Source: Calcarisporiella thermophila CBS 279.70
Lineage: Eukaryota; Fungi; Calcarisporiellomycota
DNA: 64,000 nt
Reading direction: 5' to 3'
Assembly: GCF_041956535.1 (NCBI RefSeq)
Contig: NW_027192194.1
Span: forward strand, 1,147,531-1,211,530
The notes under the pieces are model-generated. The model made no database searches and had not been told where the DNA came from. It saw only the letters and a program-made list of their open reading frames with translations. The position numbers and the translations under genes are program-made. Below are positions 1-64,000 of the stretch, in pieces (position 1 is the first letter of the stretch; each line of letters opens with the position of its first letter).

Positions 1-597
1 ACCACTCTATCTTTAATCATGTATTTTCATTCTAATCCCCACATTTATTAAGGATAATAGAATTATTACTTAATTGAACTTGTTACGTATATTTTATACA
101 GCTGAACATAATTTTCGTAATTTGTAATCGCGAACGTTCTTTCTGTACGCTCCTATACATTTCTGTGCGTTTTCATCAAGCACACAATTTTTAGGGTGCA
201 AATCTAAGGGTTGACCAGATTTATGTTTTATATTCTAAATATGTAAGCTGGCATTTCAATCAGTATAGTTTTGCTTTATTACTCAACAATGAACCTATAT
301 AGAACAGAGTTCTGTTTTCTACTGTTTTCAGATAGTGGTTGATACGTGTCAATTTTGCTCCAGAAACGATTCAATTTCTTTGGTTAAGAAGATCTTCAAA
401 TTTTATAAGCTGGTTTTTGAAAAATTCTATAGAATTGGTATTAAAAGTATAACCTTACAAAAGTAAAACAAGTGAAAACAAGAGTATCCATCCTCCCATA
501 AACAAAAAACAATCCGCGGGGAAATAAAAAGATTTTAAAGGATATTGCAAAGGGAAATGATATATAGCGAAGTATATGTCTAATTGCTCTTTTTTTT

Positions 598-2385
598 TTA
601 GAAAATGTAGGCGAGGATCTTTTGCCACATGGGCTCCGGAATGGCGTTCTCTTCCTCATCCTCTTTGGTAGGAATATACCGGTCCGTATCCAGATCGACC
701 TCCATGATGGGAACAAATTTGGTGCGCTTCACGATCTTATAGACGGCATAAATAACAATCATAAGGAAGGGACCAATGTAAGCGGCAATAAATCCGACTA
801 CATTGAAAGGTGCCTTGAAGTTCTCCCAGCCGGATCCAAAGATAATCACGAGACAAACGAAGATGGCAAATAAGGGACCAAAGGGGAAAAATGCCGCAAC
901 ATATGGAAGATCCTCAAGACGTCTGCCTTGGGCGAGGTATGCAAGACGGAAGCGGTAGTGCGAAGCTGCGATGCCGAGCCATGAAATAAACCCAGTGACT
1001 GAAGTGAGACTAACCAGCCATGTGAAAACATCCTGGCTACGGAATACGGCTGCAAGCATGCACAGGCAGCTAAGGAGCGTTGAGAAGAGGAGAGCGTTCA
1101 TGGGCACACCCCACTTAGTAACGCGACCGAAAATCGATGGAGCCTTGCCTTCGTCAGCCATTGCGTACAATGTGCGTGAAGCAGCATACAACGAACAGTT
1201 TCCGGCAGTGAGAACCGTAATCAACACAATGAAATTCATGATGTGTGCGGCGACAGCCCATCCTGCTCGCTGGAATACAATTGTGAATGGAGCGATAGTG
1301 ATATCGTTGTTGGCACCTGCCTGGAGTAGGTTGGGATCGTTACTTGGGATGATGAGACCAATGAGCAGGATCGATGCAATCATAAACACGAAGATACGGA
1401 CGAACACAGTCTTGATGGCCCGGGGCACATTCTTGCGGGGATTGCGTGACTCTCCGGCAGTAATTCCGACGATCTCAGTTCCTTGGAAACTGTATCCTGC
1501 AACAAGTAGAACGTTGAATGTACCCAAGGCGCCGTTATTGAATGGTCCAGGGTCTTTCCAGTAGCGGTCACCAATCGTCTCGCCCCCAATTGCACCAGCA
1601 TCAAGAAGGATACCAACAACAATGAAGACCATACACGTGACAACTTTGACGAGCGAAAGCCAATACTCAGCTTCTCCGTAGAAACGGACATTAGTTGAGT
1701 TGAGGACAAGGAGACAGCCTAGGAAAATTGCACACCAAACCACGCTATGGAGCGAAGTCGTCCAGAAAGCGATGACTAGAGAAGCAGCGGATAACTCTGA
1801 CGCAAGGGTAACTGACCACTATCATAGTAAAGTGGTGCGTAAATTAGTTATTCATTTCCAAACCCATAAGCTATCGATTCAGGAAACTTACAGAGAAAAA
1901 GTAATTCCAACCCATAGCAAATCCAAGCGCCGGGTCAATAAACCGACCGGCATAATGGTTGAAAGAACCACTAATTGGCATATATGTCGCCATTTCACCT
2001 ACACACATTAAAAAAGAATTAATAACCAATTAAAAATCAATCGAATAAGATGAAATTAACATATACCTAAACTGCCCATCATAAAGTATACCATCATTCC
2101 CATGAAGCCATATGCTATCAATGCTCCAGCCGGTCCGGCGACAGCTACTGAGTTTCCAGAGGCAAGAAACAGCCCTGTTCCGATGGTTCCGCCGATAGAA
2201 ATCATAGCAAGGTGACGGCCATTAAGATGACGCTTTACTTGATTGTTCTCCTCTCCTTGCTTCTGGTGAGTGGGGAGAGTGCCTTTTTCATCGTAGCCAA
2301 CGATGGTGGAGTTATTGGTGCTATCTGCAACAGTCTCCTCTCCGAGTGCGATATTAGTTTCTGCTGGCTTTTCCGATAATGTCAT
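598..2385 (-). CDS. Amino acid permease (APC superfamily, fungal YAT/lysine-permease-like); 3 exons (2385-2067, 1998-1892, 1818-598)
   Basis: Motifs RHLAMISIGGTIGTGLFL, GEMATYMPISGSF, GYSFQGTEIVGITAGE, YAASRTLY; about 12 hydrophobic segments; GT-AG introns join in frame. Confidence 0.95.
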
Positions 2386-3123
2386 TTCGGGGTAATTTTA
2401 TGAGTTGGAGCAAAGGGAAGGATTGTGGGATATCGTGGAAGGTAGGAAGAAAGAAAGTGGAAAATTATAGAGATTAAGATTCTATCCGGAATGGTAATGC
2501 GCAAGGTATAATGAGGTGCAATGACGGTGAACTAAATTACCCTCTCACAATTACGGTTCGAAAAAAAAAGAGGTGATTGTATAATGTCGAACCAAAAGTG
2601 ACTAAAACAAAGATAACGAGGAAGAGTAAAAACAAAAGCGTTTTTAACTATTTATTCAGCAAACAAACCGAAATAAGGGGGAGCCAAGTAAGTGAAAGAA
2701 GTGTCAACAAAGTAAGTAAACGCAAAATTTTTCTGTCCCACGCTAAATTAAAAAAAGGTTTTTCACTTCCGATCCGACTTCCGACAACCAATATTAGACT
2801 TTGTTTATAGTCCTGATCTGAAAAAATTTTCTCCAAATCTTGATGACTCTGGATGATAATCTTTTTATGCATGCTTTTGATCCATGCTCAGCAAATTAGA
2901 ACGTGGATGCAGCATCGGCTGTTGAACGCTTTTCAATTCTCCTACTGTTTCCGCCCGCTTTCAAACACCTCTCATGATGTCCTAGCCTCAAAGCATCCAA
3001 GCGAAAAATATTACCAGGATCGTTAACCAATCTTTATTAAGGCATGCTGAATCTCTCAGGAGAGAGTATGTACAATTGTCACGATTTCAAACAAACCACT
3101 ATTCTTCTCGTATCAGCTACTTC

Positions 3124-4215
3124 TTATGCACTCCGCGAGTTTCCCCGTGTCAATCCTCTTCCCCGCCCGCGTCCTCGTGCCCTTCCACTCCCACCTCTTC
3201 CAGTGAATCCGCCTCTCCCTGTTCTTTTAGCGTCCGATGAGGCCACAGGGAACTTTACTAATTTCAAGTCATTCCGGATGGTTTTTCGCATTTGATTTTT
3301 CATTTTTCTCTCTTTCTCTGCTCGTTCTGCATACCTCTCAAGAGCGTTTGATGGGGCAGGAATTAGCCCAGCTCGGACCTTTTTCCTAAACTCACGCTGC
3401 TTCTTTGATGGTCTCCGTCGTTTTAAGGATCTAGGCAATGTATCAATATGGGGTGGAATAGTAGGGATGACGGTAACACGTTTTGGGAAAAAATGCCGTT
3501 CCTGTGTTAATTTTGTATTAGACCCTCGATTACCAGATGTGTAATTGCTTATGTCAGTTAGTTGTTACCCAAGGAATAGTAGATTCCTTTATTACTTGAT
3601 CCGCAGTAATTGCGGCAGCCGTCAGATTTTGTATCCGCTCAGAGTCATCTAACATTTCGTACTCTATCTTTCTTTCAGACACATATCCTTGAGGAAAAGG
3701 GGAGACCTCAAGGGATATATGAGATACTTGATTTCCGGAAAATAGTCGAAATACTATATTCATGTTCGTTAAGAAGAAATAGCCTAAATAACATTATATG
3801 CCAGAACATTACCTTGCTCTTCCTCATGCTCTCCTTGTGTCTGTGTTGAATCTTCAACACCAAGCTTGCCTGAGAATTCTTTTGTTTCTGGGGTATCGAT
3901 TGAATCAAATAAAAAAAATCTCTAGAATTTTCCTTCATAGATTAGAAAGATTATATACTACCTCCACTAATAAAATTCTGCATCTTTGCCTCAAGGGCAC
4001 TAAGTAGCTCAACATTCACGTCATCCTCCTTTGCTTCAAAACTTTCCTCGTCTTCACCGAATAAAGAAAGACGGCTCACTACCTTAGTATCCGTCTCCAG
4101 GTTAGGATTCTTACTAAGAGGATGAAGTTAGATGCGTAAGATATTCAAAGCGCATTTTTATTTTTGTAAATAGGTGCAGCTGATAATCTAATTACTTTGT
4201 CTTGAGATGGTTCAT
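3124..4215 (-). CDS. Fungal hypothetical protein, DUF2011-like, with basic RGG-rich C-terminus; about 5 exons
   Basis: Hand-spliced MNHLKTNKNPNLETDTKVVSRLSLF...EQVFRLFSG...AAAITADQVIKESTIPW-ERHFFPKRV...KRRRPSKKQR...RGGFTGRGG. The FRLFS, AAIT..QV...S..PW and RRRP.KK.R pattern is what I recall for DUF2011. Confidence 0.65.
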
Positions 4216-4318
4216 GTGTGTTTGTATATGCAAAATGATCTCGAGTGAAAAATAGTTAAGATATGACTGCTTAATTTTGTTTGAAATAGATATCGAATTG
4301 AATAAAAGTCATGATTTC

Positions 4319-5923
4319 CAGCTGACCGCGAAAACATAGTTGCAAATCGATATATTTTTTAAAATCTCAATACTCAGTATCTCCTTTAAGGAAAACAGTA
4401 AAAATATATTGAGATGAAAACTACAGTTCTTACACTATTTCCAGAGGTATATGCCACCCTGGCTTAAAGAAAGAAAACTGGTTTACCGAGATAATGAATT
4501 TGAAAAATGTGCATATCTATATTTTGCTTTTTTTTGGATAATGTGGAAATTTTTGTAAATCGCTCTTTGTTCATTTATTTGATACTTTACTCTCCCTTTT
4601 CGTTTATTAAAACAACTTAACCACTACTTGTGTTTTCTAATCAAAAATTAAAATGAAGCTTCTTTAAACAAAATCCGCGCTAGCATTATTCGGCTCGCAA
4701 AGGTGGAAAATATCTTCTTATCAAGTCGCCCATACATTGGAAATTTATTTCACTATAGCATCTAATATTGTAAGAGAAGAAGTAAAGCGACGCTCTGATT
4801 CTAAAAGGCAATGGCTGCCCTCGTATTTTGAGTAAGAGAGAAGAGAGAAAGATAGTAACATCGATGACATCGAGTCAGCGCAAAAACTCAACCGATGTGA
4901 GAAAAATTTTTAAAGAGGAATACAACAGAGAATTTGACCGCTAATACCGTGAGGAGGGTAATCCAAAAAGAAGAATTACTAACTCGAGTGCGCCCTAAAC
5001 CTTCTCTCAGCTGCGCACCGTAGACGGCGCCTGGAGTCCGCGAGAAAGCATTTAAATTGGATAGTGGAATATTGGAAACGAGTGGTGTTTTCCGATGAGA
5101 CTAAATTAACGTTTACGAATACAACAGGAAAGCAATACTACTATGAGCACAAGGGAGAACCGCTTCGCAGTAGACATATCTAATTCACAATGAAACTTGT
5201 AGGAAATGGAGTGATGGCGTAGGGCTGTGTTACTGATCATTGCGTGGGAAATCTGCACCGTATCGATGAAGCGCTCAACGCTGCACTATGTTATACCATC
5301 CTTTCTGAAGACTACCTAGGTTCTTATAAGTATTATAGGATCAATAAGTTGAGGGTTATATTTCAGCACGACTATGATCCCGAGCATACCGCCAACGTTA
5401 CGAAAGAACGAAGAACAATGGAATGAGCGCGTTAGAATGGCTCTTGCAGTCTCCCAATTAGAAAAACATAGAGAATGTCTGGAGCGAGTTGAGGCGAAAG
5501 CTCAGTACTTATTCAAGAATGCCAAGGAAATAGGTACGAGCTATGGGAAAGAGCAGGGGAGTGGAAGTAGAGAGGGAATTTATCAACAAGCTTTATGCAA
5601 GCATGCCCTAAAGGTCCCTTGCTGTGGTTTCAACCAAGGGAGGGCATACAAAGTATTAGTTAATAAATAAATAAAATACAATTTTTTAATAATGAAGCCA
5701 TAATTCAATAAACAGCAATATATTGATATGCACACTTTTCAAATTCAGCACCCCAGTGAACCAGTATTTCTCCTTTAGTCTAGGGTGGCATATAGCTCTG
5801 AATATAGTGTAGGGGTTGCATTTTCATTTCAACCTATTTTCACTGTTCCCCTGAAAGTGATTACTGAAATATTGAGTTTTTCAACAAAGTATATCATTTT
5901 GTGACTGTTTTTGCCGTCGACTG
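4319..5923 (+). mobile_element. Degenerate Tc1/mariner DNA transposon with ~215-bp terminal inverted repeats
   Basis: 4319-~4535 is an imperfect reverse complement of ~5705-5923 (e.g. tacactatttccagaggtatatgccaccct vs agggtggcatatagctctgaatatagtgta); ends are CAG...CTG. Internal broken transposase: WKRVVFSDETK, VMA*GC, IFQHDYDPEHT, LEWLLQSPN*KNIENVW. Confidence 0.92.
4900..5660 (+). pseudogene. Tc1-type DDE transposase remnant (stops and frameshifts)
   Basis: Decayed equivalents of FSDE, FQQDNDPKH and WPPQSPDLNPIENVW spread over different frames; boundaries approximate. Confidence 0.88.
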
Positions 5924-5990
5924 AATATACGATAGAGTAGCTTCCTACTTCATCCTAATTGAAAATTGAAACATCAAAACATAGTATTTA

Positions 5991-7466
5991 TTAAGTTTTA
6001 TGTATTTTGCAATACGTTTGAGCTGCGTTGGTCTCTGCACACTTTTCCAACAATCTTATTTGTTCGGCTATCTCTTTCAACACACCGATTACAACTCTAT
6101 TTCCTCGTGTAAACGTATAGGCTGTGTAAGGTAACCCTAAATCCCTGCAAAACTCTTGGATTAAAGGTCGGCATTTCCTTAGATGATGCTTGGGGATTCT
6201 AGGAAAGAGGTGGTGCGTCACCTGGTCCTGTAATCCACCGTGAACCCAATCTAACCACCACGGGCAGTCAACATCCATCGTGCTTTTTACCATGCGGTAT
6301 GGGAACGCTTCCAACTCGGTGATCTCATCAGTCGACATTGCCATGTGATTCAGCGTAATTTGAACATGCAGAATAAGTGTGACCGTGTGTGAAATATATA
6401 GCCATACAATGCGGTGTAGCCAAGAAGGAAGATTGGATAAGAGAAAGGACATCCAACAAAGAAAATAGGCAATCCCAATAGTTTCGAGCCTCCGGAACCG
6501 TGCACCTTGCTCCGACACTAAGTAATGGATTGTGCGCGCATAGAGATAAAATCTCCCAAATGACAATACAATATAGTATAACCAGTGTTGCCTGACCACA
6601 AAGAATCGTGCCAATCCATTGAATTTCAATACACGATTGTAGTAACTACTTTGCAGGTTTTGCAAAAATCTCGTAGATATTGCGATGAAAGGGAGATGCT
6701 GTACATCCGGATCGTGTTCAGGCGAATTTGTGACGACGTGGTGCACATTATGACTTTTTTTCCACCAGCCAAAGCTGAGCCCACCGCAAAAGGATGCGAC
6801 AACGATACCAATCACATGGTCCGTAGTAGAATTGCCTGTGACGGCCGAATGCCCTGTATCATGGCCGATGAATGCCAATTGCTGCCAGAAGATGCCAAGG
6901 CAAATAGCGCTGAAAATGGTTCCAATCCAACTAACTCCTTGTGGGTGACCATACAAAATCAGTAGACACGATGTAAGGAAGAAACCAATAATACGTAAAA
7001 TGTCGCAAGTGTAGTTCCAGATGGAGTATTTGTACATTCCATATAATATCAGCTTCTTCTCTAAAGCCTGATATGCTTCAGATAAGTTTTTACGCAGTTT
7101 CTCTTTCTCCAAATCGTCTCTGCTTTTATCATCCAAAACGGATTTAGATATGTTGAGCAAATCATCCTGAAACTCTCCAACGCAAAATTTTTTAAAATAC
7201 TGTTCGGCAACATAGGGTGGGTGGAGGGCCACGATGGTATCGGTTGCGTCACGGCCGTTAAGATGGAGTATTGGAAGCTTGCCACCAGGATGCCGATCTA
7301 TCCATTTGTCGAGGCGGTATATGTAGTTATGAAAAATAATTAGAATTTCTCCTGTTCGAACACGCTCACGCAATTGTGACCGCGTAATAATGGGGTAGGA
7401 TTGTAGAGCCGACTTCCTTTTACTACTCTGCATAGTAATTGTAGGGGCACTTTGGAGCATTGACAT
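5991..7466 (-). CDS. Cytochrome b5-fused desaturase, most likely sphingolipid delta-8 desaturase; intronless
   Basis: b5 motif HPGG; His boxes HDTGH, WWKKSHNVHH (followed by TNSPEHDPD) and QVTHHLFP. Start taken at MSMLQS (7466); the upstream ORF extension looks non-coding. Confidence 0.88.
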   Translation of the reverse strand: MSMLQSAPTITMQSSKRKSALQSYPIITRSQLRERVRTGEILIIFHNYIYRLDKWIDRHPGGKLPILHLNGRDATDTIVALHPPYVAEQYFKKFCVGEFQDDLLNISKSVLDDKSRDDLEKEKLRKNLSEAYQALEKKLILYGMYKYSIWNYTCDILRIIGFFLTSCLLILYGHPQGVSWIGTIFSAICLGIFWQQLAFIGHDTGHSAVTGNSTTDHVIGIVVASFCGGLSFGWWKKSHNVHHVVTNSPEHDPDVQHLPFIAISTRFLQNLQSSYYNRVLKFNGLARFFVVRQHWLYYIVLSFGRFYLYARTIHYLVSEQGARFRRLETIGIAYFLCWMSFLLSNLPSWLHRIVWLYISHTVTLILHVQITLNHMAMSTDEITELEAFPYRMVKSTMDVDCPWWLDWVHGGLQDQVTHHLFPRIPKHHLRKCRPLIQEFCRDLGLPYTAYTFTRGNRVVIGVLKEIAEQIRLLEKCAETNAAQTYCKIHKT

Positions 7467-8088
7467 AAACTTCAGTTGTAAAGAGGCAAGATGTTTTGAA
7501 GTGTCCTGGAGATGAATCGGTCGCTTTGTTCTTAAGAGTGTCTTTTTAGGTATGTATATATATATGTTTTTCACTTTTTTGAAACCCAAAAGAGGCATCA
7601 TAAAGCATGTACCTGTGTTGCCGACATGGAAATCCAAATATGGAAGCTGCAAATTTAGATATAAAAACATGGATATCTTGACTACAAAAACTAAAAAAAA
7701 ATACAAAACTACCTTACATAACATGAAAAAACAGTCCCATTAATATGTCATCATCGTATGTCCCTCTTCTCTACCCAGTGCTATGTAAAATATCGTAGAC
7801 GCAAGAAACACAGAATAGCAGAGGTAAGGGTATACAGGAAAAAAGGTAAAACGTACAGAGGAGCAATAGAATGTACAGCAGCCTCGAATTAAATGAAAAA
7901 AAAAGAAGCAAATAAAAACTGTTTATAGATAAATAATAGAAAAATATAATGTTCCAAATTTCTCAGATGTGGTATTTCTAGAAGGGAAAAAAAAATAGAA
8001 GATAGACATAACCAGAACAATTGAGTGTGTATAGACATAAACTTAATTAGGGTTATTGGCCGTCGGATATCTAACTCATGTGCTAGCG

Positions 8089-9746
8089 TCATTCCCAAAC
8101 CACCCATGTTTTTCCGCATACCTGTTCGCTAGCTGGAGTCTGTTGAAGTTTACCGAACACGTCCGGCATCGAATAATCAGTCATGTATATTCGCATATTT
8201 TTGGCAATGTCTGCGAACCGCCATCTGTAGAGATACTCTCCACAAGGTCCAACCGACGCATACAGAGCGGAATGGTCTCGCAGAAGATACACTTCGTTAA
8301 TATGACCTGTACAAGCTGATATATTTTGTATCACACTTTGTCCATCTTTAATTGCTTCACTGATACCTGCTTGTTTGGATGATGATTGCAGTTGGATTTC
8401 CAGCGAGTGTAGCAACTTGCCATCCCTTAGACTGTAGATGAAGATGAGATTGGAATATTCTCCCCATGCGATCAGGAAATAGGGTGTCATGCGAAGTTTG
8501 ACGCGAGTACTAGTGAGATTGGCCGGGAGAAGAATATGGTGAACAGGCATTCCGCTTGCCAGCGCAAATACCACTATTTCAATTTGGGATTGGTTCTGCT
8601 CTTTCGCAGAGCAGGCAAAAGCTGCTAAAGTATCATTCATGGATAGGGCATACACCTCAGGTGCTGGCTGAGGCTTGTATGGCTGTGCAGAAGCCGCTTC
8701 CACTAACCATGCAGTCGCATCTCCTACGGACATGGTTCGAAGATCAAATACATATCGCAATCGATCATTATCCCAAGTGGTGTAGTCCCAAACTGCTAGT
8801 ACTGGAGGCCCACGTCTCGGGTCCATCACCGTTACCATCAAATGGTCGTTCATAGTAAGATCGGAGAGATGATGTATGTGATGGAACTGCGATTTGAGTA
8901 AACCAGTGAACACATCATAGAGTTGGAGTGTACGGGTGTGCGTTGCAACAGCGATAAGATTGCCGCGATTGGGAATAGCACGGGTAAGCACGGTCTCATC
9001 ACATATGATGGGGAATATATCCCCGCTGTGGGAACCAAGGAAATCGTCTGCCGTCTCGGTAAGGATCAAGCCAGGAAAGGTGCGGCCACCATGATGACGA
9101 ATGTAATCGTCAAAAGCGCCCCCCCAACCTTCACTTGTGCATACTACGGTATCACCCACAAGACAGACAGAGCAATCGGCAACGCTTTCTGATTAATACG
9201 GGCATATCCTTAGTCAATCAGATACAATCCTTGAATACGCTAATACTCACCTTTGTACTGGTATTTCGTATTCCCAAACAGAGCAGTGGGCAAACCTCTT
9301 TCCGCCCTTAGGTCATTTTGACCTTCCACAGGTATATAATTTGCCGTAACCCATCCCGCCTCGCACGGTTTATCCTCTAGCCATTTCGCCAAATTCGAGC
9401 TCAGCTTCTCCCAGTCACGGCGGTTGGTTCCAGCACTCATCCAACTCGCGGGGAACGCGAGCCACCAATCATCGCCTGTTGGTTCATCGGACGTCTCTGC
9501 CACATCTTGACAAGAATATGTACCTTTTCCACTCTGATGGTGAGAGGTCAACCATTGTGAAGGATAGTGCTTACGGGGGAAGAAAGCTAGTTGGCGCCGC
9601 AACACAGTAGCCCATATGTAGTTGTAACGCGTAGCCAGGACATCGTGCCACTGACGACAGACGAGGCTAGCTTCGTACAGGGTTGGAGGATCAAGCCAGC
9701 AGAAGAAAACAGTAAGAATTTCTGGCTCTTCAAAAATGCGGGCCAT
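8089..9746 (-). CDS. F-box protein with beta-rich (degenerate propeller-like) C-terminal region; exons 9746-9251 and 9188-8089
   Basis: N-terminal F-box pattern PEILTVFFCWLDPPTLYEASLVCRQW; GTGAGT..AG intron joins both ORFs in frame; WD-like strands (LQLYDVFTG, LAVWD, IFIYSLRDG). Confidence 0.75.
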
Positions 9747-10061
9747 CTTGTTAGGGTGGGTAAATTATAAACGAGCTAAGGCTAGAGGGAATCAAAATGG
9801 TCGCCCACTATTAATTAACGAGTATTAATTAACTTGGGAGAATTTGATAAAGGAAAAAAGGAACCGTTCCGTTTTTATTCTTCCCCCGCGTTTTGTTGCG
9901 CTTCCAGTCATATGACTTAGAGTTTTTTTTTTGCTTGGGGGGAGGCAAGATCCAGGATGAATACATTGCTGCGCTTCAAGCAGTCACAGCGACAATAAAT
10001 CAAATAGAAGGAGCAAAAAGTAATTCGAGGAAAATCGATAAAGGAAATACATATTCATGGC

Positions 10062-12078
10062 ATGGTCCTACCACTAACTCCTGGCGAATTTTCTACCATT
10101 TTACACCGCTGCTTTGCATCAAGTCGTGTCCGAAGCGCGTTTGGCCCCGCGCCTGCGTGGGGTGTAGCCCTGTCTGGGGGTGTAGACAGCATGGCCCTCT
10201 GCTACCTCTTGAGTCGGTATCTTCGTGCCAATTCCACACAGAAAGAGAACGAAAGGCAAAGGGAAAGAACAAATGCTCCATTATCCGGCATGGATTGGCT
10301 CAAACTCAATGAAAAGCATGGCCCACAAGAAATTCCTATCCCGTTGCCGAACCGCCTAATTGCTTTCACGGTTGACCACGGCTTGAGACCAGAAAGTCGG
10401 TGGGAAGCAATGAAAGTCTCAAAAACTATGCATAGATTAGGTACTGATCATTATATATCAATGGCTATTATGTCGTTTTACAATGACGCTAATCGGCATC
10501 ATGCTATTATAAAAACTTCAGGAATCGAGCATCGTATACTTAGGATTAAGTGGTCGGAACGTGAAGGTGGCCCCACACCCTGCTTCCCACGCACCACGCA
10601 ACTCGAGCAGGTAGCGCGTGAAGAGAGATATCGCCTTCTAGCTTCGGCTTGTAGTAATCACGGAATTCGTACGCTGTTTGTTGGACATCATGCTGACGAT
10701 CAACTAGAGACTTTTCTTATGCGGCTGGCTCGCGGGAGTGGTATAGACGGACTGGGTGGCATGCAACGAGTATCACCATTTCCGGTAGCTGTGAATGTGG
10801 AAGCATTAGGCCTCCATGTCATTCGGCCGCTGCTGGCGGTCCCAAAGGTATTGGTAGTATAATATGAACACAGCATGAATAAAAAGGGTTAAACTTTGTG
10901 CGCGGTATCGATAGGAGAGATTGCAAGCGACATGCCAGGCTTACCAAATTCCATGGGTCGAGGATCCATCGAATGGCTCGATAGATCATCAGCGAAATGT
11001 GATACGCATGACATTGGCTGATATCAACGATCGATATCAGAGAGGCGAAGAGAAGCTTGGGCCCCTCTCAAGTGACGGGCTACAGAGGGTCCTCGAGCAC
11101 ATGCGAGTCCACCGCAATATTTTACGGTCACAAAGTAGGCAAAATAGTTAGCGAATCACTCTGTTTTTATTTTATGGATTCATTTGCTGTATTATAGTCG
11201 AGACGATTGTCCATAAACACGTTGAATTCGACGAAATGCTTGGGGTTGCTTTCTTAAACATGCCGGAGGTATTGCCAGAGGATCACTGGCTCCACCGCCC
11301 GTATCAAGCTCGTCGTATCATTTCTTTCCTTACGAGACTTGTATCGTGCAGTGAGCAGACGCCTCGATTAGATGCCGTCGAGCTCGTCTATTCTGCCCTA
11401 CGAGAGTATCACTCGACCAAGGTGGCTAGACAAATTACAATCGGTCGAGCATTATTTTCATCACCTCGAAGCACTCGTGGTCTCCCCGGTAGATGGGTCA
11501 TATGTCGACAATCGCCTTCACGATATGAATTAAAAGATCAAGATGGCAAAGGAGAGAATGAGAAAAAGCTGAGTGGGGATTTGTTTGTTACGTTGAATAG
11601 CCGCTCCCACGTACTATGGGATGATCGATTCTTCTTGAAAATGGAACGGCCTCCTGGAACTCACCTCGAGCTTCCGCCCCCTCCGTGGAGAGCTAGGCCA
11701 CTGATGCCAGAGGACGTACCCAAAATTGAACACATGGTCGAGAACGATAGTGTTGCCTCGGCTGCATGGCAGAGATATTTCAACCTCGTGCCGGCCTCGG
11801 GGCGTTATGGATTGCCCATTGTGGTGGGGGACGACGAGAACGGCGAAGGAGAGAGACTGATTGCTCTGCCCACTCTAGGAATCCTATTTAGTGAACTAAG
11901 CCCCTCTCGGATATTGGAGACAACATCGTCCCAAATTCAGGAGAAGCCGCTACCTCTCGCACCCTACTTTTGTAGCGTGCGGTACAGGCGGAGAGTGCAA
12001 CTTTACACGAGTGGTGTCCGACTACGCAAGCCGGACTACAGACGACTGAGAAAGCTTGCAAATAAAAAAGAGATTTGA
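10062..12078 (+). CDS. tilS: tRNA(Ile)-lysidine synthetase (PP-loop ATPase), 4 exons, probably mitochondrial
   Basis: ALSGGVDSMAL, VDHGLRPES, EQVAREERY, GHHADDQLETFLMRLARGSG, IRPLL, WVEDPSN...RN; introns at about 10441-10521, 10848-10914, 11135-11197. Confidence 0.9.
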
Positions 12079-12228
12079 TCTTGTTCGACCTTGTACATAA
12101 ATAGATTTAATATATAGCATTTGAAATACCCGCAGGATTTTTTTTTTTAAATGTCCAAATTTGATAATTGGATTTATTATGAGGATGATCTAAATAGAAT
12201 TTTATTGTATCATTTTGTGAGAAAAAGT

Positions 12229-12815
12229 TTAGTTCTTCTCGTAGACGAGCTGGTTAAGGAGGGGCTTGTGAGAAACAACACCGTTGGGGAACCAGAGGGC
12301 AATCTCCTTCTCGGCGTTCTCAACGGCTATATGGATGAAAAACGCTGGTAAGTGTCTGGAAAATAAAACAAAATTTGGGTAGAGATAACAAACCATCGGA
12401 GCCGTGGACAATGTTGCGACCGACATCAATGCAGTATTCACCACGGATGGTACCGGGAGCAGACTCCAAGGGCTATGGTATAATAGCGGATTAATTAAGC
12501 ACAAAGAGCCGCCCATATGTATTAATATAGAATACTAACGTTGGTGGCACCGATGATGAGACGGCCTTGACGGACAACATCCTTGCCTTGCCAGACCATA
12601 GCGACGACCGGGCCGCTCAGCATGTACTCAATGAGGGAGGGGAAGAAAGGCTTGGAGCGCAGGTCAAAGTAGTGCTGCTCGAGGTGAGCGCGAGTGGGCT
12701 TGACCATCTGGAGAGCAACGAGTTGGTAGCCGCGCTTCTCGAAACGCTTGATAATGGCGCCAACAAGACCGCGTTCAACGCCGTCGGGCTTAACCATAAC
12801 AAAGGTGCGCTCCAT
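12229..12815 (-). CDS. NDK1: Nucleoside diphosphate kinase; exons 12815-12540, 12472-12394, 12326-12229
   Basis: [41 protein letters not shown] (catalytic His), EIALWF; strongly biased codon usage. Confidence 0.97.
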
Positions 12816-12920
12816 TTTTCTTAAGTTTAGTGCTTTTGTAGTGAAATTGAAAAAGCAAAAGAGTTGAGCTGAGAAAGCGTAAAAGAAAACAAACAAGGGG
12901 GTCGAATTTCAATATAAAGA

Positions 12921-12944
12921 AAAAAATTTTCGCGACCAGCCAAT
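12921..12944. promoter_or_regulatory. Candidate elements in the 234-bp bidirectional NDK/TRM10 promoter: AAAAATTTT (RRPE-like) overlapping TTTCGCG (SCB/E2F-like), then CCAAT
   Basis: Sequence aaaaaattttcgcgaccagccaat between the divergent ATGs at 12815 and 13050. Confidence 0.35.
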
Positions 12945-13049
12945 TAGCAACTCTCTCTTCAAACCTTCTGAAATCTTCGAGCGGTCACTAAGTCAACAAA
13001 AGACAGTCATTCTTGTCTCGACTTCCGAAAAGAAGCATAGAACTCGGTA

Positions 13050-14277
13050 ATGGAGAATACATCCTCTAACCAGTCGCAGACACCTGCCGCAAATGAACCA
13101 GTAGAAGTGAAGACAAATGCGGATACGGCTTCTCCTCCTCTGTCCAAGAATGCACTGAAGCGCTTGCGCAAACAGCAGGAACGCGAGGCAAAGAAGGAAG
13201 AGTGGAAGAGGCAGTTAAAGGAGAAAGACAGAGAAAAGAAACGGAAGAAGCGCGAGGCAATTGCTGCTGGTAATTCTTGGGTTAACAACTGTGCGATACA
13301 GCTCCTTGTCTATTTATCTTACGGAATATTCTTTTAATATAGGATTGATTCCACCCCCTCAGAAGAAGCCGCGAATTGTACAATCGCCTAGTTCAATGCG
13401 AGTAGTTATTGACTGCTCCTTTGACGAACTGATGTCCGAAAAAGTACGTTAACGCAGACCTATGAATATATGAACATTAAAGCTTACCTTTATTCATCAA
13501 CACCTAGGAGATTTCATCTCTTGCCAGTCAAGTCGGCCGCTGCCATGCAACTAATCGCGCCTCTCGTCATCCTTGCAATGTTTATGTAACATCACTCAAT
13601 GGACGCCTCAAACAGCGTTTCGAGACATCCTATCGGGATGCAGAGAGGTGGCATGAGATCCACCTCGAGTCCCGAGGGTTTGACGAGATGTTTAATAAAG
13701 AGGAACTGGTCTATTTAAGTGCAGATGCGAGTGAAGTAATAGAGGAGTTGGATGAGACAAAAGTGTATATAATTGGTGGTATCGTAGACAAGAATAGACA
13801 TAAAGTAACTGTGTTTAGAGATCTTCTCCCATAGCGCTCCAACTTACATATATCATTATATTCTTGGTAATTTTAGGGGCTCTGCTTTAACAAAGCCAAG
13901 GAGAAGGGGATTAAAACAGCACAACTGCCAATTGGAGAATATGTAAAGATGGCTACACGGAAGGTGTTAACGGTGAACCATGGTATTTTCATACAATACA
14001 TCTACTTCTATTATTGGATCCTTAATTTTGCAACCCCTTTACATTAGTATATGAAATTCTCATGAAGTGGCTTGAGATTAAGGACTGGGAGACGGCTTTT
14101 CTTAGTGTTATCCCCAAGCGAAAGTTTGCAGAATTGAAAGGAGGCGAGGATAAAAATGCGGAGGAGAATGAGGTGGAAGAAGAAGAGAATGAGGAGAGTG
14201 GAGAGGATAGGAAGGAAGGAGAAACAATTGAAGAGGGAAGAGAAGAGGTAGAGGAGAAGACGGATGAAAATTTATGA
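13050..14277 (+). CDS. TRM10: tRNA (guanine-9-N1)-methyltransferase; 5 exons
   Basis: LSKNALKR, VIDCSFDELMSEKEISSL..Q...C...NR, VYLSADA, YIIGGIVDKNRHKGLC, AQLPIGEY, RKVLTVNHV, WETAF..VIPKRK, acidic tail. Confidence 0.95.
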
Positions 14278-14500
14278 ACTTTAATGCAGAAAATTAAACT
14301 TCCGAATATACTTGTATAGATCTGAAATATCAACACCTTTTTTTTTTCCCAAATCATTACCACAACATCTTTCATTCAACTCTAAAATAGGTCGTGACTG
14401 CTTTCATTTTAACAGTCATCCAAGTGTTTACACTGAACATTCTAACACAGAAATTGGAAAGTGTAGAATATGATTTTCAGCTGTTAATCCGTATTCCATC

Positions 14501-16788
14501 ATGGCAAGAAAAAGATCCACATATAAAAAACCCCAGAAAATAAACCGTGGAGACGAGGACGAGTTTGATGGGCCTGGGTCTAAAATAAAAGCTATTCGTA
14601 CGTGGGACGATGTAGAGCATGATTCTGAAGACGAGTGTAAGTCACTATATCCACTAATTTATATTAAATCTTCAATCCTAAATCCAATTGCTGCCATTAG
14701 TTTTCGAGAAAAGGGATAAGATCCTACTAGAAGATGAGGCTCCACAAGCTGATGAAGACGAGAGCGAGGAGGAAGTTTTTGGGATCGATGTTCCCGACAG
14801 CGATGAAGAAGAAGAGGAAGAGGAGGAGGAGGAAGCACCAAGTGGCGAGAGCTCATCGGCGGAGGATGAGGACGAGGCTCCTGACTACGACCGTGCTTGG
14901 GGTTCAAGCAAGAAAGCATACTACGATGCTGATGAAGCATCGGATCTTGACGAAGCTAAAGAAGAGGAGGCCGAGGCTTTGCGGTTACAAAAGAAGCGGC
15001 TGACTGCAATGCAGGAGGAGGATTTCTTGGATGAAGAGATTGGATGGACGAGTGCATCTTTAGAGCGTGATGAGGAGGCAGAGAGAAAATTGGTCGAGGA
15101 TTTTAGTAAGGACCTGGAGGATGCCACATTTGATGTGTAAGTTTATAAAGATAGATACTCATTCGTATTTCCCTAATCTTGCTAATCCATTGTTTTGACC
15201 CCATACTTCCAGTATGACCGAGAGAATCGAGAAGCGCGCCGGTTCACAACTTTCCGCTGCAGAAAAAGTTAAAATTCTCCAGAATGAATCCCCTGAATTG
15301 ATTGAGCTTTTGGGTGAATTCAAGGAGAAGGTTAATATAATAAACGAAAAGTTGGCACCTATATTAGAAAAGTGAGTTGCATCGGTTTGCTCTCTTATTT
15401 TCATTCCACTGCAGAGGTATTAACAGGCTCATGGTTTTTTTATTTTGCCATAGAGCAAGGACAAGAGGCATCGAAAAACACCCCATATTAGATCTCATAC
15501 GCTTAAAATACCGTGAGTGATTTTTTTTCCAACGTTTTCACAACCATCTAAATTATTTCATTGAATGTTCAGAAACCCTCCTCAATTACCTCACCAATGT
15601 TTCGTTTTACTTTGTACTCAAATCCTCCGCCACACAGCAGCTTCGTGAACATCCCGTGATTGATAGTATGGTTAACCTGAAAACCATGCTGAACAAAATT
15701 GAAAAAATGGAGAAGAAATTAAAGAAGCATGTCACAGCATTCATGGAAGAGCTAGAGAAGGAGCCCACAGAAAATGGAACCAATGGTAGGATGCGGATAT
15801 GTTCGATAAAAACTTCGTAATGTTGCTTATACGAGAGTTCGCTTTTTTAATATTAGGCGTAGACGAATCCGATAAACCAAAGAGAAAGAGCAAGCAAAAG
15901 GCAAGCAAAAATGGAGTTAAGAGCAAAGCCACCAAAAAGAAGGCATCGAAGGCTAAGGTCGCCTATGAGGATGCCGAGGGGAACGAAGCAGAGGAGGAAG
16001 ACGAAGATGAAAGCGAAGACGCACTCTTACAATATGAAGACAGCTTCAAGAGCATGAAAAAACTAAATAAGAAACGCAAGAGGGTAAATAATTGGGGAAC
16101 CCGTTATGCATATCAAGGGTTTATGCTAATTGTCTCGTCTTAGGATGTAAACGATTTCGGTGATCTTGAAGCCATGGATATGGTCGATGCTGAGGACAAG
16201 GCTCAACGCAAGAAGTCCTTACGTCACTACGCAAGTAAAATAGATCAGGCCGCGAGCAAAAAGACACTCAACCACAAATACCAAGGAGATGTCGATATCC
16301 CGTACAAGGATCGGACACGTGCCGTGCAACAGCCGTCCAAGAAACGAACGGAAACCGAGCTGGATGACGAGGAATGGGATGAGGTGGACTTTAAGGACGC
16401 GGCCGCTGCTCAGCATAATAACGAAGAAAGCGATGGCGAAGACATGTATGAAGCAGTTGCTTCGTCCAAACGTGCCAAGCTGGCAGCAAAACGGCAAGCT
16501 GCTGCAGAATGGGACGCGGCCCACCTAGCGATGTATGACGATGAGGCTGGACAGTTGCCCGATGGCTCGAAACGACAGGTCGACTATGCGATACTCAAGA
16601 ACAAAGGTCTCACTCCCCATCGCCGTAAGGAACAACGAAATCCGCGTGTTAAGCACAGGAAGCAATTCGAAAAGGCAAGCAAGAAACTCACCAGCTTCAA
16701 ACGGGTCTACAAGGCACCCACCGGAGCCTACGGTGGTGAAGCGACGGGTATCAAGACGAAACTCAGTCGAAGCGTGCGGTTTAATTAA
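14501..16788 (+). CDS. SAS10: Sas10/Utp3 SSU processome component; about 7 exons
   Basis: Acidic N-terminus with WGSSKKAYY, ESPEL, LLNYLTNVSFY..LK, HPVI; C-terminal KNKGLTPHRRKEQRNPRVKHR...YGGEATGIKTKLSRSVRF. Confidence 0.95.
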
Positions 16789-17088
16789 TATCAACTTTCT
16801 TTTTTATTTGTTTTGCAAAATATGAATAAACACGGGGGCTTGAAGCCCGCCCTACAACTATGAATTCTCTATGAGCATTTTATTGTGAATACACTCGCAC
16901 AGCATCCATCCGCTCCTAACCACATTATCCTGGACTCTGCGGTCATAATGTACCACAAAGGATTCTGAGATCACCCAAGGACTTGAAACTATATCCTTAA
17001 TATTTATTCTTTCTAGTGCTCTTCAGTTGATAATACAAATATGATATAGAAATGGCACGCACACACGCACACACGCACACAAAAAAAG

Positions 17089-18054
17089 TTATCGTGCTGT
17101 CACATCCTGTAGTCCCACTGATCGCTTCCGACGCTCTTCCAATAGGTCGATGTCGCTTGTGACGTTGTCGCCCTCGGTTACCAATAACTTTGCATTTCTA
17201 AAGTTGACTTCTGAGGGATCATTCACAGACTGGGTGGCGGTGAAGTGGAGCAAGCCTGCATCTACAGCTCCAAGTTAAATTATTGCTTTGTACATTGAAA
17301 AGGGCATCCTCTTACTTGGCTCTTGGGTGCCATCTATTCGTGTTGCTCGTCGTGTACCCACCAGAATGAGCTCCCCTTCAGCGTCGACATGATCTTCCAA
17401 CCAGATATCGCCCTGATTGGCATCTCCTGTAGGCCGTCTTGACCCCAATATCCACTCTATAGGATGGGTGCTGAATTGATGGGTTTGTCGCGTAAACCCA
17501 CTACTTGTGATGGCCACTCCAGACACGTGACTTGTCATCTTCACTTCTCTAGATAGACTACGGTTAGATTGGGAAAGAGGTGCAAGCACTCTAGGTGAAC
17601 GAACCTTGCTCTATATTGAATGTCCGCCTTCTTTACGTCTAGTGGTAGCCCAAGTGATGGCTTTACGATAGGGGAGGCTAGAGAAATGATTTTTGTCACG
17701 AGGGCATCTAAGCAACCAGAAAGTTACATCCTTTTTTCATCCAACCGCAACTTGTGTATAATGAAAACCTTTTAAATCCTCAGGTATCGCTTGGGGGTTG
17801 GTGCCTTTCTTCTCCACATGGACCCAGAGTGGCACGAACCATGTCTTCCCACAACTTATTTCATACGCCCCATAGCCGGTGTATCCTACGGCAAGAAGAG
17901 CAAGTAATTTTGGAAATTTCGGGGATCGTATCTGATGACGAGGTAGAGTTATTGTCGGTGGATGCGTGCTAGAATGTCGGCGAGTGATTAATTGCAAGAT
18001 GACAATAGAGCGGGGGATGGGGTGCGATCGTGGCAAGCATTTTAATAATGTCAT
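17089..18054 (-). CDS. Hypothetical single-TM protein, probably mitochondrial; weak resemblance to the Coa1/Tim21-type IMS domain; 4 exons
   Basis: Arg-rich, acid-free N-terminus (..ITRRHSS), TM LLALLAVGYTGYGAY; spliced continuation LASPIVKPSLGLPL...AEGELILVG...GLLHFTAT...VGLQDVTAR*. The family call is a guess. Confidence 0.5.
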
Positions 18055-19208
18055 GTTTTACAAAGAAAAAGCTCAGTCACAAGGTCTACTTCAAATTTAT
18101 AAGCCACGCCTTGATTCTCTTTTCTTGATTCCTAAATACTTTCATTGTTTCGAGTAGTTTTCCATTTAATGGCGAAAGCACCGAAACTCTCACCCGCTGG
18201 CTATCGGTAAGTACACCTCTTTTATTGCTTTCTATTCTCCTTTCGCTCCTATCTGTTGAATGTTTCCATTTTATTGCTTGAATGCATCTGGAACTTTAAA
18301 CATGAACAACCGTGTAAATTTATCTTTCTCTATTCTTGGCTTTGGGATAGGCTGCGTATGCTCATGGTGAGCGCCCCTATATTTGTGGCAACCTCTTGGA
18401 TTCTGTATAAGCGATGTAAGTTCATTTCTTGAGGCTCTACTTATAGCTATTCTCATTCGCAGTGCAGAGATCACTGATTTCATGCCCATTCTCTCTCCAT
18501 TTTCTACTCTTTTATTTGCAATGCGCTTTTATTTGCTGCTCCATTTTATTTTTTCCGGATGTTTCATATTCTCATGGGCACTGTTTTTGTATAGTGGTAC
18601 TGGGTGAGGAACGAAAGTCCTTTGAGGGTCAAAAAAAGCTGTAATCTATAGAAGCAGTCCTGTTTTTGGGTTGGTGTCATATCAATCCCAGTCACAACAC
18701 CTGCCACTTAAATTCTTAATGCAACCTGGGAACCGCGCTTCGAAAGGGGCTTGATATAAATATTTCCTTCTTCATTTTCCTACTGTTGCAACCATTAATT
18801 CCCTAGCCTATTGCTTCTTCTCCAAAAAAAAAGTTAAATAAAGGCTCGACAAATAAGGCGTCTGTCCATTGGGCTCCTAACCATCTCGGCAGTAACATTT
18901 TTAATCTATAACTCTTTTATTGTCTCACCCTGCTCCCCTACTTTTGTGCTCTCTCTTTTACTATTTCGCTTACCCCGCCTCCCAATTGGTTCGAATCGCC
19001 AATATCCAGTTTGGCAGCTAGATAGAGGTATAGCTTCTTTCTTTTTGATGTCTCTCCACGTTTTAATCGGTTGCGCTAATATTAACGGGCATATTATAAA
19101 ACCTAGCCCATAAAACGACCCTTCTCATTTAACTAGAGGTAAAATCGGTTCTCCATTTAGATCATTTGAATTGGCATTGAAATCGCCCATTTGTGTTCAC
19201 AGGACAGC

Positions 19209-20047
19209 ATGATTGCAAGAAGATCGACCGAGCTGGATGTGAAACAAGGAATTCTTCCCCATTCAATTGGTCAACAAGTCTATGGTGAGTAGTAGCGTTT
19301 CTCTTGGAAAGGATGGGAATGCGCCTTCAACCCCAACGTTCAATTAGGTCACGAACGTCTTGATGACAAAGAGAAGTGGAACCAAGCAGAGGTATACTTT
19401 ATTTCTGGGACTGTCTCCATTTCTCCGGGTATAGAGTAATCGATGTATTCTTGATATAGAACTCGCAAGCACAGGAATACAGCTATCAGACTGATGTTAA
19501 CAAGGACACCCCCTCTAGAGAGTCAGTGAAGCCATCGAGCAATATTAGACTATCTATCCAACCTAATCCACCATTTTTGTGTACTTGTAGCTCGGTAGCA
19601 CAGGCCAATGACTCACAAGCTTCTTCCACCGCAAGCAAGAGGGAGACCTCGCAGGATCCTGTCCGCCAACACTCCCAGCACGAGCCGAGCAATGAAGAGG
19701 GGCCCCGCCATCCTCTGCTTGGCCGTGACTCGGACGAGCCCGTGGAGAACACCCCCTATGCGGAAGCCTTACCCCACGTCCAGGGCGATATGGATGTGCT
19801 CCAGCTTCCTTCAGAGGCCGATTTTGATTCGATGGAGAGGGAGGAGCGAGAGGGGCTGTACCGGCGGATAGTGGAGAGGATGGAGGAGCTGCGGGAAGAA
19901 TTTCGGCTGGTGGAGAGGCAGATGCGACAGGTGCGGAAACAGCTGAGACGCCGGAAATGGATGGCTGGGCATAACCCAGCCGCAGGTGAGGTGGTCATTG
20001 GCGGGACTGTAACACGGGCGATGAAGAGGAAGAAGAAGACGCGCTGA
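19209..20047 (+). CDS. Hypothetical disordered protein with C-terminal coiled coil and basic NLS-like tail; 4 coding exons
   Basis: Three GT-AG introns join MIARRSTEL...YG-HERLDD...AE-NSQAQE...SRD-SVAQAND in frame with ORF 19526-20047; ends VTRAMKRKKKTR. Additional upstream exons are possible. Confidence 0.65.
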
Positions 20048-20385
20048 AGAAAACCGCCCGGGTCTGTATATTGATGAATGTCTGTCCTTTTACTATGTTA
20101 ATATCTCAAACCAACTTGCACTTTTTTGCCTTCTATCTTTGTAATTTTGCACCATTTTTGTTTTCATTGCTGCTGCCTTTTTTTTTCTTTCTTTCTTAGA
20201 TGAGAATAAACGAGGATATTTATTTAGTTTTATTTTCCCTTGTGCAACAACTATACACCCTACACAGGATTACATGATTATTTGTGGGAAGTGGGGAGGG
20301 TAAAGAGGCGGGATTAGCTAGATAGCCACGTAGTAGACAGGATATATACAAAACAAGAGACCAAATACAAATACAGCCCAACCCA

Positions 20386-20688
20386 TCAGTGCTCCGCCAA
20401 TACGCCAGCTAGCACGTCCCTTCGCTCTTCAAAGAGCCGCCGCACCTCCCCCAGCACGTGCTCCTCGTCTCGACTCAGATCCGGATTCCAGGCGAGCAGC
20501 TGACGTAGCATCGCGTGCTCTCCTCGGCTACGGTGCTGAAGCCAGAGCCGCGGGTCAGCGCCGGGGTGGCTAAAAGCAGGGGAGGAAAAGGGGGCAGCGT
20601 CCACGAGCAAGCGGGTCAAGGAGGTAAGGAGGCAAGCGGAGAGCGCGGCAAGGAGAAGGAGGATATGCGTGGGAACCGGATCGGGCAT
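20386..20688 (-). CDS. Small putative secreted protein (100 aa, Cys-free mature part)
   Basis: AAAA-ATG context; hydrophobic ILLLLAALSACLLTSL followed by VDA|AP cleavage-like site; GC-rich coding-like composition and an AT-rich 3' flank. Confidence 0.6.
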   Translation of the reverse strand: MPDPVPTHILLLLAALSACLLTSLTRLLVDAAPFSSPAFSHPGADPRLWLQHRSRGEHAMLRQLLAWNPDLSRDEEHVLGEVRRLFEERRDVLAGVLAEH

Positions 20689-21991
20689 TTTTCAATAGAA
20701 TTTGGTTGCTAATGAAGAGGAGGAGGAAGAGGGGCCGGCTGGATTTGCAAGCATAAAACAGGGGATATGAAATCGGGGTGGTACTGCTGGCACAGGAATT
20801 ATGAGAAGGAGAGGGGTCGTGGCAGGGCTCCAAAACGGCAGCGCTTTTCGAGAGGAAACGGGAGAGGAAAACAAAAGAGAGCTGGGGAAAAGAGCGTTTA
20901 CTTTAAAGGAAACGCTAGGGGCAGGCCGCCCATAAGCAATGTCCATAAGGTAAAACATTGCAGAGATCCTCTAAATTAAGCTCCTTGCTTACAGCATCTG
21001 CCGGGCGGGCGGATGCCCGCTTCAGGCGGTTTTCCGTGAGAAGAGGTGCGCGGCGCGGGCTTAGGGAGGGCGTGCGGCCTTATTTGCAGGCTCTTCTGCA
21101 CACTTCGTCTCGCGTGAGCCAGGGGCTCGAGAGGGCACGCCAGGGCGGGGCGGCCCCATGGCACGAAAGGGAAAGAGGGCACGCGTGAGCAGGCGTTTTT
21201 CGGAATTAGGGCTTGCGCAAGCCACAGTGTAGCATGGCAGTGCCAGGGGGGGACAAGCGAAGTTAGTTTATGGTTGCAGCGAATGCAAATCCCCCCTGGC
21301 GCCATGCGATCAGAGGGCGATTCTGAGTTGTGGGCATCTGCGCGCATGTGAGTGGCTGGCGGGCATTGATAGGTAAAAGTTCTGTTTTTCTGTGGGTTTC
21401 TGAAATGCGGCACAACTGGTTGCGATTTGGAGATGGGCCAATCCGGGCCGCGGGCGCGTTCCTTCTAGAAGGGAGGCCAGACTCCGCGCCTGCGGCTCGA
21501 GCGGATCCATGCGCTGACGCTTGCCAGGGAAAATAGCGCAACCGTCGCAACCTTCTATACGGAACCCCGGGCGCCGTAGCCAGCTCCCGAGCTTTCTAAG
21601 AATTCACACTTTTTCTTCACGGCGGCCTCGCTGGGGCAATATAATGCACTGGGTCTCGACCTGCTTTTCCCGCTTTCCTCCAAAATCGGCTCCCGTCTCC
21701 CTTGTGCTTCCTCCCCAAAATTAAACAGCCCAAACAAAGAGAAAACACTTCTCTTTGGCCTCCTTATATTCCACCCGCTGTGCCCGAATTCTCCCATCTG
21801 ATTCCATCCCAATCTCCTCGCCTCCTTTTCTCCTCTTCCGCCTCTCCCTTCCTATCCCTTTCCCGCCGCCCCTCCATCGCCCTGCTTTAGCTTAACCCAT
21901 ACTGGCATCGTGCTCAGCCCATACCCATCCCCCCCCACCCATTGATACAGTACACGTCTAATTCATTAAACAAAAACGTTAATTCCCCCGA

Positions 21992-24900
21992 ATGTCAACC
22001 AACGAGGAATCAAAGCCCTCGCAAGAGGTGTCGCCAGGAATGGCACCAGAGGCTTCATCACAAGACACGGGTAACCATGTCGTGAACATCGTCGCCCCGG
22101 CAGAGCCTATTAAGGAGGAGGCCGGCGCACCTCATCCCTCGCCATCCGAGGCAACTCCTTCCGACACAGCACCTTTTGCATTTAGCATTTCACAACTTCA
22201 AAACCTCTTGGATCCTAAGAACATCCAGCTCCTAAAGGACTTGGGCGGTCTACGAGGCATCATCCGCGGCCTCCATACCAATGCTACCCTTGGACTGGAC
22301 GTACGGGAACCCACCCATCTTCCGCCTGTCAGCATTCAAGATATTCTACAAGAAAACACTACATCTGGTGTAAATAGTTCAGAGGTGGAGAAGGAGACGA
22401 GAGTCGACGTCGGAGCAGTAGCAGCAGCATCAGACCTAAGCGAAAAGCTCAATGGTAACTCCTCGCCCAGCAAGGTAGCCGAGACAAGTCCCGACGCTTT
22501 TGTGGAGAGGAAGCGGGTCTACGGAACTAATCGCCTGCCCACCAAAAAGACAAAGAACATTTTTCAACTGATGTGGGCCGCTTACCAGGAAAAGATTCTT
22601 GTAGGATATCAAATGGAGTCGTCTTGGTCCAAACCAAGTTGGCCGTGCACTAACGGTTTTCGTTGGATTTGTAGATTCTCTTAACCGTGGCCGCCCTGGT
22701 TTCCCTTGCTCTGGGAATTTATGAGGACGTGTCGACGCCCAACGAGATACAGCATGTTTCTAGCGATGGCACCTCCTCCACCGAATACAGTCCCGATGTA
22801 AGATGGGTAGAGGGGTTTGCCATTATTGTGGCGATCGCCATTGTCGTGCTTGTGGGAAGTTTGAACGATTACCAGAAGGAAAAGCAGTTCCAAAAGCTCA
22901 ACGCCAAAAAAGAGGACCGTTTAGTGAGGGTAAGCTGGCACGCGTCGATTTGCACGGATGGGCATGGTGACTGACTGACCGTTTGCTGTCGTGCTTTAGG
23001 TGACCCGAGGCGGCGTCCAGAGCTATATTTCGATCCACGATCTCCTGGTGGGCGATGTCGTCCACATTGAGCCCGGAGATATCATCGCTGCCGATGGTGT
23101 GTTTATCTCCGGCCACAACCTGAAATGTGATGAGTCGGCCGCCACGGGTGAATCTGACGCGGTTCGCAAGCTTGACTGGGAAGAATGTTACCGGCGGTAC
23201 GAGGCAAGCCTTTATGAGGATGACGCGCGCTCAGTGTCCGATGTTTCTGCCCTCTCTCCCGATGGCCTACGGGGGCCCCCGCTTCTCCCTCTTCCGGACC
23301 AGGATCCCACGGGGAACCTGATGCCACCAAGCACCGCAGATGCGCGTCGCCTCGACGCCCATGGAAAGAGGTCGCTGGAGAGGACCCATGTGCCAGCCGC
23401 TCGCGCTCACAGCCTTCCCGACCCTTTTCTCCTCTCCGGATCCAAGGTTCTGGAGGGAGTCGGCTCATACGTTGTGATCGCAGTGGGCGTGCACAGTTTC
23501 CACGGCAAGACGATGATGGCCCTGCGCCAGGAAAATGAAGGAACACCCTTGCAGGCGAAGCTCAACGATCTTGCCGAGAAGATCGCCAAGTTCGGGCTTG
23601 CCGCCTCGCTCACCATGCTGCTTGTGCTGCTGATCAAGTTCTTCGTTTCGTTCAGGTACGGCGTGCCTACCGCCACCGCCGCCGTGGATAACGTGGTCCA
23701 GATCATCATCTCCACGATCACCGTGATCGTGGTGGCCATTCCGGAAGGGCTTCCGCTCGCAGTCACGCTGGCCCTCGCTTTCGCCACAACACGAATGCTG
23801 CGCGACAACAACTTGGTGCGCGTGCTGGCCGCTTGCGAGACGATGGGCAACGCAACCACCATCTGCTCGGACAAGACGGGAACTCTCACTCAGAATCGCA
23901 TGACCGTGGTCGCTGGTACCATTGGGGCTTACCTCCGCTTCACTGCCGATCCCACCGAGGAGAACGAGCGCCGGATGGCCGCATACCGCCGAAGCACGGG
24001 CCTGCTGTCGAAGTCAGAATCGGACACGCAAGCCACACAGCCATCGGCCGGCGGAGGAAGCACGATGATGTCGCGCGAGGAGACGGAGATCAGCCTGACG
24101 TACCTGAAGGGCGGAAAGCCCCGCGGGAACGTACCGCCTCCCCGGAAGATTGAAGCCATCAAAGATCTCTCGAAAGCCACTCCCTCCACCACCCTCAACC
24201 TGCTTCACGAAAACATCTGCATCAACTCCACCGCATTTGAGAGCACCGATGACCGGGGGCAGCCCGCTTTCGTGGGCAACAAAACGGAGACGGCCCTGCT
24301 TGGCTTCTCAAAGGATATCGGCATCGGCAACTACGAGGAAATTCGAAACCGGTACCCCGTGGTGCAGGTGTTCCCCTTCAGCTCGGATCGTAAGGCCATG
24401 GCCACGGTGGTGGAGATCCCATCGGATGGCGAGAACAAGAAGGTCTACCGCATGTTCGTCAAGGGCGCCAGCGAGGTGATCTTGAGTAAATCGCAGCGAA
24501 TTGTAGAGACCACCAGCACGGCCACCTCCTCCCAGACCGAGCAGCCGGAGATTGTGCCGATCTCCGCCGAGATTAACAAGCGACTCCAGAAGATCATCGT
24601 CAGCTACGCGACCAAGAGTCTGCGAACGATCGGTATTGCCTACCGGGACTTCGAGTCGTGGCCTCCTGTCCCCACCCCCTCGCAACCCCTCCGCCTGGAG
24701 ATCCCCGTTCCCGGCGCGCCCACCACTGAGGCGGATGCTGAACGGGAGGACGGCGACAAGGATGAGGTGAAGTACGAGGACCTGGTGAATGCGGAGGGCG
24801 GCCTCGTGCTCCAAGCCATCGTCGGTATCGAGGATCCTTTGCGGGAGGGTGTCACCGATGCGGTCCGACGGTGCCAGAATGCGGGCATCTTTGTGCGCAT

Positions 24901-26377
24901 GGTCACAGGCGATAATATCCTTACTGCCAAGTCCATTGCCCGCCAGTGTGGCATTTACACCCAGGGAGGTCTGATCATGGAGGGGCCCACGTTCCGCCAA
25001 CTCTCCTCCGAGGAGATGGACCGCGTCATTCCGCGCCTCCAGGTCCTGGCGCGATCGAGCCCCGAGGATAAGCGGATTTTGGTCAGCAAGTTGAAGGAGA
25101 TGAATGAGGTGGTCGCGGTGACGGGTGACGGAACCAACGACGGCCCCGCGCTCAAGATGGCGGATATTGGATTCTCGATGGGCATTGCCGGCACCGAGGT
25201 CGCGAAGGAGGCCAGTAGCATTATCTTGATGGACGATAACTTCTCCAGCATTGTGAAGGCCGTGATGTGGGGAAGATCCGTCAACGACAGCGTCAAGAAG
25301 TTCCTCCAGGTAAATACTGAATGCTTTTGCCTCAGGGAGGGGGGGGGGGGGCGCATCCAAGGATAGACGGAGCCATACTTACCCCCTATGCTTTTCTCTC
25401 TAGTTCCAACTCACCGTCAACGTTACCGCCGTGCTGCTCACCTTCATCTCGGCTGCCTCCAGCAACGAGGAGAAGGCTGCCCTGACTCCCGTGCAGCTTC
25501 TTTGGGTCAACTTGATCATGGACACGTTTGCCGCCCTCGCCCTGGCCACCGACCCCCCCACCGACGAAATTCTCAAGCGGCAACCCGAGTCACGCCGCGG
25601 CCCTCTGATCTCCATCCCAATGTGGAAGATGATCTTGGGACAATCGCTCTACCAGCTTGCCGTCACCCTGATCTTGCTCTATGCCGGGCGAAGCATCATG
25701 TTGTACCAAGACTCCGCGGTCGACGAGAAGCGTTTGAGAACCTTGGTGTTCAACACTTTTGTGTTCTGCCAGATCTTCAATGAATTGAAGTAAGTCCCTC
25801 CTCCTCCCGCCTCTCCCGCCTCTCCCGATGGGGGGGAAGAAAGCAACGCACCCTCCGATACTAACCTGTCCTCTTATCTAGCTGCCGTAACCTAGGCAAT
25901 GAGCTGAACGTGTTCCGCGGCATCCACCGCAACATCTACTTCATTTCGATCTTCTTTATCATGGTCCTGGGCCAGGTGCTGATCACCCAATTTGGAGGGC
26001 CTGCCTTCCAGACCTACGGTCTCGGCGGGATCGAGTGGGCCGTCTCGATTGTGGTGGGCGCCATCTCGCTGGTGGTGGGGGTCATCCTCCGCCTCATCCC
26101 CGACGAGCTTATCGAGTTCATCTTCAAGCTGTTCGGAGTCAACTTCAAACCCCTCTACGTCAAACCCCGTGTCACCTACAAGGCCAACAACAAGCAGATC
26201 GAGTGGCAGTCGCCCATTACCCAGGTCCGCAACGAGCTCTCGGTGTTCAAGTCGGTGCGTGGAGGCCGGCTCCAGGGCATTTCCCACGGCAAGCCCGAGA
26301 CATCGCACCTGGCCGCGGCAATGCTGCCGTCGCTGGTGGCCACGAGCGTGGGGGCATCCATTCATGATGAAAAATAG
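21992..26377 (+). CDS. PMC1: P2B Ca2+-transporting ATPase (PMCA/Pmc1); exons 21992-22600, 22675-22929, 23000-25309, 25404-25789, 25882-26377
   Basis: DESAATGES, VVAIPEGLPLAVT, CSDKTGTLT, KGASE, MVTGDN, TGDGTNDGPAL, LLWVNLIMDTFAALALAT, C-terminal FKSVRGGRL. Confidence 0.97.
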
Positions 26378-26920
26378 AGTTAAATTAAGCTAACCATGGA
26401 TAGTCTAATCATTTTGCTTTTGAGAAAAATACTGTTTATAATACTGCAATCTATTTATTCCTTTATCAGTGATCCGTATTTGTTTGTCTCTTCCTCTCCC
26501 TCCTAGTCCTGATTTATGAATAAAACCCCCCTAACGCCTAACCTTGCCCTAATCCATCTCACCTAATCTACATTAAAGTGTGCTCGTGTTGTTTTTGTTT
26601 TTCCCCGTTTTATCGAGAAAGAAACCTGCATAGCCAAACCCCTCCATCCATTGGGCGGAGCCGGGGGGAGAAGAAGAGGCAAAGGTTTGAAATTAGCTCC
26701 GATCCTATACGGTCGCGGTTTCATTATCTTCTTCCTGCTCGAACAGTTTAGCTTATTCTTATTTTTTGTATTCTTTTCTATCTTGATATACTGAATGCCG
26801 CCATCGGCTCTGGATCTCTGACCCCCGAGCTAGCCCACCCCTCCTTGGCTATTTATTCTTGCCGCACTTCGCATCCCCATTGACCCTCTATTCTCGTCGA
26901 TACTTCTGCGCCCTTCAACC

Positions 26921-29900
26921 ATGAAGCGGCACAACCTTGGACTTCGGCAATATGTCCTCTTGCTGTTACTAGCAACCAGCTTCCCGGCCGTCCACCCTAA
27001 TCCCGTGTTCAACTCGAGTAAGTTTGCGCGTGTGGCCATTCTTCGGATGAGCCATTGTGCCTCAGTGTGCTAGTGTTTGCTTTTGTGCTCACCATTAACC
27101 TTTGAACTCCTGATCCCTCTTCCTCCCCCCTTCAGTCAACGCGGTCGACTTAAATGGAAATCAATGTCCGGCCTACACGAAACGTGATGCGGTGTGCCCC
27201 GTCCTTTGTGTGCCTGACATCTCACAGTGCCCTCAGCAGGTGGGCTCCGCCGCCTGTCCGTCCGGCATGAGCCTGTGCTCGGATGGAAAGTGCAAATCAT
27301 CGTGCGGCCAAGCCAAAAATCCTTGCCTGTGCGGAAATGATCCTGCAAGCGCACCGCGCCAGTTCGTGCCGTGTTTTACAGGCTTCACGACGGATGTTCG
27401 CTACCACGCCTCGTCCAACACAACGGCAGCCACAAGACAGGCTTGCGAGTCGGCACTAGGGCTGTCCAACGTGTCCACCGCCTTTGATCTTAGCAGCCAA
27501 AATCGGTTCTGGTTGAATTGTCCGGCGCAGAATGCCGCGGCTTCCTTCACGTTCGTTGAAACGCAGTGGCTGGTGATCTGGATTCTACTTGGAGCGGTGG
27601 CAGTGCTGCTGCTGACGTGGGTGCTGTATAAAAGCTTCCGCGAACGAGTGCGTATTCGTGCCCTATTGCCGAAGGCGGCCCCTCCTATCATTAACTCTAA
27701 TTTTATGACAGAATGTCCGCTCCCTCTTCAAACCAGCCCCTAACCCCGTGGTCGGTTCTAAGCAAAAGGGCGAGGGTGCTTCGGACGAAACGATGCAGTC
27801 GATCGACAAGGAAAAGCAACCGCAGATAACCGCGGAGAATAGCTCGGACACCGCGTCGACCGACGCCGAAGCCGACAGGATGGTTTTGCACGGCTATCGG
27901 AACGATATCTTTGGCACGGCCATGTTCTACCTCTTCGTCTGCTACTCGCTGGGCTGGTTCTGTTGGCTGGGGGTGATCACCGCGGATTACTACGGAGCGG
28001 TCAACGGCGTTGAGTTTGGCCTCTACCTGGACTTCTTGACCTCTTCGGCCACATTTATTGCGGTTTGGTATGCCACCGCCATCTGGATCATCGTCGTGGT
28101 CACGATACGGAAGCGCGTCCGCAACTTCTTCCGTATCTTGACGCCCCCGTCCCAAGGGCATGTGGTGCAGATTGAGAAGGAGAGGCAGCCGCTTATTTTG
28201 CTGGACGAGGAGTCCTTTTTGCTTGATCTCGTGCGCCGGCTGGAGGCGATCGTCATGCATCTGACCAGATGGGACAGGATCGTGGTCACCGTTCCCCTGG
28301 AGCACACCGCCGCCGGCACGAAGTACTTCAACTTCCAGTGCACGCGATACGTGTACAGCGAAGAGAAGGATCGATTCGACCCCTATGCCTTTGACATAGG
28401 CTCTAGTCACGCAGAGCTGTTGCGGCAGTCCGGGGGTTTGCGAGAGGAGGAGGCCAAATTCCGCCAAGGTAGAGTTGACCCCATTGCCGGCTCAGCCACT
28501 TCTTTTGTTTTTGGCGGCTGCGGATTAACCCACGTTTTTGGATGCACTAGAACTGATCGGGCCAAACTACATCTCGGTCTACGTCCCTAGCTTCCCGGTC
28601 GCCATTCTCCTGGAGTTCACGTCGCTCTTCTACGTATACCAGGGACTCGTTTTATGGGTATGTTATTCTGTGAGGGGTTTCAGCACGGGGATCACAGGTT
28701 TAACAAGCTTGCGCTTTTCTTTCGTTTTCAGTTGTTCTACTATTATTCCTACTACAAAGTGGGGTTGGTGGACACGGCGGTCATCCTACTCTCCGCGATC
28801 ATTAAAGTGCTCATCAGGCTGCACAGCGAAAAGCGCATCAAGAAAATGGCCGAGCATGTCGACCAGTGCAACATCCTGCGCGACGGCCAGTGGGTCGAGA
28901 AATCGACGTCGGACCTGGTCCCCGGCGACATCTTCGAGGTGACCCGGAACAGCACGGTCCCCTGTGATGCCATCTTGCTCACCGGAAATGTGATTGCGGA
29001 CGAGTCCTCCCTCACGGGAGAGCCGCTGCCCATCCGCAAATTCCCGATCAAGGACGACGATGGTCACTACAACCGCAACACCGGCAAGAACAACACGCTG
29101 TTCGCGGGCACCACCATTTCGCAGGCCACCACGCAGGGGTTCGAGTCGGAACGAGTTTACGCGCTCGTCACCCACACCGGGACCCAGACGGACAAGGGCC
29201 AGCTCGTGCATAAGATCCTGTTCCCCAACCCGATTTCCTTCATCTTCAACGAACAAATCAAGCTTGTGATGCTCATCCTTCTGATCTGGGCGGTGGTCAT
29301 CTTTGGCATTTGCGTGTGGTGGACGCGGTCCGCCAGGACTGGCGCCTGGTTCTATGGGATGTTTGTGATCTGTCAGCTCATTTCGCCGCTCCTGCCCGCC
29401 GCACTCGTGGTCGGCCAATCCGTAGCGGCCAATCGTCTGCGCGTCAAGCATATCTACTGTGTCGATCTTCCCCGTATTATTATTGCGGGCAAGGTGCAGA
29501 TTTTCTGCTTCGACAAAACGGGCACGCTCACCAAGGAAGGCCTCGAGTTCCACGGTGCGGTCCCAGCCCTCCCGTTGGCTGGGAGGGGGGAGGGACTAGA
29601 GCCTCCACCGGATGGGAATGGGGAAAAGGAGGACGTCAAGGATGAGCAGGGCTCCTCCGCAGAAGCACAAAATGATGGCGCCACCAAGTTCGATGAGCTC
29701 TGTGGCGACTACGCGAGGCTCCCGCGCCTAATCCAGCTTGGGATGGCTTCCTGTCACGCCGTCACCACTCTCGACGACCAGCTGATCGGCAATCCCGTGG
29801 ACATCGAGATGTTCCGCGCCACTGGATGGGCCCTACGCGCGGCCGACAAGGACTCGGACTTCCTCGACACCATCGACCCCCCCGCACAGGAGGCGAAGGG

Positions 29901-31584
29901 CCACGTGGGTCCGGTGCAGGTCGTGAAGCGCTTTGAATTTGTGCACGCGCGCGCCTCCATGTCCGTGGCGGTGCTCGACACGGTAACAGGACACTTGCAC
30001 GTGTTCGTCAAGGGCTCGTTCGAACGCATCAAGGAGGCGGTCCGCCCGGAGACGCTGCCTGCCGATTTTGACGACGCGACCGCGAGCCTTGCGCGCCAGG
30101 GGTGCTATGTGCTTGCCATCGCGCACCGGGACCTGGGGCCGAGGGCGGATCTCGACGTGATTCGCGGGTGGACGCGGGACGAGATCGAGGCGGAGGTGGG
30201 CCTTCTCGGGCTGATTGTGTTCCGGAACAATCTCAAGAGCGACACGGCCGCGGCGATTGCGGAGCTGAAGCAGGGCGACACGCGCACGGTGATGATCACG
30301 GGCGACACGGCCCTGACTGGGGTCTACATTGCGCGGCAATGTGGCATGATCCCGGCGGACACCCGCATCCTCCTGGGGGACGTGGACACGTCGGGCGCCG
30401 TCACCTGGGTCGATGTCGACCGCATCTCTGCGGGCCCCGTGGAGCTCGACACCTCGAACCCGAGGACAGAACTGGCGGTGACGGGCAAGGCCTTCGTCAA
30501 ACTCGCCGAGACGGACCAAATCCGGCCGCACCTCTTGAACATCCGCGTGTTCGCGCGCATGACGCCGGTGGACAAGGTGCACTGCGTGCAGCTGCACATG
30601 GAGCGGGGCATCACGGCGATGTGCGGCGACGGCGGCAACGACTGCGGGGCGCTCCGGTCCGCGCACGTGGGGCTCGCGCTCTCCGAGGCGGAGGCCTCGA
30701 TCGTCTCGCCCTTCTCGACCAACCGGCGCACCATTGCCTCGTGCGTGGAGCTGCTGCGGCAGGGCCGCGCGGCGCTGGCCACGAACCTGGCCGCCTACAA
30801 GTACTTGATCATGTATGGGCAGACGATGGCCATGTTCAAGATCTTCACGTTCTACTGGTCGACGTCGTTGTCGCAGCCGCTGTGGATCGTGGTCGACGCG
30901 TTCATCACCGTGCTGATGTCGTGGGCGGTCACGCAGTCCAAGCCGGCCAAGCACCTTGCGCCCAAGCGGCCCACCGCGCAGATCCTGGGCCCGCAGACCA
31001 TGGCCTCCACCATCGGCCTCGTCGTCATCGACTATCTCTTCCTGTCGATGATCATGTACTTCCTGTACCAGCAGGAGTTCTTCCGCTGCCACGAGTTCAA
31101 CCCCGAGAGCGTGGACACGTCGAAGTGGTGGCTGCTCGGCGACAGCTACGAGGCGGAGCTGTCTGGGTTCGTGGTGCTGTTCCAGTTTGTCAACGCGGGC
31201 GCGATCTTCAACTTCGGGTACATGTTCCGCCGTGCTTGGATCCGCAACTACTGGCTCGTGGCGATCTGGGCGGTGTACTGCATCCTCATCTCGTACGCGA
31301 TGATCGCCGACCCGAACCCGCTCGGCTGCATGTTCCGCATGAACTGCGGCAACCCGCGGGTGCTCGAGGACCTGGGCTATCCCCGCCCCTGGTGGGAGAT
31401 CGAGCCCTACAACCTCGAGCAGGGCCACAACGTGATGCCGTACGCGTTCCGGTGGAAGCTGTGGGCGCTGTGCGTGGCGAACATGCTGGCGGGCCTGCTC
31501 TGGGAGAAGCTCGTCATCCTTGGGCCGGTGCGCGCGTACTTCGCCCGGCGGTATCCGGTGCGACAACACCACTTCAAGCTATAG
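26921..31584 (+). CDS. P5 (P5B/ATP13A-like) P-type ATPase with N-terminal signal peptide and Cys-rich ectodomain; exons 26921-27017, 27136-27647, 27712-28468, 28551-28657, 28732-31584 (1441 aa)
   Basis: LVPGD, DESSLTGEP, SPLLPAAL, CFDKTGTLT, KGSFE, MITGD, FARMTP..K, MCGDGGNDCGAL, EASIVSPF, GRAAL; four GT-AG introns give a 4326-nt stop-free frame. Confidence 0.9.
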
Positions 31585-31943
31585 CATTGGTTTCCCTTTT
31601 TTTATTCTATGTCGGTACGGTTTTGTTTTGTTCCACTCTAATTTCCTTAATGTTTACACTCTATTCTATTTATTTTGAATGGCGATTATCCTATCTTCCA
31701 TTATTTTCATCTAATCCCTTTTCATATATGATCTTATTTCGAGCAGCTAGCCTTCTCTAGTATTCATGTATCATTAATATATTTAATGCGTTTCGCCTCT
31801 CCCCCATTCACTTGGATTGGAGAAGAATTGAGCCACTTTCTCATGAAGATTTCGCCAAGCCACTGATGAAATGGCTTAATGAGCACCGTAAAATCATAAA
31901 ATTGGGCGTTCCTTGCAACTTTTTGTAACTTTCACTAAAAACG

Positions 31944-31990
31944 CCACGACATAGTGCGTGTAGTAGTTTCTTACACGCACTATGTCGTGG
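31944..31990. repeat. Perfect inverted repeat: 19-bp stem, 9-nt loop
   Basis: ccacgacatagtgcgtgta-gtagtttct-tacacgcactatgtcgtgg. Confidence 0.95.
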
Positions 31991-32619
31991 TGATTTGTTA
32001 TCTGCGGAAGTTTGGTAATAAAATCCGTTGAAATTTCTAGTCATCTCTGTCCTTGGAAAGGAGATAGGAGATTAGGTATCTTCTGGTTTAGTGACTGGAT
32101 CAGTTGACAAGAAGTGCAATTGGATATATATCAACGTTCCTCAGTTTCCATCTTGGGCCAATACAGCTCTTCTGGAAGTAATTCCGACGTCTACGTCGAG
32201 GATGTAGGGTATCACGGAAGAGAACGTCTCTGATAGTGACAATAACTGGCTCGTACTAGTTTTTCGCTAGCAACTGCAAAGAGGACCGTGCAAGTATCTG
32301 GATCAACCTCAACCATTATTTTGGCAATGAAAGTCCTCAAAGTTGTTGACAATCGGTTCTGCTCTTTGCCCATTTGTACAAACGGATATTGTGGTTGTTT
32401 GACTGACTGGAACTCGGTGATTTCTCCTGCGTCTTGCACCGGTTATGATCACGATCAAAAGTTCACTCTGATACTTCGCATCCTCGCACTGGACACTAAA
32501 GACAGCAGTGCCTTCAATAATCCAAGGCCCATGTATTCTTTACGGAAGATAATTTTATTCCTGTGGAGCTCAAGTTAGCATCAGCTAAGCCGTTTATGCA
32601 TACCCGACCATGGAGTTAT

Positions 32620-32960
32620 TAGACTGTCGCTGGCTTCAAGAGATGCACGACGCTTCCGGCTCAGCGCACCCTGGGAGGAACAAGATGTTGGAAGTACTTC
32701 GGTGGCAATTGTATTGGCCCAAGATGGACGCTGACGAGCGTTGCCGTTTATCTAGTTGTACCACTTGGCAATGGAATAGGCTGTTAATCAGAAGACGCCT
32801 GGCCTTCTATTTCCGTTGCATGAACCAGGACGGAGAAAAAAGGCAGGACTTATCAATGGACTTCTGTATCCAACTTGCTTGAACTGTCGATGGCTATGAC
32901 GCACTGTGGGGAGAAATGGACTGTTTGACCCTACACGCTCATTTTTTTCGCATTCAACGG
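32620..32960 (+). mobile_element. Ty3/gypsy LTR retrotransposon integrase relic
   Basis: WLQEMHDASGSAHPGRNKMLEVLRWQLYWPKM...SSCTTWQ (decayed HHCC zinc-binding domain) followed by DLSMDFCIQLA*TVDGYDALW (start of the core domain). No LTRs recognised. Confidence 0.85.
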
Positions 32961-33628
32961 CACCATCGACGCCTTGCGACTGCAACAGGACGGCTCATTT
33001 ACACCTCTCATGATCTGCAATATGGATTTATGTTGATTTATTATTATTGTTAAATTATTGTTAATAAAGACCAAGCTTCTATTATTGCCAATATCGTATT
33101 GTCTACCTATCGAACCTACAACACTTGGCAAGCGTACCAGGGGGTGGGAGAAACTTTTCAAAGTATTTCACTTCTAATCGAATTCTATTATATTTTATAT
33201 CTATATCCATGTATGCATATCCGAGGAGATATGGATGCGTTCAGATCATCTCGATAAACTATACAGATTTTATTTGGTGGAAATGTGTAGGAGAGGGGGG
33301 GGAATAGGACAAGGATAATAATAGATAAGAAGTAAGGAGAGTTAATAAAACAGATACAAATTAAGGAAATAAAAATAGAAAAAGGTGAAAATATATAGTA
33401 TAAATCCACGGTTAGAGAATATAAAATAGTGGGTGGCCATAGAGATGAAGAATCATGCAAATATGCTGTAGGTGAAGGAAGTGAGAGAGGCGAGCAAAAG
33501 GAGGAAGGGGGGGGGGGGGGGCGTGGTAGAAAACAAAGAAAACAAAAAAAATGGTACGTACAAGGAAAAAAAATAAATCAAAGGCAAGCAGGAAAACAAA
33601 AAAGTACAATGAGAGCCCATGCAGTGCT

Positions 33629-35356
33629 TCACCAGAATTTTAACACCCGGCCCACCATCTTGTCCAGCACCCCCCATAAACAGGCCGTGAAGATGGCTCC
33701 ACGGACGAAGAACGCGGTCCAATAGCGCATGCCGCCCTGGAGGTGGTGCATGACGTCGTAGGGCCCAACGCTCTCGAAATCCCCCAGCCCAAGAATATCG
33801 ACCACAGTCGGCAAACTGCACCCAAGCGCAAGCAGCAAGCAGGTGTTCAACGCTAACTCCTGCAGCCCCAGGCGACCAAACCGCGGCCGAAGCCGATCGA
33901 ACGGCGCGACGTGGTATGCGCCCACAATCGCGGCGAGCGTAAAATAGAGGATCATGACCACGTCCAGCACAACCTCCTCCACGCCCTCCCACTTGGTTCC
34001 GCTGCGTATCAGAAACCCGTGCTGTAGCGCGGTCGGGATCTTTTGCTCCCACAGACCCCACACCAGGCTTCGGGCAATATGCAGCATAAGTAGGGCGTAG
34101 AGGACGAGGTTGACTGGAAATATGAGCAGGAACGCAAGATTCCGGACGATGGGCGACTGGGACACCTGCTCCTCAGCTCGCTTGCGCTCTTTTTCTATAG
34201 CGGCCAGTTTCTGGACGATCTCGTCGCGGGTGGGGAGTTTCGGGTTCGGGGCGGAGGAGAGGGAGGAGGCGGAGAGCGAGGAGGAGATGGACGAGGCGGG
34301 GGTGTGCCCGAGTCTGGCGGACCCATTCGAAGATAGGCCAGGGTAGGCGGGGGAGGCGGCGGCGGCCTCCCATTCTCGAGTCAGCCTCCGTCTAGGATTT
34401 ATTTTGGGTGGAGGCAGGGATGTAGACCGAGACACGCGGGGCTTCCCGGCCAACGCCATGAACGCCTCCCACTTTGTGTTCGGTACGGATGCGGACATAT
34501 CTCTCCTTATGCCCGTGGAATACCGCTTTCTCCGCTCATCGGCGTCGTAGAACTCGGCGACTTCCAGTTTCCGCCGATACATCTCGCCCTCAAATTGGAG
34601 CTGGGCCAGTCGATGCTTGTGTTTGCGACGATGATTCAGCCGCAACGGGAGCGCGGCCACCCCCTCGAATATGGAGAGCAGCCCGCGCGGCACTGCGCGC
34701 ACGCACAGCAGGGTTCCTCCAAAACAGGTCGTCAAGTTCAGGAAGAACCAATCGGGTATATCCACGTGCAACAGCAGCTTCGTCACAAACACGAATCCAT
34801 ACACCAGCGCACCAACTAGAGCAAGCGACACCAGGGTTTCGCGCGCCTTGGCCAGGAAGCTGAAGTGCTGTGCACTCTCGTTGAAGAAATAGGCAAAGGG
34901 GACGAGGAGGAAGAGGGCGACATTCCCGCCGATGAAAGTGTAGTTCCAGAGGGTGTTGAGCAGACTCTCGTCCAGCCATCGGAGTGCATGGAAATGATGG
35001 ACCTCTTGTAGCAGCGCCGTCGCAACCATGGTGGATGGCAGCAACATGAATCCGGCGAGAGCAAATGCAAGCGCAGAGATGCAGAGGGTGAGCGGGATCA
35101 GGGCATCGGCTCCAACAAATTCGTCATCAATGCGATCATCGTCGTATTCCTCGAGATGCATGCTCTTCGATTTTAGACGGCGCCGCAGACGACGGACAAG
35201 AAAAAGCGCCAAGAACCAGAGGGCAAGAAAGCTGAGGAGGGCAATGACATTTTCGCGTACTGCGCTGTAGAAGCGCTTGGCTTCGGCGTCATCGCGTGGA
35301 GACGATGGGATATTGTCTATGTGAAAGGTCGATAAATTGTGTTGTTCTGTCGACAT
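33629..35356 (-). CDS. LMBR1/LMBR1L-like multi-pass membrane protein; intronless
   Basis: LCISALAFALAGFMLLPS, WLDESLLNTLWNY, LFLLVPFAYFFNES, P.GL..IF, LLLAL.CSLP....LGL.DF..VG resemble animal LMBR1 segments; start taken at MSTEQH. Confidence 0.85.
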   Translation of the reverse strand: MSTEQHNLSTFHIDNIPSSPRDDAEAKRFYSAVRENVIALLSFLALWFLALFLVRRLRRRLKSKSMHLEEYDDDRIDDEFVGADALIPLTLCISALAFALAGFMLLPSTMVATALLQEVHHFHALRWLDESLLNTLWNYTFIGGNVALFLLVPFAYFFNESAQHFSFLAKARETLVSLALVGALVYGFVFVTKLLLHVDIPDWFFLNLTTCFGGTLLCVRAVPRGLLSIFEGVAALPLRLNHRRKHKHRLAQLQFEGEMYRRKLEVAEFYDADERRKRYSTGIRRDMSASVPNTKWEAFMALAGKPRVSRSTSLPPPKINPRRRLTREWEAAAASPAYPGLSSNGSARLGHTPASSISSSLSASSLSSAPNPKLPTRDEIVQKLAAIEKERKRAEEQVSQSPIVRNLAFLLIFPVNLVLYALLMLHIARSLVWGLWEQKIPTALQHGFLIRSGTKWEGVEEVVLDVVMILYFTLAAIVGAYHVAPFDRLRPRFGRLGLQELALNTCLLLALGCSLPTVVDILGLGDFESVGPYDVMHHLQGGMRYWTAFFVRGAIFTACLWGVLDKMVGRVLKFW

Positions 35357-36382
35357 AGCAAATACATTTATGCTGGGTGAAATGGTATATCTATTTGATA
35401 GAGAATGGACCGACCATAATAAAGGCACCTATTTTTAATAAGAGGATTTTTCTTTCTTAAAAAAACAACAGTTTGTGCTACGTCATAAATTTTGTATAAG
35501 TTTGCAAATCTCCACCCCAAATCAATGGGAATGATTATGGTAATCGAGTAGTGCACCATTGACGTGTATTCTCTTCGTTGAATCTACCGCAGCCATTCCT
35601 CTGCTTAATACGTGGCTTCCTTTGAATGGCCCTCACGGCCACAGTTAATATTGCTAGACGAAACCGCTAGTGTTTTAAAGCACAAGCCCCTATGAAAGCA
35701 ACTCTCGCTGTTCCAAACACCAGGTATCAAGTATTAATCAATCCATAAGGGTTACTTGGCTATTCCAGTTGAGTTTTTCCTGATGTCAAAAACTCACTTG
35801 TCTGAATTTCCTTGCATCCACTGCTAATGTAACCGTCTTTATTGGAGACTTTCATCCTTTGAAATCCGATAGAGGACAACACTTCTGAAGCTGCCAGGTT
35901 CTTTGAAGCAAAAAGTTCAATACGATACGCGAGGGGCTGTCCTAGGGTTTGAACATTCGCAGTCACACATGGAATGATTGGCAATATGCCTATTTAATGA
36001 ATATTCAACAAATGAAATACGTGACGAGCATCCTCAGTGATTTCAAGGGGCGGCAGGGCGTGACTAGTCCCTAACAGCATGCAAGTCCAGCCAAGGGGCA
36101 TGATCCATCTGGCCGGCACATCTCTGTGAGAGCGGCCCCTACGTCACCCAATCTCTCTCTGTGTAAGTCGCAGGAACGAAGAATTATTCACAAGTGGTAG
36201 CACATCCCAATTCAGCATAGTGTTCAAAACTTTATTAGTCCCCATCTTGATTTGTACTTTTTCTTTCGTACCAGCATCGCGATTTCTCACTCCTTCAATC
36301 TCTTCATCTTTGCAGTGCCCTTCTACTCTACTCTCTCCCTCCTCGCCATTCTCTCCTTCCATTGCTGTGGATTAAACAAAGA

Positions 36383-38139
36383 ATGGCTCTTTGGCTCCTC
36401 TCTCTTGCGCTCATTCTCCTGCCAGCTGCGGTTCAGGCACTCTGGCCACTTCCACGCGTCTGGTCACAGGGGCAAACTACCGTGGAACTGAGTGGCGACT
36501 TTCATTTCATTCTTACTGAGGATGCCGATCCGCTGCTCCAAAAGGCCACACAACGCTATCATAATCTCATCCTGCAGGAAAAGTTTGTGAATCCCGTTCC
36601 AGATAGCTGGCAGCAGCCAGGCAAAACCCCATCCAGCGAGACCGCAGCGCCAGCCAGCAGCGACAAACACACCACAGAATCTATCACCTCAGTGCGCGTT
36701 ATAGTGAACACGACGCAGGCTGGCAAGTATGCAATCGATTCGGATGAATCCTATCAGATTGACGTGCCTGCGACGGGAAGCGAGGCAACCATCAGAGCTA
36801 AGACTGTGTGGGGAGCGATCCGCTCGTTAGAAACCTTCTCTCAGCTGGTCACCTATAACAAAACAAGCGATTCCCGTGTGATTCGGAATGCTCCTTGGAA
36901 GATTGAGGACGCGCCTGCCTACTCCCATCGTGGAATTATGCTCGACACATCGCGCAATTTCTTCCCCGTTAAGGATATCCTGCGCGTGCTCGATGGAATG
37001 GCGTATAGCAAACTGAACGTGTTCCACTGGCACATAGTCGATTCCCACTCGTTTCCTTTTGGATCGGAACGGTACCCCGAGCTCTGGCAAAAGGGTGCCT
37101 ATGGGGAGGATATGGTCTACACGCGGGAGGACGTGAGGACCATCCTGGAGCATGCCAATGAGCGTGCTATTCGCGTGATCCCGGAAATCGATATGCCCGG
37201 GCACACCTACTCCGTGGGGCTATCCCACCCGGACCTGGTGACATGCATGGATATGCTCCCGAACTGGGACAAGGTAAGCGTGAAGTCCTTCGGCTAAAAT
37301 CAGCAGCCCAGTCCTGACACCTCCCCTCACTACCCATCTTTGGCCCCTAGTACGCTGCCGAGCCCCCCTCTGGCCAACTCAACCCCTTGCACAATGGCAC
37401 TCTGGACCTAATTGGCGGTCTCGTGCAAGAGGTTTCCGAGTGGTTCCCGGACAACGTCGTCCACCTGGGCGGGGATGAGATTCAGCCCAACTGCTGGAAG
37501 GAGAACCCCACCGTCATGCAGTATATGAATAGCAGCGGTATCGCGGATTTTAACGGGGTGCTCCAGCACTTTTTCGAGAAGGTGACTGGGGTGGCGCGCG
37601 CGGCAGGAAAAACCCCTATGACGTGGGAGGAGACGGTCGTGAGCCACAACCTGCAGCTGGGCGACATCGTGGTGCAGGTGTGGAACGACCCCGGCTACAT
37701 CAAAAACATTACCTCGCGCGGCTTGCGCGTAGTGGCCTCTCCCCACGACTACTACTACCTCGACTGTGGGCTGGGCGACTTCCTGGGGAATCAGACCGAC
37801 TCCGTGTCGTGGTGCGATCCATACAAGACCTGGCAAAAGGTCTACTCGTTCGATCCCCGTGCGAACCTCACCGAGGCCGAGGCCAAGCTTGTCCTGGGAG
37901 GAGAGGTTGCCATGTGGACCGAGCTTGTCGACCCGAGCAACCTTGAGGTGCGGCTGTGGCCCCGATCTGCCGCTGCTGGCGAGGTGCTCTGGTCCAATCG
38001 GCAAGACCAGGTGACCGCACTGTACCGACTGCATGAGCATCGATTCCGCATGCTGTCCCGAGGAATCCAAAGCACGCCACTGCAGCCTTTGTGGTGTGCA
38101 AGGAATCCAGGACATTGTAATGCGCCCTTTCCGAAATAG
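36383..38139 (+). CDS. Secreted beta-N-acetylhexosaminidase (GH20); intron 37274-37350
   Basis: Signal peptide ..VQA|LWPLP; HRGIMLDTSRNF, LNVFHWHIVDSHSFP, PEIDMPGH, HLGGDE, YYYLDCG, GGEVAMWTE, LWPRSAA. Confidence 0.96.
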
Positions 38140-39217
38140 CGATCCCCGCTACTCTGCCGTGTTTTGTTGTTCGCCATGTTTACCGTGCTTCTTTCTATTT
38201 ATTACTAATTTTCTAAAATCTTTTTGGCGCCTGCTTGTGCTTATTGGTCAGCACGTCCTCTTCTCTTTATGCTGGATCCTCTTTCCAAGTGTAATATTTA
38301 GTCCTTAATGTAATGACTCTGCATCTTCTACCGTGGAGATTTGGCTTTGTCTAAGATGGTAGACATGCCCGTCTAAAGATTCCTTATAGCTGTCTAATCG
38401 AAAAAAAAGAACCCCAAATCATGGTGCGAATGTTATTTTTTGCCACACTTCTCTTGTGGCGGGTTTTCGTTTGATTATGTTATTATAAATTATATATATA
38501 AACTGTAGCAACTCTCATTCTTCTACAGGATCCAAGAGGGTGTTAACGTGCTTGCACCACGCGACAAGAAATTTGATAGAAACTGTAATCATTTGGGTCG
38601 AAATTGGATGGTAATATCTATGAGTTGCTGTATCTTTAATGCTTCACAACACTAACCAAGCCTATTATAACACCGTGTTCAATAGGAGAAGAGATGAAGT
38701 TTATTAGAATGTGATATTGAGCAATGCAAACTTGAAAAGATTAACTTTATCAACAGTATTAATCGCCTCTGCGTGATTATCAATTTGAACTTAAAATAGA
38801 ATGGTAGAGCAGGACGGCTAGAAACTCGGTGCATTTCTATTACCGATGTTCACCGAAAGAGAAGAATATCTATAGAGGTGGAGAAGGGCCTCCTAACAAT
38901 TGAATTATTCCAAGCCAGCAATCATTCAATTGACATATTTCTACGCATAGCTCCTTTTATATACTTAACAAGTCTCTGCATTGGATAAAGAAAAGGCTTG
39001 ATTCATAAGGAAAATACGCTGAAAAATCTCGAAACTTCAAGTGTTGGTAGAATGTGGAGTTACTAGAAGTGCAGAACTGATAGTGTTGGTTTATTTGCAA
39101 CAATGATGCTAGCCGAGCAAACATTTTCAGAGTTTTCACCCTTTTGGAGATAGCATAGGTGGGCTAACAAAGTAGAGTTTTGTTCATTCGTCACCAATTC
39201 TGGACCGATAAACGAAG

Positions 39218-39293
39218 AGTTTGCAAAAAAACAATATTATTGTTTTTTTGCAAACTTGGTCCAGCTTGATATTATCAAGCTGGACCAAGTTTG
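39218..39293. repeat. Two overlapping perfect palindromes (19-1-19 and 21-1-21) with the same ATATTAT centre
   Basis: agtttgcaaaaaaacaata-t-tattgtttttttgcaaact (39218-39256) and caaacttggtccagcttgata-t-tatcaagctggaccaagtttg (39251-39293). Confidence 0.95.
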
Positions 39294-39543
39294 GGTTTCA
39301 CGCCCTACTGTGCTCGCTTTGATTGAATATTAACGCAAGTGCTTCGATGCTTGCTCGCCCGTTTTCAAGCTTGACACATGCACTTCAGTGCATAGTCACA
39401 TACCAAGCCCCGATTATCCCTTTCCATATTTCTTCTCTCTGATTCCCTGATGTCCCAATATGGAGTTCCCATTTGAGATTTTCTCACCGACTCTATGCAC
39501 TCCGTAAGCTCTTGGGCTTGAGTTTGAGATCGCGAAAAAAAAA

Positions 39544-40176
39544 ATGCAGCGTCCATCCCAGTGTCTCTTAGCAGTTATTTTACTCATCGTGACCATCTCA
39601 GCAGTTCTTGCCGTGGATGTCACCAAGGAGGGCCACAGTAACTATGGGCATGGAGAACAGGCCAAAGAGTAAATCCTATCCATGGACTTACGCGCCGATC
39701 CAATAGATTGACGACTTTTTTTATTTTCCATAGGCATGTGAAAGAACACTTGCCGCCGGGGATGGCAGAGAAGTTGAATGAAATGGATGAAAATGGTTTG
39801 TAGAGCACGTAGAGAGATCTTGGTAGCACCTAGTGGCTCATTTCCACCACTTTCTAGATGTCCTCTACTACCTGTTTACATTGCATGACTACAATAAGGA
39901 TAATCACCTGGATGGTCATGAGCTCCGGCATGTTTTGACGGACGTCGAGGAGGGCGATAATCCGCTTCCACCGCTGTCGGAAATCGATAAAACAGTGGAC
40001 CATGTGTTGCTAGAGGACGATATCGATGGGGAGTAAGTGAAGCTTCTCCTGCCTCCTTTAATTCTTCTTCTTCTCTCTCTTGGGTCCCTCTCACCTCCCA
40101 TTCTGGTCCTAGTGGCAAAATCTCATGGGAAGAATATCTGGCGAGTCAGGAGTACCACCGGGGCACAAGCGAGTGA
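39544..40176 (+). CDS. Secretory-pathway EF-hand protein, MCFD2/Ssp120-like; 4 exons
   Basis: Signal peptide MQRPSQCLLAVILLIVTISAVLA; HVKEHL; YYLFTLHDYNKDNHLDGHEL; VDHVLLEDDIDGD-GKISWEEYL after splicing. Confidence 0.85.
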
Positions 40177-40992
40177 AATCCAAGACCTTTTCCTACCTTG
40201 GTGCGTCTAGCTGGGCATCTGTATATAGGTAGGATTCCGTCTAGATTTCCCTGCAACGCGCGATCCTAATCCATACTTTTGTGACAATCGAATTCAGCTG
40301 TATACCATGGCTCAGTCTAGATGGGAAAAATGCGAAAAATGAAATGCTGGCTTGTGAGTTTATTGGGAGAGAGGGGAGGAGCGAAGAATAAAGCTACTAA
40401 TTAGAAGCTCTTATTACACGGAGAATAATAGCAATAAACTTGTCTTGTGCCCTTGAAGAATGAAAAAAAAAATTTGGGAGACCAATTCGATTAGGCCTTA
40501 TTTCGATTTAATCCAATATTCGCTTATTAACACCAGAGTACAATTGCGGAAAACTTAATATACTGTGACTCGGACGCCGCCATTTTTCCAGGTTATTTTT
40601 TTTTAGTGTCGATATAAAAGCGAAGGCGAAAATGACCAGGACATTATTTTTCTCATCCCCTCCCCTTTCTTTGGCCCATCCTCCTATAACCCTTCTTGGC
40701 CATTCGTGCCAATTCTTTTCTTTCTCCTCATACCAGTTAGTTTAAGTTGTGGAGTAATTAGGGTAAAGTCTAGCTAGAACTAGCCTTCGTCAGTTTTTTT
40801 TTTCGTATTAGCTAGTGTTGTTTTAGCTGGATTAGTCGTCGGTAGTTCTCTTAAGGTTTTCGTTAAAAAAATTAAGCGCTGCTTCATTCTCAGCACGTTC
40901 GCCCGCATTCCTCCCCACCCGTTCACCTTTCTCTCCCCTCCCCCCATTAACTCTCCACCTCGGTGGTAATTGTATATTGAATAGAACTCACC

Positions 40993-41310
40993 ATGTTCTC
41001 AACAACCCTTATGTCGTTTGGCACTCCCTCCCCCTCTCATTCCCCCAGAAATATTTCCAGACCGCGCATCCAAAAAAGAGTCCAAAACGCGTCCTTTTCG
41101 CCGTATGGACCCATCCCCGCCCACGATGACAAAGAGAACTGGGATCCAGTGAGGCGACAGTTTAGTCACTGGCGTGAGAGAAGAAGACGCGAGGGCCATG
41201 TACTGGCAAAGAAAGCTCCGCTGGCGGAAGTGACCGAAGGGATGCGAATCCCGGAGGTTCACAGTGCACAGGTCCTGGTGGGCCCCGTGCCTATCGCATT
41301 CATGCGATAA
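40993..41310 (+). CDS. 105-aa protein with KEN box, D-box-like motif and C-terminal MR tail (candidate APC/C regulator)
   Basis: CACC-ATG context; DDKENWDP, KKAPLAEVT, ...IAFMR*; TATA-like gatataaaag at about 40611; AT-rich 3' flank. Confidence 0.7.
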   Translation: MFSTTLMSFGTPSPSHSPRNISRPRIQKRVQNASFSPYGPIPAHDDKENWDPVRRQFSHWRERRRREGHVLAKKAPLAEVTEGMRIPEVHSAQVLVGPVPIAFMR

Positions 41311-41817
41311 GTCCATCTCTCCTAACCTATAAAAATATATAAAGATATATAAAGATATATATAAAGATATTTACATATAAAGACATGACATAGTAATCAT
41401 ATTGGTATATATAATGAACATTTGGATGGTGTATGTGTATAGGAACCTATAATTTATTGATTTGTGTGTACATGTATATATTACGTTTTTTTTTTTTTTA
41501 CTAAAAAGCTCATCACCCCTCCACCCTTGATTGGGATGAGCTCTATTTTACATATTGCAACATTGGGATATTTTTATTCATGCCTTTGTATTTTAGGAAG
41601 CAATGAACAAAAGATATATATATATATGACTTGTGAAATATAGGTATTTACACAAAAAACAGAGTAAATAGGAAAAGGTGGGAGGAGGGAAAAAAATTAG
41701 CATTAAGAGTAACATTAAGGCCAAGAGGAGCATAACCAAGGGATGCGGGGAATAGGAGGAGGAGGAGGAGGAGAGGGGGGAGGGGAGGGGAAGGGTGCAG
41801 GGTCAAGACCAGCTTCT

Positions 41818-42690
41818 TTACCATCCCTGCATCTGGATCCCCTTTTTCCGCATGATCGCCTCGCGTTGCCCACGCCGGTAGGCCAATACACTCAGCCCCA
41901 GCGCCAGGACACATACGGTGCCCATGGCATACCCAATTGCAATGGTCGCACGCGCACGCAAGCAGATACTTGCCCAGTTCATCCCACTCACGGTGTCCAC
42001 GCCCCCACCCTGCTGCTCGTCCTTCTTCTGGCACGCAATGGCCCGGATATCCTTGGGGTTGCCGACGAAGAGAATGGCGGAGGCGGCGTACCAGCAAGCG
42101 ATCAGCACCAGATCCACCATGGATTCCAACCACGTGCGGCAGATGGGCGCCTCTCGGCGACGAGAGCCCGTGAGCATCAGGAGGATCTCCGCAAAGGCAT
42201 AGATGCAGGTCACGATGCCCGTGCTAGTGAAGAAGTCCTGGCGAGAGGCGTTCACTTGGTCCTCGAACTCCTTGGTGGCCCGCTTGACCGAAGAGCTCGA
42301 AGTGGCGCTTAGACCCGCCGCAATCGCGGCCAAGACAAGCATCAGGATGCGGATGAGAAAGCGGGGATCTTTGGTCACATTTCGGCTGGGGGGCGGGGCG
42401 GGATCGAGGGGCCCGATGTCCGGGGCGGGCGAAGGGGAGGGAGCGTGCGATGAGCGGAGGTAATTCTTGATGTCTTCGTGGGGAGAATGGGTAGATGAGG
42501 GGGAATGAAGAGGGGAGGAGTGCGAGTTGCGCCCCATGGTTGGGGTGATTTGGAGAGCGGTGGGGGGGTAGGTGTGTTGTTGTGCAGAAGGATGCGAATG
42601 GTAAGCAGATGGTTGCGAAAGATAGTCATGCTGGGATCCGGGATACTGGGGTTCGTAGTATTGATCGGAATGAGCGTAGCGAGGGTCCAT
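41818..42690 (-). CDS. Four-TM MARVEL-like membrane protein with Pro/His/Ser-rich N-terminus
   Basis: Four hydrophobic helices (FLIRILMLVLAAIAAGL; GIVTCIYAFAEILL; MVDLVLIACWYAASAILF; CLRARATIAIGYAMGTVCVLAL) with a Cys pair in the second loop. Confidence 0.75.
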   Translation of the reverse strand: MDPRYAHSDQYYEPQYPGSQHDYLSQPSAYHSHPSAQQHTYPPTALQITPTMGRNSHSSPLHSPSSTHSPHEDIKNYLRSSHAPSPSPAPDIGPLDPAPPPSRNVTKDPRFLIRILMLVLAAIAAGLSATSSSSVKRATKEFEDQVNASRQDFFTSTGIVTCIYAFAEILLMLTGSRRREAPICRTWLESMVDLVLIACWYAASAILFVGNPKDIRAIACQKKDEQQGGGVDTVSGMNWASICLRARATIAIGYAMGTVCVLALGLSVLAYRRGQREAIMRKKGIQMQGW

Positions 42691-44001
42691 AGCTGTGTGG
42701 ATGAAGGGGCGGGTCGCCGACTAGGATATTAATGGAGAGGGAAAGCTAGCTATGGAGTAAGGGGAGAGTAGAGAGGGTTGCAGCAATCAGAGCGGATGGA
42801 CGAGGAGGCGAGAGCCATAAACACAAAGTTCAGATCACCCGCCTGCTTATTGGCCAATGAACCCTCATTAATTAAATGGGGAGCAGGAAATGGAAGACGG
42901 ATAGCAGTCACGCCCGCGTCTAATCTAAGATTAGATAAGTTTCTGTTTTATGTCCTTCACCTTCCTATTTGGTCGACGACACTTTGGAGTGTAGGGGCGA
43001 GACTCGATGACCATGGCTTCCGTGACGCGCCTTTTTGGCTGCATCTACAAGCCTTGTGTTTTTAACGGAGTTGCTCTAGACTATGGTGACTATCCCGGAT
43101 GCCATTTTGCAAATAGGCGACGGAGAAAGCTGATTGGCAGAGACGGACTATCCTCTTGTTGAACAATGCAATTGTTCTAATTTTGAACGCGGAAATGGAT
43201 CCCCCTTTTCCAGGACCACTTGAACGCTTTCTCACGTTTGGCGTATTCTCACCCTCCACTTCTTTGGGCAGCCGAAAGAGTCTGTTTAGAAATGCTGTCC
43301 TCTTGAGTTCATATTCGTGGGCGGATGGTGCACCTTGGCTCTCCCACTTCTTTACCATGCATGCATTACGTGTGGATACAGTCGCCACCCACACTTGGAT
43401 AGCCAGGGTCCCTAGAGTAAGGGGGGCTACTTTGGACATGGCTCAGCTCCACCCTGGATAAGCCATAGGACGACGACAACCTCCAAAGAAAAAAAGAAAG
43501 AAAATCTGCTTCAAGTCTAGTCGGCGAATGCTGACCATTATCGAGAAGCTCATCGCTAATATCCAAGACGATCCGGCCTGGATGCCAATGTTTGCTCTGA
43601 GGTATGATGGTGTAGGGTGAGGGGCTTGGTTTGTGAGGCTTGGTAACTCAGAAATGGCCACTACAGAGTGGCGTGGCAACGGACGCATTCTTTCCACTGG
43701 AAATGGCTCTCAGATGTTTATTCGGTTTTATAGGGGGGCATATAATACAGGCACTCCAAGTGCACAACAAACGGGGAAATAAGGGGGGAGGTAGAGAGGG
43801 GATAGAGGAAAACAAGGACGGCACAAATCGGGGCTATTGAGCGTAGAGAGAAAATAATTTACTATGAAATAAACAAGAAAAATAAACTTCAGTATGGAAT
43901 CAATGGAACGCAACTGGTGTGAGAAAGATGAAGCATAGTTGTATATATGTATATTTATAAGAGAAGATCCAGCATAGTAAGGATAAGCCATATTGATAAG
44001 T

Positions 44002-45177
44002 TCAGGATAGGATGCACAATTTTCGGCGGATGCGATAGATACATGCGCCAATCCACGTGTCGTCGTCGAAGCAGGAGACGGTAGGAATATCGCAGCCACA
44101 GACGCGACGGTGGCGCACCAGCTCTAGACTGCCCATCGTCGAGAAGCTGAGACGACGTTCACTCGTGGCGGTTGTCTCCGCGTAGGAGGACAGGCTAGGC
44201 CGGCTCGACCTAGCATCGGATTCTAGGCCTGCTTTGGAGCCGGGCGTCACGGTTTCCGTACGGTAATCGGGGTCGGGGTGTCTCGTGTTGCCCTCAAGGC
44301 CGTTGATTTGAAAAGGATGAATCCCCTCCCCCTCCTCCTCCGACCCGAGGCTCCCCTCCTCCTCGTCCTCTGTGAAAATTCCGCCTCCAAGCTGCCTGCA
44401 GCTTCTTCTTCGGGTGCACTCGGCGGTGAAAAATAGGAGAAAGTGGGATGCAATCAGCCCGCTTAGAATCAACACGGCCTCTAGGTCGGGCTCGTCTACG
44501 GTGATGAGGAATCTTCGCTCCCACTCGGCGACCTTGGTATTTTGCTCCGAGAGACACACCCATTCCCGCACATCGGTCCTCCATTTTCGCTTGGCATTGT
44601 TCGGGTACGACATCCTATCCACCACAGCCACAGGCTGGGCATAGAGAGTCTCCCAGCGATAACTCTGACCGCCCCATTCGAATTGGTAGATGTCCTCGGA
44701 TCGATGGAGAAACGCCTGGGGTGCATCGGAATCTTGTGGCTTGAGGCACCATTGGTTCCCTTCTGCCAGTTGCATTGCCACCCACTTGCCCCCGTCGCTT
44801 GTATATACCCAATTTCTCCCATCTACGATGACCCGTTTGTCGGGGCGACCAGTGTGCCCCTGCAATAGGATTTCGCCTTTTTCTAGATTGTAGGTGGTCG
44901 TGAACCCGCAGGCGGTTGGGGTCGGCGTTCTAGGCGGGGACAGCTCCAGGATGCGGTCCTCCTTCATTGGGTGGCTGGCGTGCTCTTGCTGGGCAAGCGG
45001 GTGGATCTGCGATGGGGAGATTCGTGTTGGCGAGGAGTCTGCTGAATTGGGCGGGGATATGTCATCGGTAAAGGGGTTAGGCGTGGTAGTACCGTGGGCA
45101 GCCATCATGATCGACTTTGCGGGAGGGGGAGTTTTAGGATGATCGGGAAGGGGAAGGTCATTATCCGAATCATGCAT
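44002..45177 (-). CDS. Hypothetical protein: Pro-rich N-terminus, DUF6593/Tubby-C-like central domain, C-terminal CaaX
   Basis: 391-aa ORF; YQFEWGGQSYRW...KVAEW...LEAVLILSGL pattern; ends RIRRKLCILS*. Confidence 0.65.
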   Translation of the reverse strand: MHDSDNDLPLPDHPKTPPPAKSIMMAAHGTTTPNPFTDDISPPNSADSSPTRISPSQIHPLAQQEHASHPMKEDRILELSPPRTPTPTACGFTTTYNLEKGEILLQGHTGRPDKRVIVDGRNWVYTSDGGKWVAMQLAEGNQWCLKPQDSDAPQAFLHRSEDIYQFEWGGQSYRWETLYAQPVAVVDRMSYPNNAKRKWRTDVREWVCLSEQNTKVAEWERRFLITVDEPDLEAVLILSGLIASHFLLFFTAECTRRRSCRQLGGGIFTEDEEEGSLGSEEEGEGIHPFQINGLEGNTRHPDPDYRTETVTPGSKAGLESDARSSRPSLSSYAETTATSERRLSFSTMGSLELVRHRRVCGCDIPTVSCFDDDTWIGACIYRIRRKLCILS

Positions 45178-45271
45178 CCAATTTGAATTGACGATCTTCG
45201 ATGGCCCCTCTTTTGAAGCAAGTGTAAAGGCTGGCTGCGCAGAATATGGATGGTAAAAAAATGATTTCTCC

Positions 45272-45292
45272 GATGATGATGATGATGATGAT
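45272..45292. repeat. (GAT)7 microsatellite
   Basis: gatgatgatgatgatgatgat, about 95 bp upstream of the 45177 ATG. Confidence 0.9.
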
Positions 45293-47033
45293 GGGATTAG
45301 GCCGAGAGAACAGAAACCATCAGGAAACGAGAATGGCTAGAGATCGATGGATGAAAAGATGCTCACCTCAACCTGCCTTTGATAAGGTTTTCCTATTCCG
45401 CCGCCACGACAAATAGGGATCCAACGGCGCCGTCTTGAGTATCGCACCTATCCCACCACGTTTCCCCAACTGTTGAGGGTGGGCTGGCCAGGTTTATTTT
45501 TAATCCGAACCAAGAAGGGAAGCTATGAGTCATGCACCCCTCAGTTGAAACCTTGGCGGGCTCGGAGCAAGAGGAGGCTTCTGCCGCTAGTAAGAAGAAG
45601 CCAGACAAATCAACTGGAATCAGCGGGGGAAGAAGTCACACACCCTGCCGCAATTAGGATAGCAGCACAGGCATGAGCGACGGCGGGTTTAGTTTGGTGG
45701 TGCCCAATGCGAATTCTATTTGTAACGACATGCCAAAAGCAGTCCCGAGGGTTGCGGCCACAGCGGCCTGCGAGGCTTGATAACGCTCCGGCCAATGCGG
45801 CCTCTCCAGCTGCTTGCGGCCAGAGCCGCCAATGCACCGCTGCGCACCATTTCAGGTTTTGCGGGCGGGGATCAGCCAGAGCCGACCGAGCCGGCATGGG
45901 GAGGATTGGGGGAGGGAAGCGCAGTGATTTGCATTGATAAACCTTTGCTTGAGCCTCTTGCCTTAACCAGCACGCCCATGTAAAATGCAGCGACTCTGCA
46001 GCGACTTCTCTGCCGCTCTCCCCGGGCCGGATATACCTTGCCACTCCCGACGAAAGCCCTGGCTCTGCCCAATCGCAGCCCGTGGTCATTCCAATAGGGT
46101 CACCGGTGCGGTGGTACACTGTGTTGTGCTCTGTGCTCATCCCGTCTGCTAATGTGCGGAGGAATCGTAGTTGCATCCGTGCTCCGTGTGCACCGAGCCT
46201 TATGGAAATCAGGGTTGTGGTGAGAACGCGGTCACAAAGGGGGGACTGGGGAGGGGGGGGGGGGAAGGCAGGAGCGATGGGGGCGAGAGGCGGGCCGCTT
46301 GCTCGCAACCGCCATTAGCGCTCCTGCGCCGCCCCAAGCGCGTGCGACGCTCCATGGCGGGGGTGGCGCGCTCCGGCTGCGCTGCCGCCGCGGTCCAGAT
46401 CAACGGCCGCCGTGCGGCCTTGGAATAGACCTGCAAGGCCATGCCCCCAAATAGCAAGGTTAATAATTTCCCACCGAATTATTAATCCAAAAAATTTCCG
46501 CACCCGGAGCTCCCCTATGCTAATCCGAAAAAACCTTAATGAGTTGGCCATTGAGACGTCGGTTGACACATCCTCCTTTCCTTTCTGAAACTTTCACACC
46601 TCCCGAACTACCGCTCATTAGCACAGTGGAACCGGGGAGCGATCGGTTCTGGGAGTTCGGCCTAAAAGAAAAAAAAATGATAAATTTGTTACTTTCAACC
46701 TTGTTTTGGCTGTTTCCCTAAATACTAGGCCCAAGAAGCTTCAGGCCGTTTTTTTTTTCCTCCTTTTCTCCCTCTTTTCCTTTTCCTTCTTCTCCTTCCC
46801 CCACGCTCCCGCCTCTCAGGCGCCCACACGAACCACCGCCCTTGCATGCTCCTCTCCCCTCCGCACGGCCGCTCCGCTCCATTCCCCCTAGTGTCGCCTC
46901 TCGCCCGCAGCCGCTTGCATAGACCGCCGCGCTCCTGAATTTAACTCCAACCGCAGGCCCTTGCCCTCTCCCTCGCCCGGCCCTCGCCTGACTTGTGCAC
47001 GTGCCCATTTGCCATCGGCTCATTCCATCAGGT

Positions 47034-48411
47034 ATGCAGCACCCAACGCTTCGCAAAGACCACGATGCAGCCCATGGGGGAAATGCTTTCGCAATGAACA
47101 CATTACTCACGCCCCCCCAAAACTCATTCTCCCCTCCACAGCAGTTCCCGCCGCGCCCGACCCCGCCCGCAACCGACACGCCGGCCGGGTTTGGACTGTA
47201 CGACTTGCGCGCCTGCTTCACCCCGCCCCTGCAGAAATTCATGTATCCGAGCCCGGAGCTCACCGAGTCCTCCAGCTACGCGCCCTCCGTCTCCTCCAGC
47301 GATATGATGCATCTGTCGGACCCTGCCTCCGCGCCGTTCTGGCACGACCCCTACTTCCAGCAGCAGCTGCCCGACCCGTGCCTCTTCCCGAATGCCCCCG
47401 CCGACGACCAGGTGGGGATGCTGGCGCTGCTGCCGACCCTGAACGACTCGCTCGAGGGCAAGGATGTCCGCGAGCGCGGCCCCATGCCCGCGGACAGCTT
47501 GAGATTTGTGGGCGCCTCCCCCGACGCGGCGCTGATGCCCGGCGCGCTCCCGCCCGACCCAGCCGCGAGGCCGATGCCCCCCGCCGCCCACGGCTCGGCG
47601 CGGCAGGGCGCCGTGGCGCGGGCCGTGGATCCAAACCAGGTGATCGAGTTTGTCATCAACCAGGAGGTCCTGCCCACGTCCATGCCGCCCCTCGCGTACG
47701 CCCCGGCCGCGGCGCCGGCGCGATTCCCGGAGGCAAAGGCGGGCGCCTTCCACATCGACCCGCACCACGCCATGGGCGGCACCACCAAGCTCGCCCCCTG
47801 GCCCACCCCGCTCTCCCGCTCCGGCTCCGACTCCTCCATCCACTCCAACCCCAAGCTCGCCGCCGCCCTTCCCTCCGCCACCGCCGCCACCACCACCTCC
47901 TCCTCTCAACACTCATCCGCCCCCACCGACGGCGTCCCCGTCCACGGCATCCTCCACTTCCCCACCGCCCCCCGCTCGCTCAAGCGCAGCAAGGGGGGGC
48001 CCTACCGGTGCACCCTCCCCGGCTGCAACAAGTCCTTCACCCGGCCCTACAACCTACGGTCGCACCTGCGGACCCACACAATGGAGCGCCCGTTTGCGTG
48101 CACCTACCCGGGATGCAACAAGTCCTTTTCGCGACAGCACGATCGCAACCGCCACTTCAAACTGCACAGGTAAGGCAGACTAACTCCCCGGAATTGGTTA
48201 GCTTCCTCTTTTTAATCGGATCCTCCTCCTCTCTCTGCCTCCCATCTGCAGCGGGATAAAGCCCTACGAGTGCCACAATTGCTCCAAGGCGTTTGCGCGC
48301 CAGGACGCTTTGAGCCGCCACCTACGCGTGGACACGGGCGGGTGCCTGCGTAAGCTGTCAAAGGCGGCCAAGGGCAAACTCAACGAGATTAACCTGAAAC
48401 CCCATGCATAG
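47034..48411 (+). CDS. C2H2 zinc-finger transcription factor with Crz1-like fingers; intron 48170-48251
   Basis: CNKSFTRPYNLRSHLRTH..ERPFAC...[38 protein letters not shown]. Start uncertain (47034 or 47094). Confidence 0.88.
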
Positions 48412-49370
48412 CCGTTCGGCCAAGAAGGATATAGTGTTCTAAACCAATCGTCATAATTTATCATCATATTCTTGGATAGCTTGTCTCTTTCTACCATGTA
48501 GTTTTGTTTAAAAGTTTGCTCCCTATTACTCTATATTAACTTTGCTGCTGTGTATATATTTCATATATTTTTCTTCTTCCTCCCTCTTTCTTTGCTTTCT
48601 TTGCTTAATAATCTAGGTTATTGTTTCTATTTTTTTTTTTATATTTATTCTTGTTTCTTGGTTCTATTTCATATAAAGAAAATGTGTTGTGAATGTGAAC
48701 CCGCTCGTATGCCTCCATGGGCTCTTGGGCCTATTTGGGCACAATGGCGACAGGCGAGAATCCATTTCGGACCGCGGAGCTCCCCACCCCCCCCCCCTAT
48801 TCCTCCTTTCTTGGAAGATTGCCTCATTCTCTGTCATTTCCTATGACATATGTTTAAAAACAGACATGACCGGCTTGGCGGTTCTTGGTTGGAGGATTAG
48901 GTTTTGGCCGTGACAGCTTTTCTTGAAGAATCTTAAAGTTTGCAGAGGAGTGAGCGTGGATTGAGAGGGAGGAGAGGGGAGGGGAAAGCGGATCCGCACC
49001 CACCCCCCAAGGACGCTAGCATTGACAGAGTCCAGTGTCAATAAAAGTAAACCTCGCTTGGAAGCGGGCATGACAAACTAGCCGTCAAACACAATCCATT
49101 TTGTTGCAACTGTTTTTATAAGGGGGTGATAACATAAACGGGGGAGGCGCGGAGTGGGGGAAGGTTCTAGCACCCTGTCAGGCCATGCATTTTTTTTTGT
49201 CTGTTTAAGCTTCTCGCCGGTTTATCAATGACTTTTTTACGCATGAGAAAAAGGGCGAGCCTATCTTTATAGTAGCTCAAGCTTAAGCATATTCAGCTGA
49301 TGCAATTCTAAGCTAAACGGGTTTCACACAGCATAAATAAAAATAGCCAAAACCCCCATGTGGCCAAGGT

Positions 49371-50518
49371 CTATTCCTCAAGTTGGAGCAACTCCGTGGT
49401 CATGGCCCACAGCTTCTTCGCCTGCTCGGGATCGCGCGCCACCGTGCTCGAATAAGCCACCCGGCACGACTCCCAGTACTCGCCGTTCTTCCGCCCCGCC
49501 TCGTCGCTAATCGCAGCATGGAGCGGCGTCATGGCGCCAGTCTTTAAGTCCCGGTGGGTCAGCCCCAACAGCAGTTTCGTCAGGAACAGCTGGGTGCCTC
49601 GAAATCCGTCCGCATTCCAGATGTTGCTCGCGACAAGGCCGGGGTGCACGGCATGAGCCACGATGCGGGATCCAGAGGAGCGGGCCCGGCGAGCCAGCTC
49701 GCGCGCGAAGAGCAACATGTAAAGCTTCGAGTTTCCGTAGTAGAAGGCGACCTCGTGGGGGCCGAAATCGTCCCGACCGCGAATGGTGGTCAAATCGACC
49801 TTGCCAAAGTAGTGCGCACAAGAGGCGAGGTTGACGACCCGGGCGGCCGGTGCCTTCTCCAGCGCGGGCATTAATAGATGGGTCAAAAGGAAGTGAGAGA
49901 GGTAGTTGATCTGGGTCCTATGGGAGCCAAGAGGGCGTGGTTAAAGGGGGGGGGGAAGAGGAGGAGAAGGAGGGGAGGGGGGTCTCCAATCCACACTCAC
50001 GTGCTTTCAAAGCCGTCTTCTGTCATCACGAACTTTCCGGCAGCAATGCCCGCATTATTAACCAGAATGTCCAGCGGCTTCCCCGTCTTCAAGAATCTCG
50101 CCGCCAGCTCGCGCACCGATTTGAACGAGGTCAATTCAACGGGCCATGCCTCCACATTCTGGTTCCCGGTCGACTTTCTCACCTCTTCCGCGGCATGCTC
50201 GCCACCCTCACATGCTCGGTACGCCATGATGACATGCGCTTCCATTTGAGCCAAGGCTCGCGAAATCTCGAGCCCGATTCCTAAGTGATTGCATTAGCAT
50301 CGTGGGAGTTTCTCCTTGGTTGGTCGGCGGCACTTACCTCGATTACCCCCTGTGACAAGGACCGTTTTCCCATGGAGGTTTTTTGGCTCGAGCCTCATGG
50401 GGAAGAAGTTGTCCACCAGGATTTGGTAGAAGGGCTCTGACATGAGCTTGAGCAGGTCGAAAAACCGGTAGAGATAATAAAGCATCAGGCTGCTTATATC
50501 GGCAATACACAAGGGCAT
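49371..50518 (-). CDS. Short-chain dehydrogenase/reductase (RDH12/WWOX-like); exons 50518-50338, 50280-50001, 49917-49371
   Basis: TGGNRGIG, LVNNAGI, QINYLSHFLLT, RVVNLAS, YGNSK, VHPGLVASNI. Confidence 0.93.
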
Positions 50519-51335
50519 GATCAGATTCAATAATGCGGGGAAGTGTTGTGGGGAAAAATGGAAAGTGACCAGTGACCTGCATGCAATTAACCGGATTGTC
50601 ATATGATGAAATTCATGCCTCAATAAAGGGTTTCTCGGAGAATATCCTCATCCTGTATAGCTCCGTTACAGCCAAATCGGCTTCGAGCTAGGGACAGGCT
50701 GGGAATTCCTTCCTTCGGCTCGTGAAAAATCGTGGCTCACCGGAAGACGTTTTGTTGAGATCCTCGTTCCGAGGGACTAGTCCGTCTCGGGGCGCTAGGA
50801 AAACGACTCGTGCGCAGAATTGGCGTTCAAGATTGGAATTGATAGTGATTGGCTCAGTCGTGCACTGGAATCGGCATGCGTGCCTTATGGGTAGGACCGT
50901 GCTGTCACTCTTGGAAGAATCAATGGCAGCAAGGCGTGTCAAGAGCAACGTTCAGCGGTGCACTTGAATCGACTCACGTTGCCCGTGTTATTTTGCTGGA
51001 TAGGGAATAGCGGACAATTCTATTCAATCAAGCTTGATAGGTAGCTCGGCTTGATCGATTTGACTGTCAAGCACAAGCGGCCATTTTCAATGTTGGTAGG
51101 GTGGTAGCGGGGAGACGGGGGAAGCGCGGCACAAAGGCATTTTCCACTGTATTGATAAGAATATATTTACACACTTGGGATTCAGCGGAAGCCGCCATGG
51201 ATCCCAGCAAGGGTAAAGAATGGAAAAGCATAAAAAAAAGAAGAGAAGAATTGTTATTTTTTTTAAATCTAACGAGATTGACACAACATCGGCAGATATT
51301 AAGACGAAAGCACTCCCCCCTCCTCCCCCTATCTC

Positions 51336-54138
51336 CTACTTGGAAAACATCTGGTGGACATACTGCGAGTAGTCGTAGCCCTCACCTTGGTGGCTCCTTG
51401 GCATGGTCTGCTTGAGGTAGTCCACGACCGGCGCCGGCAGCACCAGCATCTTCAGGTCCATCTCCGTCACATAGGGCTTGTCGCCGGCCACCACGCGGAA
51501 CGATTCGCGCAGCTGGTCCGGCGAGGTTTGGTCCTCCGTCACGTTCACCATGAAGTTGATGAACTGCTCAAAGGTGATTTCGTTTTGACCCTGCGCAACC
51601 GAACTGAAAATGCGATCGAACTCATGGTCCTACACAAAGAAGAGGAGGGGTGAGTAGGGCGAACGCTTTCCACCGGGGGACTCCGCCAGGACTCTACCTC
51701 GTAGAAGATGCCCAAACTGGCCAGCGCAGCGTTGAACTCCAGCGAGGACAGCGTGTTCGACTGCGTCTTGTCGAAATACCGGAACGTGCTCTCGAACTCT
51801 TCGAGCTGCGCGGGCGTCAAGTTGGTCATGTTGCGCGACACGATCTAAACCACCGAAACACGTTTAGAAAATGCAGCCCCGGGGGGGGGGGCGTCAACGG
51901 CATGGGGGTGTATAGTTTACCTGGTTCTCGATAAACGCGCTCTTCTTCGTGACCGACTGCTGCAATAGGCCAAAGTCAAAGACGAGATCGTCGACAGAGT
52001 ACACGGTATAGTCGTTCTCCTCAATGTTGGCCTCGCGGCACTGGGCATCGAGCTGTTCAAGCGCGTGGATACGAGACTGGAGAGGGTGTAGCTTGGCGGA
52101 AAGGGATCTGACCTTGGCTAGTTGAGCCTATAAAGCAAAAAGGCCAGCATCATGAGCCCGCCCTGGCATCCTCAGCTTGTAGTAAAAAGACTTCCTCACA
52201 TCCAGATTCCCCTCAAGAGCGGCCAGCTCGTTGGAGACCAAGTTCAGCTGTTTTTGTACATCATTGGCCTCTGCGGCGAAGGACTTGCGCAGATTCTCCT
52301 TGATGTCTCGGATCTTTCCGTTGATGGCACGGTGTCGCTCGGCTTCTGCCTGGAGAAGCCCATTCCAAACCATGTCTAGGTCCTGGAGGGTCAAACCCGG
52401 GGGCGGGTGGTAGGGGGTCAAGTCGTACGTCTTCAGCTTGGTTTGAATGTTGCCCAGCAGGGTGTCGAGATCGCGCTTCTCCGCAACCCACTCGCGTTTG
52501 GTGCGCGTCTTGTACTGGGTGAACTCTTGCGACTTGCGCTTAGCGTCTGCGTAGGTGCCGTCGAACCGGGCCGAGGACCACTGGGCCTGGATGTTTTCGA
52601 CCTGCTCCATCAGGGCCAACACGCGCCGCTCGTAATCATGTTGCATCTCCCACACGGACTGCATCACCTCCGCAAATTTGGCCACGCGGCGACCCGCCGT
52701 CTCCACTTTGTCTACCAGCATGGTCGGGTTCATTAGTATGCAGGTGAAGGAGGGGAGGCTGGAAATGACATAAGCTACTGACCAAGTGCAGAGAAGGCAT
52801 GGAAGTACTGGGCCACGTAGGTCATGACCGAGCGCTCGTCAGGCTTAGCAATGTCACACACGTCTTCGACATCAAGCAGTTTCTAAAGTAAAACATCGTC
52901 CGTAACCCCATCCTTCCTATTTCATGGGAGAGCAACTAGTGGGAAAAAAATACGAAATACTCACGGGGATGTTCAAATGGGTAGCGGCCACTTCAAACGC
53001 AAGGGCGGTGTTTCCATGACGATCGGACTAAGGAAAGAAAGATCGAGATGACTGGTGAATTTTCAGGCAAGCGCACAAGCTCAGAGGCTCTACCCACCTT
53101 GTCCAAGGCGTCATAGTCCAATAGATCCGGGCGGTGGCGATGAATTAAAGCGCAGCTGTTCAATGTATCAAATGAGTGAGAAGCCTTCCAATGCACAATC
53201 ACAATTTCTCGGATATACGAACAATGCTAATCCATCTGACCAACTGTAGGTAAAGTCTCGCACATCCACCTCCTTGTACGGGGCTGTCTTGCGTTGGCAC
53301 CACAGGAGCAGACCTTCCTTGGCCGTTAAACCCTCCTCGCTAAAAACCAACGTATATATTAGTAAAAAAAAAAGGGTTTGGGCGATAAGCAAGTTTGAAA
53401 ATACTTGATATCGGCAATGGTAAACCGCAAAATGATGGTCCAAATCATCCCGAGAATAAGTTTGAGATTCGTGTCGACAATATCTAAAACACGAGGATAA
53501 GTGCCGGATCCGATCAGCAAAGGACATATGGGCGGGACAGAGGGGGCGGAATATACTCACCTTCGGCACCAATATTGGTGAGAGCCACGCCGCGATGTTT
53601 AATGAATTCGAGGGCCTTGTTCACATTCTCCATCTTTTGAATGCGCATTTTGGGATTGCGATTATACCGGCCCAAGGGAGTATCGCCTATGATTTCCTAT
53701 TAAGATTGTGGAAAACGTTGCTTAACGTGAACGATTGTGGAGGGGGTCAGACAAGCAATGGGATTACAAGAAGCTGAATCAGCCGGACTCCGTCGGACAT
53801 GTCGCGTTCCATATCGTCTATGGGCGCAATATCTTGGAGGGCGAGTTTCGTGTTAACCCTAATCACATGGATCGGAAAAAAATGAAGTTTATGCTTGGAT
53901 GAAAGGGAAAGAGAAAGGGGGATGGGAAATCCGCAATGCATACCATTTTGTAAATGCTAATCGCAGTTGCCGTAACGTAGGAAAAAAAAATAAAGGACGC
54001 ACATATTAGTCTTTATTTTTAGCATGACGAAGACGGATCCTTACTCTTCTGCTGAATGGTTTCCCAGGTCCGGTCCATCAACCGCGAGGTGTCCTCGACG
54101 ACCTGCTGCGACGCAGCCGATGGTTGAAATTGTGCCAT
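51336..54138 (-). CDS. AIN1: Alpha-actinin (CH-CH, two-repeat rod, EF-hands); 13 exons including a 13-nt microexon
   Basis: [91 protein letters not shown]; 12 GT-AG introns traced in frame. Confidence 0.95.
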
Positions 54139-54324
54139 GGTGATTTCGTGTGCGGAATAGAATACAAGGTGTGCAAAGAAAAGAATTTAAGATTTTTCCT
54201 TTTCGTTGCTTGGGGGATAGCCGTACAAACTAACCGCTATCCCACCCCGACGGGACGGCTATCAAGAAATAAAAGGGAAGCAAAAGATGCAAGCGGGTTT
54301 GAAGGAAAGTCGACCCACAAACCG

Positions 54325-55294
54325 ATGACCATGAGCCACGATCCCTCGACATTACAGCTCCTCCAGCAACTAGTCGCCAGTGCCAAGTCCCAGAATCCCG
54401 CCGCACACTCCACAGCCCATTCAATATACCCGAACGTGCTTCCTCCTCAACAACCCGCCCCAATTAATGGGCTTCCCGTCACGGTGAGTTTGTAAAATGT
54501 GTATCCCGACCCTCCCTGATGTCCTCTTATTTGACTTGGCGTGCCACTGTGGCAGTCTATACCCAGCATTTATTCCCTGACCCCGCTCCAGCTTTTATCG
54601 CTATCCCAGTCGCAACAGCAGCCGCAATCTGCCCCCCTACCTCCATCTCCCCATTCCCTCTCCATCCCCACCCTTGATCTCTCCCAGATATCTCCAGAAG
54701 CCATCCGGCAGGTTCGGGAACAGATCCAACAGCAGAGTCGAACCGAGGAGAAGGAGGCGCGCAAAAAGGATCTGTCGAATGCCGACTCGATCTCGCCCGA
54801 GGTCCTGGTACGGATAAGTGAGCTTGCGAAGGAGGGTGCCGTGTTTACAGTGCTGCAGAGCCTGAAGAAGGAGCAGGCGGCTGTCGAACGAGAGCTGTGG
54901 GGGCTAAGGGAGCGGATCGTGAAGCGACAAAAGGCCGAGCGGGACGAACTGCTCGCCAAGTAAGTATATATGTGCATCCAGAGTTGGGGTGGTGTGAACA
55001 ATGCGCTTACTTTGTTGACCATCTCGCAGGGAGCTCCTGGGGGATCCCCAGACGGCCAGGCTAGCCAGTTTGGACCGCCGCGCTCGTGACGAGCTTGCCG
55101 AGATGGATCGCTACGCGCTCACCCAGATGGACGAGGAGCTCCACCGCCAGCAGGTGGAGCTGCACAAGGCCGGGGTCCCTCTGTTCCGGCGCGAGCGGAC
55201 CACCGACCCGGCGCACATTGCAAAGCAGCGTCGGGTTCTCGAGCTGCTGTTGGAAATGATGCCACCCCCGGCCGCCAAGGAAAGTGCGATGTAA
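54325..55294 (+). CDS. Fungal hypothetical protein, DUF2458-like; exons 54325-54483, 54556-54959, 55030-55294
   Basis: Gln/Pro-rich N-terminus; LKKEQAAVERELWGLRERI...EL..MD......MD.....QQ.EL.KAGVPLF......Q.RVLELL. Confidence 0.7.
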
Positions 55295-55590
55295 ATTGTT
55301 CTTCTTTATTGTAAATAGTTAGATAGATGGGAGAAAAGAAGTCGATTCAAAAAAAAACATTCTCATTTGTCTTAATATAATAACACAAGATGCGGGAAAA
55401 AAAAATGAATCAAAGAGAGAGAGAAAACAGTAGAAACGAATATGCTAAAAAGGAGCAAATAATAATAATTATCCCAAAAAAAAAAAACAAATATAAAGTC
55501 CAGACGAAGCGAGATCGAATAACATATGAAAAGAAAAAAACCTATTCCTTAGGACGACCATATCTATACAGGGGAGAGAGGGGAGCCAAC

Positions 55591-57682
55591 TCATGCATTG
55601 CAGAGCATGTTGAATAGGACCTGGTTCTCCGCCTCCACCACGTCCACCGGCGCATGGTTCGAGGGGCAGTCTGCATTGGCCATCTTGCGCTCCATTGGCA
55701 TCTCCTCGCCCATCTCGAACACGTTCCATATCTGAGCGCCGAGCTCGCTCTTCAAGGTGTCACGCATCAGGCGGTCATACGCGTCCAACCTCAGCGTCGA
55801 GAATCTCCGCTGCCATGCCGTGTTGTCTGCCCGGCAGCAAAAGTACTGCGATGATCTATATACAATGGGGACGCCGTAGGGTTGGTAGCGCTGGCGGAGG
55901 AAGGCGACCAGGCGGTTGAAGCGGTCCACGAACTCGTTGTAGGGAAGGAAAGCGGCGTCCCAGTTGCCGAGCGAGATGATCACTAGGCTAGGGGGCTGGG
56001 CGGAGAGGAACCATCGCTTGGCGTGGTGAGCTCGGCCTTGCTTGGACCCCGATGGAGATTCGGGATCGAACTCAGGAACGACCTTCAGGTCGGGAATCTG
56101 CTTTTTGAGCTCTGCCACGTTCGGAAACTCATTGAAGATCTCCTCCCATGCAGGATCGTTGAAGTTGCTAATCGAGGCGGCAAAAGCATTAAAAAAAAAA
56201 AAGAGGCAATAGAATGAGTGTCTACCCAATATCGTTCTATTGTGTGCTCTAGTCCTACCTCAGACCGTCCCACTTATAATACTCCACGAGCGAACGGGTG
56301 GTGTTGTGCTCGTCCCCCACAATAGTGAGGTTGTTGATGCGTTCCCCGGGGTTGAAGAGGGAGTAGTCCCAGTCTGCCTGGGTATAGTCCTCACAAGCAC
56401 ACTCGCGCGCTCGCTGCTCATCGTCTCCGCCGCCGTCCTTGCACCACTCGCCCTTCGTCACGATCTTCTTCAGCGAGCGGCGCGAGTTCGAGTCTCCAAA
56501 CCAGTGCACCCGGGGATACTTCTGCGCGAGACACTGGCTGAATTCTTGATAGGTGACCTTGCGATATCGGCAGGTGTAGGGGGCCCAGAAGAAGCCGGCG
56601 GAGTCCACGGCCGACGGCTGCACCTTGGGGTCGGACGTGTTGAACTGCGAGATGTGGAGCCATCTCCCGGGATGGTCGCCGTGGGAAGTGCAGAGGGGCA
56701 GGTCGAAGTGGTTGGTATAGCTCACCTCCTTTGCATGCATTCCCTCCAGGGTCAGCTCGCCCTCGAGCTCCACGTCGTCCTTGCGCTCCTTGGGCTTTTC
56801 GTCCTCATCCACGACCCGCAGCCGAAGGCCGTCGGGAGAGGGCAGCTCGACCGGTATGTACGGCACGAGGGGGGCCGTGTCGTAGTTCCAGCGGCCATCG
56901 CGGTACTCCCACCGCGTGAAGATCTGGTAGGTGCCGGGGTCGAGCAGACGCACTTCCGCCTCGTACACGTGAATCCCTCCCCGCTTGACGGCCTCATGGG
57001 GCAAGCGCTCGACCCCGTCCGCTCGAGCAGCATCCGCCAGGCTCGGGTTGTGCAGGGCCTCCTTCTCCCGAACCAGCCGATGGAGGACGGTGTGGCCGTG
57101 CCATTGTTTTGGCTTCAGCGCAACCGTCAGGTTCTCTTTGGAGAAATCCACCGCGGCCATCAGCAGGCTATCCCACCCATAGCCGGGCAAAGGGGTGTAG
57201 AGTTCCCGGTTTGTGTCGTTGAGCTCCCATGCGCCCTCCTCGAGCGGCGGGAGCACGACCCGGACACAGAACGGCTGTCCACTCTTCAAAGTGACCGGGC
57301 CCTCCTTTGCAGCGTACACGCGGGCCTGGGTGGGCGTGACCCGTTGGCGCTCCTCCACCTCCGAGGAGGACAGTTTCACCTCATCATCCAAGCTGTCGAG
57401 CACCAAGGCGCGGACGAGATCCATGTGCATCGGGGTGTTGCCGCATGTGTACATTTCCCAATCGCTGGCGGGCCCATCGCCTCGGCCCCAGAGCGATTCC
57501 ACCTCGCCAACAACCCCATCCATCCACTCTCGCAGCCGTTTTGCCTTGAAGTATTCGCTGGTGTACGCAATCGCATGGAGAATCACAAATCCAGCCGCGA
57601 TGAGCGAGACGACGAAGAACAAGAATGTGCGCTGCCGCAGTGATAGGGCGAAGGGGGGCTTGGGCTTGGTGGGGGGGCGCAT
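55591..57682 (-). CDS. Type II membrane SGNH/PC-esterase (NXPE/TBL-like) protein; exons 57682-56259 and 56167-55591
   Basis: N-terminal TM; Ig-like segment (YEAEVRLLDPGTYQI); LPLC....HPGRW, WAPYTCRY, CL......WFGDSNSRR, ISLGNWD, SNH...AENQVLFNMLC. Confidence 0.8.
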
Positions 57683-57825
57683 CGGGGGAGGGCGGATCGC
57701 GCTGAAATAGAGGCAGGTACGAGGGGCTGTCCCTCAGAGAGAAGAGCTTCCTCATCGAGAGGCTGGAAGAGAGAGATGTGAGAGGGGAAGGGGAAGCAGG
57801 ATAGAAAGAATGGATGAATGCGGGT

Positions 57826-58484
57826 GAGAGAGAGAGAGAGAGGNNNNNNNNNNNNNNNNNNNNNNNNNNNNNNNNNNNNNNNNNNNNNNNNNNNNNNNNN
57901 NNNNNNNNNNNNNNNNNNNNNNNNNNNNNNNNNNNNNNNNNNNNNNNNNNNNNNNNNNNNNNNNNNNNNNNNNNNNNNNNNNNNNNNNNNNNNNNNNNNN
58001 NNNNNNNNNNNNNNNNNNNNNNNNNNNNNNNNNNNNNNNNNNNNNNNNNNNNNNNNNNNNNNNNNNNNNNNNNNNNNNNNNNNNNNNNNNNNNNNNNNNN
58101 NNNNNNNNNNNNNNNNNNNNNNNNNNNNNNNNNNNNNNNNNNNNNNNNNNNNNNNNNNNNNNNNNNNNNNNNNNNNNNNNNNNNNNNNNNNNNNNNNNNN
58201 NNNNNNNNNNNNNNNNNNNNNNNNNNNNNNNNNNNNNNNNNNNNNNNNNNNNNNNNNNNNNNNNNNNNNNNNNNNNNNNNNNNNNNNNNNNNNNNNNNNN
58301 NNNNNNNNNNNNNNNNNNNNNNNNNNNNNNNNNNNNNNNNNNNNNNNNNNNNNNNNNNNNNNNNNNNNNNNNNNNNNNNNNNNNNNNNNNNNNNNNNNNN
58401 NNNNNNNNNNNNNNNNNNNNNNNNNNNNNNNNNNNNNNNNNNNNNNNNNNNNNNNNNNNNNNNNNNNNNNNNNGAGAGAGAGAG
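57826..58484. other. Assembly gap (N, 57844-58473) flanked on both sides by (GA)n microsatellite
   Basis: 630 N characters bordered by gagaga runs. Confidence 0.98.
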
Positions 58485-58982
58485 GGTAAGTGATGGGGCA
58501 GATTGCCAGATGGAGAGGTAATGAATGTCAAGAGCGGGCCGGATCAAGGGGGATTGAAGGCCTTGGAGAGGGAAAAGAAAGCGTCCCTGTTATTTTTATT
58601 AGCAGCCTGCCAGAGGGTGAGGCAAGTAAAACGAAGGTCTCTAATCAGCTAGCAAAAAATAAAACAGGACAAAACATTCGTTATCCAACAGATGGGCCCC
58701 CGGGTCGCAACCTTAGTTCAATCCAGGCAAGATCGGCCAATGGCGGGCGATCAGCAAAGAACGGGGAAAATGTTCCGTTAAGGAAAATGGCTTTGGCAGC
58801 GGTGCATGCAGATTGGTGCTATGAATAGCAATGCAGCCTCATTTGCAATCCTCTCCCCAAAGTTCTACGGCCGGCCTCCCCCGCCTCCCCGGCCGCCCCC
58901 CTCTCGCGCGGCGGAGGCCGCAGTGTATTAAATAATAGTGGGTGAAATAGGAAGAATACAAAGGTTCAAGTCTTGCATGTCT

Positions 58983-61900
58983 CTACACGCGACGTCGCTT
59001 GTTTTTCTGCAGCTGGTCCAATAGGATCTCCTTCATTTGCCGGGATTCGGGATCGTCGTAAACCACATCCGGCTGGGTCTGTATCAGCCCCTCTTCGCCA
59101 CCCGCGCTCTTGCCTGCTCCCCCTGTGCTCCCCCCACCACCACCGCCACCGTTCTCTGCTCCTGCGCGTCGCCGTGTTTTGCGGCCGCCGGGGGACGCGG
59201 AGGAATCCCTCAGGTCGCCCTCCGACTCCTCCTCCCCGGCAGGCACACTGCGGAGCGAGGCTCGGGTCGTACGCCGGCGCATCCGTCGATCCTTGTTCGC
59301 CCGCTCAATCAACTTCTCCACTTCGGCAGAGTAGTCGACGCGCGTCACCCCCGCCCCACCCGCCTTTGCGTCAGCGGACGCCCCCTTCGACTGTGATGAA
59401 GCGCTCTGCTTGCCCCTACGCGCAGCCGTGGACGCGGGTTTGGCTGAGCTCTCGGTGCGGTCCTGCGTCGTCACGCTCAAGACTTTATCCGGGTTGTACG
59501 TGTGCGGAAAATCGCGCTCGTCCAGACGCTCGCCCGCCTCTTTACACTAGTGGGGAATGGAAAAGGGGGGGTGGGGCACAAATTAAGGCCATCCGTCTCT
59601 AACCAACACTGCATGCATCATGGAAATTTACCCTAAATATCCAATACGGAGACACAATAAAGATCCCCTTCTGCTTCGCCATCCGGAACTCCCGAGAGAG
59701 CTCATTCGCTCGCGTGCCCTGGTGGATATAGTGCGTGGTAGTGTCGTCCAGCGTGCGTAGAAACCGGGCTCCAAGGGGGGCCGCAGCGTCATAGAGCTCT
59801 TGCGCACGATTCGCAAGTCGGCTGCTCACCACGATGGTAACCCCGTAAAACAGGCCGGAGGAGAAAGAGCCGCTTTTCTCTCTCTAGAAGTGGCAAAATT
59901 GCAAGGGACACGAAAAAAAAAAGTAAAAATCATGAGAAAATGGCTCTGATGGAGAAAAAAAAAAAAGGATAAAAATAAACTTGCCTCTGTAACCTCAAAC
60001 GGATCTTCATCAGGGTGCAGCGCCAGCTGGTTCTGGGCCCGATTGTTCTCCGACTCCCCATTTTCTCCGTGGTTCGGCACGGGCTGCTTGGAGCCGGCTT
60101 CCGTTTCTTGCGGCGGCCCGACCCAAAACCCCGCTAGACTCGCCATCATACCTTGTCGCGTACACGCTTCAATCCATCCGAACGTTATGGTGGGGGTTTT
60201 CCATTCGCGGGCCCGGGTATACTTGAGCCCTTCTGATGGGGCGGGGCATAATAGATGCGTGTTTTGTCGCGAAAAGGTCTCGCTAAACCGGGCGCCTAGA
60301 TGGGTAACGAGGCGCCTGATGTGCTCCCGTTCTAACCCGGTGTAGCCGCTAATGCTGATAAAGAGTTGCTCAAACCCGGGAATGGGGACGGACACGGAGA
60401 GGGGGGTAAAGGTGATATGCTCGTCGGGAGAACAGATACGCTGCTCTTCTAAGCACCGCTCAAGCCAGCACTCGGTAACCACAATGCCCTCAGGGAGAAC
60501 GAATTGAGACACGTCACTATTCAAGCACATAAGTGGAGCGATTGGTTCAAGGTAGATAGCAGAGGCGCTAAAGTGGATCAATACCAACCTTCGCAATGGA
60601 ACCACCACGTACGCTCCCTTGTGTCGTGCCACTTCCGATGGCGCCAATAAGAACACCCCTCTCTGTCGCGTAACCTCCCTATTCAGCACCTCAATATGCA
60701 TATCGCTGAACCCTGCGGCTCCAAAATACATCCCTTGGAAGAGATCGCCACAGACCTGCTGCGTGGGGGCTTCATCTTCTCCGTCCTCGCCCTCCCCCAC
60801 ACCCATGCGATTGTCTTTCCGCTGCAATTTTGTATCGGCTTGTTGCTCGGTACGAGACTCGCTTCGAGTCCTTCTGTCCGAGGTGTCAAACGAGCTTCTC
60901 CTTAATCCCGACGCCTTCTCAGGAACGGATGGAGGGACTACACTCGATGCATTATCATTGTCAGCCGTCTCCCTTGTCTTGCTCGTCATTGGAGCTGGCC
61001 CAAGCAATCCCTCTCCAAATTTTGGAAAAGCTGGGTTTGCTTTTGAAGAGTCAGCTGCCTTGGGTGCTGCCAACTCCTCCCAGAAATCGGCAACATCAAA
61101 ATCATATTTTCGTGCTTTCCGAATGGGAGCAGCGCGCTCGGCATAGGGGTTGGCTCGCTTCAATGTCTCAGATTCCGAGGTCAATTGATCAGACTGGTTT
61201 CCATTGGCGGGATTGGCGGCAGTGGTCGAGGTGGTCGGCCGTGTATTCGACGCGGAGGACTGGTTATTTTGGTTGTAGAGATGGGGCTCCACGGGGTGTA
61301 GACATGAATCTCGGTAACAATTACGCAACCATTGCTCCCGCACAATGCAAGGCCTCTTTTCTCCCGAGCGTATTAAAAGCATGTCACTAAAGAGCAGAAG
61401 AAAAAAATACATCCATCGTCGAATTAGCAGAGTCCTCAATAAAGGGTGTCTCGAGGTCGGCGCTTACTTTGCGGTCGGCTTTTGCCCACTGATAACGAAG
61501 TGGGTGATCACGCTAGGCCGATACTCCAAGTGCCGCAGCCCACCCCCCTCCATGATTATTTTCTTCAAGTGTAGGGTCTTATCAGGGCCGAAGCCCTCAC
61601 CCAAGAAGATGTGGCATCCATCAAGGTAGAAGTTATTCGAGGTGGCTATGTCCTGGCCCTGTAAGCCTGCATCAGGCAGGGCAGAAGTCTGGCGCGAGGT
61701 GAGAGGCTTCTCGACGGTTTGAACGGGATCGTGGTCCTCAGTATGGAATTGGTAGTTGCGTTCATCGGCACAAGCTACCATGGACATTAAATTAGCCACT
61801 CTTTTCAAAAAGGAGTTTTCCCCTCCCCATCATCCCAGAGAGAATCAGTAGATTACCCTTTGTGTCTAGGCTATCCTCAAACCATTGGAGATTTACAATC

Positions 61901-62584
61901 TTGATGCCCCATTTGAGCGCAAACTCGTATTTTTTCCCCGTGGGGGAACTTGCGATCAAATGCGACACCGCACGAGTGAGATCGGCGCTGTACGCCCCGC
62001 CGTTCTCGCGTGTGAGCTGCTCAATCTCTTCACGCTTGGCGCCATTCAAGCCAGTGACGCAGATGGTGAGTCCAGCGAAGGGAGGCAAGAGGTATTTCTC
62101 CAGGATCTGGCAACATCATCGAGGCTTTAGCAGAGCCCAACACTATAGAGAGAGGGATAACATTTACCTTGGGTACATCAATTTCTTCGCCTGTGAGCCA
62201 CCGATCATAGATAGAAAAGATCGCCTCAGGCTTCACCACTTTCACGCTAAATCGGATAGCAACCTGCAACCACAACACCAACAACACCATGGGTGGAGTT
62301 AATTCACTTCATGTTTGATACTTATCATTCTCTTGAATGGGAGCCCAGACCTTGTATTTTTCCGAGCCAACGGCTCGTGCTACTACATGCGTTACATCCC
62401 GCGTGAAATTAGGATCGCAGTTTCCCCCTAGCTCCTTTACTTTTCGAGAAACTTCGATCTGGGGAACATGGCGAGATAAGTGACCAAGAGCTGCAGCAGA
62501 GACCGGAAGAGATGGAATTACCTTTTCATGGAAATCAAGTCCAGTGCAACACATCACTAGATTGGCAAACGGTCTGCTGGGCAT
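58983..62584 (-). CDS. Multi-BRCT replication/checkpoint scaffold (Dpb11/Rad4-Cut5/TopBP1-like); multi-exon
   Basis: BRCT starts FANLVMCCTG, FAGLTICVTG, LDGCHIFLG, FQGMYFGAAGF, FEQLFISISGY, LFYGVTIVVS, with TH(L/V) and W..(D/C) signatures; C-terminal VVYDDPE. Confidence 0.88.
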
Positions 62585-62653
62585 ACTGTCTTTGGCATTT
62601 CTGTCAAAGTCCCTGACAATACTCAATTGGCTCTACAAGACTGGAAATAAAAA

Positions 62654-62690
62654 TTTCGCGATTCAAATAATAAAAAAAAACAATACGCGT
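62654..62690. promoter_or_regulatory. Candidate G1/S elements upstream of the BRCT gene: TTTCGCG, TTCAAA (CHR-like) and ACGCGT (MCB)
   Basis: aaatttcgcgattcaaa at 62651-62667 and acgcgt at 62685-62690, 70-106 bp upstream of the ATG in AT-rich DNA. Confidence 0.5.
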
Positions 62691-63009
62691 TGCATTTTAA
62701 GGTGACTGCGCCTTTGGGTCATTGGGTGGCAAACTTCAGTACTCTCCAAGGAGTAGTAAACTATGCGAATTTATGAAAATGGGAAAGAAGAAGAAGAAGA
62801 AGAGGAAAAAGAGTAAGCGAATGAATACAAAATGGATAGAAAAACCATGGATAGGGTAAAAAAAAAATGAAGTCAGGAAAAACCTAGGACAAAGTTAGAA
62901 AAGTGGACAAAATAAGAGCCAAGAAAGGGTAAACGAGCACACGACCACTGTATAAAATAGTAAGGCAGTTTAGAAAAGAGGCATCTAAGTTTTCTCAACC
63001 ATGGTAGTA

Positions 63010-64000
63010 TTAAGCGATAATTTCCTCGCTCCTCACTCGCCAAAGCACATGACGTCTCTCGCCAGCATCTAATCCACATTCGCTCAGTGCTCGCCGTATC
63101 TTTCTCCTACGTGCATTCAGAAGCGCATCCACACGATCCGAATGAGGGCGGCCCGAAGTGCCGGATTGAGGAGCGGCCACGGAGGCAAGGATGTCTGCCA
63201 CGAGCATGTCTTGTTTGATGAGAAATTCGCCGACGCTGGCAATCGTCTCGCAGACGGTCTGCAGTAGCAGAATCGGGAAGCTAAGGAAAACCCTATTTTA
63301 GCGCGATCAGCGGTTGAAAGACTCAGTCATGCATCCTTACTTTCTGGGATCCTTCAGCAGCATTCTCAGTCGTCCCGATGCCCACAGGGAAGACCATTTA
63401 TTCATTTTATGCTGCTGAAGCTGTTGCTCACGATGGTGTTCGAGCTCCTGAAGCAGCGATATCCGAATGGCTTCTTCGACACGAGGCGAAAGATTGGAAC
63501 TGCTGGCTGAGCGACTAATTTGGTGAGAAAGGGCTTGTTCGACGGATGCCAATGATGGCCCATCCACCTATTTTCACAATGATCACGAATTAGAATCGAT
63601 CGCGAATGCTAATGATCGAGTTCATCCCATCATTACCGGATGCTTGGAGCCGAAATTGCGCATCTCCAAGATTTCCTTACATAAATCCTGCCAGAATGCC
63701 GAGAGGGTAAGGGACAAATGGTCTACCCCGGGGCCGTTATTTCTGTTCAGCGCGTCTAACGATAATTCGTCCATCTCCCTCTCTGTCGCCCCCACGCTCT
63801 CGACTCCGTTCAATTCATGATAATTTTCCTCAGTGACCAAATCATTGGGGTGATCTGCTTCACTTGTCGAAGGTGACAAGATGGAGGGTGAAGAGAGTGC
63901 ATCTGGCGAGAGGAGATTCCAGTCTTCCTCGCTGAGGCTCGCCCATTGGCCGCCAGCATGCACCAGGTTTGCAGAGGGAGAAGTCCGAACCCAACCATCA
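63010..64000 (-). CDS. Hypothetical protein, 3' part (runs off the window); at least 3 exons
   Basis: ORFs 63622-63963, 63337-63567 and 63010-63207 join through GT-AG introns (..KHP-VDGP.., ..DPRN-FPIL..). No family recognised. Confidence 0.65.

What the first reader, a model, noticed from the sequence alone, without database searches (positions are those of the whole stretch)
26921..31584. Receptor-like P5 pump: signal peptide and 13-Cys ectodomain fused to a P5-type ATPase
Seen: exon 1 encodes a signal peptide (MKRHNLGLRQYVLLLLLATSFPAVHP). Exon 2 encodes a 13-Cys region (NQCPAY..VCPVLCVPDISQCP..ACPSGMSLCSDGKCKSSC..NPCLC..VPC..QAC..LNC) with N-glycosylation sequons NTT and NVS, then one TM helix. 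Canonical introns join these in frame to a complete P5 ATPase (1441 aa), although the ORF track splits it into four unrelated-looking ORFs. Known: characterised P5A (Spf1/ATP13A1) and P5B (Ypk9/ATP13A2-5) pumps have no cleavable signal peptide or disulfide-rich ectodomain. Inference: a distinct P5 subtype whose luminal or extracellular domain senses or captures a ligand, acting like a built-in accessory subunit. Similar unannotated proteins may exist in other early-diverging eukaryotes.
Basis: partly seen in the sequence, partly recalled or inferred. Interest (0 to 1): 0.8.

Follow-up and report, generated by a model that had tools for sequence, protein, structure and literature searches.

The report
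P5 pump with built-in cysteine-rich ectodomain
This fungal gene encodes a P5-type transport ATPase that carries, fused to its front end, a secretion signal, a 13-cysteine domain on the far side of the membrane and an extra membrane helix. The layout is shared by six copies in this genome and by relatives from fungi to diatoms, and I found no paper that describes it.

Summary
A five-exon gene (26921-31584, + strand, four GT..AG introns) encodes a 1441-aa protein. It has a signal-peptide-like leader, a roughly 135-aa domain with 13 invariant Cys and a positionally conserved N-glycosylation sequon, one extra helix (TM0), a disordered linker, a P5-type N-terminal domain with two long helices, and an intact P5 ATPase core.

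The genome is Calcarisporiella thermophila. Its ectodomain exon occurs exactly six times, each copy just upstream of one of six paralogous pump cores. More than 100 database proteins of early-diverging fungi share the layout, as do an ichthyosporean, a plasmodiophorid, gregarine-like apicomplexans and, by profile-profile match, diatoms and Paulinella.

The pump is neither P5A nor canonical P5B. Its M4 motif reads SPLLP, not PPALP. Two of three P5B-invariant polyamine-binding Asp are replaced (F702, Q1206). In a P5A-rooted tree it falls in a well-supported clade of (S/P)PLLP pumps. That clade's taxa match the "P5C" clade named in 2025 (TgFLP12), whose paper does not mention this N-terminal module.

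The ectodomain matched no solved fold or Pfam family. I read it as a fused, accessory-subunit-like exoplasmic cap; a role in ligand sensing is untested.

The scan had already found this architecture on paralogues (s1-593858, s1-593893).

The parts
26921..27017 (+). Exon 1: start codon and signal-peptide-like leader (n-region with K2, R3, R9; h-region YVLLLLLATSF). It ends in ..NPVFNS.
   Evidence: The spliced FNS|INAVDLNG matches the family consensus FN(T/N)VNGxDxNG across the junction.
27018..27135 (+). Intron 1 (118 nt, GTAAGT..CAG).
27136..27647 (+). Exon 2: the 13-Cys ectodomain plus the extra transmembrane helix TM0 and the juxtamembrane YKSFRER.
   Evidence: 13 invariant Cys, W125, W161, K165, E169. 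(tblastn of P0001 residues 29-192, 45% identity, E 1e-33). (AF2 pLDDT 86).
27165..27521 (+). Cysteine-rich core, from the first to the last of the 13 Cys (residues 43-161). It includes the sequons NTT (27417-27425) and NVS (27468-27476).
   Evidence: The NTT sequon is in the same alignment column in 11 of 24 homologues and within 3 columns in 17 of 24.
27570..27626 (+). TM0 (LVIWILLGAVAVLLLTWVL), the single-pass helix that returns the chain to the cytosol.
   Evidence: hydropathy 2.79; helix 142-169 of exon 2, pLDDT 96-98. The TM0 region also aligns with the oomycete clade.
27648..27711 (+). Intron 2 (64 nt, GTGCGT..CAG). If it were retained, the frame would stop at 27741-27743.
27712..28468 (+). 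Exon 3: a disordered cytosolic linker, helices Ma (27913-27978) and Mb (28051-28107), and the beta-rich P5 N-terminal domain.
   Evidence: AF2 pLDDT 80.5; first 45 residues below 50; helices 66-93 and 108-131. (only P5 ATPases match: ATP13A2 at E 1e-3, Spf1, ATP13A1). (weak profile match to the ATP13A2 N-terminal domain).
28469..28550 (+). Intron 3 (82 nt, GTAGAG..TAG).
28551..28657 (+). Exon 4: end of the N-terminal domain and M1 (..YVYQGLVLW).
   Evidence: The alignment is gap-free across both junctions (M1-M2 block).
28658..28731 (+). Intron 4 (74 nt, GTATGT..CAG).
28732..31584 (+). Exon 5: M2-M10 and the A, P and N domains, with TGE 29014-29022, M4 SPLLP 29383-29397, DKTGT 29512-29526, GDGGND 30625-30642 and the stop at 31582-31584.
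   Evidence: PF00122, PF00702. (TIGR01657, 591 bits). (ATP13A2 357 bits, Ypk9-type 339, Spf1 251)..

Best explanation
This is a single gene for a P5-type ATPase of the non-P5A, non-P5B lineage, very probably the 'P5C' clade of PMC12217143.

Shown:
- A leader peptide and a roughly 135-aa disulfide-rich, glycosylatable domain precede one extra helix (TM0). That places the N-terminus on the luminal or extracellular side.
- The chain then continues in the cytosol through a disordered linker into the usual P5 N-terminal domain (Ma, Mb, beta-domain) and an intact catalytic core.
- The module is old. It is homologous between fungal, ichthyosporean, plasmodiophorid, gregarine-like and diatom/Paulinella pumps. 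In this genome it never occurs apart from a pump.

Inferred:
- The ectodomain with TM0 works as a covalently attached accessory subunit. It would play the part that the beta subunit plays for Na,K-ATPase and that CDC50 plays for P4 flippases: stabilising and escorting the pump, and capping the exoplasmic mouth of the M1-M2-M4-M6 pathway.
- Known P5B pumps, and the one studied P5C pump, take up their substrate at that mouth.
- The substrate is probably not a polyamine. The pocket keeps the aromatic residues and one Asp but loses the other P5B acidic ligands, so a less cationic or amphipathic substrate is more likely.
For: One gene:
- All four introns are GT..AG and in frame.
- Homologues align gap-free across the junctions.
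- The ectodomain exon occurs exactly 6 times in the genome. Each copy lies 1.0-1.6 kb upstream, on the same strand, of one of the 6 paralogous cores.
- Four paralogues have public full-length fused models (P0001, P0002, P0065, P0080).
- Transcriptome-derived ORFs carry both parts on one mRNA in relatives: Amoebidium P0132, and Selenidium and Rhytidocystis with a similar N-terminal start.
- 118 of 127 full-length relatives have a hydrophobic leader.
- No free-standing 93-297-aa relative was found.

Exoplasmic location:
- Leader plus TM0.
- 13 invariant Cys.
- A positionally conserved sequon.

Lineage:
- M4 reads SPLLP.
- In a tree rooted on P5A, all (S/P)PLLP pumps form a clade with SH-aLRT 100, apart from the PPALP pumps.
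- PF12409 is absent here but present in the ATP13A2-type hits.
- The clade's taxa are fungi, diatoms, oomycetes and alveolates, as stated for P5C (PMC12217143).

Ancient module:
- hhalign of the fungal against the diatom N-termini gives probability 98.6%, E 1e-15.

Pocket:
- ATP13A2 D458 corresponds to F702 (P5B 17/17 Asp) and D955 to Q1206.
- D962 (D1213) and F958 (W1209) are kept (ligand roles from bioRxiv 10.1101/2021.05.28.446245).

Intact catalytic motifs.
Against: - There are no transcript data for this gene.
- The accessory-subunit role rests on analogy alone. I could not inspect contacts between the ectodomain and the pump's exoplasmic loops, and the domain has no known fold to lean on.
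- TgFLP12 itself was not placed in my tree, so P5C membership rests on taxon distribution and on excluding P5A and P5B.
- The tree is a quick LG+G4 search with a long, composite outgroup.
- The window's own protein, and that of the C31 paralogue, were not among the database proteins, so the public annotation may model them differently.
- Thirteen Cys is an odd number, so one Cys is free or pairs elsewhere.
Confidence: 0.6

Rival explanations
1. Two genes: a small type I membrane glycoprotein (exons 1-2, ending at the in-frame stop at 27741-27743 if intron 2 is retained), and a separate P5 ATPase starting at the ATG near 27793.
For: Read-through of intron 2 gives a stop after 31 extra codons, and an ATG lies at 27793. 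The linker after TM0 is poorly conserved and disordered. There are no RNA data.
Against: - All six ectodomain copies in the genome sit directly upstream of a pump core, and none sits elsewhere.
- More than 100 gene models, and transcriptome ORFs from other species, are fused.
- No free-standing relatives of 93-297 aa were found.
- Intron 2 has canonical GT..AG ends and keeps the frame.
Confidence: 0.05
2. An ordinary P5B polyamine exporter (Ypk9/ATP13A2 type) that merely gained a lineage-specific N-terminal extension, with the same substrate and mechanism.
For: - The closest solved structures are ATP13A2 and Ypk9-type P5B pumps (357 and 339 bits, against 251 for Spf1).
- Some databases name relatives 'ATP13A3/4/5'.
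- The D962 and F958 equivalents are kept.
Against: - The M4 motif is SPLLP, not the PPALP that defines P5B (PMC10654040).
- The D458 and D955 equivalents are Phe and Gln, and D458N alone abolishes spermine stimulation in ATP13A2.
- The genome also has two genuine PPALPA P5B genes.
- The tree separates the two groups with SH-aLRT 100.
- PF12409 was not detected.
Confidence: 0.12
3. A receptor-like pump: the ectodomain binds a specific external ligand, and that binding switches the ATPase on or off through TM0.
For: The layout resembles single-pass receptors: a disulfide-rich, glycosylated ectodomain, one TM and a flexible cytosolic linker. The six diverged paralogues (34-48% ectodomain identity) could reflect different ligands.
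Against: - No ligand-binding fold or family was recognised.
- The invariant positions are almost only the Cys, which fits a structural scaffold more than a conserved binding site.
- Known P-type ATPase ectodomain partners (beta subunit, CDC50) are structural rather than sensory (established knowledge).
Confidence: 0.15

Closest known systems
P5C-ATPases (TgFLP12 of Toxoplasma, PfATPase3/PF3D7_0504000; PMC12217143)
   Same: Both are P5 pumps that are neither P5A nor P5B. [quoted passage not shown] That is the same set of taxa I find for the (S/P)PLLP clade.
   Different: The paper reports no signal peptide, cysteine-rich domain or extra N-terminal helix ('cysteine' and 'signal peptide' each occur 0 times). 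TgFLP12 is said to have 12 TM helices and no N-terminal targeting signal. Its role as an apicoplast fatty-acid exporter is called a derived state. I could not place its sequence in my tree.
P5B-ATPases (human ATP13A2-5, yeast Ypk9; polyamine exporters of lysosome and vacuole)
   Same: They are the nearest solved structures. They share the core, the DKTGT, TGE and GDGxND motifs, the M6 Asp (D962 equivalent) and the aromatic ligands.
   Different: P5B pumps have PPALP in M4 and the PF12409 N-terminal domain, and they keep the D458 and D955 equivalents. Here these are SPLLP, not detected, and Phe and Gln. P5B pumps have a cytosolic N-terminus with no leader, ectodomain or TM0.
P5A-ATPases (Spf1, ATP13A1; ER transmembrane-helix dislocases)
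   Same: Both have two long N-terminal helices (Ma, Mb) ahead of a beta-rich N-terminal domain.
   Different: P5A pumps have PP[D/E]LPxE in M4 and usually occur as one gene per genome. Here the motif is SPLLPAA, with six copies. The genome's own P5A (PPELPME) lies elsewhere, on contig C2.
Accessory subunits of P-type ATPases: the Na,K/H,K-ATPase beta subunit and CDC50 of P4 flippases (comparison from established knowledge)
   Same: Each is a glycosylated, disulfide-bonded exoplasmic domain anchored by one or two helices beside the pump. These subunits are needed for folding, ER exit and function.
   Different: Those are separate polypeptides with other folds and the opposite or a two-pass topology. 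Here the domain is fused to the pump's N-terminus as a type I (N-out) segment. No sequence or fold similarity was found.

Membership tests
P-type ATPase, type V (P5) | Catalytic motifs DKTGT, TGE and GDGxND, and a match to the P5 family profile | tested here: met
   DKTGT 29512-29526, TGE 29014-29022, GDGGND 30625-30642. TIGR01657 scores 591 bits on exon 5 alone; the cut-off of 618 is for a whole protein, and the joined protein was not scanned. P5 structures are the top PDB hits.
P5B-ATPase | PPALP motif in M4 (PMC10654040) | tested here: not met
   The motif is SPLLP. All 17 P5B sequences compared have PPALP-type motifs, and the two P5B genes of this genome read PPALPA.
P5B-ATPase | Conserved polyamine ligands D458, D955 and D962 (ATP13A2 isoform-3 numbering; 10.1101/2021.05.28.446245) | tested here: not met
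   The equivalents are F702 (P5B Asp 17/17), Q1206 (P5B Asp 15/17) and D1213, which is kept.
P5B-ATPase | P5-ATPase N-terminal domain PF12409 | tested here: not met
   Exon 3 has no Pfam hit at E 0.1. The family's database members lack PF12409, while the ATP13A2-type hits carry it. The fold is nevertheless P5-like.
P5B-ATPase | Groups with PPALP pumps in a phylogeny | tested here: not met
   In a P5A-rooted IQ-TREE (quick search), 63 non-PPALP pumps form a clade with SH-aLRT 100 that excludes all PPALP rows.
P5A-ATPase | PP[D/E]LPxE in M4 | tested here: not met
   The motif is SPLLPAA. The genome's PPELPME gene is at G000:C2.
P5A-ATPase | Two extra N-terminal helices Ma and Mb | tested here: met
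   Hydropathy peaks at residues 274-292 and 317-335. AF2 helices of 28 and 24 residues. This feature alone does not make it a P5A.
P5C-ATPase (PMC12217143) | Clusters with TgFLP12 / PF3D7_0504000 to the exclusion of P5A and P5B | not testable with these tools
   Neither sequence could be fetched by reference, and none appeared among the named hits.
P5C-ATPase (PMC12217143) | Taxon pattern: fungi, diatoms, oomycetes and alveolates; not animals, yeasts or flowering plants | tested here: met
   Named members of the (S/P)PLLP clade are zygomycetes, chytrids, Coelomomyces, Amoebidium, Plasmodiophora, Selenidium, Rhytidocystis, Digyalum, Chromera, Seminavis, Nitzschia, Paulinella, Lagenidium, Albugo and a diplonemid. 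No moss was seen among the 30 names looked up. Amoebidium (an ichthyosporean) is a unicellular relative of animals, not an animal.

The most novel reading that the evidence does not exclude
The leader, 13-Cys ectodomain and TM0 form an ancestral, defining module of a large branch of P5C pumps. It would have been present before opisthokonts and the SAR group (stramenopiles, alveolates, Rhizaria) diverged, and was later swapped (the oomycete 7-Cys domain) or reduced (a roughly 30-aa stub in chromerids and diplonemids). It would be the first P-type ATPase lineage with an accessory-subunit-like exoplasmic domain built into the pump, gating entry of a non-polyamine, possibly lipid-like substrate.
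Probability: 0.4. Interest if true: 0.7.

Novelty: new variant of a known kind. Interest (0 to 1): 0.58.

Why it matters
P5 ATPases are the least understood P-type pumps. P5A and P5B were assigned substrates only in 2020, and the third clade, P5C, has a single studied member.

This gene shows that a large, widespread part of that third lineage carries a conserved exoplasmic cysteine-rich domain and an extra helix. The papers I could search do not describe them.

That gives a concrete handle for experiments: deleting or swapping the domain, mapping its disulfides, and cryo-EM of a thermophile protein. It also bears on how P-type pumps come to depend on accessory subunits. The altered substrate pocket predicts a substrate other than polyamines. 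Members occur in Mucorales, chytrids, plasmodiophorids and diatoms but not in animals.

Tried and rejected
- **Known domain in the ectodomain:** Pfam and NCBIfam gave nothing. The one NCBIfam hit, MPN565 at E 0.048, covers only TM0.
- **Known fold:** Foldseek against PDB had a best E of 2.7. The ESM Atlas shape search gave TM 0.32 or less. VIA-align wide found no chain with Z of 2 or more. The atlas feature search had no usable hit. A profile search against PDB sequences gave E 0.7 or worse.
- **Free-standing ectodomain proteins of 93-297 aa:** none were found. Sizes of 297-796 aa, and other fusions, were not covered.
- **P5A through protein or family search of the genome:** not found among the scored candidates. 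Two candidate loci proved to be P2- and P4-type pumps. A PPELPME DNA pattern finally located it.
- **Species list of the P5C tree:** not present in the paper's text, and no supplements are held.
- **'Separate gene' reading and 'plain P5B' reading:** both considered and rejected, as set out under the rival explanations.
Full report
**Gene model**

The region holds one gene on the + strand. The ATG at 26921 is the first start codon after a stop.

Those three alone leave the frame broken. A fourth intron, 28658-28731 (GTATGT..CAG), is required.

The exons are 26921-27017, 27136-27647, 27712-28468, 28551-28657 and 28732-31584.

Every search used exon translations by reference: window:27138-27647, 27712-28467 and 28732-31581. 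The joined model was built only inside scripts, from window.fa, for hydropathy, motif positions, alignment and trees. Whole-protein family scans and a whole-protein fold were therefore left out.

**What each exon encodes**

- Exon 1 is a leader with a basic n-region and an 11-residue hydrophobic core.
- Exon 2 holds 13 Cys (residues 43-161), two sequons (N127, N144) and a strongly hydrophobic helix, TM0 (residues 178-196).
- Exon 3 begins with about 45 disordered residues. Two long helices and a beta-rich domain follow. An AF2 model (pLDDT 80.5) matches only the N-terminal regions of ATP13A2, Spf1 and ATP13A1.
- Exons 4-5 are a complete P5 core. The evidence is PF00122 and PF00702, TIGR01657 at 591 bits, and TGE, DKTGT and GDGGND.

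With the leader cleaved and TM0 spanning the membrane, the Cys-rich domain is luminal or extracellular. Everything after TM0 then follows the normal P5 topology, whether Ma and Mb span the membrane or dip into it.

**Is it one gene?**

The case rests on comparison.

Earlier scan notes name the genome Calcarisporiella thermophila. I confirmed this: four NCBI proteins of that species are encoded at 97-100% identity at four other loci of G000.

The genome has six paralogous pump cores and exactly six copies of the ectodomain exon. Each copy lies 1.0-1.6 kb upstream, on the same strand, of one core, and none lies elsewhere.

The four public paralogue models, and well over 100 models from Mucoromycota, Zoopagomycota and Entomophthoromycotina, begin with a leader, 13-16 Cys and a TM. 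Of 127 full-length N-termini, 118 have a hydrophobic leader.

Homologues align without gaps across E1/E2 (FNS|INAVDLNG against FN(T/N)VNGxDxNG), E3/E4 and E4/E5. The transcriptome ORF of Amoebidium carries ectodomain and pump on one mRNA. Those of Selenidium and Rhytidocystis begin with the same N-terminal motif, although the fungal profile did not reach E 0.001 on them.

A word-based search for free-standing relatives of 93-297 aa found none.

The window's own protein and the C31 paralogue had no 100% match among database proteins. The public annotation may therefore lack or mis-model them.

**The ectodomain**

In 24 diverse sequences all 13 Cys are invariant, and little else is. The NTT sequon is in the same column in 11 of 24 and within three columns in 17 of 24. 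Both points fit an oxidising, glycosylating compartment.

An AF2 model is confident (pLDDT 86) but poor in regular secondary structure. It matched nothing:

- Foldseek against PDB.
- The ESM Atlas shape search.
- An exhaustive VIA-align run, with no Z of 2 or more.
- The atlas feature search.
- Pfam and NCBIfam.
- A profile search of PDB sequences.

I do not claim a new fold. Disulfide-stapled coil domains score badly in all these tools.

**Which kind of P5 pump**

The nearest solved structures are P5B: ATP13A2 at 357 bits and the Ypk9 type at 339, against Spf1 at 251. Three P5B criteria nevertheless fail.

- The M4 motif is SPLLP, not PPALP. PPALP is the P5B signature according to PMC10654040.
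- Of the Asp residues that coordinate polyamine in ATP13A2 (D458, D955, D962), the equivalents here are F702, Q1206 and D1213. P5B sequences have Asp 17/17, 15/17 and 17/17 at those columns. The 13-Cys family has Phe 20/23, Gln 18/23 and Asp 23/23.
- PF12409 is not detected.

The genome also holds two genuine PPALPA genes and a PPELPME P5A.

An all-against-all HMMER search returned 150 representatives. Every one that is not PPALP carries an (S/P)PLLP-like motif.

I rooted a tree on a composite of the genome's own P5A. In it, the PPALP pumps form a basal grade and all other pumps form one clade (SH-aLRT 100). Within that clade, the fungal/ichthyosporean/plasmodiophorid group, a gregarine-like group and a diatom/Paulinella group sit together (SH-aLRT 89). 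This is a quick LG+G4 tree with a long outgroup, so the deep order is provisional.

**Link to the literature**

Reviews recognise only P5A and P5B (PMC10654040). A 2025 paper names a third clade, P5C. It contains TgFLP12 (an apicoplast fatty-acid exporter) and PfATPase3, and is found in 'fungi, mosses, diatoms, oomycetes and alveolates' but not in animals, yeasts or flowering plants (PMC12217143).

The named members of my (S/P)PLLP clade are exactly such organisms. In this fungus, the family is the only P5 group besides P5A and P5B. I therefore file it as probable P5C. I could not place TgFLP12 itself.

That paper never mentions a signal peptide or cysteines. A 2025 modelling paper notes only an unexplained N-terminal extension in PfATPase3 (PMC12655044). 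Three further full-text searches found no description of an ectodomain on a P5 pump.

**Age of the module**

The diatom-clade pumps (PPLLPTVFV motif; Seminavis, Nitzschia, Paulinella) also have a leader, 13 Cys and a TM. Their N-termini match the fungal profile at hhalign probability 98.6%, E 1e-15.

The oomycete clade has a different 7-Cys domain, and only the TM0 region aligns. A clade with Chromera and a diplonemid has just a roughly 30-aa stub before the first helix.

An N-out extra helix thus looks general for this lineage, and the 13-Cys domain is shared by its largest branch.

**Mechanism**

Shown:
- The topology elements.
- Conservation of the module.
- Its exclusive association with the pump.
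- An intact catalytic core.
- An altered pocket.

Inferred:
- The module acts as a fused counterpart of the beta subunit or CDC50. It would support folding and ER exit, and would cap the exoplasmic mouth.
- P5B pumps take up substrate from that mouth, and so does TgFLP12, moving it from the exoplasmic side to the cytosol.
- The loss of acidic ligands, with the aromatic ones retained, argues for a substrate other than polyamines.

A sensory, receptor-like role is possible but has no support.

**Earlier scan findings**

The scan had already met this architecture on paralogues of the same genome. These are s1-593858, with a follow-up reporting '>150 pumps of early-diverging fungi and a few protists, no paper', and s1-593893. 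The SPLLP motif of this gene had also been noted (s1-588457).

My results agree with those notes. They add the 6-of-6 genomic linkage, the P5C link, the homology with diatom pumps, the rooted tree and the pocket comparison.

**Verdict**

This is a real and well-conserved feature. I rate it a new variant of a known kind, of moderate to good interest.

Noticed in passing
window 21992-25366 (+): A PMCA/Pmc1-type Ca2+ P-type ATPase (TIGR01517, 632 bits) lies directly upstream of the P5 gene on the same strand. A P-type ATPase hit also lies just upstream of the C5 paralogue (G000:C5:764338-764922). The pair may have been duplicated together.
   Followed up: partly
window 26921-31584; G000:C31:93165-97436: The window's protein and the C31 paralogue had no identical entry among database proteins, whereas the C9, C6, C5 and C36 paralogues do (P0001, P0002, P0065, P0080). 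The public annotation may miss or mis-model two of the six genes.
   Followed up: partly
P0141, P0152, P0153, P0172, P0188, P0206 (oomycete clade; Lagenidium, Albugo): Related (S/P)PLLP pumps carry a different N-terminal ectodomain with 7 invariant Cys (YPACP..CC..). Only the TM0 region aligns with the fungal module.
   Followed up: partly
P0155, P0165, P0175, P0207, P0210 (clade with Chromera and a diplonemid): These pumps start with a short 'YPTGP..C..C' stub of about 30 residues before the first helix and have no leader. It looks like a reduced N-out segment.
   Followed up: no
P0212 (Selenidium), P0169/P0168 (Rhytidocystis and kin): The nearest relatives of these gregarine-like apicomplexan pumps outside their own group are the fungal 13-Cys pumps (35-37% identity), not other alveolate pumps. 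This could be an old paralogue or a transfer.
   Followed up: partly
window 26921-31584 against the whole window: The gene's G+C content is 0.60, against 0.495 for the 64-kb window.
   Followed up: no
G000:C2:672500-680500 (L018): The genome's P5A gene (PPELPME) is cut into many short exons, unlike the five-exon window gene.
   Followed up: partly
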